Below, in pieces: positions 1 through 64,000 of a DNA stretch of 64,000 nt. Numbering within the stretch: position 1 is the first letter of the stretch; each line of letters begins with the position of its first letter. Source of the DNA: Dehalococcoidia bacterium (GTDB lineage: Bacteria > Chloroflexota > Dehalococcoidia > Lucifugimonadales > UBA3495). The stretch lies in assembly GCA_965222025.1 (NCBI GenBank), contig CBDCTI010000007.1, forward strand, positions 409,882 through 473,881, given 5' to 3'. Position numbers and translations under genes: made by a program. Below the pieces are notes generated by a model. That model was not told the DNA's origin, did not search any database, and saw nothing but the letters and a program-made list of their open reading frames with translations.

Positions 1-793
1 GGGCCTCCCGGAGGGCGTAGGTCATGGAGATAGGGGCGGTGTGATGGTAGCTTCGGCTCTGACCCCAGTAGCTTTCCAAGTCCTGGAGGTTGAAGTAGAA
101 GCTCTGCACCTGGGTTTCCCGGGACTTAACGACCTTCATGGCAGACTCGTTGAGGGTGATTGGCGCCAGGCCCGGAGGGGCGCCGAGGCACTTCTGGGTG
201 CCGCTGTAGCATACGTCGATGCCCCAGTCGTCGACGCGCATGTCATGACCGCCCAGGGAGGTCACGGCGTCGACGATGGCCAGCGCACCGTGGCGATGGA
301 TTACGTCAATGATGTCGGGCAGGGGGGTCAGGACGCCGGTGGAGGTTTCGGCGTGGACCACGCCCACGGCCTTCACACCCGGGTGCTTGCTCAGCTCGTC
401 GTCCAGGGCCTGGGGATCTACCGGTCGGCCCCAGGGGGAGTCGACTTCGTAGACCATGGCGCCACAGCGTTCGGCAATGTTGCCGAGGCGGATGCCGAAG
501 TAGCCGTTGCGGCAGACGACCATGGTGTCGCCGCGCTCGAGGATGTTGGCGCAGGCGGTCTCCATGGCACCGGTGCCGGTGGCGGACATGGGCATGGTCA
601 TCACGTTGGAGGTGTGATAGACCTCGCGCAGCATGTCTCCGATGTCGTTCATTACCTGGAAGAAATCGGGGTCGAGGTGGCCCATCACGGGCAGGGTCAT
701 AGCCTGCAACACGCGGGGATGCACCGAGCTGGGGCCTGGCCCCAGGAGCAGCCGCGCGCTGGGCTGCAATTCGGTATGGTATGAAGCGGTCAC
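1..793 (-). CDS. class V aminotransferase (serine-pyruvate / alanine-glyoxylate aminotransferase-like); 3' end runs off the window
   Basis: I translated the minus strand from GTG 793..791, which has GGAGGG a few nt upstream. It reads VTASYHTELQPSARLLLGPGPSSVHPRVLQAM...MSATGTGAMETA...YSGTQKCLGAPPGLAPI. The gene is absent from the ORF track because no stop lies inside the window. The + ORF 41..784 is its antisense shadow. Confidence 0.8.
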   Translation of the reverse strand, partial: MTASYHTELQPSARLLLGPGPSSVHPRVLQAMTLPVMGHLDPDFFQVMNDIGDMLREVYHTSNVMTMPMSATGTGAMETACANILERGDTMVVCRNGYFGIRLGNIAERCGAMVYEVDSPWGRPVDPQALDDELSKHPGVKAVGVVHAETSTGVLTPLPDIIDVIHRHGALAIVDAVTSLGGHDMRVDDWGIDVCYSGTQKCLGAPPGLAPITLNESAMKVVKSRETQVQSFYFNLQDLESYWGQSRSYHHTAPISMTYALREA

Positions 794-873
794 GCTTGCC
801 CTCCAGAATTCATGCCGCCTTCCTGAAGACGGTCGACGGCAGTAGTTTTTGATCGTAGTGTCGATTGCGAGCC

Positions 874-901
874 GTAGGGGCGCACAGCTGTGCGCCCCTA
901 C
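874..901. terminator. perfect palindromic hairpin GTAGGGGCGCACA-GC-TGTGCGCCCCTAC
   Basis: 13+2+13 nt perfect inverted repeat seen directly. It lies downstream of the minus-strand SDR gene. The same core recurs at 14186 and 43608. Confidence 0.5.
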
Positions 902-987
902 ATTTCAGGTTCAGCCCCTATGAGCCCTCACCCGGACTCTGTCGCAAGAATAATGAGTGGGGTTGCTCACGCACAAGTGCTTCAGGT

Positions 988-1785
988 TTAGACGACGGCG
1001 GACGCTCCTCCGTCCAAGTTGACGGCAATGCCGGTCAGGTAGCTGGCGCGTTCGGAAGCCAGGAATGCGATTACATCGCCGGCTTCCTCGGGCTCGCCGA
1101 CGCGTCCCAGCGGCACCTGCCTACCGGCGGCCAACTGGTCGTAGAAGGTGTCGACGCTCAGGCTGGGATCGGACTGGATGCGGGCGTCGTAGCGTTTCTG
1201 GTGCTGGCCGCTCTTGATCAGCCCGATGCAGACGGTGGAGACCAGGATGTTGTCCTTGGCCAGGTCCTTGGAAAGCCCCTTGGTTATGGCGATGCCGGCG
1301 GCGCGGGAGATTGAGGTGGGCATGGAGGACGGGCCTGGGGTGCGGCCGCCGAGGTTGGTGACGTTGATGATACGGCCACCGCCGACCTTGCGCATCTCAG
1401 GGATGGACTGCTGGATCAGCCGGACAGCGCCCCAGACCTTGAGATCGAAGTCGTACTCCCAGTCCTGCTGCGAGACGTCCTCAAAGGGCTTGGCCATGGA
1501 GGTGCCGGCGTTGTTGACCAGAATGTCGACCCGGCCGAATTTGTTCAGGGTGTTTTCAACGATGCTCTTGGCGGAGCCTGGATCGGTGACGTCGGAGGAG
1601 ATGGACATCACCTGCCCCTCGGTGGCAGCGAGGATTTCCTGCTCGGCTTGGTCCAGGACGTCCTGGCGACGGGCAACGATGACCACCGCGGCGCCTTCCT
1701 GGGCCATGCTGAGAGCTGCGGCTTTGCCGATGCCATCGCTGCCGCCAGTGATGATGGCGACCTTATCCTGAAGTCCCAAGTCCAT
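988..1785 (-). CDS. short-chain dehydrogenase/reductase (SDR) family oxidoreductase
   Basis: ORF track. N-terminal VAIITGGSDGIGKAAA Rossmann motif, an NNAG motif, and typical SDR length of 265 aa. Confidence 0.85.
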   Translation of the reverse strand: MDLGLQDKVAIITGGSDGIGKAAALSMAQEGAAVVIVARRQDVLDQAEQEILAATEGQVMSISSDVTDPGSAKSIVENTLNKFGRVDILVNNAGTSMAKPFEDVSQQDWEYDFDLKVWGAVRLIQQSIPEMRKVGGGRIINVTNLGGRTPGPSSMPTSISRAAGIAITKGLSKDLAKDNILVSTVCIGLIKSGQHQKRYDARIQSDPSLSVDTFYDQLAAGRQVPLGRVGEPEEAGDVIAFLASERASYLTGIAVNLDGGASAVV

Positions 1786-1893
1786 GGCGCGCTCCCTGCC
1801 GGTGTGATTAGAAATAGTGCGGAGAAAATTATATCACAGGGTAAGCGATGTGGCCGATGCAGAGATGCCCGGCCCACGGGGCCCCAAGGGAGT

Positions 1894-2145
1894 GTCTGAA
1901 CTGTAATTTGTTTGGTTAGGGGTGGGCATGATTTTGGGTTGTTGGCTGGTCGTGGCGGGTGGCGGGGTGTTGGGGGTGGAGTTTTGTGGGGAGACGGGAG
2001 TTTTGCCGGGGGTGACATTGTCTGAACTGTGATTTGTTTGATTAGGGGATGGATATGATTTGGGGTCGTTGGCTGGTGGTGGCGGCTTGCAGGGGTTGGG
2101 CGTGCAGTTCTTGAGAGATACGGGGGTTCGGATTCGTGCTTTCGT
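1894..2145. repeat. imperfect tandem duplication, about 126-bp unit, G/T-rich on the + strand
   Basis: GTCTGAACTGTAATTTGTTTGGTTAGGGGTGGGCATGATTTTGGG... at 1894 recurs as GTCTGAACTGTGATTTGTTTGATTAGGGGATGGATATGATTTGGGG... at 2020. It is intergenic, between two minus-strand genes. Confidence 0.7.
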
Positions 2146-2168
2146 GGGAGGGACGGGGGTGCAGGGGG

Positions 2169-3140
2169 TTAGGTTAGCCAGGCATTCAGGGCTTCGCTGC
2201 CCGCGTGCTGTTGCAGGAGGGTGGCGTAGTGTCGGGTCTTGTGGAGGCTGTAGGGCGTGGACGCGTCGATGAGATGGTCGAGGGCGTCGGCGGTCTCGAT
2301 GGTGGAGGAGAAGACCTGAAGCAGGGGAATGTCGCGCTCCAAGGCTTCGGCTTTAATGTACTCTGTGGGCTCGCCGGGGCCGGTAAGCACCAGGCAGCGG
2401 GTCTGGGGGAGCATGCTGGCCAGCTGGATGTCGGGGCGCTGGGTTCGGGTGATGACGGCCTGGTTGGAGTAGCGTCCGTAGTAGGTTGGGCCGTGGTCCA
2501 TGATGTTGCCGCCGATGAGGAAACGTTCGACGGGTGCGTCGGCATTGACCGGCTCGAGGGTCCAGACGGCGTCCAGGTGGTCGGCGATCTGGGATACCGT
2601 TGTGGCCAGCATAATGCGGCTCTCGGGGATGATGACGGCGTCGACGTCGGCTGACGACTCGGCGGCGGATGCGGCTACGGCTTCCTGCCTGTAGGGAGGC
2701 ACGGCGTTGATCACCAAACATGCAAGGCGGTTGCCCCAGCGGCCGGCGGCGTGGTCGGCTGCCGCGGCCCAGTCGCGGTCGGGAGTGTAGGAGACGATCT
2801 CCAGCACGCGGGCTGCAGTCTCTTCGGCCAAGTCGGCACCGAGAGGGCTGTTGGGGATCTCGACGATTACCGTTCCGGACTGGTCTCGCAGCAAGGAGAC
2901 GTCCGCGGCGGCGTCCTCCACATCGCTGGTCATCGGGCCCGGCGCGGGGCCAACGGTGATCCCGAGGGCGTCGGCGAGGACTCGAGAGGCGAAGGCGTGG
3001 TCATCGTCGGAATCGGCAGACCGTGAAAACGGTTTGGAGTAGGCAGCGGGTAAGCCAGCGTCGCGCAGGTGGGCCAAGAGGCCCGCAGCGAGGCTGGTCT
3101 TGCCGGAGCTGGCGGTGCCGGTTATGAGGATGGCGGGCAT
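2169..3140 (-). CDS. BioD-like P-loop plus DRTGG domain protein (phosphotransacetylase N-terminal-domain-like)
   Basis: ORF track. N-terminus MPAILITGTASSGKTSLAAGL (P-loop). The C-terminal CLVLTGPGEPTEYIKAEALERDIPLLQV resembles a DRTGG domain. Confidence 0.6.
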   Translation of the reverse strand: MPAILITGTASSGKTSLAAGLLAHLRDAGLPAAYSKPFSRSADSDDDHAFASRVLADALGITVGPAPGPMTSDVEDAAADVSLLRDQSGTVIVEIPNSPLGADLAEETAARVLEIVSYTPDRDWAAAADHAAGRWGNRLACLVINAVPPYRQEAVAASAAESSADVDAVIIPESRIMLATTVSQIADHLDAVWTLEPVNADAPVERFLIGGNIMDHGPTYYGRYSNQAVITRTQRPDIQLASMLPQTRCLVLTGPGEPTEYIKAEALERDIPLLQVFSSTIETADALDHLIDASTPYSLHKTRHYATLLQQHAGSEALNAWLT

Positions 3141-3167
3141 GGTGCCTGGGTTCGCCTGCGCCCCGAC

Positions 3168-3869
3168 CTAGACGCCGACGTCGAGGAATTCAATGTTGTA
3201 GGGGTCGAATCCCTTGGGGAAAGTGGTGGTGTTGTCCCACTTTGCGAGGGTGAAGTCGGCGCGGTGGAGGCTGGCCTGATCGAAGTTTGCGCCGGTCATG
3301 TTGGCGGCGATCCACATGGAGTCGCGGATCATGGCGCGGGTGAAGTCGGCGCCGGCCATGCTGCAACGAGAGAGATCGGCGCCGTTCATGTTGGTGGAGA
3401 CGAATACGGCGCCGGTGAGGTCGGCGTTGCGCAGGTCGGCCTCAATCATGTTGGACTGGCTGAAGTCGGTACCCTGCAGATTGCAGCCGATGAGGGAGAT
3501 GCGGTTCATGCGGCAGTGGCGCACGACTGCTCCCGACAGGTTCGCGCTCTTCAGGTCGGCCCAGAAGAGGTTGACGCTGGTCAGGTTGGCTCTTGAGAGG
3601 TCGGCACCGGACAGCGAGGCGCGTCCCAAGTCTGCCCTTTCCAGATTGGCACCGGAAAGGTTGGCAGCGGGGATTCCGATCTGGGTAAGGCGGGCATCAG
3701 CCAGGTTGGCACCGGAGAGGTTGACTTTTTCCAGCCTGACTCGCGCCAAGTCGATACCGGTCAGAACGGCTTCGCTGAGGTCCAGTTCCGTCTCGGGGTT
3801 GTCGGCCCGCCACCGGGCGACGGCATCCGAGCCGGCGCTCACGAGGGCCACATGCTCCGGGTTAGCCAT
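3168..3869 (-). CDS. pentapeptide-repeat protein
   Basis: Tail of ORF 3168..4148, starting at the internal ATG 3869..3867 (MANPEHVALVSAG...). Long run of A(D/N)LxG-type pentapeptides (NLSGANLADARL, ANLSGANLERADLGRASLSGADLSRANL...). The Arg-rich 93-aa extension in the track overlaps the selenoprotein gene and was rejected. Confidence 0.8.
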   Translation of the reverse strand: MANPEHVALVSAGSDAVARWRADNPETELDLSEAVLTGIDLARVRLEKVNLSGANLADARLTQIGIPAANLSGANLERADLGRASLSGADLSRANLTSVNLFWADLKSANLSGAVVRHCRMNRISLIGCNLQGTDFSQSNMIEADLRNADLTGAVFVSTNMNGADLSRCSMAGADFTRAMIRDSMWIAANMTGANFDQASLHRADFTLAKWDNTTTFPKGFDPYNIEFLDVGV

Positions 3870-3916
3870 GGCTCCCACCCTCGCCCACTGGTTTTTGTAC
3901 CCTTGAGGCGGCGGGG

Positions 3917-4201
3917 CTAGGCATCTTCGAGGTCGAAGAGCTTTTCGGCGATGGTCATCTTGAGCTCGTTGACTTTGCCGAGGTCGGGGAAGCCACCGTC
4001 CGTCTTTCGGTCGAAGATTACGTCGCCGTCGAGGTACACCTCGAGACGGCCCCTGTCGGAGGGAGTCATCTTGATGGCGACATCGCCGGGTGCGTCGGAC
4101 TTGAAGAACTCCGTCGCCAGCCACGTGGCGACCGGGAAGTAGCCTCAAGCCACACAGTAGACAATTTCAGCTTCGACCTTGCCGTGTTCGGAACCTGGCA
4201 T
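3917..4201 (-). CDS. SelW/Rdx-family selenoprotein (CxxU), in-frame TGA at 4147..4145 read as selenocysteine
   Basis: I translated MPGSEHGKVEAEIVYCVA-U-GYFPVATWLATEFFKSDAPGDVAIKMTPSDRGRLEVYLDGDVIFDRKTDGGFPDLGKVNELKMTIAEKLFDLEDA. The YCxxU motif and the G.LEV..DG.VIF.RK..GGFP core are typical of Rdx/SelW proteins. The frame stays open for 75 codons beyond the TGA, and a hairpin lies 12 nt downstream of it. Confidence 0.75.
4113..4132 (-). promoter_or_regulatory. candidate bacterial SECIS hairpin
   Basis: mRNA GUCGCCA-CGUGGC-UGGCGAC: a 7-bp perfect stem with a 6-nt loop. It starts 12 nt 3' of the in-frame UGA. Confidence 0.55.
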
Positions 4202-4245
4202 GTTTCTCTTCTCTACTTTTCGTGTGGTGGTAGCAATGTGCGGTA

Positions 4246-4635
4246 CTAAGCCGCTGAGGCCAGATTCCTGGCCTCCTGAATGTAGGAATCAGTGTCCCGA
4301 ATGAGTGCTGTCATTTCCTCTTCAGGTTCGCAGTTGCCGTCGTAGAAGCAATTGATGTGCAGCAACGCTGCCCTGGTGTGGTACTGGCCCTGAAAAGCCT
4401 CGAATGCGGATCCGTTATTACTCATTCGGAACAGGGCGCGGCGCGCGGCTCCTGCGGATTGCGGCTCGTTTTCAGTTCGTGCCAAGACCATGGCATCGGT
4501 GGAGCGCTTGGTTGCGCCCCAGGCTTTTTCGGCGGCGTTGCGGAGCTTGCCGTGGTCGAGCATTTCCAGCGCGTCGACATACAGAAACTGCGCGTCTGCG
4601 AAGAGTTCGCTCACCCGGTCGGTGGTAGTTGCCAT
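4246..4635 (-). CDS. PaREP1-like HEPN-superfamily protein (putative RNase), paralogue 1
   Basis: ORF track. AAEKAWGATKRSTDAM helix and a C-terminal RAALLH (R-x4-H) motif. Clear paralogue of 34262..34657. Confidence 0.6.
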   Translation of the reverse strand: MATTTDRVSELFADAQFLYVDALEMLDHGKLRNAAEKAWGATKRSTDAMVLARTENEPQSAGAARRALFRMSNNGSAFEAFQGQYHTRAALLHINCFYDGNCEPEEEMTALIRDTDSYIQEARNLASAA

Positions 4636-4683
4636 CTAATGGTCCAAATATCTTCTCTAAATATCTTGCTGGATGGGGAGTAG

Positions 4684-5106
4684 CTACCCGATTACGGCGG
4701 TGCCGATGCCTATGGCGGTGCGGTCGCCATCCTGGTTTTCGCAGAACAGGTTGACGGTGACGTGGGTGCCGTCGTCGGCCTGTTGCTGTCCCGACACCTC
4801 GCCGGTCACGGTGATGGTGTCGCCACCCTTGACGGGGCGCAGGAACTTCAGGTTGACGGTGCCGGTGTGGTTGAAGACCTCGGGGCCGAAGAACCGGCGC
4901 AGGCTCTCGGCGGCGAATGCCACGGACATACGGCCCGAGGCAATCGGGTAGGTGGTGCCAAGGCGCTGCTGGGCCAGCTCGGGGTCGTTGTGGATGTTCT
5001 GTCGGTCGAGGATGCCGCAGTTCTCAAACTGGTTGATGGTGTCCTGGGTCACGGCCTTGGTGACCGAGGGTATCTGCTGGCCGGGTGCTATGTCTGCGGA
5101 TGCCAT
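4684..5106 (-). CDS. MaoC-like (R)-hydratase hotdog-fold protein
   Basis: ORF track. NIHNDPELAQ hydratase-type motif, 140-aa hotdog size, paired with an upstream hotdog gene. Confidence 0.75.
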   Translation of the reverse strand: MASADIAPGQQIPSVTKAVTQDTINQFENCGILDRQNIHNDPELAQQRLGTTYPIASGRMSVAFAAESLRRFFGPEVFNHTGTVNLKFLRPVKGGDTITVTGEVSGQQQADDGTHVTVNLFCENQDGDRTAIGIGTAVIG

Positions 5107-5513
5107 TTCTTGCCCACCTCGTCCGGCTTTTTCATCTGGTAGGTGCGTAGCTTCTCGAGGAGCCGGCCGTCCTCGTCGACGGCGGTTGCCTCGATGACCA
5201 TGTAGGGCTTGTCGCGGCGGAGGTACTTGTCGGCAATGCGGCCGGTGACGCGGACCTTCTTGCCCGGGATGGGCGGGTTGAAGAACTCGACCTCGTTGCC
5301 TGCGTTGACACCGCCTGTGTTGTCCTCGTAGACCATGGCGAAGGCGGTGGCGTCGTGCTTCACAGCCAAGGTGGGGAAGACGGCGTCCGAGTCGCTGATG
5401 GAGGCGCGGAAGTTATCCAGCATCTCCTGGGTCAAGGTGTACTCGTAGGAGCCGAGTTCCTCGCCGATTTCGATCTTGTCGTAGTCGAAAAGCTTCACTT
5501 CTTGATCGGGCAT
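5088..5513 (-). CDS. MaoC N-terminal-type hotdog-fold dehydratase subunit
   Basis: Tail of ORF 5088..5591 from ATG 5513..5511 (MPDQEVKLFDYDKIEIGEELG...). It overlaps the downstream MaoC gene by 19 nt, which suggests a heterodimeric hydratase pair. Confidence 0.65.
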   Translation of the reverse strand: MPDQEVKLFDYDKIEIGEELGSYEYTLTQEMLDNFRASISDSDAVFPTLAVKHDATAFAMVYEDNTGGVNAGNEVEFFNPPIPGKKVRVTGRIADKYLRRDKPYMVIEATAVDEDGRLLEKLRTYQMKKPDEVGKKWHPQT

Positions 5514-5714
5514 AAGCCGCTCCCCGGCTGAAGGCCGACGGTGTCTGTATATAGTTGCGTATACGATACTTACTTTGCCCATGCCAGTCAACGACGGGTA
5601 CGAGGCCGCCAGCCAAGAAAGGTCGCGATGCTATAATTTGTGTTGAGTGATAATCGAAATTACGGATTGTATACGGGTTTGTAAACGAGGCGGACTAACG
5701 CCTACAGGCGGTGA

Positions 5715-6518
5715 TTGCAGGAAATGGACCTTTACTTCGACCGAGGCGACCGAGGCAACCCGGTTGGGCACGCGCTGCTGTACTTCAGAGTGGATACCGA
5801 GCCGGACAAGGTCTACGCCAGTTATGTTGTGACATTGCCGATCAAGTCGGACCTGACGAAGTTCCTGCCGCCGTTTCTCGCGTCGCACCTTGGGGCGCTG
5901 CCGCTGAACGACCTGTCGTCCTTCGCCATGCCGCCAGTTCCGGAGCCAGTGGACGGGCTGGGCGAGCTGGAGAAGCTGAGCCGGCAGAGGGGCGACGACC
6001 TGGTGTACGCGGGCAGCATGTTCTCCTATGACCTGCCGCGGATGATGGAATCGGTGACGGAGGCGGTGTCGGGCTACGCTGAGCTGTACGCCGCCTCGGG
6101 CAAGGGGGCGACGGTGGCAGGAGGGGCTGCCATCGTGGAAGGGGAGAGCCTGCCTTCGGCCGACGAGCCGGAGGATGACCTGGACTCGTCTTTCAACGTC
6201 AACGACGTGCTATTCAGCTTCATGAGCGAGAGCGACAAGCTGGGCGAGCTTTCGCGGCTGCTGGGACGCTTGCGCTTCGCCGTCGAGGGAGCGGACCGGG
6301 CAGCTGCCGACGAAGTGGGAGAGGAGATCAGCGCGCTGGCCCGCCACCTGCCCGTGGAGTTCCAGGTGGCGAACCTGCTGGCGGTTGCCCGGGACACGTC
6401 GGAGCGAAGCTCGGAACTGGCGAAGCTTTACCTGGACCGATGCTTCCGGCTGTCGGCGGGAGAGACCAGGCAGGCCGCGGAGCTGGAGGCGGAGATCCGG
6501 CGCCTGCAGGGGGAGTAG
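5715..6518 (+). CDS. hypothetical protein with an acidic C-terminal half
   Basis: ORF track only; no motif recognised. TTG start at 5715, alternative ATG at 5724 (MDLYFDRGDRGNPVGHALLYF...). Confidence 0.45.
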   Translation: MQEMDLYFDRGDRGNPVGHALLYFRVDTEPDKVYASYVVTLPIKSDLTKFLPPFLASHLGALPLNDLSSFAMPPVPEPVDGLGELEKLSRQRGDDLVYAGSMFSYDLPRMMESVTEAVSGYAELYAASGKGATVAGGAAIVEGESLPSADEPEDDLDSSFNVNDVLFSFMSESDKLGELSRLLGRLRFAVEGADRAAADEVGEEISALARHLPVEFQVANLLAVARDTSERSSELAKLYLDRCFRLSAGETRQAAELEAEIRRLQGE

Positions 6519-6567
6519 GGGAAGGGATGCCCACGGAAAATCGTGTGGCTGGAAACCTGGAAACCCG

Positions 6568-7047
6568 ATGATTCTATTGGACATACCCCAAGGCGCAATC
6601 ACAATTGCGTCGGCTATTCTGGTGGCCTTCACCGGGGCCATATTGACGTTGGGCATCTGGGTGTTTCGCCTTCTTTACGCCATTCAAGGGAGGGTGACAG
6701 CGCTGGAGACCAAACTGGAACCTCTCGAAATAGAACGAGTTGCTTCTACTAATGCCAGGGTGGATATAATCTGGGACGAGTTCAAGAACCAAGGAATACC
6801 AAATTTGCGAAGAGGGGCAGACCCGCCCGGGAATCCGATGCTACAAGAACGTTGGGACGAACTTCTAACGAAGCTGGAACACGACGAGCTGCCAGACGAT
6901 GAGGCTGAAGAGCTGCTCGCGGCGCTCTTGAAACGTCGCGAGCAGGCAAGGGAAGAAGATGACGTAGTAACAAATATGCTTCTCGGACCGGGCATCGTCT
7001 TGACGAAGTGGCGGTTGAAGGAAAAGGAACTCCGGGAACAGAAGTAG
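6568..7047 (+). CDS. hypothetical membrane-anchored coiled-coil protein
   Basis: Internal ATG of ORF 6385..7047. It reads MILLDIPQGAITIASAILVAFTGAILTLGIWVF (one TM helix) followed by a charged helical region. Visibly AT-richer than its neighbours. Its stop abuts the recF start. Confidence 0.45.
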   Translation: MILLDIPQGAITIASAILVAFTGAILTLGIWVFRLLYAIQGRVTALETKLEPLEIERVASTNARVDIIWDEFKNQGIPNLRRGADPPGNPMLQERWDELLTKLEHDELPDDEAEELLAALLKRREQAREEDDVVTNMLLGPGIVLTKWRLKEKELREQK

Positions 7048-8289
7048 GTGCGTCTTTCCGGGCTGCGGCTGAGCAATTTTCGGAACCTGGTTGAAGTGGA
7101 CCTTGAGATACCGATGGGAGTGTCGGTCTACTTCGGTGAGAATGCGCAGGGAAAGACGGCGCTGGTAGAAGCGGTGTACATTCTGTCTATCGCGCGGTCA
7201 TTTCGAGCCGAAAACGAACGGGAGCTGGTCAACTTCGCGGAAGCGCACGACGGTGGGCTGGCGCTGGTGGAGGGGCTCCTTGAAGATGACGAAGATCCGT
7301 CCTCCCGCCAGCGGATCATCGTTGGCTACAAGGTCTCCGAGTCGGAGGCCGCGGGTGGGCCGGGTTACCGGGTCAGCAAGGAGATTCGGGTCAACCGGAT
7401 TAGGCGCACCGCCGGGGGATTGGTTGGGGTGGTGCATGCGGTGCTGTTCAGCGCCCTGGACATCGAGCTTATCCAGGGGCCGCCATCGGGTCGCCGCAGA
7501 TTTCTCGACATCCTGCTGTCGCAGGCAGACCCGCAATACCTAAAGTCGCTGCAGCGTTACCAGCAGGTGCTGAGGCAGCGCAACCGTTTGCTCCGGTTGC
7601 GGCGCGAGGGGCGGGCCGCGCCCGACGAGATGCAGTTCTGGGACGATGAGCTGGTCAATGAAGGCGCGTGGCTCACCTGGCGGCGCCACGAGGTGATGGA
7701 ACTGCTACAGACGGCCTGCGCCGAGCAACACCGTGACCTGAGCAGTCCGGGCGAGGAGCTGGAGCTGTGGTACCGCTCAAGCGTTCCTCTGACGTCGGAC
7801 TCTGAAGGCATGATTGTCAGCTACCACGAGGCGCTGCAGGCTTCCGCGTCCCGCGAACGGGCCACTGCGGCCACCGCTGTCGGACCGCATCGGGATGATT
7901 TTGAAATTGTCGTCAACGGGTTGGACATGGGGGCGTTCGCTTCCCGGGGTCAGGCGAGGACGCTGGCGTTGTCGCTCCGGCTAGCTGAAGCGGAGACGCT
8001 GTCGGCGGTACGCGGGACGAAGCCGCTACTGCTCCTGGACGACGCGCTGTCGGAGATGGACGCTTCCAGGCGGTTCCGAGTGCTGGAGAAGGCGTCCCAA
8101 TATCCGCAGGTGCTGATCACCACCACCGACCCTGAGCAGGTCTCCGGGTTCTTTGGAGCAGGGGCGACGTATTTCAGGGTTGACGGCGGGCAGGTTACGC
8201 CACTGGAAGGAAATTTGAGTGCTGGCAGGCCCAATTTCAGGGGAACTGCTACCGTAGATAGCCCGGAACCAGCTGAAGGTCAAGGTTAA
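7048..8289 (+). CDS. recF: DNA replication and repair protein RecF
   Basis: ORF track. MRLSGLRLSNFRNL...FGENAQGKTALVEAV (Walker A) and a C-terminal LLLDDALSEMD signature. Confidence 0.9.
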   Translation: MRLSGLRLSNFRNLVEVDLEIPMGVSVYFGENAQGKTALVEAVYILSIARSFRAENERELVNFAEAHDGGLALVEGLLEDDEDPSSRQRIIVGYKVSESEAAGGPGYRVSKEIRVNRIRRTAGGLVGVVHAVLFSALDIELIQGPPSGRRRFLDILLSQADPQYLKSLQRYQQVLRQRNRLLRLRREGRAAPDEMQFWDDELVNEGAWLTWRRHEVMELLQTACAEQHRDLSSPGEELELWYRSSVPLTSDSEGMIVSYHEALQASASRERATAATAVGPHRDDFEIVVNGLDMGAFASRGQARTLALSLRLAEAETLSAVRGTKPLLLLDDALSEMDASRRFRVLEKASQYPQVLITTTDPEQVSGFFGAGATYFRVDGGQVTPLEGNLSAGRPNFRGTATVDSPEPAEGQG

Positions 8290-8413
8290 GGGTGTGTGCG
8301 CAGTTGCCGGGTTCTCTGCTTGGCCTGTGGGGCATCTAGTGAAAACCATTCCCCTTTCCAAATCCCAAGTGGTAGTATTTCCGCAAATTACTATCACGCT
8401 CTCGTGGTGAAGC

Positions 8414-10675
8414 ATGCCCGTAACCCAGGAAATTCTGGACGAAATCGCTCTTACGCGCACGGAATACGACCTGATCGTGGAGCGGCTGGGCCGTGAGCCC
8501 AACCCTGTAGAGCTGGGCATGTTCGGGGCCCTGTGGAGCGAGCATTGCGGCTACAAGCACTCCCGACCGCTGTTGCGGATGTTCAACCACACGTCGCCCG
8601 TGGTGCTTTCCGAGACGGGTGCGGAGAACGCGGGGGCGGTGGACATAGGTGACGGGCTGGCGGTGGTGTTCAAGGTCGAGTCACACAACCATCCATCGGC
8701 CGTGGAGCCGTTCCAGGGCGCGGCGACGGGCGTGGGCGGCATCGTTCGGGACATACTGGCGATGGGTGCCCGGCCCATCGCGCTGCTGAACTCGTTGCGA
8801 TTCGGGCCTCTGGACGACCCGGAGAACGGGGCGGTGAATAAGCACCTGTTCGGTGGTGTGGTGCGGGGGATCTCGTGGTACGGGAACTGCATCGGCGTGC
8901 CGGATGTGGGGGGGGAAATCTACTTCGATCCATCCTACTCGCACAACCCGCTGGTGAATGCCATGTGCGTGGGGTTGATCAAAAAGGACCGTCTGGCATC
9001 GGCGGCGGCGCGGGTGCCGGGCAGCGTGCTTCTGCTGGTGGGGGCCGACACTGGACGAGACGGCATCCACGGGGCGTCTGGCCTGGCATCACGTACGTTC
9101 GAGGAGGAGGCGGAGCTCAGACCCACAGTGCAGGTGGGCAATCCGTTCCTCGAGAAGGTGTTGATCGAAGCGTGCCTGGAGGCGCTGGACACTGGTGCGG
9201 TGCTGGCGATTCAGGACCTGGGGGCGGCTGGGCTGACCAGCGCGTCTATCGAGTCGGCGGCGAGGGCCGGACGCGGCCTACGCATGGACCTGGCGCAGGT
9301 GCACCGTCGTGAGACGGGGATGAACGCCTATGAGGTGATGCTGTCGGAATCGCAGGAGCGGATGCTGCTGGTGACCCTGCCGGAGCGCGTGGACGAGGTC
9401 AGGAAGGTGTTCGATCGGTGGGATGTGGACTGCCGTGATATTGGACGGGTGATCGCGGAGCCCGAGGCGCAGATTTTCGACGCCGCCCGGTCCGTGGCAC
9501 ATCTGCCGATTCAGCCGCTTTCCGAGGCTCCGGCGTACAGGCTGGAAGGCAAGCCGTCGAGCGATGACGTGGCCAGGCGTGAGATGTCGCTGGCCGACAC
9601 ACCGCTTCCGGAGTGTGGGCCTGCGGGGACGCTGCTGCGCCTGCTGGCGTCGCCGAATATTGCCAGCAAGCGGGCCGTGTACCAGCAGTACGACCACCAG
9701 GTGCAGACAAACACGGTGGTTGGTCCGGGCGGCAGCGATGCTGCGGTGCTGCGGGTGAAGGGAACGCTGAAGGCGATCGCCGTGGCAGTGGACGGCAACG
9801 GTAGGCACTGCTTCCTTGACCCGTTCGTCGGCGGTCAGATTGCGGTGGCCGAGGTGTGCAGGAACATCAGCTGCACCGGCGCGCGTCCGTTGGCACTGAC
9901 GGACTGCCTCAACTTTGGTAACCCGCTGCGGCCAGATATCTATTACCAACTGGAGGAGTGCATCCGTGGGATCTCGCTGGCCAGCGAGATGTTGGACGCC
10001 CCGGTGGTAAGCGGCAACGTGAGCCTGTTCAACGAAACGCAAGGGCAGGCGGTGCATCCGACGCCAGTGGTGGGCGCGCTGGGGTTGCTGGAAGATGCAG
10101 CCAAGACCGTCGGTGCGGGCTTCCCGAAGGAAGGGCTGGCGGTGATGTTGCTGGGCCCTGGACTGGGGGGCGCGTCGACCCAGGATCTGGCGGGAAGTGA
10201 GTACCTGAGCGTGATGCATGACCTGACGGCGGGGCTGCCCTTCATCGACATCGATCTGGAGCGGCGAGTGCAGGAGACCTGCAGGGAGGGCGTGAAGCAG
10301 GGTCTGGTGCTCTCGGCCCACGACTGCTCGGACGGCGGGCTGGCGGTTGCGCTGGCCGAGTGCTGCATCCTGGGCGGCGTTGGCTTTCGTTTCGAAGCAC
10401 CCCTGGAATCCCTGTCCCGCTGGGACGCGGCACTGTTCGGGGAAAAGCAGTCGCGCATTGCAGTGTCGGTGGACCGGGACAGGATGCACCTGGTGCAGGA
10501 CCTGGCCCACGCCAATGGAATCCCGGTTTCGATACTCGGGTTTACCGGTGGGAACTCGTTCCTGATCGATAGCAAAGATGGGGAAGGCGCCACCACCGGA
10601 GGAGGCGTGAACCTTCCGGTCGCCGAGCTTGCCGCTGTCTGGACGGGGGCCCTGGAGGAGGCTGCGAGTGGGTAG
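8414..10675 (+). CDS. purL: phosphoribosylformylglycinamidine synthase subunit PurL
   Basis: ORF track. EPNPVELGMFGALWSEHCGYKHS and VESHNHPSAVEPFQGAATGVGG are hallmark PurL motifs. 753 aa. Confidence 0.92.
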   Translation: MPVTQEILDEIALTRTEYDLIVERLGREPNPVELGMFGALWSEHCGYKHSRPLLRMFNHTSPVVLSETGAENAGAVDIGDGLAVVFKVESHNHPSAVEPFQGAATGVGGIVRDILAMGARPIALLNSLRFGPLDDPENGAVNKHLFGGVVRGISWYGNCIGVPDVGGEIYFDPSYSHNPLVNAMCVGLIKKDRLASAAARVPGSVLLLVGADTGRDGIHGASGLASRTFEEEAELRPTVQVGNPFLEKVLIEACLEALDTGAVLAIQDLGAAGLTSASIESAARAGRGLRMDLAQVHRRETGMNAYEVMLSESQERMLLVTLPERVDEVRKVFDRWDVDCRDIGRVIAEPEAQIFDAARSVAHLPIQPLSEAPAYRLEGKPSSDDVARREMSLADTPLPECGPAGTLLRLLASPNIASKRAVYQQYDHQVQTNTVVGPGGSDAAVLRVKGTLKAIAVAVDGNGRHCFLDPFVGGQIAVAEVCRNISCTGARPLALTDCLNFGNPLRPDIYYQLEECIRGISLASEMLDAPVVSGNVSLFNETQGQAVHPTPVVGALGLLEDAAKTVGAGFPKEGLAVMLLGPGLGGASTQDLAGSEYLSVMHDLTAGLPFIDIDLERRVQETCREGVKQGLVLSAHDCSDGGLAVALAECCILGGVGFRFEAPLESLSRWDAALFGEKQSRIAVSVDRDRMHLVQDLAHANGIPVSILGFTGGNSFLIDSKDGEGATTGGGVNLPVAELAAVWTGALEEAASG

Positions 10676-11855
10676 CGCGCCGCTGCGTGTGCTGTACCTG
10701 ACCCCTTACTACCGGCCCTATCTGGGCGGCATTGAACGCGCCATAGAGGAGCTTTCCCACCAGATCCAGCAATCGCCGCAGGTTGAGGCGGTGGGAGTTC
10801 TAACCACCAAGTACTCCTTCCCCCGGGTGGCACAGCCAGACTGGGCTGACCGGGAGACTCTGCCGGACGGGGTGCAAGTCTTCCGCCTGCCGGGCTTTCC
10901 CCACTGGTCGCCGCCGATTTACTCTGTGCCGCTGGTCTGGTTTTCGCCGCGCCGGGTGCAGCAATACCTGGAGGAGTTCCAGCCAAACGTCATTCACTTC
11001 GTCGGGGACGGCTGGTTCTGGGGGCACTTCTGCGCCCGGCTCCGATGGGGTGGGAAGGCGCGTTTCGTATTCACGCCGTCGTTCCATACGTTGCCGATCT
11101 CGCGCTGGTGGCTGGCACCGCTAAACGCCGCGCTGTGCCGCGTCGTCGATGACATCGTTCCCCTTACGCAGCAGGAATCTCGTGGACTGCGTCGCGCTTA
11201 CCTGGCGCAGCGGGGAAAGGTGAGCGTCATCGGCTGGGGGGCTCCCTTGCCGGACGCGGGGGCGCGAGAGGCTGTTGGCAACGCACAGGCATCTCCGGGA
11301 CCGAGGGCGGACGAACCGCTGACTGTGCTGTGCGTTGGCCGGCTTGGGAGGCACAAGGCACAGTTGTGGTTGCTGGATGTGTACGATCGAGCGAGGCGCA
11401 ACTTCAACAAACCAGTGCGGCTGGTACTTGTGGGCCGCGACGAGGGAGATGCGTCTGCCATCGCGTACTTCGTTGCGGAGCACGGGCTGGTGGAAGAAGT
11501 AGTCGTAACCGGGGAAGTCTCTGACGGTGAGCTGGCCTCGTGGTACGGACAGGCTGACCTGTTCGTTTTGTTCTCTCACTACGAGGCCTTCGGGCTGGTG
11601 TACTTCGAGGCGATGGCGTACGGGGCGCCGGTGCTGACCCATGACGTGGGCTCGAACCGTGAGCTTCTGCACCGGGGCGCGGTGGTGACGCCACGGTTCG
11701 ACCGGCAGGCGGCTGTGGTCGGCCTAACCGAGTTGGTCAACGATGACGATGTGCGCCAGCGGCTGGGTGAGGATGGCCGGGATTACGCGCTGGCGGAGTT
11801 CACATGGCCAGCGGTGGCGGAGAAGTATCTGGAAGTTTACCAGGGCGGGCGGTAA
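10668..11855 (+). CDS. GT4-family glycosyltransferase
   Basis: ORF 10629..11855, trimmed to GTG 10668 (VGSAPLRVLYLTPYYRPYLGGIERA). The C-terminal EAFGLVYFEAMAYGAPV is a GT-B E-x7-E type motif. Confidence 0.75.
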   Translation: MGSAPLRVLYLTPYYRPYLGGIERAIEELSHQIQQSPQVEAVGVLTTKYSFPRVAQPDWADRETLPDGVQVFRLPGFPHWSPPIYSVPLVWFSPRRVQQYLEEFQPNVIHFVGDGWFWGHFCARLRWGGKARFVFTPSFHTLPISRWWLAPLNAALCRVVDDIVPLTQQESRGLRRAYLAQRGKVSVIGWGAPLPDAGAREAVGNAQASPGPRADEPLTVLCVGRLGRHKAQLWLLDVYDRARRNFNKPVRLVLVGRDEGDASAIAYFVAEHGLVEEVVVTGEVSDGELASWYGQADLFVLFSHYEAFGLVYFEAMAYGAPVLTHDVGSNRELLHRGAVVTPRFDRQAAVVGLTELVNDDDVRQRLGEDGRDYALAEFTWPAVAEKYLEVYQGGR

Positions 11856-12051
11856 CCGCCTCCGGCACTGCCTGTGGTCCTGTAATCAGTGCTCGGACCA
11901 GCCGAGGGGGAATCCTCTGTTGGGGGCAGGCAAAGAAGTAGCGACCTGGGGTGTTCTAGCACCTCTTCCAGCGTGCCTCCGAATTGTTGCGAAACTACGC
12001 TCCTGTGTTGCTCGTAAATGACTGCACAGATCGGGACTGGCTGGAGCGCCT

Positions 12052-12573
12052 ATGTTTGCTTTGGTTGCGCAGGTCTTGCTGGTGTTTGCACTCTTCTTCG
12101 GGGCGACTTGTGGCGACTTGGGCTCCAGCCGTCCAGTCACTGGCTCAGAGGACAGCCGGATCAGGGCTGAATTGGCCGGGCGTTCCTTCCGGCAGTTCGA
12201 GGACTCGGTGGACTCCAATCCCAGGAAGGGAGTGATCATCGACTTCACCGGACCGGTTGGTCTGTGGGCGCAGTACGCTGAGGATGGGCACGCCGTCGAT
12301 GAGTGGGAGATTGTCGCGGACGATTACCGCATCGAAGAGCAGAACGGCGAGTCTACGATTACCGTCCATTTCATGGAGCCGAGGTCGAAGCAGCAATTCC
12401 CGACTGTCTGCGACGACTGCATACTGACTGACGGAGTCTCTGTTTCGATCAGGAACGTTTTCGACGAGGAGAGGATCGCATTCAGGGTGAATGACCCTGA
12501 GGGGATGCTGCCGTCGCCTTCCCCGGTGTTCGGGTCTTGGACCAAGTTCAGGGAGGACGAGTACTTTGACTGA
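12052..12573 (+). CDS. hypothetical lipoprotein
   Basis: ORF track. A hydrophobic N-terminus ends in the lipobox-like FFGATC. Confidence 0.45.
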   Translation: MFALVAQVLLVFALFFGATCGDLGSSRPVTGSEDSRIRAELAGRSFRQFEDSVDSNPRKGVIIDFTGPVGLWAQYAEDGHAVDEWEIVADDYRIEEQNGESTITVHFMEPRSKQQFPTVCDDCILTDGVSVSIRNVFDEERIAFRVNDPEGMLPSPSPVFGSWTKFREDEYFD

Positions 12574-12611
12574 CGCGGGAGTGGCGTGGGCCACTCACCA
12601 ATGACAAAGCC

Positions 12612-12839
12612 TTGCCTGTTACCCAGGACTCAAAACGCCTTTGCGTGCGGTTTCTCATCACGGAATCCTTGGGCGTGGCACTTCAATATCGCGAGAGATT
12701 CGGACTAGATCGGTGTGATTGCCTTATACTGACAGCGGCGAAAATAAGCGCATGCGGCGCGGTATACTCCGAGGACATGACCGCCAGCCAGGGCTATGAT
12801 GGAATCCTGGTGATGAATCCCCTTGAGACAGAGTGCTGA
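12612..12839 (+). pseudogene. C-terminal fragment of a PIN-domain (VapC-like) toxin
   Basis: LDRCDCLILTAAKISACGAVYSEDMTASQGYDGILVMNPL matches the C-terminal half of PIN toxins. The frame is closed by TGA at 12567, so the N-terminal catalytic Asp region is absent. Confidence 0.55.
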
Positions 12840-12902
12840 GGTCCGGCTAGTTTCGGATGATCGGCCTGCAGACCGTAATCAGGATCATGGGAGCGTAAAG
12901 CT

Positions 12903-14159
12903 ATGGTAAGCGCCATATCTCGGGAGCAACTGGAAGAGGGGGCGCGCCGTATCCTGCTGTCGAACCTGCGGCAGGGGGTGGCCGACTGGAACGGGAAGGA
13001 GTACAGCTTTGTCTGTCCCTCGCTGACGGGGTATCCGTTCCAGTGGTTCTGGGACTCGTGCTTCCATGCCATCGCGCTGCTGCACCTGGACCCGGAGCAG
13101 GCAAAAAAGGAGATGCGCTCGCTGATGAGCGGAGCGCAGCCCAGCGGGTTCATCCCCCACATCATTTTCTGGGAAATGGAGAAGCAGCCGGACTTCCTCA
13201 GCCGCAACATCGTTGGGATGACCGAACCGTACTTCAGCGCGACCATCCAGCCGCCCATCATCGCCTACGCCGTGGCGCGGATTTACCGCATGACCGGGGA
13301 CGAGGAGTTTCTGGCGGAGGCGCTACCCATCCTTACCGCATACTACCGCTACCTGCGGGAGGCGCGGGACCCGGACAACGACGGGCTGATTGCTGCGATC
13401 CAGCCGGAAGAGGCGGGCACGGACTGCTCCCCCAAATACGACGAGGTACTGGGGCTGGAGGAGCTCTCGAACCGGGGCTTCATCACCGCGCTGCGAAAGG
13501 TCTACGCGGCCTACGAACCGCTGCGGCACGATGATCACGCCGTGCTGGCGGCGGACATATTCCACGTCGAGGATGTGCTGGTCAACTCGATCTATTGCTT
13601 CTCGATGCGGGCATTGGCGCGGCTGCATGCCGAAAGCGCCGGAGAAGACTCGCCGGAGGCCGCAGAGTTCAACCGGGAGGCGGACAAGACGCTGAATGCG
13701 CTGGTGGAGAAGTGCTGGGACGAAGAGGCCGGGGCCTTTTTCGACCTGTCGGGGGTGGACGAGAAGCCGCTGAAGACGGTGACCATCTCCTCGCTGATGC
13801 CGCTGATCATGGCGGACCTGCCGCGGCCAATTGTTGAGCGGCTGGTGGAGGACTGGGTGCGGAAGCCAGAGCACTTCTGGACGCCGTATCCGCTGCCCTC
13901 GGTGCCGGCGTCGGACCCCAAGTTCATGCCGGGGAACCCCGGTGGCTTCATCTGGCGGGGGCCGTCGTGGATCAACACCAACTACTTCCTGTCGCACTCG
14001 CTGCGGGGACACGGGTACCCGGAGTTGAGCGAGCCGCTGGTTGAGAAGAGCAAGGAGTGCATCGCCAAGTCGGGGTTCCGGGAGTACTACCATCCCTACA
14101 ACGCCGAGGGGCTGGGGGCTCGGGACTTCGGGTGGTCGACGCTTATCCTGGACTTCTAG
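12903..14159 (+). CDS. GH63-like six-hairpin glycosidase (glucosyl-/mannosylglycerate hydrolase-like)
   Basis: ORF track. The GYPFQWFWDSCFHAIAL motif and 418-aa size are typical of the bacterial GH63/MGH family. Confidence 0.65.
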   Translation: MVSAISREQLEEGARRILLSNLRQGVADWNGKEYSFVCPSLTGYPFQWFWDSCFHAIALLHLDPEQAKKEMRSLMSGAQPSGFIPHIIFWEMEKQPDFLSRNIVGMTEPYFSATIQPPIIAYAVARIYRMTGDEEFLAEALPILTAYYRYLREARDPDNDGLIAAIQPEEAGTDCSPKYDEVLGLEELSNRGFITALRKVYAAYEPLRHDDHAVLAADIFHVEDVLVNSIYCFSMRALARLHAESAGEDSPEAAEFNREADKTLNALVEKCWDEEAGAFFDLSGVDEKPLKTVTISSLMPLIMADLPRPIVERLVEDWVRKPEHFWTPYPLPSVPASDPKFMPGNPGGFIWRGPSWINTNYFLSHSLRGHGYPELSEPLVEKSKECIAKSGFREYYHPYNAEGLGARDFGWSTLILDF

Positions 14160-14181
14160 GGTCTGGAAAGATACGGGATTC

Positions 14182-14218
14182 AAAAAGGGGCGCACGGCTG
14201 TGCGCCCCTACGCTTTTC
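14182..14218. terminator. bidirectional intrinsic terminator (A-run, hairpin, T-run)
   Basis: AAAAAGGGGCGCAC-GGCT-GTGCGCCCCTACGCTTTT between convergent genes: the GH63-like gene ends at 14159 and the NYN gene ends at 14232. Confidence 0.75.
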
Positions 14219-14231
14219 CTGGGGATGGCGG

Positions 14232-16316
14232 TCAGCTGCGGAGCAGGCGGCTGGTGAAAGGGCGGCGACGACGGGTGCTGCGGGGCTGGGGCTCGTCGTG
14301 ATAGTCCTCGTCGATGTTTCCGGCGGGCGGGGCGGGCTCCTCATCGACAGGCAGCGCAGATTCCTCGGTCTCGGGGGCAGCAGGTTCCTCGTCGATGTTC
14401 CCGGCGGGCGGGGCGGGCTCCTCGGCGACCGGCGGTGCAGTCTCCTCAGCGACGTCGGGGGCGGTATCCCCGGCGGCAGGCGGTGCAGAGTCCTCGCCCA
14501 CGGGCGCTGCGCCGTTAGTTGATTCGCCGTCTTCGAGGGTGAGCTGTTCCGGCTCGGAGAGGGTGCCCTCAGATGGCTGTGGCTCGTCCAACTCATCGGG
14601 GGTCGTTGCCCCGTCGGCAGGGTCGATGGGGGGAGTCAGGTTGGCGGCGGGCCCGAGGCGTGCGGTCAGGACCCTGCCAACAAGCTCGTTGTCGCGATCA
14701 AGGTTGAAGGTGCGGCGCTGTCGGCGCCGTCCGCTGGGCTCCTCGCGCCAGCTGTGGACGGAGCGACGGAAGAAGCCGCCGTCGGACAGGCCACGGAGCA
14801 TCCTGCTGACGTAGTCGCGATTGCCGGCGTCAGCCCACCGCTGGGCGATCTGGTTGTTGCCGGCCTCCAGGCCCTGCTCGAGTGCGCTGCAGACCTCGGC
14901 AACGAGGAAGTTGAAGGCCACGTGGCTCACGCCCTGGCGGTGCTCGAGATGGTCGGCCATGACTACCAGGTCCGAGAAGCGCTCAGAACTGAGACCATCG
15001 TCCGGTTCGGCAGGCAGAGAGACAGTCGACAGAGCCTCCTGCACGGCAGCGGCCAATTCCGGGTCTTCGCCGAAGATGTCCTCGGGCTGAGCCTCGGCTT
15101 CCGGTTCGACGACCGTCTCGTCCACAGATGTATCAGCCTCGATCTTGAGGGACTCGCTGAACTGCGGGACGTCCGGGGCCGCCTCGGGATCGTAGACAGC
15201 CAGCGCTTCGGCGGGTTCCGGTTCTGCGATCCCGGGGAGATCGAAGTCGGTGGCTGCTGTCTCTTCCAGCGTATCGACGAAGTCCGGTACAGTGGCCACT
15301 CCTGAGGCTAAGGCGGGCACCGGTTCGTCCTCGGTGTCCTCGGCGTCTGCATCGATGGCATCGACTTCGGAGTCGCGCTGACTGCCTTGGCGGCGCCGGC
15401 CACCCCGTCGGCGACTGGGACGCGCGGCGACACCGGGAGGGGTCTCCTCGGTGGTACCCTCCGGGACTTCCTCATCGGCCATGATGGCCCAGTCGACGAG
15501 GCCGGAGTGGATGAGCTTGATGTTGCCGTCTTCGGCAGCGCGGGCCATCAGCTTCTTGAACCCCGAATAGCCCAGCTTCTTCTCGTCGAAGCTGGGATAG
15601 CGGCGCATCATGCGTTGCTTGATGGAGGTGAGAAGCGGCTGTCCATCGGCGGCCCGCTCTTCGCGGACGATGTCCTCGACGGCGCGAATGACCTCGGCCA
15701 GTTCGGGCACCTCGTTCTGTGCCTCGACGCGGGTGGCATGCTGTGGCAGCACGGCGGGCTGCGGGGCGATAGGATCGACGTCCTTGTCGTAGAGCACGAG
15801 GGAGTCGACCTGGTCGGCGAGTCGGCGGGAGGTGCTCCACGAGACGCCGATGATGACCACGCGTTTGCCCATGGTGCGCAGAGCGTTGACCACGTGGAGA
15901 AAGTCGGAGTCGCCCGACACCAGCACGAAGGTGACGATGTTGGGGTAGGAGTGGGCGCACTCGATGCAGTCGGCGGTCATCTTGACGTCGACGCTGTTCT
16001 TGACGCGGTAGGTGCGCATCCCGTTGGCGGAAGATGCCTGGGTCGATGGGATGCGAGTGGGCACGAATACGGGTTCGATACCTGCCGCGTATAGGGAAGG
16101 GGGGTCGTTGAAGAACTGGCTGGCGCCGCGGAGCTCGGGAGCCCGGGTGACCCAGTCAGCGTAAGCCTTGGCGACGACCACACGGCCCTGGTTGGAGATT
16201 TCCTCTTTGAGAGCCGACAGGTTTGGGGCGCGGTTACCGGCGGCGAGGCTTATCTTGAAGTTTTCCCAGTCGATGAATAAGGCGACATCGCCGCCGCGAG
16301 CAGTTGGTTCAACCAT
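14232..16316 (-). CDS. NYN (LabA-like) nuclease-domain plus OST-HTH/LOTUS-domain protein with a long acidic Pro-rich repeat tail
   Basis: ORF track. VALFIDWENF...VSGDSDFLHVVNALRTMGKRVVIIG is the NYN/LabA region. PLLTSIKQRMMRRYPSFDEKKLGYSGFKKLM is LOTUS-like. The C-terminus carries EEPAPPAGNIDE repeats. Confidence 0.7.
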   Translation of the reverse strand: MVEPTARGGDVALFIDWENFKISLAAGNRAPNLSALKEEISNQGRVVVAKAYADWVTRAPELRGASQFFNDPPSLYAAGIEPVFVPTRIPSTQASSANGMRTYRVKNSVDVKMTADCIECAHSYPNIVTFVLVSGDSDFLHVVNALRTMGKRVVIIGVSWSTSRRLADQVDSLVLYDKDVDPIAPQPAVLPQHATRVEAQNEVPELAEVIRAVEDIVREERAADGQPLLTSIKQRMMRRYPSFDEKKLGYSGFKKLMARAAEDGNIKLIHSGLVDWAIMADEEVPEGTTEETPPGVAARPSRRRGGRRRQGSQRDSEVDAIDADAEDTEDEPVPALASGVATVPDFVDTLEETAATDFDLPGIAEPEPAEALAVYDPEAAPDVPQFSESLKIEADTSVDETVVEPEAEAQPEDIFGEDPELAAAVQEALSTVSLPAEPDDGLSSERFSDLVVMADHLEHRQGVSHVAFNFLVAEVCSALEQGLEAGNNQIAQRWADAGNRDYVSRMLRGLSDGGFFRRSVHSWREEPSGRRRQRRTFNLDRDNELVGRVLTARLGPAANLTPPIDPADGATTPDELDEPQPSEGTLSEPEQLTLEDGESTNGAAPVGEDSAPPAAGDTAPDVAEETAPPVAEEPAPPAGNIDEEPAAPETEESALPVDEEPAPPAGNIDEDYHDEPQPRSTRRRRPFTSRLLRS
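14306..14423. repeat. 81-bp-period direct repeat inside the NYN-LOTUS CDS
   Basis: CCTCGTCGATGTT(T/C)CCGGCGGGCGGGGCGGGCTCCTC occurs at 14306 and 14387. It encodes EEPAPPAGNIDE twice, 27 aa apart. Confidence 0.8.
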
Positions 16317-16327
16317 GCGTTTGAAAC

Positions 16328-16365
16328 TTCCGGCCTGGATGGTTCCGGCCTCTTACATTCCGGCC
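16328..16365 (-). promoter_or_regulatory. three direct GGCCGGAA repeats, 15-bp phasing, in the 5' leader of the NYN-LOTUS gene
   Basis: TTCCGGCC on the + strand at 16328, 16343 and 16358. The array ends 12 nt upstream of the ATG at 16316. Confidence 0.45.
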
Positions 16366-16972
16366 TGCGGGCCGGTGGGGAGGTTCTACAGTGCAATTGT
16401 TTCCAGAATGCACGGGGTTCAGTCTAGGGGATTGGCGGACAGGGCGTCAAGGAAGGGGCTGATTTGGCTTGGCCGGTCGGGCCTGTTCATGCGTGGCTGA
16501 TCCGGACGGTGGTGAAAGATTCTGATTTTTCTGACCAATCCTGGCATCTGCGGCTTCGCGGCAGTTGCACGGGAAGCGGGACGGTCGATTGGCGGGTGAG
16601 AAACTGGGACGGGAATTGTGGGCCAGTATTTTTCCTGTCCGTTCCCAAATTTTCCCATTTCGCATGGCTGTTAGCTTTGCAAAGTGCCGGGATAGGCGGA
16701 AATTTTCGATCCCCGTGCCATTTTGTCCCATTCTGCTCCATCGAGCTTGCGGGGTCCTCCTGACCGGCCGGTGGCAGGGGCGCCGACGATGGAGTTGGGG
16801 AACAATTGTTCGTTGGAGCGCATGGGACTATGGTATGCGAGTATTGGGGGGTTGGCAAGGGGTGGGTGTCAGTGGGGGTGAGCGTTCGTCTTAACTGAGG
16901 TCAAATCCACGGAAAGTATTTTCCAATTGTGCCCGGTATGTATCAGAGGCAACTTTACCTATAGCCAGATAG

Positions 16973-17398
16973 CTAATTGACCTTGCAGACGCATCCATCT
17001 GGCGCGTCACCCAGTGAGTAGGCCTCTAAGGCTGCATGGAGTTGTTGTGCCACCTGGGTTGCCCAGTTTAGAACCTGAGTTGCGGTGACTGGTCTTCCGC
17101 CGATATGCATTTGACCAAGCTCGTAATCAGCTTGAGTCCTGAAATGTCTGAGTTGACGCAAGAGGTTTGCGACTTTTTTGGACTTGGCGTCGGTTGGTTG
17201 ATTGAATCGCCTCTGCAATGAGGCGTGTCTGTTGTTGCGCCCCAACGGCATAGCAGTGGGGTTCTCTCGGTAGTACCGGCAGCAGGCTTCGTGATGGAGT
17301 CCGTAGTACAGCCGCCCCACGACTGTTCGTTGAATTGGCTCTGACACCGCTCTGGGTGCTATAGCAACTGCCAGACGGTAAAACTCAATGGGCCTCAT
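16973..17398 (-). CDS. HEPN-like helical protein (module gene C)
   Basis: ORF track. GRLYYGLHHEA helix and LRHFRTQADYE motif. Its ATG overlaps the stop of the upstream gene (ATGA). Paralogue of 24208..24693. Confidence 0.55.
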   Translation of the reverse strand: MRPIEFYRLAVAIAPRAVSEPIQRTVVGRLYYGLHHEACCRYYRENPTAMPLGRNNRHASLQRRFNQPTDAKSKKVANLLRQLRHFRTQADYELGQMHIGGRPVTATQVLNWATQVAQQLHAALEAYSLGDAPDGCVCKVN

Positions 17399-17793
17399 AT
17401 GTGTGAGGGAGTCAGGCTAAAGAAGATCCAGCGACCGTATTCCTCCTGATTTTCGAGCGACCACTCCTTAGACCATTCCGCCACCCGTGCAAGAATCTGG
17501 TCATGGAGCTTGTCGAGTTGCTGCCAGTCCGAATTAATTGTCAGAGCCAGGTGCAAGTGGAGGGAGTCTTCCTCGTCAGGCTCGCTGACGGCTTCCACTG
17601 TTGCGGATTCCAAGAGGCCCTCTGATAGGTCCAGCGCGGTGCGATAAATGTTTCGTAGAACTTGCTCGCGAAAAGGCTTGAGTACGCCCTGGGCCTCTAT
17701 GGGGAATTGGAGCATATCTCGCCAGGGGATGAAGGGGCCGAAACGCCACCACTCATTTTCCACAGCCGTAGATGTTATTAGCGCTAAACTCAT
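17395..17793 (-). CDS. small acidic protein (module gene B), putative antitoxin-like partner
   Basis: ORF track. SEPDEEDSLHLHLALTINSDW core. 4-nt overlap with gene C. Distant paralogue of 23864..24211. Confidence 0.5.
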   Translation of the reverse strand: MSLALITSTAVENEWWRFGPFIPWRDMLQFPIEAQGVLKPFREQVLRNIYRTALDLSEGLLESATVEAVSEPDEEDSLHLHLALTINSDWQQLDKLHDQILARVAEWSKEWSLENQEEYGRWIFFSLTPSHI

Positions 17794-17808
17794 GCGGCCA
17801 CTCTTTTA

Positions 17809-18258
17809 CTACGATGAAACTACTTGGATCAGGATCTTTGCGAAGTCACGAAGTCGTTCGGCTTCTTCCTCATTGTATGCACACCAATAGGGACTAAGGG
17901 ATGTCGACCCAGCCAACCGGCACAAAACGTTGAGCATTGATTTTTGTGTCCGCGGAAGGGTCGGGATGAGGCCCGTGTGGAGTATAACTTCTGAGAATGC
18001 CCCATAAGGACTAACCGAAATGGCGCTGGCATCGCTATTCTCGTCAGCCTCGATGTCCACAATTTTGCCATCCCCTACTATGGCAATATTTCGGATTGTC
18101 GAATCTTGGCTGACCCTGAAATATATTCCCTTGGGTTCGGAGATAAATGCCGATGCCATATACAGTTCCCAATATGTCTCAAAGGTCTGGTGGGGACCCT
18201 GTGAGAGCATATGGTTGACCACTGAGTCCAAATTTTCCGAACGGTGGGTGTCGGCCAT
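17809..18258 (-). CDS. hypothetical protein (module gene A)
   Basis: ORF 17809..18306, trimmed to ATG 18258 (MADTHRSENLDSVV...). It lies 15 nt upstream of gene B. No motif recognised. Confidence 0.4.
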   Translation of the reverse strand: MADTHRSENLDSVVNHMLSQGPHQTFETYWELYMASAFISEPKGIYFRVSQDSTIRNIAIVGDGKIVDIEADENSDASAISVSPYGAFSEVILHTGLIPTLPRTQKSMLNVLCRLAGSTSLSPYWCAYNEEEAERLRDFAKILIQVVSS

Positions 18259-18547
18259 TGCCACAGGCTCCAAGGATAGGCTTAGCGAAAGATCAGCGAG
18301 AACCACGCTAAAGATAAGGGTATTAGGTTGAAATTAGACCACCAAATAGAAAATTACAAGGCCTAGGGCACGCGGTCGAACGGACGCAGGAGAAGGCCAT
18401 GCAACTTATCCGTACAACACTTGCCCTCAAGTCTCGTGTTAATACAGAGTCCCTAGGAGTATCGCTCTCGCTTGACAAGGCGGCGGGGTTTCCGTAATGG
18501 TGGGCTCTACGAGATTAGGGCGAAAACCGGTTGCAGGAGAATGACCC

Positions 18548-19363
18548 ATGGTGGAGAGGGCTCCGAGGCTTGAGGGTAAGGTGGCTATCATTACTGGGGC
18601 TGGGTCTTCCGGGGAGGGGATCGGGAACGGGAAGGCGGCGGCGATCCTGATGGCTCGCGAGGGCGCGAAGGTGCTGCTGGTGGACCAGATGGAGGACCGC
18701 GCCAAGGAGACGCTTCAGATTATCAAGTCGGAGGGCGGCGAGGCGTCGACGTTCCAGGGCGATATGACCAAGCTGGACGACTGCGAGCAGATGGCGCAGG
18801 CGGCCATGGACCGCTACGGGCGGGTGGACATCCTGGACAACAACGTGGGTATCTCGCAGCGGGGTACGGTGGTGGAGGTCAGCGAGGCCGACTGGGACCG
18901 GGTTATGACGGTCAACCTCAAGACCATGGTGCTGGCGGGCAAGGCAGTGATTCCGCGGATGATGGAGACCGGCGGCGGGTCGATCATCAACATCTCGTCC
19001 ATCGCCGGACTGCGGGCCCACATGAGCACGCCGTACACCGCCTCCAAGGCAGGTGTCATCGGGCTTACCATATCCATGGCCGCCGATCACGCGCAGGACA
19101 ACATCCGGGTGAACGCCATCGCGCCGGGGCTGGTGTACACGCCGATGGTGGCGCCGCGGATGGACGACGATCTGCGGCAGTACCGGAGGAACTCGGCGCC
19201 GATGCACGTGGAGGGCACGGGCTGGGACATCGGCTACGCGGCGTTGTTCCTGGCAAGCGACGAGGCGCGGTGGATCACGGGGATCGTGCTGCCGGTGGAC
19301 GCGGGGCTGTGCGCGGTGCACCCGGGAACGTATACGCCGATGAGCCAGCAGACGCGGTACTAG
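18548..19363 (+). CDS. SDR family oxidoreductase
   Basis: ORF track. KVAIITGAGSSGEGIGNGKAAA, NNVG, and YTASKAGVIGLT (YxxxK). Confidence 0.85.
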   Translation: MVERAPRLEGKVAIITGAGSSGEGIGNGKAAAILMAREGAKVLLVDQMEDRAKETLQIIKSEGGEASTFQGDMTKLDDCEQMAQAAMDRYGRVDILDNNVGISQRGTVVEVSEADWDRVMTVNLKTMVLAGKAVIPRMMETGGGSIINISSIAGLRAHMSTPYTASKAGVIGLTISMAADHAQDNIRVNAIAPGLVYTPMVAPRMDDDLRQYRRNSAPMHVEGTGWDIGYAALFLASDEARWITGIVLPVDAGLCAVHPGTYTPMSQQTRY

Positions 19364-19374
19364 GGGCGGGGCTT

Positions 19375-20193
19375 ATGGCAACGTTGGTCTCCCTTCTTGA
19401 CGAGAACCGGGACTCGATTAGTCGTACTCTTTGCCTGTGCAAAGACAACTGGGAATCCCTGTTGCGGGCCAGTGATTCCGAACTTCTCCATCGTCGCGGA
19501 TGGTTAAACGACGAGAAGGTCTGGACGTTTCTGGTTGCTTGTGGATATGCCATCGTTGGAAGAGACGGAGTAGCCTTACTGACCGAAAAACTGACCGGGC
19601 AGGCTGGTTTGCCACAGCTGGATATCCCTCAAATATGGCTCGAATTCCAGCCGATGACGCCCAGGATCGACGAGGGCAGGACTCATCTGGACCTGGCCGT
19701 CGGAAGCATCGCCCCGGAGAAAGGAACGAAAGGCGGAATAGACTTGGCCATCAACGAAGCAACGAAGTCCTGGATTTGCTTCTGCGAAATGAAGTGGGAG
19801 TCGGACATCTCTCCTGATACGGCTAATGATGAAAAGCGGAACCAGTTGGTTCGGGTCATAGAGTCCGCCTTGTACTTTCAGAAAAGAGGAGCTTTCTCGG
19901 ATGAAGTCTATGTGAGCCTCGTGACGCCCGAAGCATTCAAGGGGACGCTGGGTTTCGAAAAGCTCTATCGGAGCAAATTCAGCGAATACGAATCCGACAA
20001 TTTCAACATTTTGGAAGACCTACGCAATTGTGTTTTAAGGCCGAGGGATCAGTTTGACGCGGCGGAACGGATTGATGCGCTATCACTCCGGTGGACAACT
20101 TATGATGCCTTGTTCGATGGTTTTCCTGCCAGTGCTATCAGCGACGGGCTGAAGGAATTCTGGAACCGCTACGGAAGCTATCTCAGGGGATGA
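19375..20193 (+). CDS. hypothetical PD-(D/E)xK nuclease-fold protein
   Basis: Internal ATG of ORF 19270..20193 (MATLVSLLDENRDS...). Candidate catalytic residues are THLDLAV ... ICFCEMKWE (D...E-x-K). Visibly lower GC than the flanking SDR genes. Confidence 0.45.
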   Translation: MATLVSLLDENRDSISRTLCLCKDNWESLLRASDSELLHRRGWLNDEKVWTFLVACGYAIVGRDGVALLTEKLTGQAGLPQLDIPQIWLEFQPMTPRIDEGRTHLDLAVGSIAPEKGTKGGIDLAINEATKSWICFCEMKWESDISPDTANDEKRNQLVRVIESALYFQKRGAFSDEVYVSLVTPEAFKGTLGFEKLYRSKFSEYESDNFNILEDLRNCVLRPRDQFDAAERIDALSLRWTTYDALFDGFPASAISDGLKEFWNRYGSYLRG

Positions 20194-20197
20194 GACT

Positions 20198-20944
20198 ATG
20201 AGGCTGGAAGGCAAGGTTGCGCTGATCAGCGGTGGGGCCCGCGGGATGGGAGCGGAGGAGGCGGTGCTGTTTGCCCGCGAGGGGGCGAAGGTTGTTATCG
20301 GTGATTTGCTGGGAGCCGAGGGAGAAGCGGTCGCCTCGTCAATCCCCGATGGTGCTGGGGCCTTCGCTCGGCTGGACGTCACCAGCGAGGACGACTGGCG
20401 AGCGGCGGTGGCGTTGGCGGAAGAACGATATGGCAGGCTCGACATACTGGTGAACAACGCCGGGGTTAGCGCCACAGGCACTATCGAGGACACGACGGTT
20501 GAAGAATGGGACCGGGTGATGTCGGTGAACGCCAAGGGGGTGTTCCTCGGGACCAAGCACGCCATCCCGGCGATGCAGCGGGCCGGTGGCGGGTCGATCA
20601 TCAACATCTCGTCGCAGCTGGGCATCGTGGCGATGAACGAGTCGAGCCCGCAGTACATTGCGTCGAAGGGCGCGGTGCGGCTGCTGACCAAGTCGACGGC
20701 GATCCAGTACGCCTCTGACGGCATCCGCTGCAACTCGGTGCACCCGGGGCCGATCGTGACGCCGATGACCGAGGGGCGGCGGTCGGACGCCGGAGTGCGG
20801 TCGCTGATGGAGTCGCGGATACCGCTGGGGCGGTACGGCGAGGCCATCGACGTAGCGTACGGTGTGTTGTACCTGGCATCGGATGAATCGTCGTTCGTTA
20901 CGGGTAGCGAGCTGGTGATCGACGGCGGGTGGGTGGCGCAGTAA
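20198..20944 (+). CDS. SDR family oxidoreductase (3-alpha/20-beta-HSD-like)
   Basis: ORF track. KVALISGGARGMGAEEA, NNAG, YIASKGAVRLLT. Confidence 0.85.
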   Translation: MRLEGKVALISGGARGMGAEEAVLFAREGAKVVIGDLLGAEGEAVASSIPDGAGAFARLDVTSEDDWRAAVALAEERYGRLDILVNNAGVSATGTIEDTTVEEWDRVMSVNAKGVFLGTKHAIPAMQRAGGGSIINISSQLGIVAMNESSPQYIASKGAVRLLTKSTAIQYASDGIRCNSVHPGPIVTPMTEGRRSDAGVRSLMESRIPLGRYGEAIDVAYGVLYLASDESSFVTGSELVIDGGWVAQ

Positions 20945-20994
20945 AGGCGAGGGCTCCTGCGAGGTGGCTTCTGGTGCCGTGTTTTATAATTACC

Positions 20995-21329
20995 TCAGTC
21001 CATCCGCGCCGATTGGTCCGCGAGGAGAGCCATGACCAGCAAGCCTAAGCAACGTGCCAAGGATGCTGGGACGCTGGAGAAGTTTCCGGATTTCCCTCCC
21101 AGGGATGACATGCAGAACTCGCTATTCCTTGACCGCCCTGCGCACCAGGCGGCAGAGGAGACTGGAAGGCGTTGAGGTGTGTACTCACCCGCAGAAACTC
21201 GTAGCAAATGCTCCAAGTCAAATAAGAAGAACCCTCAGAGCGAGCCTCGGCCAATCTTGCCAAGCAGACTGGTTGCATTTCTGAATTATCGTTAACCGAG
21301 TGAATTAAGACGTTGGTGTCAAAAACCAC
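20995..21329 (-). pseudogene. frameshifted PIN-domain toxin (vapC-like)
   Basis: The N-terminus MVFDTNVLIHSVNDNSE...YLTWSICYEFLRVSTH is PIN-like. After about 60 aa the reading frame degenerates. The remaining segments are split over other frames (ORF 20995..21216) and no PIN C-terminal motif is intact. Confidence 0.6.
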
Positions 21330-21332
21330 TGT

Positions 21333-21602
21333 CTATTCCTTGGGTGGGTCGCCATAAAGCTGGCGGAATTTATCCCAATCTTCCAGTCTATCGTACAACT
21401 CTTCGCGGTTGGAAATGTCCACCAAAGGCTTGCCCATCGGCCATGTAGGAAGCGGTCGCAGGCTAGGTCCGACCGGAAAGCCAACTCCGGGTATGTCCTT
21501 GATAGCCGCCTCCACCAGAGCGGATACAGTTGTTCCCTTGCGCGTTGCAACTTCGAGCAGCCGCTGCATGACTCCTTCATCAATGTCGAAAGTCGCCTTC
21601 AT
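21333..21602 (-). CDS. vapB: VapB-type (DUF2191-like) antitoxin
   Basis: C-terminal 89 aa of ORF 21333..21935, starting at ATG 21602: MKATFDIDEGVMQRLLEVATRKGTTVSALVEAAI. It ends 3 nt before the vapC-like start. Confidence 0.65.
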   Translation of the reverse strand: MKATFDIDEGVMQRLLEVATRKGTTVSALVEAAIKDIPGVGFPVGPSLRPLPTWPMGKPLVDISNREELYDRLEDWDKFRQLYGDPPKE

Positions 21603-21687
21603 ACATCCAACCTTACGCAGGGTAATACCGGCTGTCAAAAAGGTGTTTGATTCTGACAGCCGGTAACGATCTTGTCGGGTAGTCACC

Positions 21688-22656
21688 TTAGGGGGTGAGC
21701 AGTATTTTGCCGGTGGTCTCGCGGCCTTCGAGCTGGCGGTGAGCTTCCTGGGCTTGGGAGAGGGGGAGCTCGAGGCCGACGTAGAGCTTGACCTCGCCGG
21801 ACTGGACCCAGCGCAGGACGTCGTCGGCCCGCTGGACGAGTTCGTCGCGGGTGGCGGTGTAGTCGCCGAGGCTGGGACGGATGAGGGACAGTGAGCCGCC
21901 GCGCAGGATGCCGCTGTCGACCTGCCCCACGGCACCGCCGGCTGCGCCGTAGAGGGCCATCACGCCGCGTCGTCCGAGGAGACGCATGCCCTTGTCGAAG
22001 GTGGTGGCTCCCACTGCGTCCATGATCATCTTCAGGCCCTGGCCGTTTGAGGACTTCCTTATTTCTTCTTCGAAGTCCTGCTTTGTATAAATGATGGTGT
22101 GGTCTGCGCCGGCGCCCTTCGCGAGCTCGGCCTTTTCCTCGGTGGAGACGGTGGTGTGGACGTAGACGCCGATATTCTTCAGCATCTGTATGAGCCAGAG
22201 TCCCATGCCTCCGGCGCCGGCGTGGACCAAGACGCGGTCGCCTTCGCCCAGATGCGCGATGCCGTAGACGAGGAAGTGGGCGGTCATGCCTTGGAGCATG
22301 GTGGCGGCGGCGGTGGCGAAGTCCATGCCGTCGGGGATGCGGACCAGGAGCCACGAGGGGACGGAGTGTACCTGTGAGTAGGTGCCGGTGTGCATGGCGT
22401 AGGCCACCCGATCGCCGACGGCCACCTCGGTCACGCCGTCTCCGATTGCGGTGACGACGCCGGCGGCCTCGCGGCCCGGGGTCCAGGGGAATGCGTCCGG
22501 CGGGTTGGTGCCCTTGCGGCTGGAGACGTCGGTGTAGTTGACGCCGATGGACTTGATTTCGACCAGGGCGTGGCCTGGCGCGGCGGAGGGCTCGGGGGCT
22601 TCCTCGTAATTCAGGACATCGGGCCCGCCGGTTTGGTATATGCGGACGGTCTTCAT
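21688..22656 (-). CDS. NADPH:quinone oxidoreductase (zinc-type ADH superfamily)
   Basis: ORF track. MKTVRIYQTGGPDVLNYEE...GVNYTDV...HAGAGGMGLWLIQ. Confidence 0.85.
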   Translation of the reverse strand: MKTVRIYQTGGPDVLNYEEAPEPSAAPGHALVEIKSIGVNYTDVSSRKGTNPPDAFPWTPGREAAGVVTAIGDGVTEVAVGDRVAYAMHTGTYSQVHSVPSWLLVRIPDGMDFATAAATMLQGMTAHFLVYGIAHLGEGDRVLVHAGAGGMGLWLIQMLKNIGVYVHTTVSTEEKAELAKGAGADHTIIYTKQDFEEEIRKSSNGQGLKMIMDAVGATTFDKGMRLLGRRGVMALYGAAGGAVGQVDSGILRGGSLSLIRPSLGDYTATRDELVQRADDVLRWVQSGEVKLYVGLELPLSQAQEAHRQLEGRETTGKILLTP

Positions 22657-22837
22657 GGTCTGGCTCCTTGGCGGTTGTCTGATCTGTGATTTTTGGATTT
22701 ATGTGATTGGGGCGAAAGTCGTGTCGCCGAGTTTATCGTGTCGGGAATGTACAGAAATAGGTGGCGGAGGTCGCTGTTAATGAAGGGGGGGAGCCCTCAC
22801 CCTAGCCCCCTCCCGCAGGGAGAAGGGATTTGTCTCT

Positions 22838-23731
22838 CTACGCTGGCGGGTAGTGTTCCTTCCACCAGCGGGCTATGTCGAGGCGGCGGGCGAACCAGAC
22901 GCCTTCCTTCTCGGAGGCGTACTTGAGGAACTGGTCGAGGGCCCGGGCGCGGCTGGGCTTGCCGATGATGCGGCAGTGGAGGCCGACGGACATCATCTTA
23001 GGCTGTGTGGCGCCCTCCTCGTAGAGCTGGTCGAAGCTGGCCTTGGCGACCTGGAAGAAGTGCTCTGGGGTCAGCAGGTCGCCGCGCCAGTACTTGTAGT
23101 CGTTGACCTCGAGGGAGTAGGGGACGACGAGCCAGGGGTTGCCGTGGACCTGGGTCCAATAGGGGAGGTCGTCGTTGTAGGAGTTGCAGTCGTATTCGAA
23201 GCCGCCCTCCTCGACGACGAGGTCGCGGGTGTTGACGCTGGGGCCGTAGCGGGTGTACCAGCCGAGGGGGCGCTGGCCGCAGATGCGCTCGATGGTGTCG
23301 ACGGCTTCGCGGATGGCCTGCCGCTCGGCGTCGCGGTCCATGCGGTAGTACTCCTCCCAGCGGTTGCCGTGGCCCATGACCTCGTGGCCGCGGCGGATGG
23401 CATCGGGGCCGACCTCGGGGTTGCGCTCGAGGGCCAGGGCGCAGGCGTAGAAGGTGCTGGGGACGTTGTTGCGTTCAAGGATGTCCATGATGCGCCAGAC
23501 GCCGACGCGGCTGCCGTATTCGAAGAAGGACTCGTTGGCCAGGTCGCGCTCGCCGGGCCCGAGGGGAGAGGGAGACTCGCCGGAGGTCTCGCCAGCGGGG
23601 TCGCCGTCGAGGGTGGAGTACTCGGAGCCCTCCTCGTAGTTTACGACGACGGAGATGGCGATGCGGGCGTCGTTGGGCCAGCGGACGGCGGGCGGGTTGG
23701 CGCCGTAGCCGACGAAATCGCGTTGCTGCAT
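22838..23731 (-). CDS. polysaccharide-deacetylase-fold protein, PuuE allantoinase-like
   Basis: ORF track. VRWPNDARIAISVVVNYEEGSE...HGNRWEEYY is typical of PuuE-type deacetylases. Confidence 0.7.
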   Translation of the reverse strand: MQQRDFVGYGANPPAVRWPNDARIAISVVVNYEEGSEYSTLDGDPAGETSGESPSPLGPGERDLANESFFEYGSRVGVWRIMDILERNNVPSTFYACALALERNPEVGPDAIRRGHEVMGHGNRWEEYYRMDRDAERQAIREAVDTIERICGQRPLGWYTRYGPSVNTRDLVVEEGGFEYDCNSYNDDLPYWTQVHGNPWLVVPYSLEVNDYKYWRGDLLTPEHFFQVAKASFDQLYEEGATQPKMMSVGLHCRIIGKPSRARALDQFLKYASEKEGVWFARRLDIARWWKEHYPPA

Positions 23732-23863
23732 GGGGGGCCTCCTTGACTGGTACTCCGGGCTTCATAGTGCCAAGGTGTACATTGTACCTGCTATGTTGGT
23801 AGGCTTTACCAACAGCGTGTCAGCCAAAAGGGAAGTCCGTTGGAACAGGGTGAGAGGTCGAAA

Positions 23864-24211
23864 ATGCACCAATCATTCATAGACTTCGGCAAGAGACCGA
23901 CCACGCCCTCCGAGGTTATCGAGAAAGTCGAGAAGTTTGTCAGGAAGGACCTGGAAGGACGGTTCAAGGACGCGTTTGCCTTCGACCCGATAATCGTTAA
24001 TCCGGAACTGGACCACTAAGGTGACGAGTTCCTGCACATCTACATCATCTTCGAAGGGGATCAGAAGGTGTTGGACCCCAAGTGGACTGGCCGTCTCGAA
24101 GGGCGGTTGCTAAACCATTTACCTGATGGAGCTCTTCCCCATACACCCGGACATTCGTTCATCGAAAAGAGCGAGTGGAAAGAAATTCACGGAGAGCAGG
24201 TCCCCTCTTGA
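23864..24211 (+). pseudogene. module gene B-prime, interrupted by in-frame TAA at 24017..24019
   Basis: I translated MHQSFIDFGKRPTTPSEVIEKVEKFVRKDLEGRFKDAFAFDPIIVNPELDH*GDEFLHIYIIFEGDQKVLDPKWTGRLEGRLLNHLPDGALPHTPGHSFIEKSEWKEIHGEQVPS. The acidic LH-I/L core resembles gene B (17395..17793). Confidence 0.5.
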
Positions 24212-24693
24212 ACCCTCGAGACCTGATCAGAATAGCGAGACAACTGGCATCAGGGGCAGTGGGCGGAAACAGGGGCCGTCCGCGCCAAGCCGAGTTGCGA
24301 CGGGCAATAAGCGCCGCTTATTACGCACTCTTTCACGCCCTGGCGTCAGGTTGCGCAGACCGGCTTGCCGGATCAACCCGATCCAACCGCAGCGAGTCTG
24401 CGTGGCGCCAGACCTACCGGGCGCTGGAACACGGACACGCCAGGAATCAGTGCGATAGTCAGTCTGCCATGAGTGCGTTTCCCTCTGAGATCCAATATTT
24501 CGGACGCAGATTTGTATTCATGCAGGGGCAACGCCAACTTGCGGAATACTCTCCCAGCGCCTCGTTTTCCCGAGGCTGGGCGGTGCAGGCCATTAACGAA
24601 ACCGAGGACGCGATCGATGCGTTTGAGGGCGCCTCCAACTCAGACCGGAGGGCCTTTGCAATTCATGTGCTATTCAGGGCTCGGAGGGACTGA
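24208..24693 (+). CDS. HEPN-like helical protein (module gene C-prime)
   Basis: ORF 24175..24693. The proposed TTG start at 24208 overlaps the upstream stop (TTGA). NPRDLIRIARQLA, RRAISAAYYALFHAL and QGQRQLAEY parallel gene C at 16973..17398. Confidence 0.5.
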   Translation: MNPRDLIRIARQLASGAVGGNRGRPRQAELRRAISAAYYALFHALASGCADRLAGSTRSNRSESAWRQTYRALEHGHARNQCDSQSAMSAFPSEIQYFGRRFVFMQGQRQLAEYSPSASFSRGWAVQAINETEDAIDAFEGASNSDRRAFAIHVLFRARRD

Positions 24694-24884
24694 GTCTTCT
24701 TCACTGATTGAGGTCAATTCTCTCCTTCTCACGCTGTAGATATGCATTCAGCATAGGGCGTTTGCAATGCAGGGGTGGTTGTGCTTTATTTATGAGGCTG
24801 TCTCCGGCACTGCACCGCGACGCAGTGAATGGATAAATCACGCCGCGCCTTTTTTGGCGGGGCGGGAGAGGAGTCTTTGCTGAT

Positions 24885-25658
24885 ATGGCCTTTGAGATGA
24901 TCTCCACCGATCAGGTGGACCGGGTTGCGATTGTTACCCTGAACCGTCCGGAGGTGCTGAATGCCCTCAACCTGAAGCTGGTGCGGGAACTGGACGAGTT
25001 TCTGACCGAAGCGGAGGCGGACGACGGAATCGGGGCAGTGATTATCACCGGTGCCGGAGAGCGGGCGTTCTCCGCCGGGGCCGATATTCACGAGAACCGT
25101 GAGTTCACCCAGGAACAGAGGGACGCGGGCGCCGCCGATCGGTCAAATTACACTTGGCACATGGCCACCTGCAGCAAGCCCGTAATCGGTGCAATCAACG
25201 GCCTTTGCTATGGCGGCGGGACGGTCATGGCCACCAGCCTGGACTTCCTCATCGGCTGCGAGAAGAGCAGCTTTCGCTTCCTGGCGGTCAACTACGGCCA
25301 GTTGAATGCCACCTGGAGCCTGCCGACGCTGGTGGGCTGGGGCAAGGCCAAGGAGCTTCTGTACAGCGGGCGCGAAGTGTTCGCCGAAGAGGCCTACCAC
25401 ATCGGCTTGATCAACCACCTGGTGCCGTCGGAGCAACTGATGGACAAGACCATCGAGGTGGCAGCGGGCATCGCGAAGAACCGGCCCGAGGGCGTCGACA
25501 ACATCAAGCAGCTCCTGATAGAGCATACCGGCAACTCGCTGGAGCAGCAGTTCTGGACGGAGATCGAGGGCCGGCAGGGGCGCTTCCGGGGCCTGACCGT
25601 AGAGGAGGGCTTCAGCGATTTCCTCGACCGCAAAGGGCGGAAGCCGGCGGTGTCATAA
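24885..25658 (+). CDS. enoyl-CoA hydratase/isomerase (crotonase) family protein
   Basis: ORF track. VAIVTLNRPEVLNAL...ITGAGERAFSAGADI...INGLCYGGG. Confidence 0.85.
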   Translation: MAFEMISTDQVDRVAIVTLNRPEVLNALNLKLVRELDEFLTEAEADDGIGAVIITGAGERAFSAGADIHENREFTQEQRDAGAADRSNYTWHMATCSKPVIGAINGLCYGGGTVMATSLDFLIGCEKSSFRFLAVNYGQLNATWSLPTLVGWGKAKELLYSGREVFAEEAYHIGLINHLVPSEQLMDKTIEVAAGIAKNRPEGVDNIKQLLIEHTGNSLEQQFWTEIEGRQGRFRGLTVEEGFSDFLDRKGRKPAVS

Positions 25659-25687
25659 GCGTTAGCGACAGACTCTGACTCAGCCAT

Positions 25688-25716
25688 GACCCCCGGGGGC
25701 TGCCCTCCGGGGGTCT
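25688..25716 (+). terminator. intrinsic terminator hairpin
   Basis: GACCCCCGG-10 nt-CCGGGGGTC: a 9-bp perfect stem followed by TTGCCTTT, 30 nt after the crotonase stop. Confidence 0.55.
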
Positions 25717-25936
25717 TGCCTTTAGAAAGCCTCCCGGTGCTGACTAGTTCTGGCGACTATTGCTTCGGGCGCCACCGGCCGATGGTGGGAATGGGTGGGA
25801 GTGCGGATGGCGGATTGCGGATTGCCGGGGTCCGGTTGCTTTCTCACTATGAACTGGCGAAGGGGATTGGCATGGTGTTGCTGATGGTTTCAGCAGGATC
25901 TTCTTTAGCCTTAGCAGTAATCATCGTTGGCCTTGG

Positions 25937-25966
25937 GATGGTGTCGGAGGCACCTCCGACACCATC
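25937..25966. repeat. perfect 14-bp inverted repeat with a 2-nt spacer
   Basis: GATGGTGTCGGAGG-CA-CCTCCGACACCATC seen directly; intergenic. Confidence 0.7.
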
Positions 25967-26096
25967 ATGATAGGGGTACTGTTTTTCGTGGCCTTCTGCT
26001 TCTGCTGGGGTACTGTAGAAATTATCCACAGGTTGGACGCCTTGATTCAACTGAGAAATGGGCGCGATGGCGTTTAAAGTGCATCCTGCGAGAGCC

Positions 26097-26130
26097 AACG
26101 TGACCGGTTGCCGAACGTGACCGGTTGCCG
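26097..26130. repeat. perfect 17-bp tandem duplication AACGTGACCGGTTGCCG x2
   Basis: Seen directly, 55 nt upstream of the DASS transporter start. Each unit contains ACCGGT. Confidence 0.7.
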
Positions 26131-26184
26131 GATGTGGAACCACCCAGAAATGAACCTCGCTGTGGACGCCACTGAGCCTGAGGG

Positions 26185-27633
26185 ATGATGGATGGCGAAC
26201 CTACAGGTGGGGTGAGGGTCCTAGGAGACCGGCCGGGCGTTGCGGCGGTGAGGTTCGGGCTGCCGCTGCTGGCCTTCGCCGCGGTCCTGCTTGCCGCGAC
26301 TCCCGACGGACTGTCGGGCGAGGGGCAGCGGGCCCTGGCGGTGATGGCACTGGCCGTCGGGTTCTGGGCCACCGGGGCGCTTCCGTTGGTGGTCACCGGC
26401 ATCGCCGCCATGGTCCTGCTCACGCTGGTGGGTGCCGTGCCCGGCATCGAGGAGGCGTTGTACGGATTCTCGCAGCCGGTGCCCTACTTTCTGGTTGGAA
26501 TCCTGACCCTGGGGCTGGGCGTGCAGCAGTCCGGGCTGGCGAACCGGATGGCCGACTACCTGATACGGCTGTCCCGTGGCAGACCGCGGGCGCTTTACGT
26601 TCAGATGCTGGTGGCCTTTGCTGCCTTGACCTTCGCGCTGCCCTCGGCCTCGACGCGAGGCGCGATCCTGGTGCACGTATACGAACAGGTCATGGGGCGG
26701 TGGAATATCGAGCGCCAGCACCCGCTCAACAAGGCGGTCATGATGGCCATGGGGTCTCTCAACCGCCTGGGTTCGACCGCCCTCCTGGCGGGAGGAATCA
26801 CTCCCGTGGTTGCCGCGGCTCTCATTGGGGACTTCTCGTGGACCCGCTGGTTCGTGCTGATGGCGCTGCCATTCTGGTCGATTCTAGTTGTTGGCGGTAT
26901 CGCCGTATTCCTGCTATATCGCTCTGGATTTTCCGGAATCCCCGGTAGCGACGACAACGCTAATGGAGAAGGCGGATCCGGGGCCTTAACGCCGTCCGAG
27001 GTGAAGGCGGGCCTGATCACGTTGGGAGTTGCGCTGCTCTGGTTCACCGACTTCGCACACGGCCTGTCTCCGGCCATCCCGGCGCTGATCGCGATGGTGG
27101 TGATGCTGCTACCCGGCATAGGGCTGCTATCGTGGCGGACCTTTGAGCAGAACCTGGGCTGGAGCAACTTTTTCATCATCGCCACATCGCTGTCCCTTTC
27201 GGGCGCACTGGTGAACAGCGGCGCCGCTGCGTGGTTCGCCAACACGCTGGTTTCGGCGGTTGGCGGCATCGGAGATTCACCTTGGCTCCTGTTCCTGGCG
27301 ATGTCGGGCGCGGCGGCGGCTGTGCGATTTGTGATGCCCAACATCGCGGGGTACCTCGCGTTTATCATCCCCGTGGCCATGTCCACCGGGGAGTCGCTGG
27401 GCCTCAATCCCATGGTCTGCGGCCTGGCGGTAGTCATCATTGGCGATTCCGTGGTCTACTACCCGGCGGCGGCGGCAGGAGCTGTGTTCATCTACCAGCG
27501 GGCGGACCTTTCCTCTCCCGAGGTGCTGCGTACGGGAGTCATCATGACGCTGGTGGCTGTGGCGGTGCTGTTTGCCATCGCTGTCCCCTACTGGTCCCTT
27601 GTAGGAGAGGGACTGGCCGTTGCAGCCGGGTGA
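26185..27633 (+). CDS. SLC13/DASS-family anion:cation symporter
   Basis: ORF track. 482 aa, polytopic. The overall pattern (ALAVMALAVGFWATGALPL..., repeated hairpin-type segments) is typical of the ArsB/NhaD-superfamily DASS permeases. Confidence 0.7.
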   Translation: MMDGEPTGGVRVLGDRPGVAAVRFGLPLLAFAAVLLAATPDGLSGEGQRALAVMALAVGFWATGALPLVVTGIAAMVLLTLVGAVPGIEEALYGFSQPVPYFLVGILTLGLGVQQSGLANRMADYLIRLSRGRPRALYVQMLVAFAALTFALPSASTRGAILVHVYEQVMGRWNIERQHPLNKAVMMAMGSLNRLGSTALLAGGITPVVAAALIGDFSWTRWFVLMALPFWSILVVGGIAVFLLYRSGFSGIPGSDDNANGEGGSGALTPSEVKAGLITLGVALLWFTDFAHGLSPAIPALIAMVVMLLPGIGLLSWRTFEQNLGWSNFFIIATSLSLSGALVNSGAAAWFANTLVSAVGGIGDSPWLLFLAMSGAAAAVRFVMPNIAGYLAFIIPVAMSTGESLGLNPMVCGLAVVIIGDSVVYYPAAAAGAVFIYQRADLSSPEVLRTGVIMTLVAVAVLFAIAVPYWSLVGEGLAVAAG

Positions 27634-27655
27634 GAGTCCCTGGGGGATAGAGGGT

Positions 27656-28126
27656 ATGACAGAAAGCGGCAGTCCTGTTGGGCCCGGAGACGCCATGGAT
27701 GAAGTACCCATGCTTCCGTTGTCGCAACGTTCTGCCCAGCCCGACGTGTACGCCCCGGACGGGTCGGAGATACGCCTGCTGTCGGACGGGCGTCACGGGG
27801 CGAGCAGGAGCAGCGTGGTGGAAGTGACGCTTCCTGCGGGGCAGGTGTCGCGTCCGGTGTATCACAGGACCGTTGAAGAGACCTGGTACATCCTGGAGGG
27901 CCGCGGGCGGGTGTGGCGCTGTCCGCCGGATGCTGATTCGGAGTCGGTGCCTCCGCAGGAGGTTTCGCCCGGGGACGCGCTGGTGATCCCGACGGGCTGG
28001 CGCTTCCAGTTTGCCGCTGCCCCGGATACGCCGCTGCGGTTTCTGTGCCACACCACGCCGCCGTGGCCGGGGGAGGACGAGGCTGTGCCTGCTGACGCAG
28101 GTGGGCTAGGGGAGCCTACGGTTTAG
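27656..28126 (+). CDS. cupin-domain protein
   Basis: ORF 27620..28126, trimmed to ATG 27656 (GAGGG upstream). HRTVEETWYILEGRGRVW...PGDALVIPTGWRFQF is a cupin motif pair. Confidence 0.65.
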   Translation: MTESGSPVGPGDAMDEVPMLPLSQRSAQPDVYAPDGSEIRLLSDGRHGASRSSVVEVTLPAGQVSRPVYHRTVEETWYILEGRGRVWRCPPDADSESVPPQEVSPGDALVIPTGWRFQFAAAPDTPLRFLCHTTPPWPGEDEAVPADAGGLGEPTV

Positions 28127-28320
28127 CTGGGCCGTGGCTTCGGTCTCTTCGGCGTTGGATGACCTATCTCGCGGTTTTAGTCAGCGAATGTTGCGCTGAC
28201 CTGCCCCCAACCTTCTCCGGCCATGCGCCGTGTGACTTCCCGCGGTAGTAACATCCCCCGGCCTCCACTCGCCTCGGTTCCCACTCTCCCATCGGGGAAA
28301 CGCAACTTTTCCTTTGTGAA

Positions 28321-28410
28321 GAATTCGTGATAGAAATACTATGTATGCAATATTTGGTTGATATCATAATATACGATGATATATATTTGTAATTGATAGA
28401 TATTAACTGG
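28321..28410. promoter_or_regulatory. sharply AT-rich tract with reiterated GATA/GATAT words
   Basis: GAATTCGTGATAGAAATACTATGTATGCAATATTTGGTTGATATCATAATATACGATGATATATATTTGTAATTGATAGATATTAAC, in otherwise GC-rich DNA. It ends about 35 nt upstream of the DICT-USP start. Confidence 0.5.
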
Positions 28411-28443
28411 GTTGCGCCCCCAGAAGATACAGGAGGTGGGGCT

Positions 28444-29562
28444 ATGAACTGGATGATTACGGACAACGATATTCTGCTGCGGGACTTCAGCGGAGTCGAG
28501 GGGCTGATCGAGCGGATGGACCGGGAGCTGAGGGACGGCGGCACTCCGATCGAGGGGTTCCGGTTCCTGAGCGACGCCATGGAAATGCTGAGCTTCAGCC
28601 ATGAGATTGAGCAAGAGGTCATGGACAGTCCCCGGGGAGCCGACCTGTACGTCGGGTTTCAGACGACCGAGAAGCTGTTGGGAGAGGCGGAGAGGTACAG
28701 GAGGCTGGTGGAGGCGGGAGTTCGGGTGGTGGCCTTCGGAGAGCGCCCGCTGGAGGAGGCGCCTGAAGGCCTGGAAGGAGCCTGGACTCCACTGGAGCGC
28801 AACGTCCGCGCACTGGAAAACCAGTGGTTCCTGGTGTCTTCCCGCCCGACTCCCATCGCGTTCGCAGGGTGGGAGACCTCGCCGGAAAAGATGTTCGGTC
28901 TGGGCGGGGTGTCGGCACCGGGGAAGCAGTTCCGGGGATTCATCACCAACGACTGCCGGGTGGTGCATGCCGTCATCGCCCACCTGGAGGCGGTGCGTGC
29001 GAGGAGGGCCAGGGCGTGTGATGAGGAGGGGGAAGTGATACGACGGGTCATGGCGGTAACGAGCATGGACGACTCTCCGGAGTACTCGAGGGTGCGGACC
29101 TGTGCGGCAGGACTGGTGGACGCGGTGGGAGGTGAGGTGGTGCTGTTCGAGATATCGGCGGCGTCCTACTTGGTCAGTCCGTACCCCGAGGAAAACCGGC
29201 GGCAATGGATCAGGGCGCTAAGCGAACCCGAGCTGCGTCGGCTGGGACGGTCTGCGGTGGCCAGGCAGATGCAGGCCATCCGGTCTCGCGGGGCCGGAGC
29301 GCAGGCGATCCTGCCGACGGCGCACGGGTTCAGGCACCTGGCGGAGTGGGCGGAGCGTGAGGATGCGGACGCGATCCTGATACCGGTGTCGCTGGTGAAC
29401 CCCGGCCTGTTCGACCGGTTGCGCGGCTATAGCCTGAAGTCGCTCCTGGAGCACACCACGCGACCGGTGCTGGTGGTGTATCCGGACGGCTCGACGTGGC
29501 GCGCCAACCCGGTCGGACAGCCGGGGAGGTCGGAACGGACTCCCGCAGCTCTGGCGGCATAG
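28444..29562 (+). CDS. DICT sensory-domain protein with a C-terminal universal-stress-protein-like domain
   Basis: ORF 28393..29562, trimmed to ATG 28444 (AGGAGG upstream). VGFQTTEKL...RVVAFG...NQWFLVSSRPTPIAFAGWE is DICT-like. ADAILIPVSL...TTRPVLVV is USP-like. Confidence 0.55.
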   Translation: MNWMITDNDILLRDFSGVEGLIERMDRELRDGGTPIEGFRFLSDAMEMLSFSHEIEQEVMDSPRGADLYVGFQTTEKLLGEAERYRRLVEAGVRVVAFGERPLEEAPEGLEGAWTPLERNVRALENQWFLVSSRPTPIAFAGWETSPEKMFGLGGVSAPGKQFRGFITNDCRVVHAVIAHLEAVRARRARACDEEGEVIRRVMAVTSMDDSPEYSRVRTCAAGLVDAVGGEVVLFEISAASYLVSPYPEENRRQWIRALSEPELRRLGRSAVARQMQAIRSRGAGAQAILPTAHGFRHLAEWAEREDADAILIPVSLVNPGLFDRLRGYSLKSLLEHTTRPVLVVYPDGSTWRANPVGQPGRSERTPAALAA

Positions 29563-29600
29563 GCGATAGATGTGTGGGGAAGTGCGGGGTGGCTTCGTCG

Positions 29601-29634
29601 GCTCCCTCTCCCGAAAGGGAGGGGGAGCTTTTCT
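29601..29634. terminator. intrinsic terminator between convergent genes
   Basis: GCTCCCTCTCCC-GAAA-GGGAGGGGGAGC followed by TTTTCTT. Confidence 0.7.
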
Positions 29635-29645
29635 TGGGGGGGGAG

Positions 29646-30344
29646 TTATTCGGTTTCCATATAGCGTTCTGGGATCTGGTACCAGTACACGGTGCCTGCG
29701 TCGATCAAGGCTGTTACTTCGCTGACGTTCCGTACGCTGGCGACGACCGGTATGGAACGGTGGCCAGTGAACTCTGTCAGGAGTCTGGCGTTGCGCTGAG
29801 CACGGTCGGAATCGCGGAGGTCTCCGGTGTAGGAGGCCTCCATGGCGATGTAGACGGTTCCCGAGTCGTCCCTGGCTTCCACAACCAGGTCTGCGGTCCT
29901 GAAACTGAAGAGTTCGTTTCGGGGCATGTTGGGGCTTGAAGTTTTGGCCATACGGATCAAGTCAGGTTCAGTGAGGGTCCGCACAAAGTCAATATTCATG
30001 TCAAGGGTGATGCTTTCCGCTCCCCTTAGTGCGGACCAGCGTGCGGGCGCGGCCTTGACGGTGGCCATGTCATTTTCTTGTCTAGTCATGCGGGTCTCGA
30101 TCCTTGCCTGCCCGGCCTCCAGCCTGGCTTGGCCATCTTCCAAGCGTGTTTGGCCGGCCTTTAAGGCCGATATGTCGGATTCGACTCGTTTGTTGACCTG
30201 CCTCTGCTCGTCAACGAAGGCGTTGAACCGCGTGGGAAGTTGCATTAGTTCCTCGCCCAGGATCAGGGCGCGCACGGCTTCCTTCCACTCCGGGTTCTCC
30301 CGGAGGGCGCGGAGGAAGTCTTCCTGACTGTTGATGGTGGTCAT
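29646..30344 (-). CDS. coiled-coil protein (DUF3782-like) with a possible degenerate PD-(D/E)xK-like C-terminal domain
   Basis: ORF track. Heptad-like KAGQTRLEDGQARLEAGQARIETRM. The C-terminal ADLVVEARDDSGTVYIAMEASYTGDL has a D...E-x-S arrangement. Confidence 0.4.
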   Translation of the reverse strand: MTTINSQEDFLRALRENPEWKEAVRALILGEELMQLPTRFNAFVDEQRQVNKRVESDISALKAGQTRLEDGQARLEAGQARIETRMTRQENDMATVKAAPARWSALRGAESITLDMNIDFVRTLTEPDLIRMAKTSSPNMPRNELFSFRTADLVVEARDDSGTVYIAMEASYTGDLRDSDRAQRNARLLTEFTGHRSIPVVASVRNVSEVTALIDAGTVYWYQIPERYMETE

Positions 30345-30512
30345 GGGTCACGGCCTTGGTGGGCATTCTATGGGTGAGGGAGAAGGATTGGCAATTTGGG
30401 CTAATGGATATGAAGACAGCGTGTGGGCTCCGAGTTGGAGCCTGAATGGGAAACGGGCCGGAAATGAAATGGAAACCGATGCGCAAAAATGATATAAATT
30501 AGATAGGGAAAA

Positions 30513-31769
30513 GTGAAATCAGTTGGAAATGAAAGCGAAATGACCGCTGCCCACGTCTACCATTATGTCTCATCTAGCCGGTGGATTCACTACGATGGAG
30601 GCGCTATTTTCGAGCAGCTAATCGCAGCGAGAACTGCCTCTGGAGTGCTGAGCCAGTTGCCCTATTTATCCCAGTGGATTGAAACAGTGCATCAGGAGCA
30701 ACTCCGGTTGGAAGCTGCAGGAACCTCCCGCATTGAAGGTGCGGAATTCACACCCCAAGAAGAGAGTGAAGCCCTAGCCCCTGCCGCAGCCAACCGCACT
30801 GATTTGACTTATTCTCAGCGGCAACTGCGGTCTGCAGAAGCTACCTACCAATGGATAGCATGCCAGGCTGCGGAACGACCCGTCAACTGGGAATTCGTGC
30901 TGGAAGTGCATCGCCGGATTGTTACGGGGTGCGATGATGACCACTGCGAACCTGGGGCACTTCGAGGATACGATCACAACGTTAACTTCGGAACGCCTCG
31001 TTGCCGGGGAGTCGAGGGTGGAGACGAGTGCCGCGATGCTTTCGACGCTCTGGTGGGTGCCGTTGCCGGCGAATTTCAGGCCCATGACCCCATTATCCAG
31101 GCCATGGCTGTCCATTATCATGTAGGCGCCATGCATCCATTCGGCGACGGAAATGGTCGAACCGCCCGGGCCATCGAAGCATTCATGCTCAAGAAAGCAG
31201 GCGTTAACGGCCGCGTAATGGTCAGCTTGTCAAACTACTACCACGGTTACAAAGAGAAATATCTGGGTGCTCTATTCGAATCCCGAGAGAGAGGCCACGA
31301 CCTAACTCCGTTTTTGCAGTTTGCCCTTCCGTCCGTAACCGAACGATGCAATGCCGTGGCGGGAGAAATACTAGCTCATCACAAAAGGATATTGTTCAAG
31401 GAGTTTGCCCGTTCGTTGTTCGGGCAACTCCGGAGCCCACGCCGGAGGGTTCTGGCTGAACGGCAGCTGAAAATGCTGGATACTCTATTGGGCAGCGGAC
31501 CAGTCGGGTTGCGAGAACTCATCGCTAATACTCAGGCAAACTACCGGGAACTCAAATACGGTTTAAGGGCGCACGTAAGAGATGTGGCCGGGCTAATCGA
31601 ATTGGAGGCTGTGGCGTTTAAGGGTGATCTAATCCAGGCAAACTTGGAATGGCCGGAACAGTTTTCTCAATCTGAACTTTTGGAGCGGTATGAAAACATG
31701 CCTTCTGCCGTATCCACAAATCATCCAGCCATGGCGGACTTATCGAGGCTGTTGGGGCGCAGCAATTGA
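30513..31769 (+). CDS. Fic-family protein (AMPylase-type) with an N-terminal inhibitory helix motif
   Basis: ORF track. The HPFGDGNGRTAR core matches HxFx(D/E)GNGRxxR, and TSRIEG matches the (S/T)xxxE(G/N) inhibitory motif. The start may instead be ATG 30540. Confidence 0.85.
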   Translation: MKSVGNESEMTAAHVYHYVSSSRWIHYDGGAIFEQLIAARTASGVLSQLPYLSQWIETVHQEQLRLEAAGTSRIEGAEFTPQEESEALAPAAANRTDLTYSQRQLRSAEATYQWIACQAAERPVNWEFVLEVHRRIVTGCDDDHCEPGALRGYDHNVNFGTPRCRGVEGGDECRDAFDALVGAVAGEFQAHDPIIQAMAVHYHVGAMHPFGDGNGRTARAIEAFMLKKAGVNGRVMVSLSNYYHGYKEKYLGALFESRERGHDLTPFLQFALPSVTERCNAVAGEILAHHKRILFKEFARSLFGQLRSPRRRVLAERQLKMLDTLLGSGPVGLRELIANTQANYRELKYGLRAHVRDVAGLIELEAVAFKGDLIQANLEWPEQFSQSELLERYENMPSAVSTNHPAMADLSRLLGRSN

Positions 31770-31894
31770 TCTTACCAGCGTAGTTCTGCCCAACCTTTCT
31801 AGGGCAGAGATAGCCAAGAGTTCGTATCACCCCACCCCGTCCATCCCCCTTCCTTGGTATACTGTCGGCGGTTTTTGTGGCTGGAGGTTTTGGC

Positions 31895-32989
31895 TTGGAG
31901 TTTCGGATTGCGGTCATGGGGGGCGACGGGATCGGGCCGGAGGTTACGGACCAGGGGGTTCGGGCGATGGAGGCCGTGGGGTCGGCGTTCGGGCATTCGT
32001 TTGAGCTTTCGTATGGGGATATCGGCGGGATTTCGATCGACAAGCACGGCATCCCCTTCACCGACAAGGTGCGGGCGATGTCGGGGGATAACGACGCTGT
32101 GCTGTTCGGCGCCGTGGGCGGCCCCAAGTGGGACGACCCCAACGCCACGGTGCGCCCGGAGCAGGGCCTGCTGGACATCCGGGCCCACATGGGAGTATTT
32201 GCGAACATTCGGCCGGTCAAGGTCTACCCGTGGCTGGCCGACGCCAGCCCGCTGAAGGCCGATGTCCTGAAGGGTGTTGACATGGTGGTGGTGCGCGAGC
32301 TGACCGGAGGCCTGTATTACGCCGAACCCCGGGGCCGTCGCGAGACACCGGGCGGGATCATCGCCGAGGACACCATGCGCTACACCGAGGGCGAGATCGA
32401 GCGGGTGCTGCGCGTGGGCTTTGAGCTGGCGCGGGTACGTCGCAAGAAACTGACCTCGGTGGACAAGGCCAACGTGCTGGAGTGCTCGCGGCTGTGGCGC
32501 ACGGTGGCGACGCGGCTGGGTCAAGAGTACCCGGATGTGAAACTGGAGCATGTGCTGGTGGACGCCTGTGCCATGCAGCTCATACAGGTTCCGTCGCGGT
32601 TCGACGTCATCGTCGCAGAGAACACCTTTGGGGACATCTTGACCGACGAGGCCTCGGTGCTGGGGGCATCTATGGGTATGTTGCCATCGGCCAGCCTGGC
32701 GGGCGTGCCTGCAGAGGGGAGGCCGTCTGTAGGAATGTACGAGCCGATCCATGGAACGGCGCCGGACATAGCGGGCAAAGGCATCGCAAATCCCATCGGC
32801 TCCATCCTCAGCATGGCCATGATGCTGCGCTACTCGCTGGCGTTGACCGAAGAGGCCGCCGCGGTGGAGCGGGCCGTGGAGCAGACGCTGGAGGGCGGGA
32901 TGCGCACCGCCGACATCGCGGGCGGTGGGGGCTCCGTCGGAACCGTTGAGATGGGCGACCGCATCGTCGGGGCCATCGAGCGGGGGTAG
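31895..32989 (+). CDS. leuB: 3-isopropylmalate dehydrogenase
   Basis: ORF 31877..32989. TTG 31895 with GGAGG 7 nt upstream is preferred as the start. IAVMGGDGIGPEV...LFGAVGGPKWD...NTFGDILTDEAS. Confidence 0.9.
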   Translation: MEFRIAVMGGDGIGPEVTDQGVRAMEAVGSAFGHSFELSYGDIGGISIDKHGIPFTDKVRAMSGDNDAVLFGAVGGPKWDDPNATVRPEQGLLDIRAHMGVFANIRPVKVYPWLADASPLKADVLKGVDMVVVRELTGGLYYAEPRGRRETPGGIIAEDTMRYTEGEIERVLRVGFELARVRRKKLTSVDKANVLECSRLWRTVATRLGQEYPDVKLEHVLVDACAMQLIQVPSRFDVIVAENTFGDILTDEASVLGASMGMLPSASLAGVPAEGRPSVGMYEPIHGTAPDIAGKGIANPIGSILSMAMMLRYSLALTEEAAAVERAVEQTLEGGMRTADIAGGGGSVGTVEMGDRIVGAIERG

Positions 32990-33101
32990 CCGGGGGATTG
33001 GATAATTCGAGGGCGCAGAGACTGGGAAATTGGGACTCTGCGCCTTCTGCGTTTAAGCTTTCCGGGTTTAATCGAGGCGGGGTTAATCAAGGGTCGAAGA
33101 A

Positions 33102-34217
33102 ATGATTGAATTTTCCAGCTTGTGGGTAGCCATCCTGGTGTTCCTGGGAAGTGCCGGCGCCGTGATTCTCTTCGGGATTCGCTTGGCGGTCTACGGTGAC
33201 GCCCTGGCCACGCTGACCGGATGGGGACGGCTGTTCGTGGGCAGTATTCTCGTGGCCCTGGCGACCTCCCTGCCGGAGCTGGCTACCAATATCACTGCGG
33301 TCAGCCTGGTTTCGCCGCCCAACCCGGGCCTGGCCTTCGGCAACGTGGTGGGAGCCAACATGCTCAACATGTTCACCTTCGCGGCCGTGGCGCTGGCATT
33401 CGGCGGCAAGCTGTTCCTGGAGCGCGTGGCTCCGGAGCAGGGCTACCTTGTCGTCACCGCTGTCGTGCTGACCTCGCTGGCCCTGATTTTCGGGGCATGG
33501 AAGCTGGAGACTGCCGCCTTCAAGATAGGCCTGACCTCGCTGATCATACTTGTCGTCTTCGTGGTGGGCATGTATGTCGTGTACAAGACCCGTCCCGCCG
33601 GAGGGGATGATGAGGAAGGGGATGCCGGGATGAGCCTGGCCAAGGCGTGGCTGATGTTCGCGATGGTGTCGGGGGGTGTGATTATCTCGGGCTACTTCCT
33701 GGGGGTGAGCACCGACAGCATTGCCGAGATCACCGGCATCTCGTCGGGCACGCTGGGCATCCTGCTGGTGTCGCTGGTTACGACGATGCCTGAGGCGTCG
33801 TCGACCATTGCGGCAGCGCGGCTGGGGGCCTTCGACCTGGGCGTGGCAGGGCTGTACGGCAGCTGCGCCTTCAACGTAACCATCCTGTTCTACGCCGATA
33901 TCTTCTATCGCGGCGGTGAAGTGGTGGAGGGCACCGGCCTGGGCGTGGACAATGTGGCAATTCTGCTCAACCGTCCCCAGCCAGAGCACTTCCTGGCCGG
34001 CACCGTGGCAATCGTGCTGATGATGATCGGGCTGGCACTGATCATGGCGAGGAACCGCATCCCGCAGCTGGTGGCCCGGACCGGCCTGTCCATCATGGCC
34101 ATTTGCTACTTGGCGGCGGCCATTGGCGTGGGGTACCTGGGCAGTGCGGACACGGGAGACGACGAGGAGGCACGTCTGAGCGGCGAGTACGCGGAGATGG
34201 TTGAGCGGGAGGGGTAG
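33102..34217 (+). CDS. CaCA-family cation/calcium antiporter (YrbG-like)
   Basis: ORF track. Alpha-repeat motif GNVVGANMLNM and a polytopic membrane profile. Confidence 0.75.
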   Translation: MIEFSSLWVAILVFLGSAGAVILFGIRLAVYGDALATLTGWGRLFVGSILVALATSLPELATNITAVSLVSPPNPGLAFGNVVGANMLNMFTFAAVALAFGGKLFLERVAPEQGYLVVTAVVLTSLALIFGAWKLETAAFKIGLTSLIILVVFVVGMYVVYKTRPAGGDDEEGDAGMSLAKAWLMFAMVSGGVIISGYFLGVSTDSIAEITGISSGTLGILLVSLVTTMPEASSTIAAARLGAFDLGVAGLYGSCAFNVTILFYADIFYRGGEVVEGTGLGVDNVAILLNRPQPEHFLAGTVAIVLMMIGLALIMARNRIPQLVARTGLSIMAICYLAAAIGVGYLGSADTGDDEEARLSGEYAEMVEREG

Positions 34218-34261
34218 AATAGAGCAGTAGAGATGGTCACGACAGTTCCTGGAGAGTCGGG

Positions 34262-34657
34262 ATGGTAGCGACCGACGAAGTAAGAGAGATTTTCGCTGAC
34301 GCCTATTCGATGTACGATAGCGCAATCGAACGATGGGCAGCGGGTGATGTGCGCGATGCTGCTGAGAAGGCGTGGTGCGCAACCCTTCGCGCGACCAACG
34401 CCCTCATCCATGCGCGTACCGACGACGAACCGGAAATTACGACGGAAACAGCACGTCGTCTGGATCGGTTGGTGCGCCAGGATGAAAGAGCCCGAAGTTT
34501 GGTGGGCAGGTATTACTCCCGTCAGGTTCGTTTGCATGGGGACTGTTTCTATTTGGGAATACTCTCGGATGTGGACGAAATCGAACGGCGCATACGGGAA
34601 ACCATCGATTACATTCGAGACGCCGAGGTCTTGGCATTTGACGACGCTGTGCAGTAG
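34262..34657 (+). CDS. PaREP1-like HEPN-superfamily protein (putative RNase), paralogue 2
   Basis: ORF track. AAEKAWCATLRATNAL and RQVRLH (R-x4-H). Collinear with 4246..4635. Confidence 0.6.
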   Translation: MVATDEVREIFADAYSMYDSAIERWAAGDVRDAAEKAWCATLRATNALIHARTDDEPEITTETARRLDRLVRQDERARSLVGRYYSRQVRLHGDCFYLGILSDVDEIERRIRETIDYIRDAEVLAFDDAVQ

Positions 34658-34660
34658 CCG

Positions 34661-35149
34661 CTAGACCGCCTCGCCCTCGTAGCTGGCTATCTGTACGAAC
34701 CCCTCTTCTTCGTCGGACCAAGCAAACAACGCCGCCCCTTCCACCCGGGTTTCCGTTATCCCCACCACAAGCTGCTGTACCGGATAGGCGGGGCCATCAC
34801 CCCAGGGGCTGGTGGCAACTTCCCGGTCGGTTGGCGAGAAGTAGGCCCGGCCGTTGGGGTGGGAGTGAAAGATTACCTTGGCTGGTGCGTCGCTATCCAG
34901 GCTCTGGTTCAGGGAAAGCAAGTCGCTGCCGGTGATGACGTAAGCAGTTTCGGCGCCGCGGGCCGCCTGAGTGGGGTGGGTACCCGAAGCCTGAGCGTTT
35001 TCGCAACTCCGGATGGCGTCGACCATCGGGCGATCCGCAGGGCCGGCGAGCCAGCCACAACACTCAAATGGGAAAGCTCTGCGGGCCTCCAGGAAAACCT
35101 CGGCGAGAACCTGGGCAGGTATGTCCAGGGGTGTTAGCGAATCGGCCAT
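34661..35149 (-). CDS. JAMM/MPN+ metalloprotease
   Basis: ORF track. ECCGWL (catalytic Glu region) and HSHPNGRAYFSPTD (HxHx7Sx2D JAMM motif). Confidence 0.8.
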   Translation of the reverse strand: MADSLTPLDIPAQVLAEVFLEARRAFPFECCGWLAGPADRPMVDAIRSCENAQASGTHPTQAARGAETAYVITGSDLLSLNQSLDSDAPAKVIFHSHPNGRAYFSPTDREVATSPWGDGPAYPVQQLVVGITETRVEGAALFAWSDEEEGFVQIASYEGEAV

Positions 35150-35217
35150 TTGAAGGCTCCTTACAGCGCGGGTAGGTGCAGCGGGCTAAGATCTCCCATC
35201 CCGCTGGCGTAATAGCC

Positions 35218-35670
35218 TCATTCGGTGCGCCCTCGGGCGTACTCGTAGACAGCGGCTTCCTGTTCCGGAGTCTGGATGGAGCCGGGACGGCGGCGGCGTA
35301 CCTCGTCGATGGCGTCGGCGGGTCCGAAGCCGCGGGTGACGAGGTAGCAGGCCAGCACCGTTCCAGTGCGGCCGATGCCGGCGTAGCAACTGACGACCAC
35401 GGGGCGCTGGCTTCGGACTGCCTGCTCGTCGATGAAGTCGATCATTCGCTGGATCTGGTCCTGGTCGGGGGGCGTGAAGTCGCGGACCGGCATGAACATG
35501 TCGACAATGTCGATGTAGCCGCCAGTGTTGGCCGGGATAGTGCGCTCTTCCATCCGTATTACGGCTCGCACCCCCTGCTGGTGCAGGAAGAACAGGTCCT
35601 GCAGGTTGACGGGACCCTGGGACCCGGCCAACTCGTTATCCAGCACCCAGCCGAAGTTCATGTACTGCAT
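35218..35670 (-). CDS. dual-specificity (Cys-based) protein phosphatase
   Basis: ORF track. VVSCYAGIGRTG is the CX5R P-loop. Confidence 0.8.
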   Translation of the reverse strand: MQYMNFGWVLDNELAGSQGPVNLQDLFFLHQQGVRAVIRMEERTIPANTGGYIDIVDMFMPVRDFTPPDQDQIQRMIDFIDEQAVRSQRPVVVSCYAGIGRTGTVLACYLVTRGFGPADAIDEVRRRRPGSIQTPEQEAAVYEYARGRTE

Positions 35671-35697
35671 CTGCGTGTCCCGTTCCTGTGTTCCCGA

Positions 35698-35937
35698 CTA
35701 TTCACTGGTTAGCTCCACCTGAAGATCGAGGCGCTGGGCCACTTCACCGCGGGTGAGGCCGTCCACAGCCACCACCTTGTCGCGGGAAGTGGAAGTGTGG
35801 CCGCGGACCAAGTAGAGCCTTGACTTGGAAACGCCCAGTGTGTCCGCTAGAAGCTCCAGCATGGCCGCGTTGGCCTTTCCTTCGTGGGGCGGCGCGGAGA
35901 CGCTGATTCTCAGTGTGCCATTGCGGTAGCCGAGCAC
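35698..35937 (-). CDS. DUF167 (YggU) family protein; the N-terminus probably extends upstream
   Basis: ORF track. APPHEGKANAAMLELLADTLGVSKSRLYLVRGHTSTSRDKVV. The conserved first strand (ISIRVQPRASGDR) lies upstream of the GTG, in a stretch with no canonical start codon. Confidence 0.65.
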   Translation of the reverse strand: MLGYRNGTLRISVSAPPHEGKANAAMLELLADTLGVSKSRLYLVRGHTSTSRDKVVAVDGLTRGEVAQRLDLQVELTSE

Positions 35938-36074
35938 GCGGTCGCCGGAAGCGCGGGGCTGGACGCGGATGCTGATGGTGGAGGCGTTGGAGCCGTCGAT
36001 GAGTCCCCCTTAGAGCGCGGACGGCGTCAAGTCGGTTATAGTATACGGTATATCAAGTTATCACCGGAGTTGTT

Positions 36075-36854
36075 TTGGACTACGCCAACGTCAAGCTTTC
36101 GAAAGAGGATGGAATTGCCACCATCCGCCTGAATCGCCCCGACGCCATGAACTCACTGGGCCGCGAATTGGTCACCGACCTGAAGTGCGCGCTGACGGAG
36201 GTCGCGGGTGACGAGTCGGTCAAGGCGATGGTACTGCGGGGCGAGGGCCGGTGCTTCTGTGCCGGGGCCGACCTGAAGTACTTTCAGGACGCATTCCAGA
36301 GCCCTGAGGCATTGCGGGACTACCTGGTTGAAATCAACGAAGCGATTTTCCAGGTCGAAGACATGCCCATACCGGTGATTGCCGTGGTGCACGGCTTCGC
36401 CCTGGCGGGCGGGCTGGAACTGATGATGGCCTGCGACATGGCGCTGGTGGCTGACAACGCGCGGATCGGGGACCAGCATGTCAACTTCGGCCTGATGCCG
36501 GGCGGCGGCTCAACCATAAGGCTGCCCCGTCTCGTCGGCCCGCAGAGGGCGATGGAGCTGCTGACCACCGGCCGCTGGCTGAGCGGCCCGGAGGCCGTGG
36601 AGTGGGGTCTGGCCCTGCGTTCCGCTCCGCTGGAAGAACTGGACGAAGAGCTGGAGAAGCTCGTGGACCCGCTTCGCGGCAAGAGCAGGCCGGGACTGGG
36701 CTGGATAAAGGAGGTCGCACACCGGGGGCGGGACCTGACCATTCGCGACGGTTCAGCCGTCGAGCAGATGGCCTTCGCTCAGTATGTTGCAACCTCGGGC
36801 CACCCGGCCGAGGGCGTGCAGGCGTTCGTCGAAAAGCGTACGCCGCAGTTCTGA
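36075..36854 (+). CDS. enoyl-CoA hydratase/isomerase family protein
   Basis: ORF track. IATIRLNRPDAMNSL...GEGRCFCAGADL...VHGFALAGG. Confidence 0.85.
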   Translation: MDYANVKLSKEDGIATIRLNRPDAMNSLGRELVTDLKCALTEVAGDESVKAMVLRGEGRCFCAGADLKYFQDAFQSPEALRDYLVEINEAIFQVEDMPIPVIAVVHGFALAGGLELMMACDMALVADNARIGDQHVNFGLMPGGGSTIRLPRLVGPQRAMELLTTGRWLSGPEAVEWGLALRSAPLEELDEELEKLVDPLRGKSRPGLGWIKEVAHRGRDLTIRDGSAVEQMAFAQYVATSGHPAEGVQAFVEKRTPQF

Positions 36855-36941
36855 CTGGGGGTCACTACGGGCTTGCCGCCGTAAACACAGTGCGAGTGGA
36901 TGGGGGTGAAGAGAAAAACACGGAGGAACAATTTACAGGTT

Positions 36942-37820
36942 TTGAAGATACGCGAAATGCTCCATAAGGGGCGCACCATATCCTTTGAATTCTTTCCGCC
37001 GAGGAATGCCGACGGTATTCCCGGCGTGCTGGACACAGTGGCGGAACTTACCGCTTACTGCCCGGACTTCGTCTCGGTGACCTACGGCGCGGGTGGCTCC
37101 ACCCGCCAGTTCACTGAGGAGATCACCGTGAAGGCGAAGGAGTCGTCGGGCGTGGAAGTGATGGCCCACCTGACCTGCGCAGGCCAGACCGTCGAGGAAC
37201 TGGACGGCGTGCTGCAGCGGTTGGATGAGGCGGGCATCGAGAATGTCATCGCGCTGCGGGGCGATCCGCCGCGAGGAGAAAACGAGTTCACTGTCACCGA
37301 GGACGGATTCAGCCACGCCTCCGAGCTGGTAAGCCACCTCAAGGCCAACTACGAGTTCGGCATCGGTGCCGCCTGCTATCCGGAAGGTCACACCGAGGCG
37401 GTGAGTCTTGAACAGGACCTTGAGTACGCCAAGTTGAAGGTGGACAACGGGGCCGAATTCCTGATTACACAGCTCTTCTTCGACAACGACGACTACTTCG
37501 ACTTCGCCGATCGGGCCCTTGCCGCGGGAATTGATGTGCCGGTGGTGCCGGGCGTGCTGCCGGTACTCAGCGGGCCGCAGATCCGCCGCTTCACCGCACT
37601 GTGCGGCTCCAGGATTCCGGCGGACCTGGACGCAGAGCTGGACCGCCTGGGTGAGGACGACGAAAGCGTCCGCGAGCTTGGGATCGAGTATGCCGCGAAG
37701 CAGGTGGAAAGATTGTGGGAGGCGGGCGTGCCAGGCGTCCACTTCTACGTGCTGAACCGCAGCTACTCAGTTTCCAGAATTCTCGACCGGCTGGGCATCC
37801 CTGGACACATCCCGGATTAG
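36942..37820 (+). CDS. metF: 5,10-methylenetetrahydrofolate reductase
   Basis: ORF 36900..37820. The start is likely TTG 36942 (MKIREMLHKGRTISFEFFPPRN) or ATG 36957. Contains the FVSVTYGAGGSTR motif. Confidence 0.85.
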   Translation: MKIREMLHKGRTISFEFFPPRNADGIPGVLDTVAELTAYCPDFVSVTYGAGGSTRQFTEEITVKAKESSGVEVMAHLTCAGQTVEELDGVLQRLDEAGIENVIALRGDPPRGENEFTVTEDGFSHASELVSHLKANYEFGIGAACYPEGHTEAVSLEQDLEYAKLKVDNGAEFLITQLFFDNDDYFDFADRALAAGIDVPVVPGVLPVLSGPQIRRFTALCGSRIPADLDAELDRLGEDDESVRELGIEYAAKQVERLWEAGVPGVHFYVLNRSYSVSRILDRLGIPGHIPD

Positions 37821-37888
37821 CTCGGGCGGCAAAAATCCCGGCAGTATCCGTTCCGAACGGAAAGCGTGAGTAGAAGGGATCTCCGGCC

Positions 37889-38263
37889 ATGCTCTCCACG
37901 GGCGTCGACATCATTGAGATAAACCGGATAGCCGCTGTGCTTGAGCGCTACGGCGAACGGTTCCTGTGTCGTATCTACACGCCGGGCGAGCTGGAATACT
38001 GCCGTGGCCGCCCCTCCAAGCTGGCATCCCGCTTCGCGGCCAAGGAGGCGACGATGAAGGCGCTGGGCACCGGCGTTCGGGGAGTGAGCTGGAAGGACAT
38101 CGAGGTGACCCGCGCTCCCAGCGGTGCCCCAAGCATCCTGCTGCACGGGCGCGCCAAGAGTCGTGCGGAACGGTTGGGGGTGATGGAGATCTCGGTCAGC
38201 ATGTCGGACTCGCAGGACAACGCCGTGGCCTTCGTGGTGACGCGGCGCGAAGAGTCGAGGTAG
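37889..38263 (+). CDS. acpS: holo-[acyl-carrier-protein] synthase
   Basis: ORF track. GVDIIEINRI...RFAAKEATMKALGTG. Confidence 0.9.
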   Translation: MLSTGVDIIEINRIAAVLERYGERFLCRIYTPGELEYCRGRPSKLASRFAAKEATMKALGTGVRGVSWKDIEVTRAPSGAPSILLHGRAKSRAERLGVMEISVSMSDSQDNAVAFVVTRREESR

Positions 38264-38278
38264 GCGCATGAAAGCATA

Positions 38279-38668
38279 ATGAAAGAACCGGGATCCCAAG
38301 TGCCGGAAGTCCTGACAGACCGAGGACTCGGATGGCAGGCAACCGGATTCACCCTGACGGGAATTATCTGCCTTGCGATTCTCTGGACCTATGACAGTAG
38401 CGAATTCTGGTTGTACCGGTGGTTCGAAACAGCAGCCGTAGACTTGTACTGGTCATTTGTGTTGCCTTTGGCGGTGCTGTTCGACGGAGGTAGAAGATTG
38501 TTCGAAAAAGGCAAGGCCATTCGTGAAGCGCAGAAAGCCCGAATGGTGGAGAGGGCGCGTCGCCAAGAACAGGAGCGCATTAAAAGGGTGCTGGAAAAGC
38601 ATGGCGTGAGCCTTTCTCCCGAGGTCGTTGAGGCAGTATTCCGAGGCCCCGACGGGGACGGTTCCTGA
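38279..38668 (+). CDS. hypothetical membrane protein
   Basis: ORF track. Two hydrophobic segments followed by a basic helical tail. AT-richer than the flanking acpS and nnr genes. Confidence 0.4.
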   Translation: MKEPGSQVPEVLTDRGLGWQATGFTLTGIICLAILWTYDSSEFWLYRWFETAAVDLYWSFVLPLAVLFDGGRRLFEKGKAIREAQKARMVERARRQEQERIKRVLEKHGVSLSPEVVEAVFRGPDGDGS

Positions 38669-38676
38669 CCAGAAGC

Positions 38677-40245
38677 GTGAAAGTCGTAACCGCGGCGCAG
38701 ATGGTGGCTATTGAGCAGGGTTCGGAGCGTGCCGGGGTCAGCACCGACACGTTGATGGAGAACGCCGGCTTGGCGGTGGCGCGGGCAGCGCGAGAGGAAC
38801 TGGGAGGCGCAGCCGGGGCCCGCATCGTCGTACTGGTTGGGCCGGGGAACAACGGCGCCGACGGCTTGGTGTCGGCAAGACACTTGCGACGCTGGGGTGC
38901 GGAGGTGGTGTGCTGCCTTGTGACGGGGCGGCCTGAAATAGACCCAAAGCTGTATTCGGCCATCGAGCACGGTGTCGAAATCGTACAGAGCCCGGATGGC
39001 AACGCACTTCGGCAGCTGTTGGGACGTTCGCAATTAGTCGTCGACGCAGTGCTGGGCACTGGGCGTTCAAGGCCGTTGGGCGGACCGGTGCTGGAAGCGA
39101 TGCAGACGTTGCAGCAAGTCCGGCTGTCGTCACCGCGCCCTCTTATCCTGGCGCTGGACCTCCCCACGGGACTCAATGCTGACACCGGGGAGGTTGAACC
39201 GGCGTGCCCCTCATTTGATTTGACGCTGGCGCTGGGCTATCCGAAGGCCGGGCTGCTCGCATTTCCTGGTGCGGAACGGGCTGGTCGACTGCGGGTATTG
39301 AACATTGGGGTACCGCCAAAGCTGCCGGAGGAACAGTCGGTTGAGGTCGAGATGCTCACTCCGGAGTGGGTGGCGTCACGACTGCCCAAGCGTCCGCTCA
39401 ACTCTCACAAAGGCACCTACGGACATGCGCTGGTCATCGCAGGTTCGCGGCACTACGTGGGCGCAGCGTGGCTTGCGTCGCAGGCTTCCGTCCGTACGGG
39501 TGCGGGGCTGACGACGCTAGCCAGTCCCGAGGGAGTTTACCCCATCGCGGCGGCGAAGGGCGCCGAGGCCATCCACCTGCCGCTGCCCGAGGACCTAGAC
39601 GGGCGGATTGATGCATCGGCCGCGGACATCATCGGGGGGTCGGAGTGGCGGTTCTCGGCGGTTCTGGTGGGCTGCGGCATGGGCTGGTCGGAAGGGACGA
39701 CGGAGTTCCTTGGAAATCTTATTGGAGAGACAAGGGGAAGCTTGGCGGGTCTGCCGCTGCTGATCGATGCCGACGGGTTGAACAATCTTTCCTGCATCGA
39801 CGGATGGCACAGGCTGATTGATTCTCCGCTGGTGCTGACGCCACACCCCGGAGAAATGTCGACGCTAACAGGTATTCCCGTTGGACACATACAGTCCGAC
39901 CGCGTGGCCGTCGCGCGTGAGTGGGCTGAGCGATGGGGCGCCATGGTGGTGCTGAAGGGGGCACATACGGTCATCGGAAGCCCCGGCGAGCCGGTGCGGA
40001 TCGCCCCGTTTGCCAATCCGGGACTCGCAACCGGCGGCACCGGCGACGTGCTTAGCGGCGTCATCGTGTCGCTGCTGGCGCAGGGCCTGTTGCCCGCCGA
40101 GGCGGCTTCTGTGGGGGTGTGCCTGCATGCTGCTGCGGGAGCGGCTGTGACTGATCGAATCGGCGTTGCGGGCCTGGCTGCATCGGACCTGCTGGACCAA
40201 CTGCCTGTCGCCATCGCCTCGATGCGCCGTGCTACACTTGGTTAG
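38677..40245 (+). CDS. nnr: bifunctional NAD(P)H-hydrate epimerase / ADP-dependent dehydratase
   Basis: ORF track. The N-terminal YjeF_N region contains GPGNNGADG. The C-terminal carbohydrate-kinase region contains GGTGDVLSG. Sits next to acpS. Confidence 0.85.
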   Translation: MKVVTAAQMVAIEQGSERAGVSTDTLMENAGLAVARAAREELGGAAGARIVVLVGPGNNGADGLVSARHLRRWGAEVVCCLVTGRPEIDPKLYSAIEHGVEIVQSPDGNALRQLLGRSQLVVDAVLGTGRSRPLGGPVLEAMQTLQQVRLSSPRPLILALDLPTGLNADTGEVEPACPSFDLTLALGYPKAGLLAFPGAERAGRLRVLNIGVPPKLPEEQSVEVEMLTPEWVASRLPKRPLNSHKGTYGHALVIAGSRHYVGAAWLASQASVRTGAGLTTLASPEGVYPIAAAKGAEAIHLPLPEDLDGRIDASAADIIGGSEWRFSAVLVGCGMGWSEGTTEFLGNLIGETRGSLAGLPLLIDADGLNNLSCIDGWHRLIDSPLVLTPHPGEMSTLTGIPVGHIQSDRVAVAREWAERWGAMVVLKGAHTVIGSPGEPVRIAPFANPGLATGGTGDVLSGVIVSLLAQGLLPAEAASVGVCLHAAAGAAVTDRIGVAGLAASDLLDQLPVAIASMRRATLG

Positions 40246-40247
40246 TC

Positions 40248-41174
40248 ATGGCCATTGAAGTGTTCATAGAAGCCATTGCCGACGAGTCGGAGCCGCTCTC
40301 CGACGCGCCGTTTCACGAGGCCTCCGACCCGTCGTCGGACGAGGTGGCCGAGTTCGCTCGTGCCTGCGTCGACATGGACGAGGGACGCCGGAGGGAAGTG
40401 ATATCGGCTCTGGTGGAGCAGGCTGAGGATAACCTGGAGCTGGACTTCACCGCCATCTTCCGCCAGTGCCTGAAGGACGATGACGACTGGCTGGCGCAAC
40501 TGGGTATCGAGGGCCTCTGGGAGCAGGAGGAACGCTGGCTGATCACAGAGCTGGTGGAGTTGCTGCATTCCGAACGGGGGCCGCAGGTACGCGCGGCGGC
40601 GGCGCTGGCCATGGGCAAATTCCCGCTATTGGCCCAAGAGGGCAAAGTGCACTCGCAGGACGGTGAGCTGGTCTACAGAGTGCTGATGGACTTCCTGGAA
40701 GACGATATCGAGGACCTGGAGGTACGGAGGCGCTGTCTTGAGGCGGTCGCCCCCTTCAACACGGAGGAGGTCCAGGACTATATCCAGTGGGCGTACGACA
40801 ATGAAGACCAGGACCTGCGGTCCAGTTCTGTATACGCCATGGGCCGGACGGGTAATACGGCCTGGCTGCCCACGCTGCTGAGAGAGCTTGAGAGCCACGA
40901 TCCCGCGGTTCGCTACGAAACGGCCCACGCCTGCGGAGAGCTGGGAGAGCAGGAAGCCACGCCGGCGTTGGTCGAGCTGCTGGCGGATGACGACCCGGAG
41001 GTCCGCATGGCGGCGATTGCGTCATTGGGCAAAGTCGGCGGCGCGCTGGCCCGGCGGGCCCTGCTCGACTGCGAACGCGACGGAGACGCGGCGATGTCGG
41101 AGGCGGCCCACGCCGAACTGGAGAACCTGCAGTTCCTCGACGACCCGATGCGACTTTTGCCGGGAGACACCTAG
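40248..41174 (+). CDS. HEAT-repeat (PBS-lyase-type) protein
   Basis: ORF track. Reiterated DPxVRxxAAxALG units (DPAVRYETAHACGELG, DPEVRMAAIASLGKVG). Confidence 0.65.
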   Translation: MAIEVFIEAIADESEPLSDAPFHEASDPSSDEVAEFARACVDMDEGRRREVISALVEQAEDNLELDFTAIFRQCLKDDDDWLAQLGIEGLWEQEERWLITELVELLHSERGPQVRAAAALAMGKFPLLAQEGKVHSQDGELVYRVLMDFLEDDIEDLEVRRRCLEAVAPFNTEEVQDYIQWAYDNEDQDLRSSSVYAMGRTGNTAWLPTLLRELESHDPAVRYETAHACGELGEQEATPALVELLADDDPEVRMAAIASLGKVGGALARRALLDCERDGDAAMSEAAHAELENLQFLDDPMRLLPGDT

Positions 41175-41188
41175 GCCGGAGGGTGTGA

Positions 41189-41623
41189 GTGCCTCCGCTG
41201 ACCGAATCGCAGGCGCACTATCTGGCCGACGCCAGGGTGGGGCGCTTGGCCACGTCGGATGCGGCTGGCCGGCCCCATGTCATCCCGGTGTGCTTCGTCT
41301 ACGACGGAAGGGCAATTTACATCGTTCTCGACCAGAAGCCAAAGACCGTAGAGCTAACTCGATTGCGCCGGGTTCGCAATATTCTCGACAACCCGCAGGC
41401 TGCGCTGGTGGTCGACCACTGGGACGAAGACTGGCTGGCCCTGCGCTACGTGCTCGTTTCGTGTCGCGCCGACTTGCTCAACGGGGTAGAGGAAGAGGCG
41501 GCGCGGGCAGTCTCCTTGCTGCGGGAGAAGTACCGGCAGTACCGCGAAATGGACCTGGACGGCAACCCCGTTATCAAGCTCACCCCGCAGCGCTTCACCG
41601 CCTGGAGCTTCAGCGGAGAGTAG
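41189..41623 (+). CDS. PPOX-class (pyridoxamine 5'-phosphate oxidase-like) probable F420-dependent enzyme
   Basis: ORF track. ARVGRLATSDAAGRPHVIPVCF...DHWDEDW. Confidence 0.65.
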   Translation: MPPLTESQAHYLADARVGRLATSDAAGRPHVIPVCFVYDGRAIYIVLDQKPKTVELTRLRRVRNILDNPQAALVVDHWDEDWLALRYVLVSCRADLLNGVEEEAARAVSLLREKYRQYREMDLDGNPVIKLTPQRFTAWSFSGE

Positions 41624-41721
41624 ACCTGCTTTTGATTTCCGGCCATGAAGGGCCGTGACTTGCAATCCCCCCAAGGCGCAGGACTGGTTTGGATTCATTT
41701 GCTGCGATACTCCCCAACCAT

Positions 41722-41799
41722 TAACGGATTGAGACGAACCGTCCTTCTAACGGATTGAGACGAACCGTCCTTCTAACGGATTGAGACGAACCGTCCTTC
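41722..41799. repeat. perfect 26-bp x 3 tandem repeat TAACGGATTGAGACGAACCGTCCTTC
   Basis: Seen directly at 41722, 41748 and 41774. Intergenic, about 140 nt upstream of the TPP-enzyme gene. Confidence 0.9.
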
Positions 41800-41938
41800 G
41801 ACAGACGCAGGACTGGTGGTCTCCGTGCTTCAGCGGCTATGCCCTGGTACTGCCCTGATGAGGTTTTTCTTGACACGTTTTGGGGCGCTCCATAGACTTG
41901 CCCTCAGTTTGATTTCTGGGTACTGGAGAGGCTGACAC

Positions 41939-43576
41939 ATGGACGGAGTTACTGCTATTGCAAATATTCTGCGGATGGAAGGCGTGGAGTTCATTGGATG
42001 CGTGCCGTACCAGCCGCTGCTGGAGGCGGCGGCCATCGCCGGAATCCGCCCGCTGATCTTCCGGCAGGAGATCACGGGGGTCCACATGGTGGACGGATAC
42101 TCGAGGGCGACCAACGGCAAGAAGATTGGTGTCTTCATGATGCAGAACGGGCCGGGCGCGGAGAACGGCTTCGGCGGCGTAGCCCAGGCGTACTCAGAGT
42201 CGGTGCCCATCCTGCTGTTGCCCGCCGGGATGGCTCGTGACAAGCGTGGCGTGCATCCCAACTTCTACCCCACCCGCAGCTACGAGACCATCACCAAGTG
42301 GTCCGAGGAACTAAACATGGTGGAGCGAATTCCGTCCCTGATGCGACGGGCCTTCACCAAGCTGCGCAGCGGGCGCCCTGGACCGGTGCTGCTGGAGATT
42401 CCCGCGGATGTAGCCACCGCCGAGCTCCCCGAGGAGCTCTTTGACTACGAGTCTCCGCGTGCGGTGCTGCAGCAGGCCGACCCGCGGGACGTGAGCCGTG
42501 CGGCCGCCGCATTGCTTGCCGCCGAGCGTCCGGTCATCCAGGCCGGTCAGGGCGTGCTGTACGCCGAGGCCACCGACGAGCTGGTGGAACTGGCCGAGTT
42601 CCTGCAGGCTCCAGTGATGACCACGCTTCCGGGCAAGAGCGCCTTCCCAGAGAACCACCCGCTGGCCCTGGGTGCCGGCGGTCCCAGCACGACGGCCATG
42701 GTCAACAAGTACCTGCATGGGGCCGATATGGTGTTCGGTGTGGGAGCCAGCCTGACCAAGACAAACTTCGCCGTATCCATCGCTGACAACAAGACATTCG
42801 TCCACCTCACCAACGACGAGGACGCCATCGGGCGCGAGTACAAGTGCAACTACCCGCTGCTGGGCGACGCCAAGCTGGTGCTGCGGCAGCTGCTGGACGA
42901 GCTGAAAGACCGCGCCGGCAGCTCCCGCCCGGTAAACCACGCGCTCCAGGCGGACATCCGGTCTGTCAAGGAAGCGTGGCTGGCCCAGTGGATGCCAAAG
43001 CTCACGTCCAACGAGAAGCCCATGAACCCATACAGGGTGGTCTGGGACCTGATGCATACAGTTGACCTGGACAACACAATGGTCACCCACGAATCAGGTA
43101 GCGCGCGCGAATACATGTCACCCTTCTGGGAAGCGCGAAAGCCCCGCAGCTTCATCGGTTGGGGCAAGTCGACGCAGCTGGGGTACAGCCTGGGCTTGGC
43201 GATGGGCGCGAAGATGGCCCAACCCGACAAGCAGGTCATCAACGTGATGGGCGACCTGGCGTTCAGCACCGTGGGCCTGGATGTGGAGACGGCTGTGCGC
43301 TGCGACATCCCGATCCTGACGGTGATAATCAACAACTCCTACATGTCGATCTACGACGACAGCCGGTTCCCGGTGGCGATCCAGAAGTACCAGGTCAAGA
43401 CCTTGGGTGGGCAGTTCGCAGAGGTGGCCGCGGCCATGGGCGCCTACGCTGAGAAGATCCTTGAGCCGGACGAGATTGTTCCCGCCATCAAGCGGGGACT
43501 CACGGCCACCGCGTCGGGCGAGCCGGCGGTGCTGGAGTTCATCACCCGCGACGAGGGCGAGTTCTCAAAGTACTGA
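41939..43576 (+). CDS. thiamine-pyrophosphate-dependent enzyme (acetolactate-synthase-like family)
   Basis: ORF track. GVHMVDGYSRATNGK...NGPGAENGFGG at the N-terminus, and GDLAF...NNS in the C-terminal TPP-binding region. Confidence 0.75.
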   Translation: MDGVTAIANILRMEGVEFIGCVPYQPLLEAAAIAGIRPLIFRQEITGVHMVDGYSRATNGKKIGVFMMQNGPGAENGFGGVAQAYSESVPILLLPAGMARDKRGVHPNFYPTRSYETITKWSEELNMVERIPSLMRRAFTKLRSGRPGPVLLEIPADVATAELPEELFDYESPRAVLQQADPRDVSRAAAALLAAERPVIQAGQGVLYAEATDELVELAEFLQAPVMTTLPGKSAFPENHPLALGAGGPSTTAMVNKYLHGADMVFGVGASLTKTNFAVSIADNKTFVHLTNDEDAIGREYKCNYPLLGDAKLVLRQLLDELKDRAGSSRPVNHALQADIRSVKEAWLAQWMPKLTSNEKPMNPYRVVWDLMHTVDLDNTMVTHESGSAREYMSPFWEARKPRSFIGWGKSTQLGYSLGLAMGAKMAQPDKQVINVMGDLAFSTVGLDVETAVRCDIPILTVIINNSYMSIYDDSRFPVAIQKYQVKTLGGQFAEVAAAMGAYAEKILEPDEIVPAIKRGLTATASGEPAVLEFITRDEGEFSKY

Positions 43577-43607
43577 TCTAACCCCAAGGCATAGATTTCT
43601 TTGAGGT

Positions 43608-43641
43608 GGGGGCGCACTGCTGTGTGCCCCCATTTTCTTTT
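43608..43641 (+). terminator. intrinsic terminator
   Basis: GGGGGCGCAC-TGCT-GTGTGCCCCC followed by ATTTTCTTTT. Same hairpin family as 874 and 14186. Confidence 0.75.
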
Positions 43642-43754
43642 GGATTCCCGCTCTTCTGATGTGGGGACGGTAATTTTTGATGACAGTTGCCCATTGCGCC
43701 AGGCTGCACTCATACGTTGAAATGTCCTCAGCAATGTTGAAAGGGAAGGAACGC

Positions 43755-44489
43755 ATGGCAGCGGTAAGTACAGAGGAAGGGACCGAGCGCCGGAACGGCT
43801 GGGGGCCGACGGTGCGGGAGATGCCCAGCGAAGAGAGGCCGAGGGAGCGACTGGCGACTTTCGGGCCCCGCCACCTGAGCAATACCGAGCTGATCGCCAT
43901 ACTGCTGCGGGCCGGTTCGGCAGGGGACAACGTGATCGCCCAATCCTCACGGCTGCTGTCGCAGTTCGACGGGCTGCGGGGTCTGGGCAAGGCGAGTTAC
44001 ACCGAGTTGTGCGGCGTGAAGGGCATCAGCGAGGCGAAAGCCTGCCAGGTCCTGGCGTCGCTGGAATTGGGACGTCGGTTCGTGTCGCTGGCCCCCGAGG
44101 AGAGGGCGTCCGTCAACTGCCCCGAGGATGTGGTCAACCTGCTGTCGGCCGAGATGTCTGCCCTGGAGCAGGAGCACCTGCGAGTACTGTTACTGAACAC
44201 GCGGAACGAGGTGATGGGGATCGAGGAGATCTACATTGGAAACGTGAACAGCTCGGTGGTTCGGCCTGCCGAGGTGTTCCGTCCTGCAATCCGCGGGAAC
44301 GCGACATCGATCCTGGCAGTCCACAACCATCCGTCGGGCGACCCGACGCCCAGTGGTGCCGACGTGTCGATCACACGAGACCTGGTGCAGGCCGGAACGC
44401 TACTGGGCATGGAACTGCTGGACCACCTTGTCATCGGCAGCGGCCAGCGCTACGTAAGCATGAAGGAAGCGCGGCTGGGGTTCGGCTGA
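43755..44489 (+). CDS. radC: RadC-family (JAB-domain) protein
   Basis: ORF 43677..44489, trimmed to ATG 43755. PRERLATFGPRHLSNTELIAILLRAGS...AVHNHPSGDPTPSGADVSIT. Confidence 0.85.
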   Translation: MAAVSTEEGTERRNGWGPTVREMPSEERPRERLATFGPRHLSNTELIAILLRAGSAGDNVIAQSSRLLSQFDGLRGLGKASYTELCGVKGISEAKACQVLASLELGRRFVSLAPEERASVNCPEDVVNLLSAEMSALEQEHLRVLLLNTRNEVMGIEEIYIGNVNSSVVRPAEVFRPAIRGNATSILAVHNHPSGDPTPSGADVSITRDLVQAGTLLGMELLDHLVIGSGQRYVSMKEARLGFG

Positions 44490-44620
44490 CACGCCGCCGC
44501 CCGACTCCTCCAAGGATTTACCCGGAGAATATCTGCTCATCCTGAGCTTGTCGAAGGATGAACGTCCCCTTGGGACTTGGTCAAGAGGAGCGGGATTCCG
44601 AGACCGGTTGGTTTTCCGGG

Positions 44621-45178
44621 TTACTGCTGCTGGGCGAGCCAGCGATCGTTGGCCTCGGTGAAGGCCCGCATGGCGCCTTCCACGCTGTAGGGGGTCTCGG
44701 GTGCGGATTCGTCGGCCCACTCACTGCGGGGCTGAGCGAAGAAGTCGCCGCCGTAGATGTGAATGGCGCCGGTGTACATCTGCCGGGGGTTGTGGACGGC
44801 ATGTATGGCGTCCCGCCCCAGGTTGATGGCGTCCTGCGACTGCAGCTCACGAAAGCCGGCGCGCTCCAGACCGTCGCCTTCGCGGTTCCGCCGGAAGAAG
44901 GTGTTGTCCTCCTGCCCGCCGTAGAGGCCGATAACCGCCCAGAGCTGGTGGTCGTGGGGGTAAATGGCCATTCCCGGAGGCCAGATGACGTTGATGATGG
45001 TCAACTCGTCTGAGCGGTGCAGCGTGGTGATGCCGCCGTCCTCCGGTGTTCCCAAAGCCGCCTCGATCTCGCCGGGGCGGGCGATGGTGGAACTGAGAAG
45101 CTCCTTCACTGCAAGCTCGGGCGTGTGTTCCTGCAAGGCACTGCGACAGGATGCTACGAATTCTTCTACTTCGAACAT
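44621..45178 (-). CDS. hypothetical cupin-fold (cysteine-dioxygenase-like) metalloprotein
   Basis: ORF track. The IYPHDHQLWAVIGLYGG and HAVHNP His clusters suggest a double-stranded beta-helix metal site. Confidence 0.4.
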   Translation of the reverse strand: MFEVEEFVASCRSALQEHTPELAVKELLSSTIARPGEIEAALGTPEDGGITTLHRSDELTIINVIWPPGMAIYPHDHQLWAVIGLYGGQEDNTFFRRNREGDGLERAGFRELQSQDAINLGRDAIHAVHNPRQMYTGAIHIYGGDFFAQPRSEWADESAPETPYSVEGAMRAFTEANDRWLAQQQ

Positions 45179-45242
45179 GGTTGTAATTCCTCACGGCCTC
45201 CGGAGTCAGGGCACGCGGCTGTTCTCCCCGTCATGGGGGACT

Positions 45243-46103
45243 CTATAGTATGTCGGCCAGACGCTCCAACTGGTCCATCTCGGACACGCTGGGTAGGAAG
45301 ACGACCTCGTCCATCCCGAGGCTTTCCATATCTCGGATGGTGTCCTTGACGGCTTCGGGAGTGGAAATGGCGTTGCGGGCCATCTGCTCGGCAGCCTCGC
45401 CGAGGAAGGAGTAATAGTGGCGAATGTAGCCACCCACCTTGTCGGCGGCGTCGGGGCCGAGGGCGTACGAGGCGACGCCTGCCAGCCTGGGACTGCCGGA
45501 GCGGCCATTCTCCTTCCATGATTCGAGGGCCACCTGGTACTGCTCCTGGACAGCGGCGGCGTTGCCGGCGGCAGCGATGAAGCCATCGGCGTACCTGCCG
45601 ACGCGACGGACGGCATGGGGGGTACCCGCGCCGATGAGCACCTCGGGACCGCCGGGCTGCACCGGGGCCGGGCCCATGGTGCCAATGCCTTCACGAACCA
45701 CCTCGCCATTCCAGATGCGGCGCATGGTGGCGAGCGTACGGCTCATCTGGCGGCCGCGCTGCTGGTATTCGGCAGGCGCGGCGTCGTAGTCGTCGGGACG
45801 CCGACCCACGCCGACGCCCAAGGTGAGGCGGCCTCCAGAGATGGCGTCCAGGCTGGCGGCCTGCTTGGCGAGGACCCCGGGGTTGCGCAGCGGGGCGAGC
45901 AGGACCCCGGTGAGCAGTCGCACGTTGCTTGTGACGCCTGCGGCTGCAGCGAGCATCACCATTGGCTCGTAGTTGTCGTAAACGAGCCGGTCGATGGTGC
46001 CAACGCTGGAAAAGGGGCCGGCGTCAGCGCGCCTGGCCCACTCGAGGATGAAGTCTCCCTTGGTGCCCGGAACGTTACCGGGAAGTCCGATTCCTACTTT
46101 CAC
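45243..46103 (-). CDS. luciferase-like (LLM-class) probable F420-dependent oxidoreductase
   Basis: ORF track. MKVGIGLPG...LLTGVLLAPLRNPGVLAKQAASLDAISGGRLTLGVGVG. Confidence 0.75.
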   Translation of the reverse strand: MKVGIGLPGNVPGTKGDFILEWARRADAGPFSSVGTIDRLVYDNYEPMVMLAAAAGVTSNVRLLTGVLLAPLRNPGVLAKQAASLDAISGGRLTLGVGVGRRPDDYDAAPAEYQQRGRQMSRTLATMRRIWNGEVVREGIGTMGPAPVQPGGPEVLIGAGTPHAVRRVGRYADGFIAAAGNAAAVQEQYQVALESWKENGRSGSPRLAGVASYALGPDAADKVGGYIRHYYSFLGEAAEQMARNAISTPEAVKDTIRDMESLGMDEVVFLPSVSEMDQLERLADIL

Positions 46104-46188
46104 TGCCCCACTCCGTTCAGGTCTGGTTCAAGATCGGGGTGTCCAATGTAAGAAGACCGCAGGTTCCGATACTCGCTGTGATGGCGGA

Positions 46189-47346
46189 TCAGCCGCCCTT
46201 GACCAAGTCCAGTTGCTCGAAGCTGCCGCCGACGATGGGCTTGGCGTCAAGTCCGAGCCACTTCTCGAGGAGGGTGGAGTAGACGCCGCGGTAGTCGACC
46301 TCGAAGTGCAGGTCGCCGTCCAGCAGGTCCTCTTCCTTCAGCGATGGGTAGGTGCCGTGCATGCCGCCGGCCACGTGGTCGCCGATCACGAAGGCGGCAC
46401 CGCCGGAGCCGTGGTCAGTGCCGGAGCCGTTGTCCTTGACCCGGCGGCCGAACTCGGTGAACACGAGCATCATTGCCTCGGTGGAGCTGTCATGCTCGCG
46501 CAGGTCGGCGAAGAAGTCGCCGATGCCCTGAGACAGTTCGCTCAGGAGCTGAGTCTGGACGGGCATCTGGCCCGAGTGGGTATCGTAGCCTGCCTGGGCG
46601 GTGTAGAAGACGCGGGTTCCCAACCCGGCCAGGTAGGACTGGGCGATGCCCTTGAGGTTGCGGGCGATAGCGGTCTCGGCGTATTCAACGGTGGACGAAT
46701 AGCCGGCAGTGGCGGTGCCAAGGATGTCGGCGCCCTTCAGCGCGTCGGTGCCGGTGCGGGCGAGGTAGTCGAGGGTCGCGCCGGAGCCGATGGCGGGCGA
46801 GTACATGCGGCCGAAGACTTCCAGGGCACGAGAGCGGCGTTCCTCGTCACCGATGGCGGTGAGGAAGCCGTGGTTCTCCAGCGAGCCTACGGAAGTGACG
46901 GGGACGCCTGACAAGGCCAGGGCCCGGGGAAGTCCACGACCGAAGTTGACGCCGGTGAGGACGTTCTCGCCGTGGGGGTCGAGGTCGCGGATGGCGCGGC
47001 CAAGCCAGCCTTCGGTGGCGACACGTTCCGGCTCGCAGGTGTGCCAGATGTCCATGGCCCGGAAGTGAGAGCGATTGGGGTTGGGGTATCCGATGCCGTT
47101 GATGACGGCGACGCGCCCGTCGTCATAGAGCTCCTTCAGGGGAGCGAGGACGGGGTTGAAGCCGTAATGGTCGTCGATGTGCAGGATGTCTTCCTCAGCC
47201 ACGCCGACGGTGGGGCGATTGTCGCGGTAGAGCGGGTCGGCGTAGGGGACCACGGTGTTCATGTAGTCGTTGCCGCCGGTCAGCTGTACGACAATCAGGA
47301 CCGGGTCGCGGTTTACGCTGGTCATTGCACCCTCCATGCTGGGCAT
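46189..47346 (-). CDS. DUF1501 (sulfatase-fold) protein
   Basis: ORF track. LIVVQLTGGNDYMNTVVP...GTDHGSGG are DUF1501 hallmarks. No Tat/Sec signal is visible. Confidence 0.7.
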   Translation of the reverse strand: MPSMEGAMTSVNRDPVLIVVQLTGGNDYMNTVVPYADPLYRDNRPTVGVAEEDILHIDDHYGFNPVLAPLKELYDDGRVAVINGIGYPNPNRSHFRAMDIWHTCEPERVATEGWLGRAIRDLDPHGENVLTGVNFGRGLPRALALSGVPVTSVGSLENHGFLTAIGDEERRSRALEVFGRMYSPAIGSGATLDYLARTGTDALKGADILGTATAGYSSTVEYAETAIARNLKGIAQSYLAGLGTRVFYTAQAGYDTHSGQMPVQTQLLSELSQGIGDFFADLREHDSSTEAMMLVFTEFGRRVKDNGSGTDHGSGGAAFVIGDHVAGGMHGTYPSLKEEDLLDGDLHFEVDYRGVYSTLLEKWLGLDAKPIVGGSFEQLDLVKGG

Positions 47347-47440
47347 CGCTCTGGGCCGGGCCTTTAGCTTGACACCATTTGGGCCAATTGTATGCGGTCA
47401 GGGTACAGGATTCAAACGGGAGAAGCCTTGCGAGTGTGGG

Positions 47441-47475
47441 AAAAATGTGAGAGGCCCCGGAAAGTTCCGGGGCCT
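47441..47475 (-). terminator. intrinsic terminator downstream of tRNA-Trp
   Basis: AGGCCCCGG-AACTTT-CCGGGGCCT on the minus strand, followed by CTCACATTTTT. Confidence 0.55.
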
Positions 47476-47492
47476 GCTTGATTGGCGGGAGA

Positions 47493-47570
47493 TGGCAGGA
47501 GCGGCAGGATTCGAACCCGCGACCACTGGTTTTGGAGACCAGCGCTCTGGCCAAACTGAGCTACGCTCCT
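47493..47570 (-). tRNA. tRNA-Trp (anticodon CCA), CCA end encoded
   Basis: I folded the cloverleaf by hand. Acceptor stem AGGAGCG/CGCUCCU, D stem GCUC/GAGC, anticodon stem CUGGU/ACCAG with loop CUCCAAA, T arm GCGGG-UUCGAAU-CCUGC, discriminator G, then CCA. Confidence 0.9.
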
Positions 47571-47640
47571 GCGATTCTTTAATTTTATCGCAAGGAAGGG
47601 GCGTTTTCAACGCGGGTGGCTTACAAAGCGAAGGCACAAA

Positions 47641-48006
47641 TTAAATATACAATTGCCCCTGCTCCAGTGGGACAGAGCGGGTTCTGCTACTTTGGCGAGC
47701 CCTACGCCTAGGGGGCAGGGGCGGAACCTCGGATCCTGCAGAAACACGTCGCAGATGGCGTTCCATGAATTCTCGGGCAGTTGTTTTGATCCACTTGTTT
47801 GAAGTGACGACTACTCTTCCTCCCTCCGGATTGTTCCTGAACCATTCCGTCCATTCGTCGTAAAAAACGGTGATTTTCCCCAAGGCTTGTACGCAAGATT
47901 GACTACTATCGCCGGCGATCCTGAGAATGCGCCCTCCATGGTGGTAAATCTCTGGGAACAGCCGCATTTCGGTGGCTATGTCCCTGTGCTTGTCATGACA
48001 CACTAG
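47641..48006 (-). pseudogene. C-terminal fragment of the disrupted DUF5615 (PIN-like) toxin gene
   Basis: Part of ORF 47641..48117 downstream of the CTA codon at 48006..48004: VCHDKHRDIATEMRLFPEIYHHGGRILRIAG... It joins in frame with the fragment 50943..51090. Confidence 0.55.
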
Positions 48007-48155
48007 TATTACAACGACGCTTCGCAAGAAAGGGACCCTGAGTACCTCTTCATAGCGACCTGCCCACGCCCGTGACAGCCTTGCGGCCTTGCCTTTCGCG
48101 AAGCGATTTCCGGCCAAAAACTGACTAGATTATGGAAGCGTCGTTGTAATACTAG
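48003..48155. mobile_element. MITE-like palindromic element, copy 1 (145-bp body between CTAG tetranucleotides)
   Basis: The terminal inverted repeat CTAGTATTACAACGACGCTTC ... GAAGCGTCGTTGTAATACTAG is 21 bp. A second copy lies at 62987..63139. Confidence 0.65.
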
Positions 48156-48158
48156 TAC

Positions 48159-48811
<653 letters not shown>

Positions 48812-48815
<4 letters not shown>

Positions 48816-49306
48816 CCTGGGGATGCACCACTCTTTCTTTTGCCAGGGCTTGAGCGCGTTTTTTTCAGCCGCCGGCGAACCCCCTCGTGGGAGATGGAGG
48901 TCGCCAACCCCAACTCCACCACCTTCCCAGCCAAAAGGCGCAGGGTCCAGTGGTCATGGCCTTCCGGCGCCGAACTGCAGGCCAGAGCGATGAGGTGGGC
49001 CTCGCCCCTGTCGTCCAACTTCCGGCGCCGGTTGACCTGGCGCCGGTCCCACAGGGCCCCGTCCAACCCCGCCTCCGTAAAGCGGCGCTTGATCTGGTAC
49101 ACGGTGCCCAGCGCCACGTCCAAGGCTTCGGCCACCCGGGGAGCGGCCCAACCGTCGTCGCTCTTGAGCAGAATCCGCGCCCTGGCCGTGACTCGGGCCG
49201 AGCTTTTCCCAACCCGAATCAGATTCTGGAGTTCTTCCCGTTGTTCCGGCACCAGCCGCACGGCGTACTTATCACGCACCATCACCGCCACCCCCACCGT
49301 CAACAC
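48812..49306 (-). CDS. IS630-family transposase, N-terminal HTH part (orfA)
   Basis: ORF track. VRLVPEQREELQNLIRVGKSSARVTARARILL...HWTLRLLAGKVVELG. Confidence 0.75.
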
Positions 49307-49380
49307 TTCATCCCGACCACTATAGGGCTATTGGCCGGATTACCGAAGGACTTTCAACATCAAAGTTGACAGAGTACTAG

Positions 49381-50942
49381 CAGCCCGTCCGAGAAACGGG
49401 GTTGGTGAGCCGTTGGGGGTATGATGGTACGGAGCATCAGACGATCGGAGCGGTCAATGAGCAAGACCTACCTTCCCTACGACCCGGACCAGCAGTTGCT
49501 GCTGCCGGCGGCCCTCCAGGAATGGCTGCCGCCGGAGCACTTGGCCTACTTCATCTCCGACGTTGCGGACCAGTTGGACCTCTCGGACATCACCGCCCGC
49601 TACGAGCAGGAGAGGCGGGGCGGCCCGCCCTACCATCCCAGGATGATGGTGAAGGTGCTGCTCTACGGCTACTGCACCGGCGTGGCCTCCTCGAGGCGCA
49701 TCGCCCAGCGGCTGCACGAGGACATCGCCTACCGGGTGCTGGCGGCGAACAACACGCCGGACTTCCGCACCGTCTCCGACTTCCGAAAGGACCATCTGGA
49801 GGCGTTGGGGGAATTGTTCCTGCAGGTGCTGGAGTTGTGCCAGCAGGCAGGACTGGTAAAGCTGGGGCACGTGGCGCTGGACGGGACCAAGGTGAGGGCC
49901 AATGCCTCAAAGCACAAGGCGATGAGCTACGGGCGGATGAAGGAGAAGGAAGCGCGGTTGCAGGCCGAGGTGGACGAGTTGCTCCGCAAGGCGCAGGAGG
50001 TGGACGAGGAGGAGGACCGCCGGTACGGGAAGGACAGGCGTGGGGATGAGTTGCCGGAGGAACTGGCCTTCCGGGAGGGACGGTTGCGGAAGATAAGGGA
50101 GGCCAAGGCGGCGCTGGAGGCCGAGGCCCTGGCGGATGCGGAGCAGGCTGAGTCCGAGGGACGCAATCATCTCGGGGTGCCTGATGACAAGGCGCAGCGG
50201 AACTTCACCGACCCGGACTCCCGGATCATGCCCGGCCCGGGAGGGAGGGACTTCCAGCAGTCCTACAACTGCCAGGCGGTGGTGGACAGCGAGCATCAGG
50301 TGATCGTGGCGGCCTGTGCCACCGATCAGCCCTCGGACAAGGATCAGGCCGTGAGCATGATTGAGGAGGCCATCCTGAACGTGGGCACAGTCCCAAAGGA
50401 AGTCTCCGCCGACGCCGGATACTACTCGGCCAAGGCGGTGGAGGAACTCTACGCCCTGGGAGTGGACCCGTTCGTCGCGCCGGAGAGGACCCGCCACGGC
50501 TGGGTGCCGCCACCGGCGCCCCGTGGCCGCATACCGAAGGGGCTGTCAGCCAAGGACCGGATGCGGCGCAAGCTGCGGACGAAACGGGGCAGGGAACGCT
50601 ACGCGCTTCGGATGGAGACGGTGGAACCGGTATTCGGGCAGATCAAGCAGGGCCGGGGCTTCCGGCAGTTCCTGCTGCGGGGTCTGGCTAAGGTGAACCG
50701 GGAGTGGCTGATCATCTGCGCCGGCCACAACCTGCTGAAGCTGTTCCGGTATGGGGCCGGGATGTTCGTCAAGGCGAGGGGAAAAGGCGCCACTGGGAAC
50801 GACAGGGAGACGCGCCGGTCCATGGGCAGTGGGATTTTCAAGCGACAATCCGCAGGTGCCTACCCGCACCCCGCCAGAACCGTTGTCGCAGGGTAGTCCC
50901 GGCTGACCGACACCGCCAGTCGGTCAATCCTCAGACGGGCTG
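49381..50942 (+). mobile_element. IS1182/IS5-superfamily insertion sequence, copy 1 (1562 bp), flanked by CTAG
   Basis: The ends are CAGCCCGTCCGAG... and ...CTCAGACGGGCTG (imperfect inverted repeats). CTAG lies at 49377-49380 and 50943-50946. A near-identical copy begins at 63140. Confidence 0.8.
49457..50896 (+). CDS. IS1182-family DDE transposase
   Basis: ORF 49421..50896 from ATG 49457: MSKTYLPYDPDQQLLLPAALQEWLPPEHLAYFI...PPYHPRMMVKVLLYGYCTGVASSRRI...PDFRTVSDFRK. Confidence 0.85.
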   Translation: MSKTYLPYDPDQQLLLPAALQEWLPPEHLAYFISDVADQLDLSDITARYEQERRGGPPYHPRMMVKVLLYGYCTGVASSRRIAQRLHEDIAYRVLAANNTPDFRTVSDFRKDHLEALGELFLQVLELCQQAGLVKLGHVALDGTKVRANASKHKAMSYGRMKEKEARLQAEVDELLRKAQEVDEEEDRRYGKDRRGDELPEELAFREGRLRKIREAKAALEAEALADAEQAESEGRNHLGVPDDKAQRNFTDPDSRIMPGPGGRDFQQSYNCQAVVDSEHQVIVAACATDQPSDKDQAVSMIEEAILNVGTVPKEVSADAGYYSAKAVEELYALGVDPFVAPERTRHGWVPPPAPRGRIPKGLSAKDRMRRKLRTKRGRERYALRMETVEPVFGQIKQGRGFRQFLLRGLAKVNREWLIICAGHNLLKLFRYGAGMFVKARGKGATGNDRETRRSMGSGIFKRQSAGAYPHPARTVVAG

Positions 50943-51090
50943 CTAGAATACGCCTTCTTCGCCTGGCATATCGCAACACTTCGACATCATCTCTGATGAG
51001 TTGGGCGTCCCGAGGAGCTAAGCGGACATCGAAGCCAACAGCCTTCAGGTAGTCAGCCAGTTCTGGGTCAATATCACCATCTAGCAGCAA
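50943..51090 (-). pseudogene. N-terminal fragment of the disrupted DUF5615 (PIN-like) toxin gene
   Basis: From TTG 51090 (GGAG upstream): MLLDGDIDPELADYLKAVGFDVRLAPRDAQLIRDDVEVLRYARRRRRIL. The frame then runs into IS-derived sequence (ORF 50860..51225). Confidence 0.55.
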
Positions 51091-51757
51091 CTTCTCCAGC
51101 CGCGGTAATCGGCGAATTAAGATATTTCTCGTACTCAATCGCTCTCTCGATACATTGCCTAGGTATCGGGTCGTACAACTCGGTGAGTCTGTCGATAGAT
51201 ACTCCCTTTTTGAATTTCGCTGCAACGGTAGCGGTCGGAATTCTTGTGTTCCTTAAGACGGGTTCACCGCTCATGACGTTGGGCTGAATAGAAATACAAT
51301 TCGAGAATCCCTCGGGTAGGAGAATATCTCCGTCCTCGTCCATCTCCCGAAGAATGTCAAAAACGTCGCCGAACAACCTAGTATCGATACGTTGTCCCCC
51401 CATATCTGCTGCCGTTACGTCCCATTCGTCCAATTTCTCAGCATAAACATGGTTATTGGCAATGTAAACGTGAACGTCAGCCCAGCCACGGTTAGGACTT
51501 CCGAATCTGTCTATTAAATGCCTCAAAGCTATGCAGACTGACCGCATATTCAGTTTCTTGTCCCGAACGGCTCGACTCAGGCGCAGTATCGTTAGGTCGG
51601 CATACGAATACCCTTCATCGATGACTTCATCGCCGCTCAAGATTCGCACCGATGGTTTCAGAATGTTTTTCGTTTTCCAGTCATACAAAGTGCTACGAGG
51701 AATCCGTGCCAATCGGGAGACTTGGAATGTGGAATAAAAGCCTTGCCATTCGCCCAT
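51074..51757 (-). CDS. MerR-like HTH plus DUF433 protein (antitoxin-like partner of DUF5615)
   Basis: ORF track. FQVSRLARIPRSTLYDWKTKNIL is the HTH. PNVMSGEPVLRNTRIPTATVAAKFKKGVSIDRLTELYDPIPRQCIERAIEY is the DUF433 region. Confidence 0.7.
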   Translation of the reverse strand: MGEWQGFYSTFQVSRLARIPRSTLYDWKTKNILKPSVRILSGDEVIDEGYSYADLTILRLSRAVRDKKLNMRSVCIALRHLIDRFGSPNRGWADVHVYIANNHVYAEKLDEWDVTAADMGGQRIDTRLFGDVFDILREMDEDGDILLPEGFSNCISIQPNVMSGEPVLRNTRIPTATVAAKFKKGVSIDRLTELYDPIPRQCIERAIEYEKYLNSPITAAGEVAARW

Positions 51758-52109
51758 AACATTTCAACTCCACTAAGGAGGACTCAAGATCTGGCTGCTC
51801 TCATAGAAACAATCGCAGATGGGGAGGGCCTAAGCAGATGCTCCTTGCTAAGTTGAGTTCAGGTACCCCGAAGAGTCCGAGCCACTAATCCAACAATTTG
51901 CTAGCTACTATCGAGTAATACCTAGGCCCTTCAACATGCCGAATAGCTACGCATACTCACCAAGGGGAGTTTGGATAATACCAGAGAATCTGTCCAAGAG
52001 TCTGTTGCGATTACAAAGGCGCAAGTCGCGCGACAGTATATCCCCCCTCAGTTAGTGTTCCGCTAGTGGGAACTTGTAAGGGATCAAGGAGGCTGCCAGC
52101 AAGTCGAGG

Positions 52110-53081
52110 CTACTGGCCGGGGGGGCGCTCCTGGATGGGGTATTCGAAGTAGGCGGCGGTTACGAGGAAGTGGAGTTCGCCGCAGAATTCGGATACCTCA
52201 CGGAGCAGGTCTTCGCGTTCTTCGCTGTCTGGCCACTCGTTGTTGATCATGGAGGCGAGCCGTCCGGTGAGACGCTGGACGGCGCGGCTGGAGTGGCGGC
52301 GCGGACCCCGTCCGATGACGTCTATCTCGGCAGTGATGAGGTTGATGGATCGGCTGAGGGAGTCGGGCAGCAGGGGATCGCTTACCAGCAGGTCGAGGAC
52401 GCGGTCGGAGGCGACCTCGGCGCTGTGAAGGTGCTGGTACGCCTCGAGGGCGTGGAAGACGCGCAGGAGGGACACCCAGTCCGCCTCGTAGAACTCGTCG
52501 GCGGAGCCGGAGGCGTCGATCTGCGACAGCAGGAGCGCGGCGGCGCACTGGGCGCGCTCGACGTGGCGGCCGAGCTGGAGGAAACTCCAACCCTCGTCAT
52601 GGTACATGGTGGTCTCGGCGAGGCCGCGGAAGGTGTTGAGGTCGGCCACGGTATCGTCGTAGAAGGCCCAGGGCTCGCCGCTCCACACTGTGACCATGTC
52701 CTGCTGCTGCAGTTTCTGGTAGGAGGTGTTGAGACGCGTCCAGACCTCGGGGCTGATGCAGTGGCGAGTGTCGCGGGCGTTCTCTCGGCCGAGGGAGAAA
52801 CAGCTGAACACTGATGAAGGATTGGAACGTTCGAAGGTCAGGTCGTCGGCAAGGGTGAAGGAGTCGGCCAGAGCGAACTCCTCGTCGCCGAACAGGTCGA
52901 CCCTTCCGCCGGGCGGCTGGCTGCCAACGCTGTCATAGATGCGGTTCCAGCCGAAGTGAATCTCGCGGACGGGGCGGTCAACCAGCGCCTCGGACTGCAG
53001 GCGCAGGAGGCGGCAGAGATGTCCGGCCCGCTCGAGGTGGCGGCCAATCCAGTAGAGGCTCTGCGCGTGGCGGGAAAGCAT
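52110..53081 (-). CDS. alpha-E domain (DUF403) protein
   Basis: ORF track. MLSRHAQSLYWIGRHLERAGHLCRLL is the canonical alpha-E N-terminus. Confidence 0.8.
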   Translation of the reverse strand: MLSRHAQSLYWIGRHLERAGHLCRLLRLQSEALVDRPVREIHFGWNRIYDSVGSQPPGGRVDLFGDEEFALADSFTLADDLTFERSNPSSVFSCFSLGRENARDTRHCISPEVWTRLNTSYQKLQQQDMVTVWSGEPWAFYDDTVADLNTFRGLAETTMYHDEGWSFLQLGRHVERAQCAAALLLSQIDASGSADEFYEADWVSLLRVFHALEAYQHLHSAEVASDRVLDLLVSDPLLPDSLSRSINLITAEIDVIGRGPRRHSSRAVQRLTGRLASMINNEWPDSEEREDLLREVSEFCGELHFLVTAAYFEYPIQERPPGQ

Positions 53082-53193
53082 GATTCGCTCCTGCTTCAGG
53101 CTGGGGAGTTGCCGTCTTCACCCGCGCTCCCCATTTCCATAAAAGAGGCTTGGTATGGGCGGGCTTTGATCTTCTCTCAGCCTGGAAGGCGCT

Positions 53194-54654
53194 CTAGTCA
53201 GAATTGCCGGAGGTATGGTCCGGGTCCCCCAGGACCCAGACGTCCTTGCCGCCACCGCCCTGGCTGGAATTGACGACCAGGCTGCCCCGGCGCAGGGCGA
53301 CGCGACAGAAGGCACCGGGTACGATCCGGGTCTGGCGGCCGGTGAGAACGAAGGGTCGCAGATCGACGTGGCGCGGCTCGAAGTTGCCGTCGATAAGACA
53401 GGGTGACCGGGACAGAGCAAGGACCGGCTGAGCGATGAACCCCGCGGGGTCGGTCCGTAGCACCTGGGCGTAGTCGTCGCGCTCCTGCTGAGTGGCGTGA
53501 GGGCCGATGATCATGCCGTAACCGCCGGACCCGCCAACACGCTTGACCACGAGGTTGGCCAGGTTGTCGAGGGTGTACTCCAGATCCTCGGGGCGTCGGC
53601 ACAGGAAGGTCTCCACGTTCTGGATCAGCGGCTCCTGGCCGAGGTAGTAGCGGATCATGTCTGGCACATAGGCGTAGACGCTCTTGTCGTCCGCCACGCC
53701 GGTGCCGGGGGCGTTGGCGAGGGTGACGTTGCCGAGCTGGGCCGCGTCAATCAGTCCGCGTACGCCCAGCAAAGAGTCGGGGCGGAACACCAGCGGGTCC
53801 AGGAAGTCGTCGTCGACCCGTCGGTAGATGACGTCGACCTGCTGAAGGCCGTCGGTGGTGCGCATGTACAAGATGCCGTTGCGAACGACGAGGTCCTGCC
53901 CTTCGACCAGCTCGGCGCCGATTTCACGGGCCAGGAACATGTGCTCGTAGTAGGCGGAGTTGTAGACACCGGGGGTCAGCAGGGCAATGACGGGGTTGGG
54001 CTTGCCGTTGGGGGCCAGCTCGGCGAGGGTGGTCTGCAGGGTGGCACCGTACTGCTCCACCTCCTGGACCCGGGAGCTGCGGTAGAGGCGGGGGAGGCTG
54101 GCCTTGGCGGCCTTGCGGTTGGCGATCATATAGGAGACACCGGAGGGAACGCGCAGGTTGTCTTCGAGGACGCGGTAGCCGTCGTTGGTGCGTACGACGT
54201 CGGTGCCGCAGACAGCGACCCAGGTGCCGTGGGGCGGCGCAAAGTCGCGCATTTCCGGGCGGTACTGGGGGCAGCCGTGAACCATGTCGTCCGGGATGAC
54301 GCCGTCGTCGATGATGCGGCCCTCGCCGTATACGTCTTCGAGGAAGAAGTTGAGGGCCCGGATCCGCTGGGTCAGGCCGTCGGACAGACCCTGCCAGTCG
54401 GAGGCGGGGAGGACGCGGGGGATGGGGTCGACGGGGATTATGCGCTCTTCGGCCTCGGCGTCGCCGTAGACGGTAAAGGAAATGCTTTCGCGGGCGAAGG
54501 TGCGGTTGACGCGGCCCTGGATGGAGGCGAGTTCGTCAGCGGAGAAGCGGGTGAGGGCGTCGTACAGGTGCTGGGCGTGCTCGCGGGGCGCTCCGTCGGG
54601 CAGGAACATTTCGTCGTAAACGGAAGGGTCTAATTGGTAATGGTCGAAACTCAC
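53194..54654 (-). CDS. circularly permuted type-2 ATP-grasp protein (DUF404/DUF407)
   Basis: ORF track. 486 aa, with the usual pairing upstream of an alpha-E gene. GVSYMIANR...GTGVADDKSVYAYVP. Confidence 0.75.
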   Translation of the reverse strand: MSFDHYQLDPSVYDEMFLPDGAPREHAQHLYDALTRFSADELASIQGRVNRTFARESISFTVYGDAEAEERIIPVDPIPRVLPASDWQGLSDGLTQRIRALNFFLEDVYGEGRIIDDGVIPDDMVHGCPQYRPEMRDFAPPHGTWVAVCGTDVVRTNDGYRVLEDNLRVPSGVSYMIANRKAAKASLPRLYRSSRVQEVEQYGATLQTTLAELAPNGKPNPVIALLTPGVYNSAYYEHMFLAREIGAELVEGQDLVVRNGILYMRTTDGLQQVDVIYRRVDDDFLDPLVFRPDSLLGVRGLIDAAQLGNVTLANAPGTGVADDKSVYAYVPDMIRYYLGQEPLIQNVETFLCRRPEDLEYTLDNLANLVVKRVGGSGGYGMIIGPHATQQERDDYAQVLRTDPAGFIAQPVLALSRSPCLIDGNFEPRHVDLRPFVLTGRQTRIVPGAFCRVALRRGSLVVNSSQGGGGKDVWVLGDPDHTSGNSD

Positions 54655-54821
54655 TGATCACACCCTTGTCCGCACGCCGGAGTTTGCAGCCAACTCAAGC
54701 AATTTCATTATACCCGCAGAATGAGACGGCTTCACAACAAGATTGTGAACCGTGCGTGAAAAGGGAGCTGCTACGAACCCAAACGGCGTGGCGGGAAGGT
54801 CCGTGGCAACTCCTGGGTCAC

Positions 54822-57047
54822 CTAGTTCGACTTAGCCTCGGCAGCCGCCTGCACCACTTCCTGCGGGGGCGTCTTGGGGATGACGAGGACCATCTCAGTG
54901 TACTCGCCGGGCTGGGACGAGACCTCGATGGTGCCGCCGTGTTCGCGGATGATGTCGCTGGTGATTGCGAGGCCGAGGCCCGTGCCCTGGTTGGTGGGCT
55001 TGGTGGTGAAGAAGGGGTTAAAGATCTTTTCGACAATGTCGTCGGGAATGCCAGGGCCATTGTCCCGGATCCTTATCTGCACCTCCTCGCCCTGGTTGCG
55101 GGTGGTGAGCCAGACGGTGGGGGCGTAGCCTTCGAAGCTGACACCCTGGGCGGTCAGCTCGCGGCGCTTCTCGTCGGTGGCCTGGCAGGCGTTGCCGACG
55201 ATGTTCAGGAAGGTGCGACCCAGGTCCTGAGGGATGGCCTCGACCTGGCCGATGCTATCGTCCAGGTCCTGCTCCACGGTGAGCTGGAACTCGGTGTCGG
55301 TGGCGCGGGCACTGTGGTAGGCCAGCATGGCGTGCTCGACCAGCAGGGTGTTGAGTTCGACGGGCTGCCAGTTGTGGGAACCGCGGCCCATGAGCAGCAT
55401 ATCGTTGACGATGCGGTTGGCGCGTTCGCCGTGATGGCGAATGCGCACGAGGTTCTCGGTGAGGTCGCTGGAGATGTCATTTATCAGCGAGGTGTCCAGC
55501 TTGTCGCCGCCCTCTTCGATGGCCTCACGCATCTCCGCGAGGAGTTCCTCGGACAGCTCGGAGAAGTTCTTGACGAAGTTGAGGGGGTTTCGAATTTCGT
55601 GAGCCACGCCGGCGGTCACCTCACCTAGGGCAGCCAGCTTCTCCCGCATCACTATCTGGTCCTGAGCAGTCTGGAGATCAGTCAACACCACCTCCAGCTG
55701 GGAGTTCTTGCCTTCGAGCTCGGAGTTCTTGCCGTCCAACTCGCTCAGCACGGTCTCGAGCTCGGTGTTTTTGCCTTCGAGCTCCATGTTGAGTTCCTCG
55801 ACCAGATTGAGGCGCAGGGCCTCCAGGGAGTTGTGGCGGAAGACTTCTAGGGCGCCCGCCATTTCGGCCAGTTCGTCGTGGCCGCTGACTTCTACCTCCT
55901 CTTCCAACTGGCCCGCCGCCATTCGACGCATTCGCGCGGAGAGTGTGTTTATGCGCCTGAGGAGGACGCGTCCAACGAAGAGCCAGCTGATCAGGAGAGC
56001 GCTGCCGACGCTGATGACGCTGATGGCGATGAGCAGGCTGCTGCCGGTGGAGATGGCCTGTTCGGAAGCGAGAGTGGCTTCCTCGGCGGACTGGACCGAG
56101 GAGGTCACGAGGTTGTCGACCTCGGCCACCAGGCTGGCAGACTGGCCGCGGCTGAGGCCGAGAAGGACGCTCTGTTCCCCGTTGAGTTGAAGCCTGGACC
56201 GGCGCACGACGAACACGCCGTCGAGACCCAGGCCGAGTTGTTCAAGTCGTGCATACAGCGGGGTCAGTTCTGCCTCCAGTTCAGGGTCGTCGATGAAGGC
56301 CAGGCTGCGCTTGATGCTGGCCACGCTGGACTCGAAGCGTTCCTCCTGGGCCTCCACCAGGTCCTGGTCGAAGATGCTGAAGACGGAGGATAGCTGCTGC
56401 AGGGCAATGTTGGTGTCGGCCTGGAGGGCCGAGAGGTAGCGGTAGGTGCCGAACTGCTCCTCGGAGAAGTGAATCGGGTATGGCGCTATGAAATCATCCG
56501 GCTCGCTTCTGCCGGTGAAAATGTAGAAGAGCTGGTCGTCGACGGAAGGGACCAGTGTCTGCTCAAGTTCGGAGCGCAGCCCGGTCATTTCTTCCAGCAG
56601 GGCATCGGACTGGGCGTTGAGTTCGAAGGCCCTTCGCATATTGTCCCGGATGGTCTCGATGTAATTTTGCAGGCCGTCGGAGTAACCTCGAATACGCCCC
56701 GCATGTACCGGGTCGGCTGCTGCGAGGGCGTTCAGGTGGCCTTCGATGATTGTGTTTGCGGCTTCGATTTCCGTCCAAACGGCCTCGACTTCCTCGTCGT
56801 CGCTGGCGGTTGTCAGGCGGGGGGCCGCGCCAGTCAAGGCACCGCTGAATTCGGCCACGCCAAAGGCGGCTTCCAGCTCTGGAACGCTGCCCTCGTTGAC
56901 CTTGGCCTGGGCGGTGTCGACCCTTTGAAAGCTGAACCAGCCGATGAGACTGGCTGCCACGGTCAGGGCCACAGCCACTCCGAAGGCCGCGAAGAGCTGG
57001 GTGGAGATGCGGAAACGGAGCGCGAGCAAGCGTTTTAAAAAGTCCAT
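54822..57047 (-). CDS. membrane sensor histidine kinase (extracytoplasmic domain, HAMP, coiled coil, HisKA, HATPase)
   Basis: ORF track. H-box HEIRNPLNFVKNF. The C-terminal DNGPGIP...GTGLGLAI are the G1/G2 boxes. Two TM segments flank a domain of about 300 aa. Confidence 0.85.
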   Translation of the reverse strand: MDFLKRLLALRFRISTQLFAAFGVAVALTVAASLIGWFSFQRVDTAQAKVNEGSVPELEAAFGVAEFSGALTGAAPRLTTASDDEEVEAVWTEIEAANTIIEGHLNALAAADPVHAGRIRGYSDGLQNYIETIRDNMRRAFELNAQSDALLEEMTGLRSELEQTLVPSVDDQLFYIFTGRSEPDDFIAPYPIHFSEEQFGTYRYLSALQADTNIALQQLSSVFSIFDQDLVEAQEERFESSVASIKRSLAFIDDPELEAELTPLYARLEQLGLGLDGVFVVRRSRLQLNGEQSVLLGLSRGQSASLVAEVDNLVTSSVQSAEEATLASEQAISTGSSLLIAISVISVGSALLISWLFVGRVLLRRINTLSARMRRMAAGQLEEEVEVSGHDELAEMAGALEVFRHNSLEALRLNLVEELNMELEGKNTELETVLSELDGKNSELEGKNSQLEVVLTDLQTAQDQIVMREKLAALGEVTAGVAHEIRNPLNFVKNFSELSEELLAEMREAIEEGGDKLDTSLINDISSDLTENLVRIRHHGERANRIVNDMLLMGRGSHNWQPVELNTLLVEHAMLAYHSARATDTEFQLTVEQDLDDSIGQVEAIPQDLGRTFLNIVGNACQATDEKRRELTAQGVSFEGYAPTVWLTTRNQGEEVQIRIRDNGPGIPDDIVEKIFNPFFTTKPTNQGTGLGLAITSDIIREHGGTIEVSSQPGEYTEMVLVIPKTPPQEVVQAAAEAKSN

Positions 57048-57094
57048 TTGTCGTCAGCGTCCCGCGGGTTGGATGATTTGACGGGGCATATGCC

Positions 57095-58393
57095 TCAGTT
57101 GGCGGCGTCCCTGAGAGTCTGTATCGGGTGATACTGGCCGTCGGCTCCGATCACGGTCAGGAACACGGTATCGGACCCCTGATTGTCGCCGCTGCCGGTG
57201 TAGTTCAGGCGGAAGCCGTCCAAGTCTATTTCACCGGCATTCAACAAGTTGTCGACGAAGCAGTCGCGGTCGACATCCCGGCCACAACGTTCCAGGCCGA
57301 GGATGGCCAGCCTCCCGGCGAGGTAGCCTTCGAAGGACACGAAGCCGGGCTCCGCTCCTGGGTCGAAGGCCTCCAGAGCCTGGAGATAGGAGGCGGCGAT
57401 GGGCAGCGATTCGTCTCTGGGGAAGGGGACCACCTGGGTCACGAAAACCCCCTCGCCCTCGGGTCCCAACATTTGCGCCAGAGCGTTGGAGCCGACGAAG
57501 GAGATAACGATGAACTCGGCGTCCACCAGCTTGGTCAGCCGGGCCCACTGAATGAAGGTCCCGATGGGTTCGTAAGCACCAACCATGATGATGCCGTCGG
57601 GGCGCGCCCTGCCCACGTCAAGGAGGGCGGTCTTCACCGCGGTGGTGTTGCGGGGGTACAGGCCTTCTGCGACCAACTCCATGCCCCGTTTGCGAAGGGC
57701 GGCGAGGGTGCCGTTGTAGCCGGCGCGTCCGAAGGAGTCGTCCTGGTAAAGCACTGCGATACGACTTATCCCCAAGTCAGTGGTGAAGCGTTCCACCATT
57801 GCCTCGGTCTCGTCGTTGTAGGAGGCCCTGAGGTTGATAATGTTGTCGAACTGCACCGTATTGCGCAGGAAGGCGGCGCCGGTAAAGGGAGCGATAAAAG
57901 GAGCGCCTTCGGCGGCGGCGACAGGCGTGGCGGAGCGGGACGTGGGAGTACCGACCTCTCCGATCAGGGCGAAGACACCCGAGTCCCTGATAAGGCTGCG
58001 GGTGTTGGTGGCGGCGGCCTCCGGCTCGTATGTGTCGTCCAGAGAGGTCAGCCTCAATTGCCGTCCATGGACACCGCCGTTGAGATTGACTTCGGCGAAG
58101 GCGGCTTCGATACCGAGACGCATGTTGATTCCAAGGGCCTGGGCGGGGCCGCTGAAGGCCGCCGACTGGCCGAAAAGGACGGCGTCGTCGGTGATTCCCG
58201 AGATTCCCGAAACCGGCGCGGGAGCCGGGGTAGGTTGTATTATGTCAGGTGGATTCGTGGGAGCAGAAGACGGTTCCTGAGTCCCGGTGCAGGCCAGCAC
58301 GGCCGCCACCAGTGTAAGGATGGCGAGGCAGCAGGCAAATCGCCGCGTGCGAAGCCCTGCTAAAGCGCGGTCCAAGCCACTCATCAGCTCCAT
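57095..58393 (-). CDS. periplasmic binding protein (Leu/Ile/Val-binding, type 1 fold), probable lipoprotein
   Basis: ORF track. The signal peptide ends in VLAC. GQSAAFSGPAQALGINMRLGIEAAFAEVN. Confidence 0.75.
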   Translation of the reverse strand: MELMSGLDRALAGLRTRRFACCLAILTLVAAVLACTGTQEPSSAPTNPPDIIQPTPAPAPVSGISGITDDAVLFGQSAAFSGPAQALGINMRLGIEAAFAEVNLNGGVHGRQLRLTSLDDTYEPEAAATNTRSLIRDSGVFALIGEVGTPTSRSATPVAAAEGAPFIAPFTGAAFLRNTVQFDNIINLRASYNDETEAMVERFTTDLGISRIAVLYQDDSFGRAGYNGTLAALRKRGMELVAEGLYPRNTTAVKTALLDVGRARPDGIIMVGAYEPIGTFIQWARLTKLVDAEFIVISFVGSNALAQMLGPEGEGVFVTQVVPFPRDESLPIAASYLQALEAFDPGAEPGFVSFEGYLAGRLAILGLERCGRDVDRDCFVDNLLNAGEIDLDGFRLNYTGSGDNQGSDTVFLTVIGADGQYHPIQTLRDAAN

Positions 58394-58525
58394 CTATGCC
58401 TGTCTCCAGGGAATACCATTCTCTCCAGTCGGTCGATTAGCCGTCACTTCAGTTCAGCGTGTGTCCCCAAAAAAGCAAGAAGCCCTGAGGGCTCCGGCCG
58501 CGAGACGGGGGCTGGAAGCTGGCTG

Positions 58526-58966
58526 CTATTCTTCGCGCCGGGCAACCATAGTAAGGCGGTTTTTTCCGGCAGTCCGCTCGTAGGTGAGGTCGTCCATCAA
58601 CGTCTTGACAAGGTGGACTCCCAAACCGCCGATGGGACGGTCTTCCAGCATGGCCTCGACATCAGGGATGGTCGAGTCCTGCAGGGGATTGAAGGGCTGT
58701 CCGTCGTCCAGTACTTCTATGGTCAGCGCATTGTCCTCAGAGGTGAGCACGATTTCGATTTCAGGGCGGCTACCAAGATCTTCCCCGCCGTACTGCAGGA
58801 TATTGAGCCCAACCTCTTCCAGGACCAGGTTCACCTTGAAAGTCAGGCTCTCGGGCCATTCTTCCCTCTGCCCCAATTCCTCCACCGACCCATGGATGTA
58901 TTGCAGGCTATCGGCGTCACTCGAATCAGAGTTGGGGCCGATTCTCAGGTGAATTTTTTCGCTCAA
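58526..58966 (-). CDS. RsbW/SpoIIAB-like anti-sigma-type serine kinase (HATPase_c_2)
   Basis: ORF track. LVLEEVGLNILQYG...DDGQPFNP...GGLGVHLVKTLMDDLTYE. Confidence 0.75.
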   Translation of the reverse strand: MSEKIHLRIGPNSDSSDADSLQYIHGSVEELGQREEWPESLTFKVNLVLEEVGLNILQYGGEDLGSRPEIEIVLTSEDNALTIEVLDDGQPFNPLQDSTIPDVEAMLEDRPIGGLGVHLVKTLMDDLTYERTAGKNRLTMVARREE

Positions 58967-58968
58967 AC

Positions 58969-60150
58969 TTACCCCCCGGCCCGGCGAAGGATCAGACAGG
59001 TGACGTCGTCAGACTGTGCAGTTTCGCCGGCGAAGTCGGCAACCGCTTGAAGGATGGCTTCGTTTGCAGTTCTTGCGGAGGTGGGAGCCTGGTCAACGAA
59101 TATCCGGCGCAAGCGCTCCACGCCGAATTCTTCCCCGTCCGAGTTCATGGCCTCGGAAACACCGTCGGTGTAGAGGACCAAGGTGTCGCCGGGGGCCAAG
59201 GAACCGCCGCTCTGCCGGTATGCAAGTCCCGGCATCACGCCGAGGGCGACGCCGCCGGTAAGGGGCAGCTCTTCGGAGGTGCCGTCGGCATGCACCAGCA
59301 GCGGGTTGGTATGCCCGCCATTGGCGTAGACGAGATCCCCTGATTCCGGGTCGTAAACGGCGTAAAGAAGGGTAACGAACATGATGGTCTCGTTGTCTTC
59401 GTTGAGCAGATTGTTCACTTCAGACAGAACATCGCCAGGGGCACCCATGCCGATGGCGGCGCCCTTGAGCAAAGTGCGGCTGGACATCATGAAGAGTGCC
59501 GCAGGCACACCCTTGTCGGAGACATCAGCCACGGCGAGGCCGAGCCGCCCATTTTCCAGGTTGATGACGTCAAAGAAGTCCCCGCCGACATTCCTGGCCG
59601 GGGCCATATTGCCGAAGACCTCAAAGGTATCGCCCGTGGGGAAGCTGGCCGGGAGAATTGCCTGCTGCATCTTGCTGGCCACGTCCAGTTCGTTCTGCAG
59701 CGCCACCAACTTGTCGCGGGAAAGGAGCGCCTCCTTCCACTCGGCCATGTGAGAGAGGGTGCGCTCGATGGTGATCTGCAAGTCTTCGAAGTCGAGGGGC
59801 TTGGTGACGAAATCGAAGGCGCCACGGTTCATTGCGGTGCGAATGTTTCGCATATCGCCATAGGCGGAGACTATGATTGAACGGATGTTGGGGTCCACCT
59901 TGGGGATCTGCTCAAGCAGGGTGAGGCCGTCCATCTGAGGCATATTGATGTCGGAGACGACCATATCTATGGAGTCGTCCCGCTTCAGCACTTCCAGCGC
60001 TTCCACCCCGTTATGGGCGAAGACGAAAGAGTAACGGCCGCTGCGGATGTTTCTCCGCATACGCTGGAGGATCAGTGGTTCGAGGTCCGGTTCGTCGTCA
60101 ACTACAAGAATCTTGTAGGATACTTCAGGCCCTTCGTGGGTCGCCGTCAT
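58969..60150 (-). CDS. response-regulator receiver fused to a PP2C/SpoIIE phosphatase (RsbU-like)
   Basis: ORF track. ILVVDDEPDL...DMVVSDINMPQMDG is the REC domain. GGDFFDV...DVSDKGVPAALFM is the SpoIIE region. Confidence 0.85.
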   Translation of the reverse strand: MTATHEGPEVSYKILVVDDEPDLEPLILQRMRRNIRSGRYSFVFAHNGVEALEVLKRDDSIDMVVSDINMPQMDGLTLLEQIPKVDPNIRSIIVSAYGDMRNIRTAMNRGAFDFVTKPLDFEDLQITIERTLSHMAEWKEALLSRDKLVALQNELDVASKMQQAILPASFPTGDTFEVFGNMAPARNVGGDFFDVINLENGRLGLAVADVSDKGVPAALFMMSSRTLLKGAAIGMGAPGDVLSEVNNLLNEDNETIMFVTLLYAVYDPESGDLVYANGGHTNPLLVHADGTSEELPLTGGVALGVMPGLAYRQSGGSLAPGDTLVLYTDGVSEAMNSDGEEFGVERLRRIFVDQAPTSARTANEAILQAVADFAGETAQSDDVTCLILRRAGG

Positions 60151-60231
60151 TTATTTCGGCTCTCTATCAATCAACAATTATGATTCGAGTCCCCATTCCG
60201 GCCCACACCTCAGGCGAGCCAACCGAAATTA

Positions 60232-60570
60232 CTAATTGTTTACCGCAGACACGGCCGCCTGCTGGCTGTCGTGGATGTCGATGATCTGGTCGAAACCGCT
60301 GATGGTGAATACGTCCCGAACCGACTGGGAGAGGGAGCAGACAGCGAACTTGACGTTGGCGGTCCGCATGTCCTTCGCGGTCAGCAGGATCACCCGAAGG
60401 CCGGCGCTGCTGATATAGGAGAGGTCCTCGAAATTGAGAATGACGGCCTTGTCGTCCGGATTGATGACGTTCTTCAGCGAGTCCTGGAATTCGGTGGCGT
60501 TGGTGCCATCCACTCGCCCGCCGGTCTTGGCAATCAGGGTCCCGCCGTCTCTCTCAGTGTTAATATCCAT
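60232..60570 (-). CDS. STAS-domain anti-sigma-factor antagonist (RsbV/SpoIIAA-like)
   Basis: ORF 60232..60672, trimmed to ATG 60570 (AAGGAAG upstream). LNFEDLSYISSAGLRVILL contains the phosphorylatable Ser context. Confidence 0.8.
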   Translation of the reverse strand: MDINTERDGGTLIAKTGGRVDGTNATEFQDSLKNVINPDDKAVILNFEDLSYISSAGLRVILLTAKDMRTANVKFAVCSLSQSVRDVFTISGFDQIIDIHDSQQAAVSAVNN

Positions 60571-61278
60571 ATTCACACTTCCTTTTCGAGAATTGCATCT
60601 CGAGTTGCTACATCCTGAGTGAGCCCGCACCTTTCCCCCGTGAAAAGGGCGCAGATATAGAGGCACCTGCATCAGTCCCGACTGAGGCGCAGGCTTTTTG
60701 GCACTTATAATACAATACCGCTACGATACTTTACAAAGAGAACGAGGCCCATGCCACCCTTCTAGTGAAGGAGTTGTGAGAATTTGTTACAATCTCTCCG
60801 AACGCAAAGGATTGCGTTAAGAAGCGGTAGAAATGCGCCCTATCAATCGGTTCTCGCATCGAGGTGGCGGTCCGATTTCGCTAGTGGAGTTTCGAGCTAT
60901 TGCAAATGCACCTTGGTTAATGTAATGTCGCGGTCAGCTTGGTCGGCTGTGCCGGATTAAGAGGTGGTCAGGGGTTCAGGCGACCTGATTTCGGAGTACC
61001 GATCGAATCCCTGAACAGAGAAGCCATTCAGCGTTATACCACTCTGCGGTCAGGCGAAGCGGTGTGCGCAATGTGATTGCGTCGAAGGACTGCTAGGTGG
61101 AGGAAATAGCCTCCGCCATATGGTTCGTGCCAATCATACGGCCGGGGCTTACGACGCCGCTTACCGGATTCGTGGTCGTTATCTAGTCGAAACTGAGGTT
61201 CCTGGCAGACTGCATCCCGCGCCCCGCACGAGCCTGGGTTATGATGGTGGCAGACCGAAGGGTGTTGATCATATCTAA

Positions 61279-61389
61279 ACGGTGGGCGGCCTTCTCCCCG
61301 GGCTGGCCAACCTGCTGTCGGCGCCATTGATGAACCCGATGGGGGACTGGCTGCGCGGCAAGCTGGACACAAAGCAACAGCAAGCGTAG
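61279..61389 (+). pseudogene. 36-codon C-terminal remnant of an Opp/Dpp-type ABC permease
   Basis: I translated TVGGLLPGLANLLSAPLMNPMGDWLRGKLDTKQQQA*, which resembles the NLLGD.LRD.LDP permease C-terminus. An in-frame TAA lies immediately upstream and nothing upstream encodes the rest of the permease. Confidence 0.5.
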
Positions 61390-61402
61390 GAGAGCAAAGA
61401 TC

Positions 61403-62419
61403 ATGGCCAGCGATGTAGTTCTGGAAGTTCGAGATCTTCACACCTACTTCTTCAACCGGCGCGGTATCACCAAGGCAGTTGACGGTGTGAGCTTCACGCT
61501 GCACGAGGGAGAGACCCTGGGCATCGTGGGGGAGTCGGGCTGCGGGAAGACCATGACCGCCCGATCGCTGCTGCGCATCATACCGAAGCCGGCGGCGCGA
61601 ATCGTATCCGGCGAAGTGCTGCTGGACGGTGAAGACCTGGTCTCCCTGTCTGACGAGGAAATGAGGCACGTCAGGGGAAGCAAGATCTCCATGATCTTCC
61701 AGGACCCGCAGACGTCGCTGAACCCGGTGTTCACCGTCGGCAACCAGGTCATTGAGGCGCTGGGCACCCACGAATCCGGCCGCAACCGGAACTTGGCAGA
61801 CAGGGCAATTGATGCCCTGCGGAGCGTGCGGGTAGCGGCGCCCGAGCGGCGGATGCACGACTTCCCGCACCAGATGAGCGGGGGCATGAAGCAGCGGGTG
61901 CTTGGGGCGATCGCCATCGCCAGCGCGCCGAGGGTGATCATAGCCGACGAGCCGACGACGGCGCTGGACGCCACCATTCAGCTTCAGTACCTGCGGCTGC
62001 TTAAGGAAATCCAGGCCGCGACGGGTATGGCCATCATCTTCATCACCCACGACTTCGGTATCGTTGCGCGGATGTGCGACAGCGTCGCCGTGATGTACGC
62101 AGGTCGAGTGGTGGAGCGGGGTGCAGTCCGTCCGATCTTCAACAACCCCAGCCACCCGTACACGCAGGCGCTTATGGCTTCGGTGCCGCAGATGGAGCGC
62201 ACCGACCGGCTCTTCGCCATCGACGGGCAGCCTCCCGCTCTATACGCCCTACCCGACGGCTGCCGGTTCGCTGACCGCTGCGGATTTGCGCGCGACATAT
62301 GCCAGCGGGAGTATCCGCCACTGGGCACGGCGGACGAAGGACACACGGCCAACTGCTGGATGCATCACCCCGAATGGAACGACGCGCAGCCCGTGGCCTT
62401 GGGCGTTGCCGCCGGTTAG
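61403..62419 (+). CDS. oligopeptide/dipeptide ABC transporter ATP-binding protein (OppD/DppD-like)
   Basis: ORF track. GESGCGKT (Walker A), MSGGMKQRV (signature), [11 protein letters not shown] (Walker B), and a C-terminal oligopeptide-type extension. Confidence 0.85.
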
Positions 62420-62446
62420 CCTTGCGGGTTCCAGGAAGGGGCTACA

Positions 62447-62674
62447 TCAAGAACGCTGCAGCCACATGCGCAGGTTGCCTGCGATAATAGTGCAGGCCCC
62501 GCCGAAGGCCGCACCGAGCAAGGTGCGCTTGCGACCACGCTCATCATGATGGAGCTCACCGGGCCGGCCGATGTGGTGTCCGCTGCCGGTCAACACCGGT
62601 ATCATCAAGGTTCCTGAGGCCAGTCCTACCACGCCTCCGGTTACCGCTCCGGGGAATATTCGCCGGCGGAACAT
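62447..62674 (-). CDS. hypothetical small glycine-zipper membrane protein
   Basis: ORF track. GAVTGGVVGLASG and LLGAAFGGACTIIAG are Gly-zipper-like segments. Weak call. Confidence 0.3.
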   Translation of the reverse strand: MFRRRIFPGAVTGGVVGLASGTLMIPVLTGSGHHIGRPGELHHDERGRKRTLLGAAFGGACTIIAGNLRMWLQRS

Positions 62675-62986
62675 CGCGCCTCAAGCGCGGAGGAAATCCC
62701 GGTAGCTCAGGGTCGCCATCGCTTTTCTTCCGGTCTCGCGCCACCACTGGTCGCCGTTCATCCGGCGTAGCTCCGAGGCCGTTGTTGTGCGTCGGGGAGG
62801 ACGGTCGTTCTCCGGGTTCTGCTGCGTGTCTAAAAGTCGGCATCATCTCGATACGTGAACCGGAGACGAGGGGTGCTGGGCCGACTTTCTGCCCCACAGG
62901 GCAGGTGGGTCAGGGCAGGTGGGGGACGACCTTGTCCATCAGCAGCTTGAGTGACTTCATCTGCAGCTCGTATGGGATGCGACGGC

Positions 62987-63139
62987 CTAGTATTACAACG
63001 ACAGTTCGCAGGAAAGGGACCTCGAGCACCTCTTCATGGCGACCCGACCACGCGCTCGACAGCTTTGTGGCCTTGCATTCCGTGAAGCGATTTCCGACCA
63101 AAAACTGACTAGATTATGGAAGCGTCGTTGTAATACTAG
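62987..63139. mobile_element. MITE-like palindromic element, copy 2
   Basis: Same 145-bp body between CTAGs as copy 1. The last 45 bp are identical to copy 1, while the first ~100 bp carry about 18 substitutions. Confidence 0.65.
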
Positions 63140-64000
63140 CAGCCCGTCCGAGAAACGGGGTTGGTGAGCCGTTGGGGGTATGATGGTACGGAGCATCAGA
63201 CGATCGGAGCGGTCAATGAGCAAGACCTACCTTCCCTACGACCCGGACCAGCAGTTGCTGCTGCCGGTGGCCCTCCAGGAATGGCTGCCGCCGGAGCACT
63301 TGGCCTACTTCATCTCCGACGTTGCGGACCAGTTGGACCTCTCGGACATCACCGCCCGCTACGAGCAGGAGAGGCGGGGCGGCCCGCCCTACCATCCCAG
63401 GATGATGGTGAAGGTGCTGCTCTACGGCTACTGCACCGGCGTGGCCTCCTCACGTCGCATCGCCCAGAGGCTGCACGAGGACATCGCCTACCGGGTGCTG
63501 GCGGCGAACAACACGCCGGACTTCCGCACCGTCTCCGACTTCCGAAAGGACCATCTGGAGGCGTTGGGGGAATTGTTCCTGCAGGTGCTGGAGTTGTGCC
63601 AGCAGGCAGGACTGGTAAAGCTGGGGCACGTGGCGCTGGACGGGACCAAGGTGAGGGCCAATGCCTCAAAGCACAAGGCGATGAGCTACGGGCGGATGAA
63701 GGAGAAGGAAGCGCGGTTGCAGGCCGAGGTGGACGAGTTGCTCCGCAAGGCGCAGGAGGTGGACGAGGAGGAGGACCGCCGGTACGGGAAGGACAGGCGT
63801 GGGGATGAGTTGCCGGAGGAACTGGCCTTCCGGGAGGGACGGTTGCGGAAGATAAGGGAGGCCAAGGCGGCGCTGGAGGCCGAGGCCCTGGCGGATGCGG
63901 AGCAGGCTGAGTCCGAGGGACGCAATCATCTCGGGGTGCCTGATGACAAGGCGCAGCGGAACTTCACCGACCCGGACTCCCGGATCATGCCCGGCCCGGG
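63140..64000 (+). mobile_element. IS1182/IS5-superfamily insertion sequence, copy 2 (truncated by the window end)
   Basis: Collinear with 49381 onward, with only about 5 substitutions over 860 bp, mostly synonymous in the transposase frame. Confidence 0.85.
63216..64000 (+). CDS. IS1182-family DDE transposase, copy 2, partial
   Basis: ATG 63216 corresponds to ATG 49457. Not listed in the track because no stop lies before the window end. Confidence 0.8.
   Translation, partial: MSKTYLPYDPDQQLLLPVALQEWLPPEHLAYFISDVADQLDLSDITARYEQERRGGPPYHPRMMVKVLLYGYCTGVASSRRIAQRLHEDIAYRVLAANNTPDFRTVSDFRKDHLEALGELFLQVLELCQQAGLVKLGHVALDGTKVRANASKHKAMSYGRMKEKEARLQAEVDELLRKAQEVDEEEDRRYGKDRRGDELPEELAFREGRLRKIREAKAALEAEALADAEQAESEGRNHLGVPDDKAQRNFTDPDSRIMPGP

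Follow-up and report, generated by a model that had tools for sequence, protein, structure and literature searches.

A probable SelW-like/Rdx selenoprotein gene with an in-frame TGA in a marine SAR202-type bacterium

Does the TGA codon that interrupts a short minus-strand reading frame in this Dehalococcoidia DNA end a gene, or does it encode selenocysteine (Sec)? The stretch analysed here, 64,000 nucleotides in length (the window), had been described in a preliminary way as containing a hidden selenoprotein gene of the SelW/Rdx family at positions 3917..4201. SelW-like proteins with a C-x-x-U motif were described as a family of bacterial selenoproteins in 2006 or earlier (PMC1794560); they were catalogued by Zhang, Gladyshev et al. 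(PMC1794560, PMC2398784) and are the most abundant selenoprotein family of marine bacteria. SAR202 and other Dehalococcoidia occur in large numbers in sponges and the deep ocean, and according to recent catalogues they are among the most selenoprotein-rich bacteria. Here, we report that 3917..4201 is, with high confidence, a genuine SelW-like/Rdx selenoprotein gene of known kind from a marine SAR202-type bacterium. The novelty lies in the corrected gene model, as the family and its recoding mechanism are already known.

The reading frame starts at an ATG (4201..4199, minus strand), reaches the TGA at codon 19 (4147..4145) and proceeds through 75 further codons to a TAG (3919..3917). Its translation is a product of 94 residues, MPGSEHGKVEAEIVYCVA[TGA]GYFPVATWLATEFFKSDAPGDVAIKMTPSDRGRLEVYLDGDVIFDRKTDGGFPDLGKVNELKMTIAEKLFDLEDA. 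All of the coordinates, the translation and the hairpin position given in the preliminary description were reproduced when the sequence was re-read directly. The features of the locus are as follows.

3917..4201, minus strand: complete coding sequence of a probable SelW-like/Rdx selenoprotein (translation; PF10262 and TIGR02174; ATG in 81/81 orthologues; conservation flanking the TGA).
4145..4147, minus strand: TGA, probably decoded as Sec, at position two of the C-x-x-U motif (present in 80/80 genome loci and in L081; aligned to the second Cys of CxxC).
4154..4156, minus strand: TGT codon of Cys16, the resolving partner in C-x-x-U (invariant Cys; aligned to the first Cys of CxxC in solved structures).
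4206..4213, minus strand: Shine-Dalgarno-like purine-rich run GAGAAGAG, 5-12 nt 5' of the ATG (from the sequence; putative function).
4113..4132, minus strand: bacterial SECIS hairpin within the coding sequence (5' arm 4132..4126, GUCGCCA; loop 4125..4120, CGUGGC; 3' arm 4119..4113, UGGCGAC).
3168..3869, minus strand: downstream pentapeptide-repeat gene, with its likely start at ATG 3869, 47 nt past the Rdx stop, and GGGAG just upstream of that start.

Gene callers miss or shorten the Rdx gene because its selenocysteine is written as the stop codon TGA. As had been pointed out, the gene is absent from a mechanical list of open reading frames, which gives just 3168..4148 and a 50-residue remnant at 3917..4069. 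The former had been held to mask the Rdx gene from another frame. It does lie in another frame, and its upstream part is a spurious 5' extension of the pentapeptide-repeat gene: all Pfam Pentapeptide matches listed for it lie past ATG 3869, and no further domain comes from the 93-residue extension. A DRTGG/AAA_26 gene lies beyond the pentapeptide-repeat gene, and PaREP1-like and MaoC-like genes lie upstream of the Rdx gene (Pfam); a similar gene order is found in L081, a JGI contig. The gaps of 44-47 nt between the Rdx gene and its neighbours would be compatible with co-transcription, and neither promoter-like sites nor minus-strand terminator-like sites were found near the gene. The PaREP1-like gene, just upstream (window 4246-4635, minus strand), matches Pfam PaREP1 (PF05942) with 38.3 bits against a cutoff of 24.4; according to Pfam this is an archaeal family, and here it occurs in a bacterial genome.

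Membership of the Rdx/SelW family, which had been suggested from the redox motif and a distal sequence block, is borne out by two profiles. With Cys placed at the TGA, the product scores 56.6 bits against Pfam Rdx (PF10262; cutoff 22.6) and 48.8 bits against TIGR02174, 'CXXU_selWTH' (cutoff 34.2), and the 75 residues that follow the TGA reach 38.1 bits by themselves in the Rdx HMM. The score against NF041051, a Campylobacter-type equivalog, is 51, below the cutoff of 88; thus, the gene is not of the Campylobacter-type subtype. Six solved structures of the Rdx family were matched by sequence using phmmer (Atu0228 2fa8, 2obk, 2p0g, 2oka, 2ojl and 3dex), with homology across the domain and E values from 1.2e-10, for the best match 2fa8, to 1.3e-6. 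Owing to this homology, a thioredoxin-like fold is predicted for the Rdx product. In the alignments of 2fa8, 2obk, 2p0g and 2oka the redox motif occupies the same place, the GGFP block lines up and the C-x-x-C falls exactly on C16-V-A-[TGA19]. The TGA therefore does sit on the second redox position, as had been claimed, and the Cys-containing homologues that had been proposed for comparison exist: these solved proteins carry CxxC, with Cys where the Rdx gene has UGA/Sec. Since Cys replaces UGA/Sec in them, the Cys-form Rdx proteins need no recoding signal.

The closest known system is that of the bacterial SelW-like selenoproteins (PF10262, TIGR02174). They belong to the same HMM family and share the C-x-x-U motif, the in-frame UGA and a SECIS within the coding region, and Sec forms dominate among them, as they do here (82/82). 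Nothing substantive differs; the present gene belongs to a SAR202/Dehalococcoidia branch, whose SECIS is unusually invariant across the clade. Mammalian selenoprotein W (2npb) and the SelT/SelH/Rdx12 group belong to the same Pfam family (Rdx) and have the same CxxU chemistry; the sequence match is weak but detectable (E = 0.0031). Eukaryotic Sec insertion relies on a SECIS in the 3' untranslated region together with SBP2 and eEFSec, whereas here, in the bacterial manner, the signal hairpin lies within the coding sequence, immediately past the UGA. The biology of the locus is thus as expected, with the commonest marine selenoprotein family and a standard bacterial recoding signal.

A scan for orthologues, with one genome per species, gave 157 related stretches, of which the best 80 were analysed (L001-L080). 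All 80 are from Dehalococcoidia, Chloroflexota or 'SAR202 cluster' MAGs, many with names of sponge or marine type. Together with L081 and the window they form a comparison set of 82 sequences with 62-100% protein identity. A TGA stands at the aligned codon in 82/82 sequences, and no Cys form (TGC or TGT at this codon) was seen among these SAR202-type sequences. The ATG start is kept in 81/81 orthologues. Cys16 is written TGT in 29 of the 81 orthologues and TGC in 52; a stricter Shine-Dalgarno core (GGAG, GAGG, AGGA or AAGG) is present in 51/81, with a purine-rich run at the same place in those inspected. Three residues ahead of the TGA (Gly53, Lys54 and Val55) and three past it (Gly85, Gly97 and Leu99) are invariant, at a codon entropy of 1-2 bits; residues that are kept while their codons vary are a mark of translation, here of the Rdx frame on both sides of the TGA.

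These data bear directly on the reading of the TGA as a nonsense mutation or sequencing error in a pseudogene of a Cys-form Rdx gene. A single base substitution turns TGC or TGT into TGA, and the window itself contains no Sec machinery. Nevertheless, each of the 82 assemblies, independent of one another and as low as 62% in protein identity, has the TGA, with TGC or TGT in none, and the 75 codons after it are open and under purifying selection. Nor can the orthologues be copies of one contaminant, because they comprise 81 distinct gene sequences in different flanks. We regard such a lesion as vanishingly improbable.

Termination at the UGA, with the real product being the 65-71-residue protein of the databases, started at an internal codon past the TGA, is a second reading. 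Public annotation speaks for it at first sight: the 120 closest public entries listed are nearly all fragments of 65-71 residues that start past the TGA. However, the internal start is not conserved. The ATG that comes first past the TGA occupies six different columns of the orthologue alignment, which shows that an independent downstream reading frame is not conserved, and in the window this ATG lies 26 codons downstream and would give a product of just 50 residues. Moreover, protein-level conservation extends over the 18 codons that precede the TGA, which share its frame and stand behind the conserved ATG, and the region lost from the short product contains the CxxC active-site motif, as judged from the alignments to solved structures. 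Orthologues that stop at this codon would have spoken for termination, and there are none: the TGA is kept in 81/81 related loci, with purifying selection on either side. Termination is accordingly an extremely improbable account of this gene, and readthrough of the UGA is preferred.

Among the same 120 listed entries, none holds the correct model. Three are full-length (P0001, P0002 and P0015), each with W at the Sec position. The DNA underlying P0001 (L081, 8001-8297) has TGA at the position of the W; we therefore read the W entries as translations with TGA as Trp, in the style of genetic code 4. Some of the shortened orthologues carry the JGI label 'predicted Rdx family selenoprotein'. The short models lose the active site, and correct ones are needed for counting selenoproteins and for assessing selenium dependence in SAR202 and other Dehalococcoidia.

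Three side observations concern the sequence around the UGA and the copies of the gene. The first is the immediate context of the codon. The base before the UGA is U in 73/73 distinct sequences while the residue that it belongs to varies (Ala GCU, Ser UCU/AGU, Pro CCU), and GG invariably follows the UGA in these 73 sequences (window 4144-4148, minus strand; columns 6-11 of alignment A1); protein conservation alone does not account for this U-UGA-GG context. The second is the contrast with the surroundings. Between the window and L001-L025 the Rdx protein shows 91-100% identity, with full identity in L001, L002 and L004, and an 84-nt stretch around the UGA is identical in DNA to the window in L001 and L002, whereas the flanking DNA (window 1-9800 against L001-L025, partial alignment) is 78-85% identical. 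The Rdx gene is far more conserved than its neighbourhood. The third is that the MAG NORP26 has the Rdx gene on two contigs, L042 (NVWX01000048.1) and L043 (NVWX01000037.1), with identical proteins; this reflects either a duplication or redundancy from assembly or binning.

The preliminary description had pointed to a SECIS-like hairpin 12 nt 3' of the UGA. In the model of a 2026 review, a bacterial SECIS is a stem-loop whose upper stem has 4-16 bp and whose apical loop has 3-9 nt, with a G at one of the first two loop positions, usually followed by G or U; the loop lies 16-37 nt from the UGA, and the minimum free energy is at most -7.5 kcal/mol (PMC13188914). The window hairpin, which begins 12 nt 3' of the UGA, agrees with all four of these published criteria: its loop of 6 nt has G-U at positions 2-3, its stem has 7 bp, the UGA and the loop are 19 nt apart and the energy is -10.6 kcal/mol. 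Across the comparison set, 75/82 sequences pass on all four counts and the remaining seven miss narrowly. As a control for chance, 11,139 in-frame codons from confident genes of the window were put to the same hairpin test: some qualifying hairpin was present for 9.6% of them, and one equally strong for 2.2%. A hairpin in one sequence is thus weak evidence, as 2.2% of the control codons match its strength. Likewise, a 66-nt context folded against shuffles gave z = -1.6, which is not significant alone, and an Rfam search of the hairpin region at a permissive threshold gave no bacterial SECIS family and only a chance snoRNA match (E = 5.3).

The comparative evidence is stronger. Within the hairpin, codons are frozen at four-fold sites, with Ala as GCC in 81/81, Thr as ACG in 63/63 and a second Ala as GCG in 78 and GCA in 3 sequences; other four-fold codons of well-conserved residues mostly have a codon entropy of 1.3-1.9 bits. 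All three GCA sequences carry GTT in place of GTC on the opposite arm, so that a C-G pair becomes U-A. This pair, 24-39, is C-G in 59 sequences, the intermediate U-G in 11 and U-A in 3. With the proposed pairing 95.9% of the cells are paired, against 15-72% with slid partners. Strict covariation is sparse, amounting to four changes on both sides, a number reached by 3/500 shuffles. Conservation of the TGA and of the synonymous sites of the hairpin is far beyond chance, and these data support selection on RNA structure beyond the needs of the protein. In 3.5 Mb of sequence, 82/83 matches of the SECIS core motif after TGA codons are the Rdx gene itself; the core is thus not a motif shared with other genes.

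The hairpin resembles known bacterial SECIS elements, among them that of E. coli fdhF, in being a stem-loop 3' of the UGA, with a small loop holding a 5' G and then U and a spacing of 16-37 nt (PMC13188914). There is no resemblance in sequence, which is usual among bacterial SECIS elements. The SelB route is presumed to operate here. In the mechanism that we propose, a ribosome would meet the UGA at codon 19 of the Rdx mRNA, and the hairpin 12 nt downstream, with its loop C-G-U-G-G-C, would recruit SelB and Sec-tRNA(Sec), by analogy with other bacteria. Selenocysteine would then be inserted in place of termination and 75 more codons would be translated. The product would contain the motif Cys16-Val-Ala-Sec19 in a thioredoxin-fold redox protein, which would probably cycle between the selenolate/thiol and a Cys-Sec selenenylsulfide as a thiol-dependent oxidoreductase.

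Such decoding requires Sec machinery in the lineage. The 64-kb window holds no tRNA-Sec (tRNA-Trp only, and no Rfam tRNA-Sec), and tblastn with E. coli queries, of which those for SelA and SelD were NCBIfam-validated, found no selA, selB or selD in it. The single SelB-like tblastn match among the window and the 81 loci, in L080, proved to be EF-Tu. A scan with an alignment of four Dehalococcoidia SelA proteins did find a SelA (L313) on the contig CBDFLW010000004.1 (4,073,395 bp), with 543.6 bits against a cutoff of 267.9 for TIGR00474. The same contig carries L019, a TGA-bearing Rdx orthologue of 95% identity. SelA is probably encoded on seven more Rdx-bearing chromosomes (OZ253565.1, OZ250156.1, OZ242013.1, OZ241328.1, OZ220473.1, OY282565.1 and OZ252223.1). 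The flanking DNA of the SelA-bearing Rdx genomes is 79-85% identical to the window, as close as any compared. In the relatives checked, neither other sel genes nor tRNA-Sec turned up within 10 kb of SelA.

For the tRNA, a generic bacterial tRNA-Sec pattern gave, within its first 120 matches, two Dehalococcoidia tRNA-Sec genes; ARAGORN and Rfam (70 bits against 47) confirmed both. A 26-mer shared by the two occurs at 72 loci (L142, L145 and L202-L271), all from Chloroflexota/Dehalococcoidia, with three 'SAR202 cluster' MAGs among them. Clusters of selD-selB-tRNA-Sec-selA are present at several of the 72 loci, and the best flank around the tRNA-Sec is common to just 25/72 loci by synteny. BSepDB, where a species needs two or more of SelA, SelB and SelD to be admitted, lists 49 selenoprotein genes for 'Dehalococcoidia bacterium UBA1141' (PMC13326102); UBA1141 is the source of L054, an Rdx orthologue with the TGA. 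Sec machinery exists in the lineage. None of the 80 Rdx genomes is among the 72 exact 26-mer loci or the first 120 generic matches, and the SECIS sequence is almost invariant across 62-100% protein identity. One conceivable, though unlikely, explanation is that the Rdx-bearing SAR202 clade has a non-standard tRNA-Sec and an unusually sequence-specific SelB-SECIS interaction. More plainly, the tRNA-Sec of the Rdx clade may be one or two bases off the exact-match patterns.

The remaining reading accepts that the UGA is decoded and denies that it is decoded as Sec: a near-cognate or suppressor tRNA would insert Trp or Cys, or the Sec pathway would insert Cys under scarce selenium. Three database entries have W at this position, and the presence of selenium in the Rdx product is deduced here from sequence. 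However, the W entries are artefacts of translation, as the P0001 locus carries TGA and its translation does not give the database protein, and Trp would destroy the redox motif. A general suppressor is not at work, nor is genome-wide reassignment of UGA in play, because 16/50 long open reading frames of the window, many of them with a high GC content at third positions, end in TGA as an ordinary stop. The conserved SECIS, which fits the published model, points to SelB-dependent decoding. In addition, relatives carry SelA, and to our knowledge the sole role of SelA is in making Sec-tRNA(Sec). Decoding as another amino acid is therefore very unlikely, and selenocysteine is the preferred residue at codon 19.

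Some minor observations were made on the tRNA-Sec loci. In L202 (6950-7012, minus strand), a Chloroflexota selD-selB-tRNA-Sec-selA cluster, the SelD has an in-frame TGA in the context S-C-A-G-TGA-A-G-K-A-G-P-G; because this TGA sits at the active-site position, we read the L202 SelD as a selenoprotein. The standard call of open reading frames cuts it to 18 residues. The 3' 26-mer of tRNA-Sec occurs twice within a few kilobases in L252, in L263 and in L211 and L221, which are on the same contig (CAZAPT010000003.1); the pairs suggest duplicated tRNA-Sec genes in some Dehalococcoidia contigs. Several tRNA-Sec variants among L202-L271 have the anticodon loop CUUCAAC, with C for A at the last position of the usual CUUCAAA.

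Elsewhere in the window, a GC3 filter gave 31 candidates for other coding frames interrupted by TGA. By peptide context they mostly look antisense to real genes, none contains a redox motif and they were rejected. The window also contains an 867-bp direct repeat of 99.4% identity (49375-50241 and 63134-64000), whose second copy runs off the window end. A 153-bp stretch of 88% identity (48003-48155 and 62987-63139) lies just upstream of each copy. The gene within the repeat (49421-50896) encodes a DDE transposase (DUF772 and DDE_Tnp_1), and we therefore read the repeats as two copies of one insertion sequence about 13.8 kb apart.
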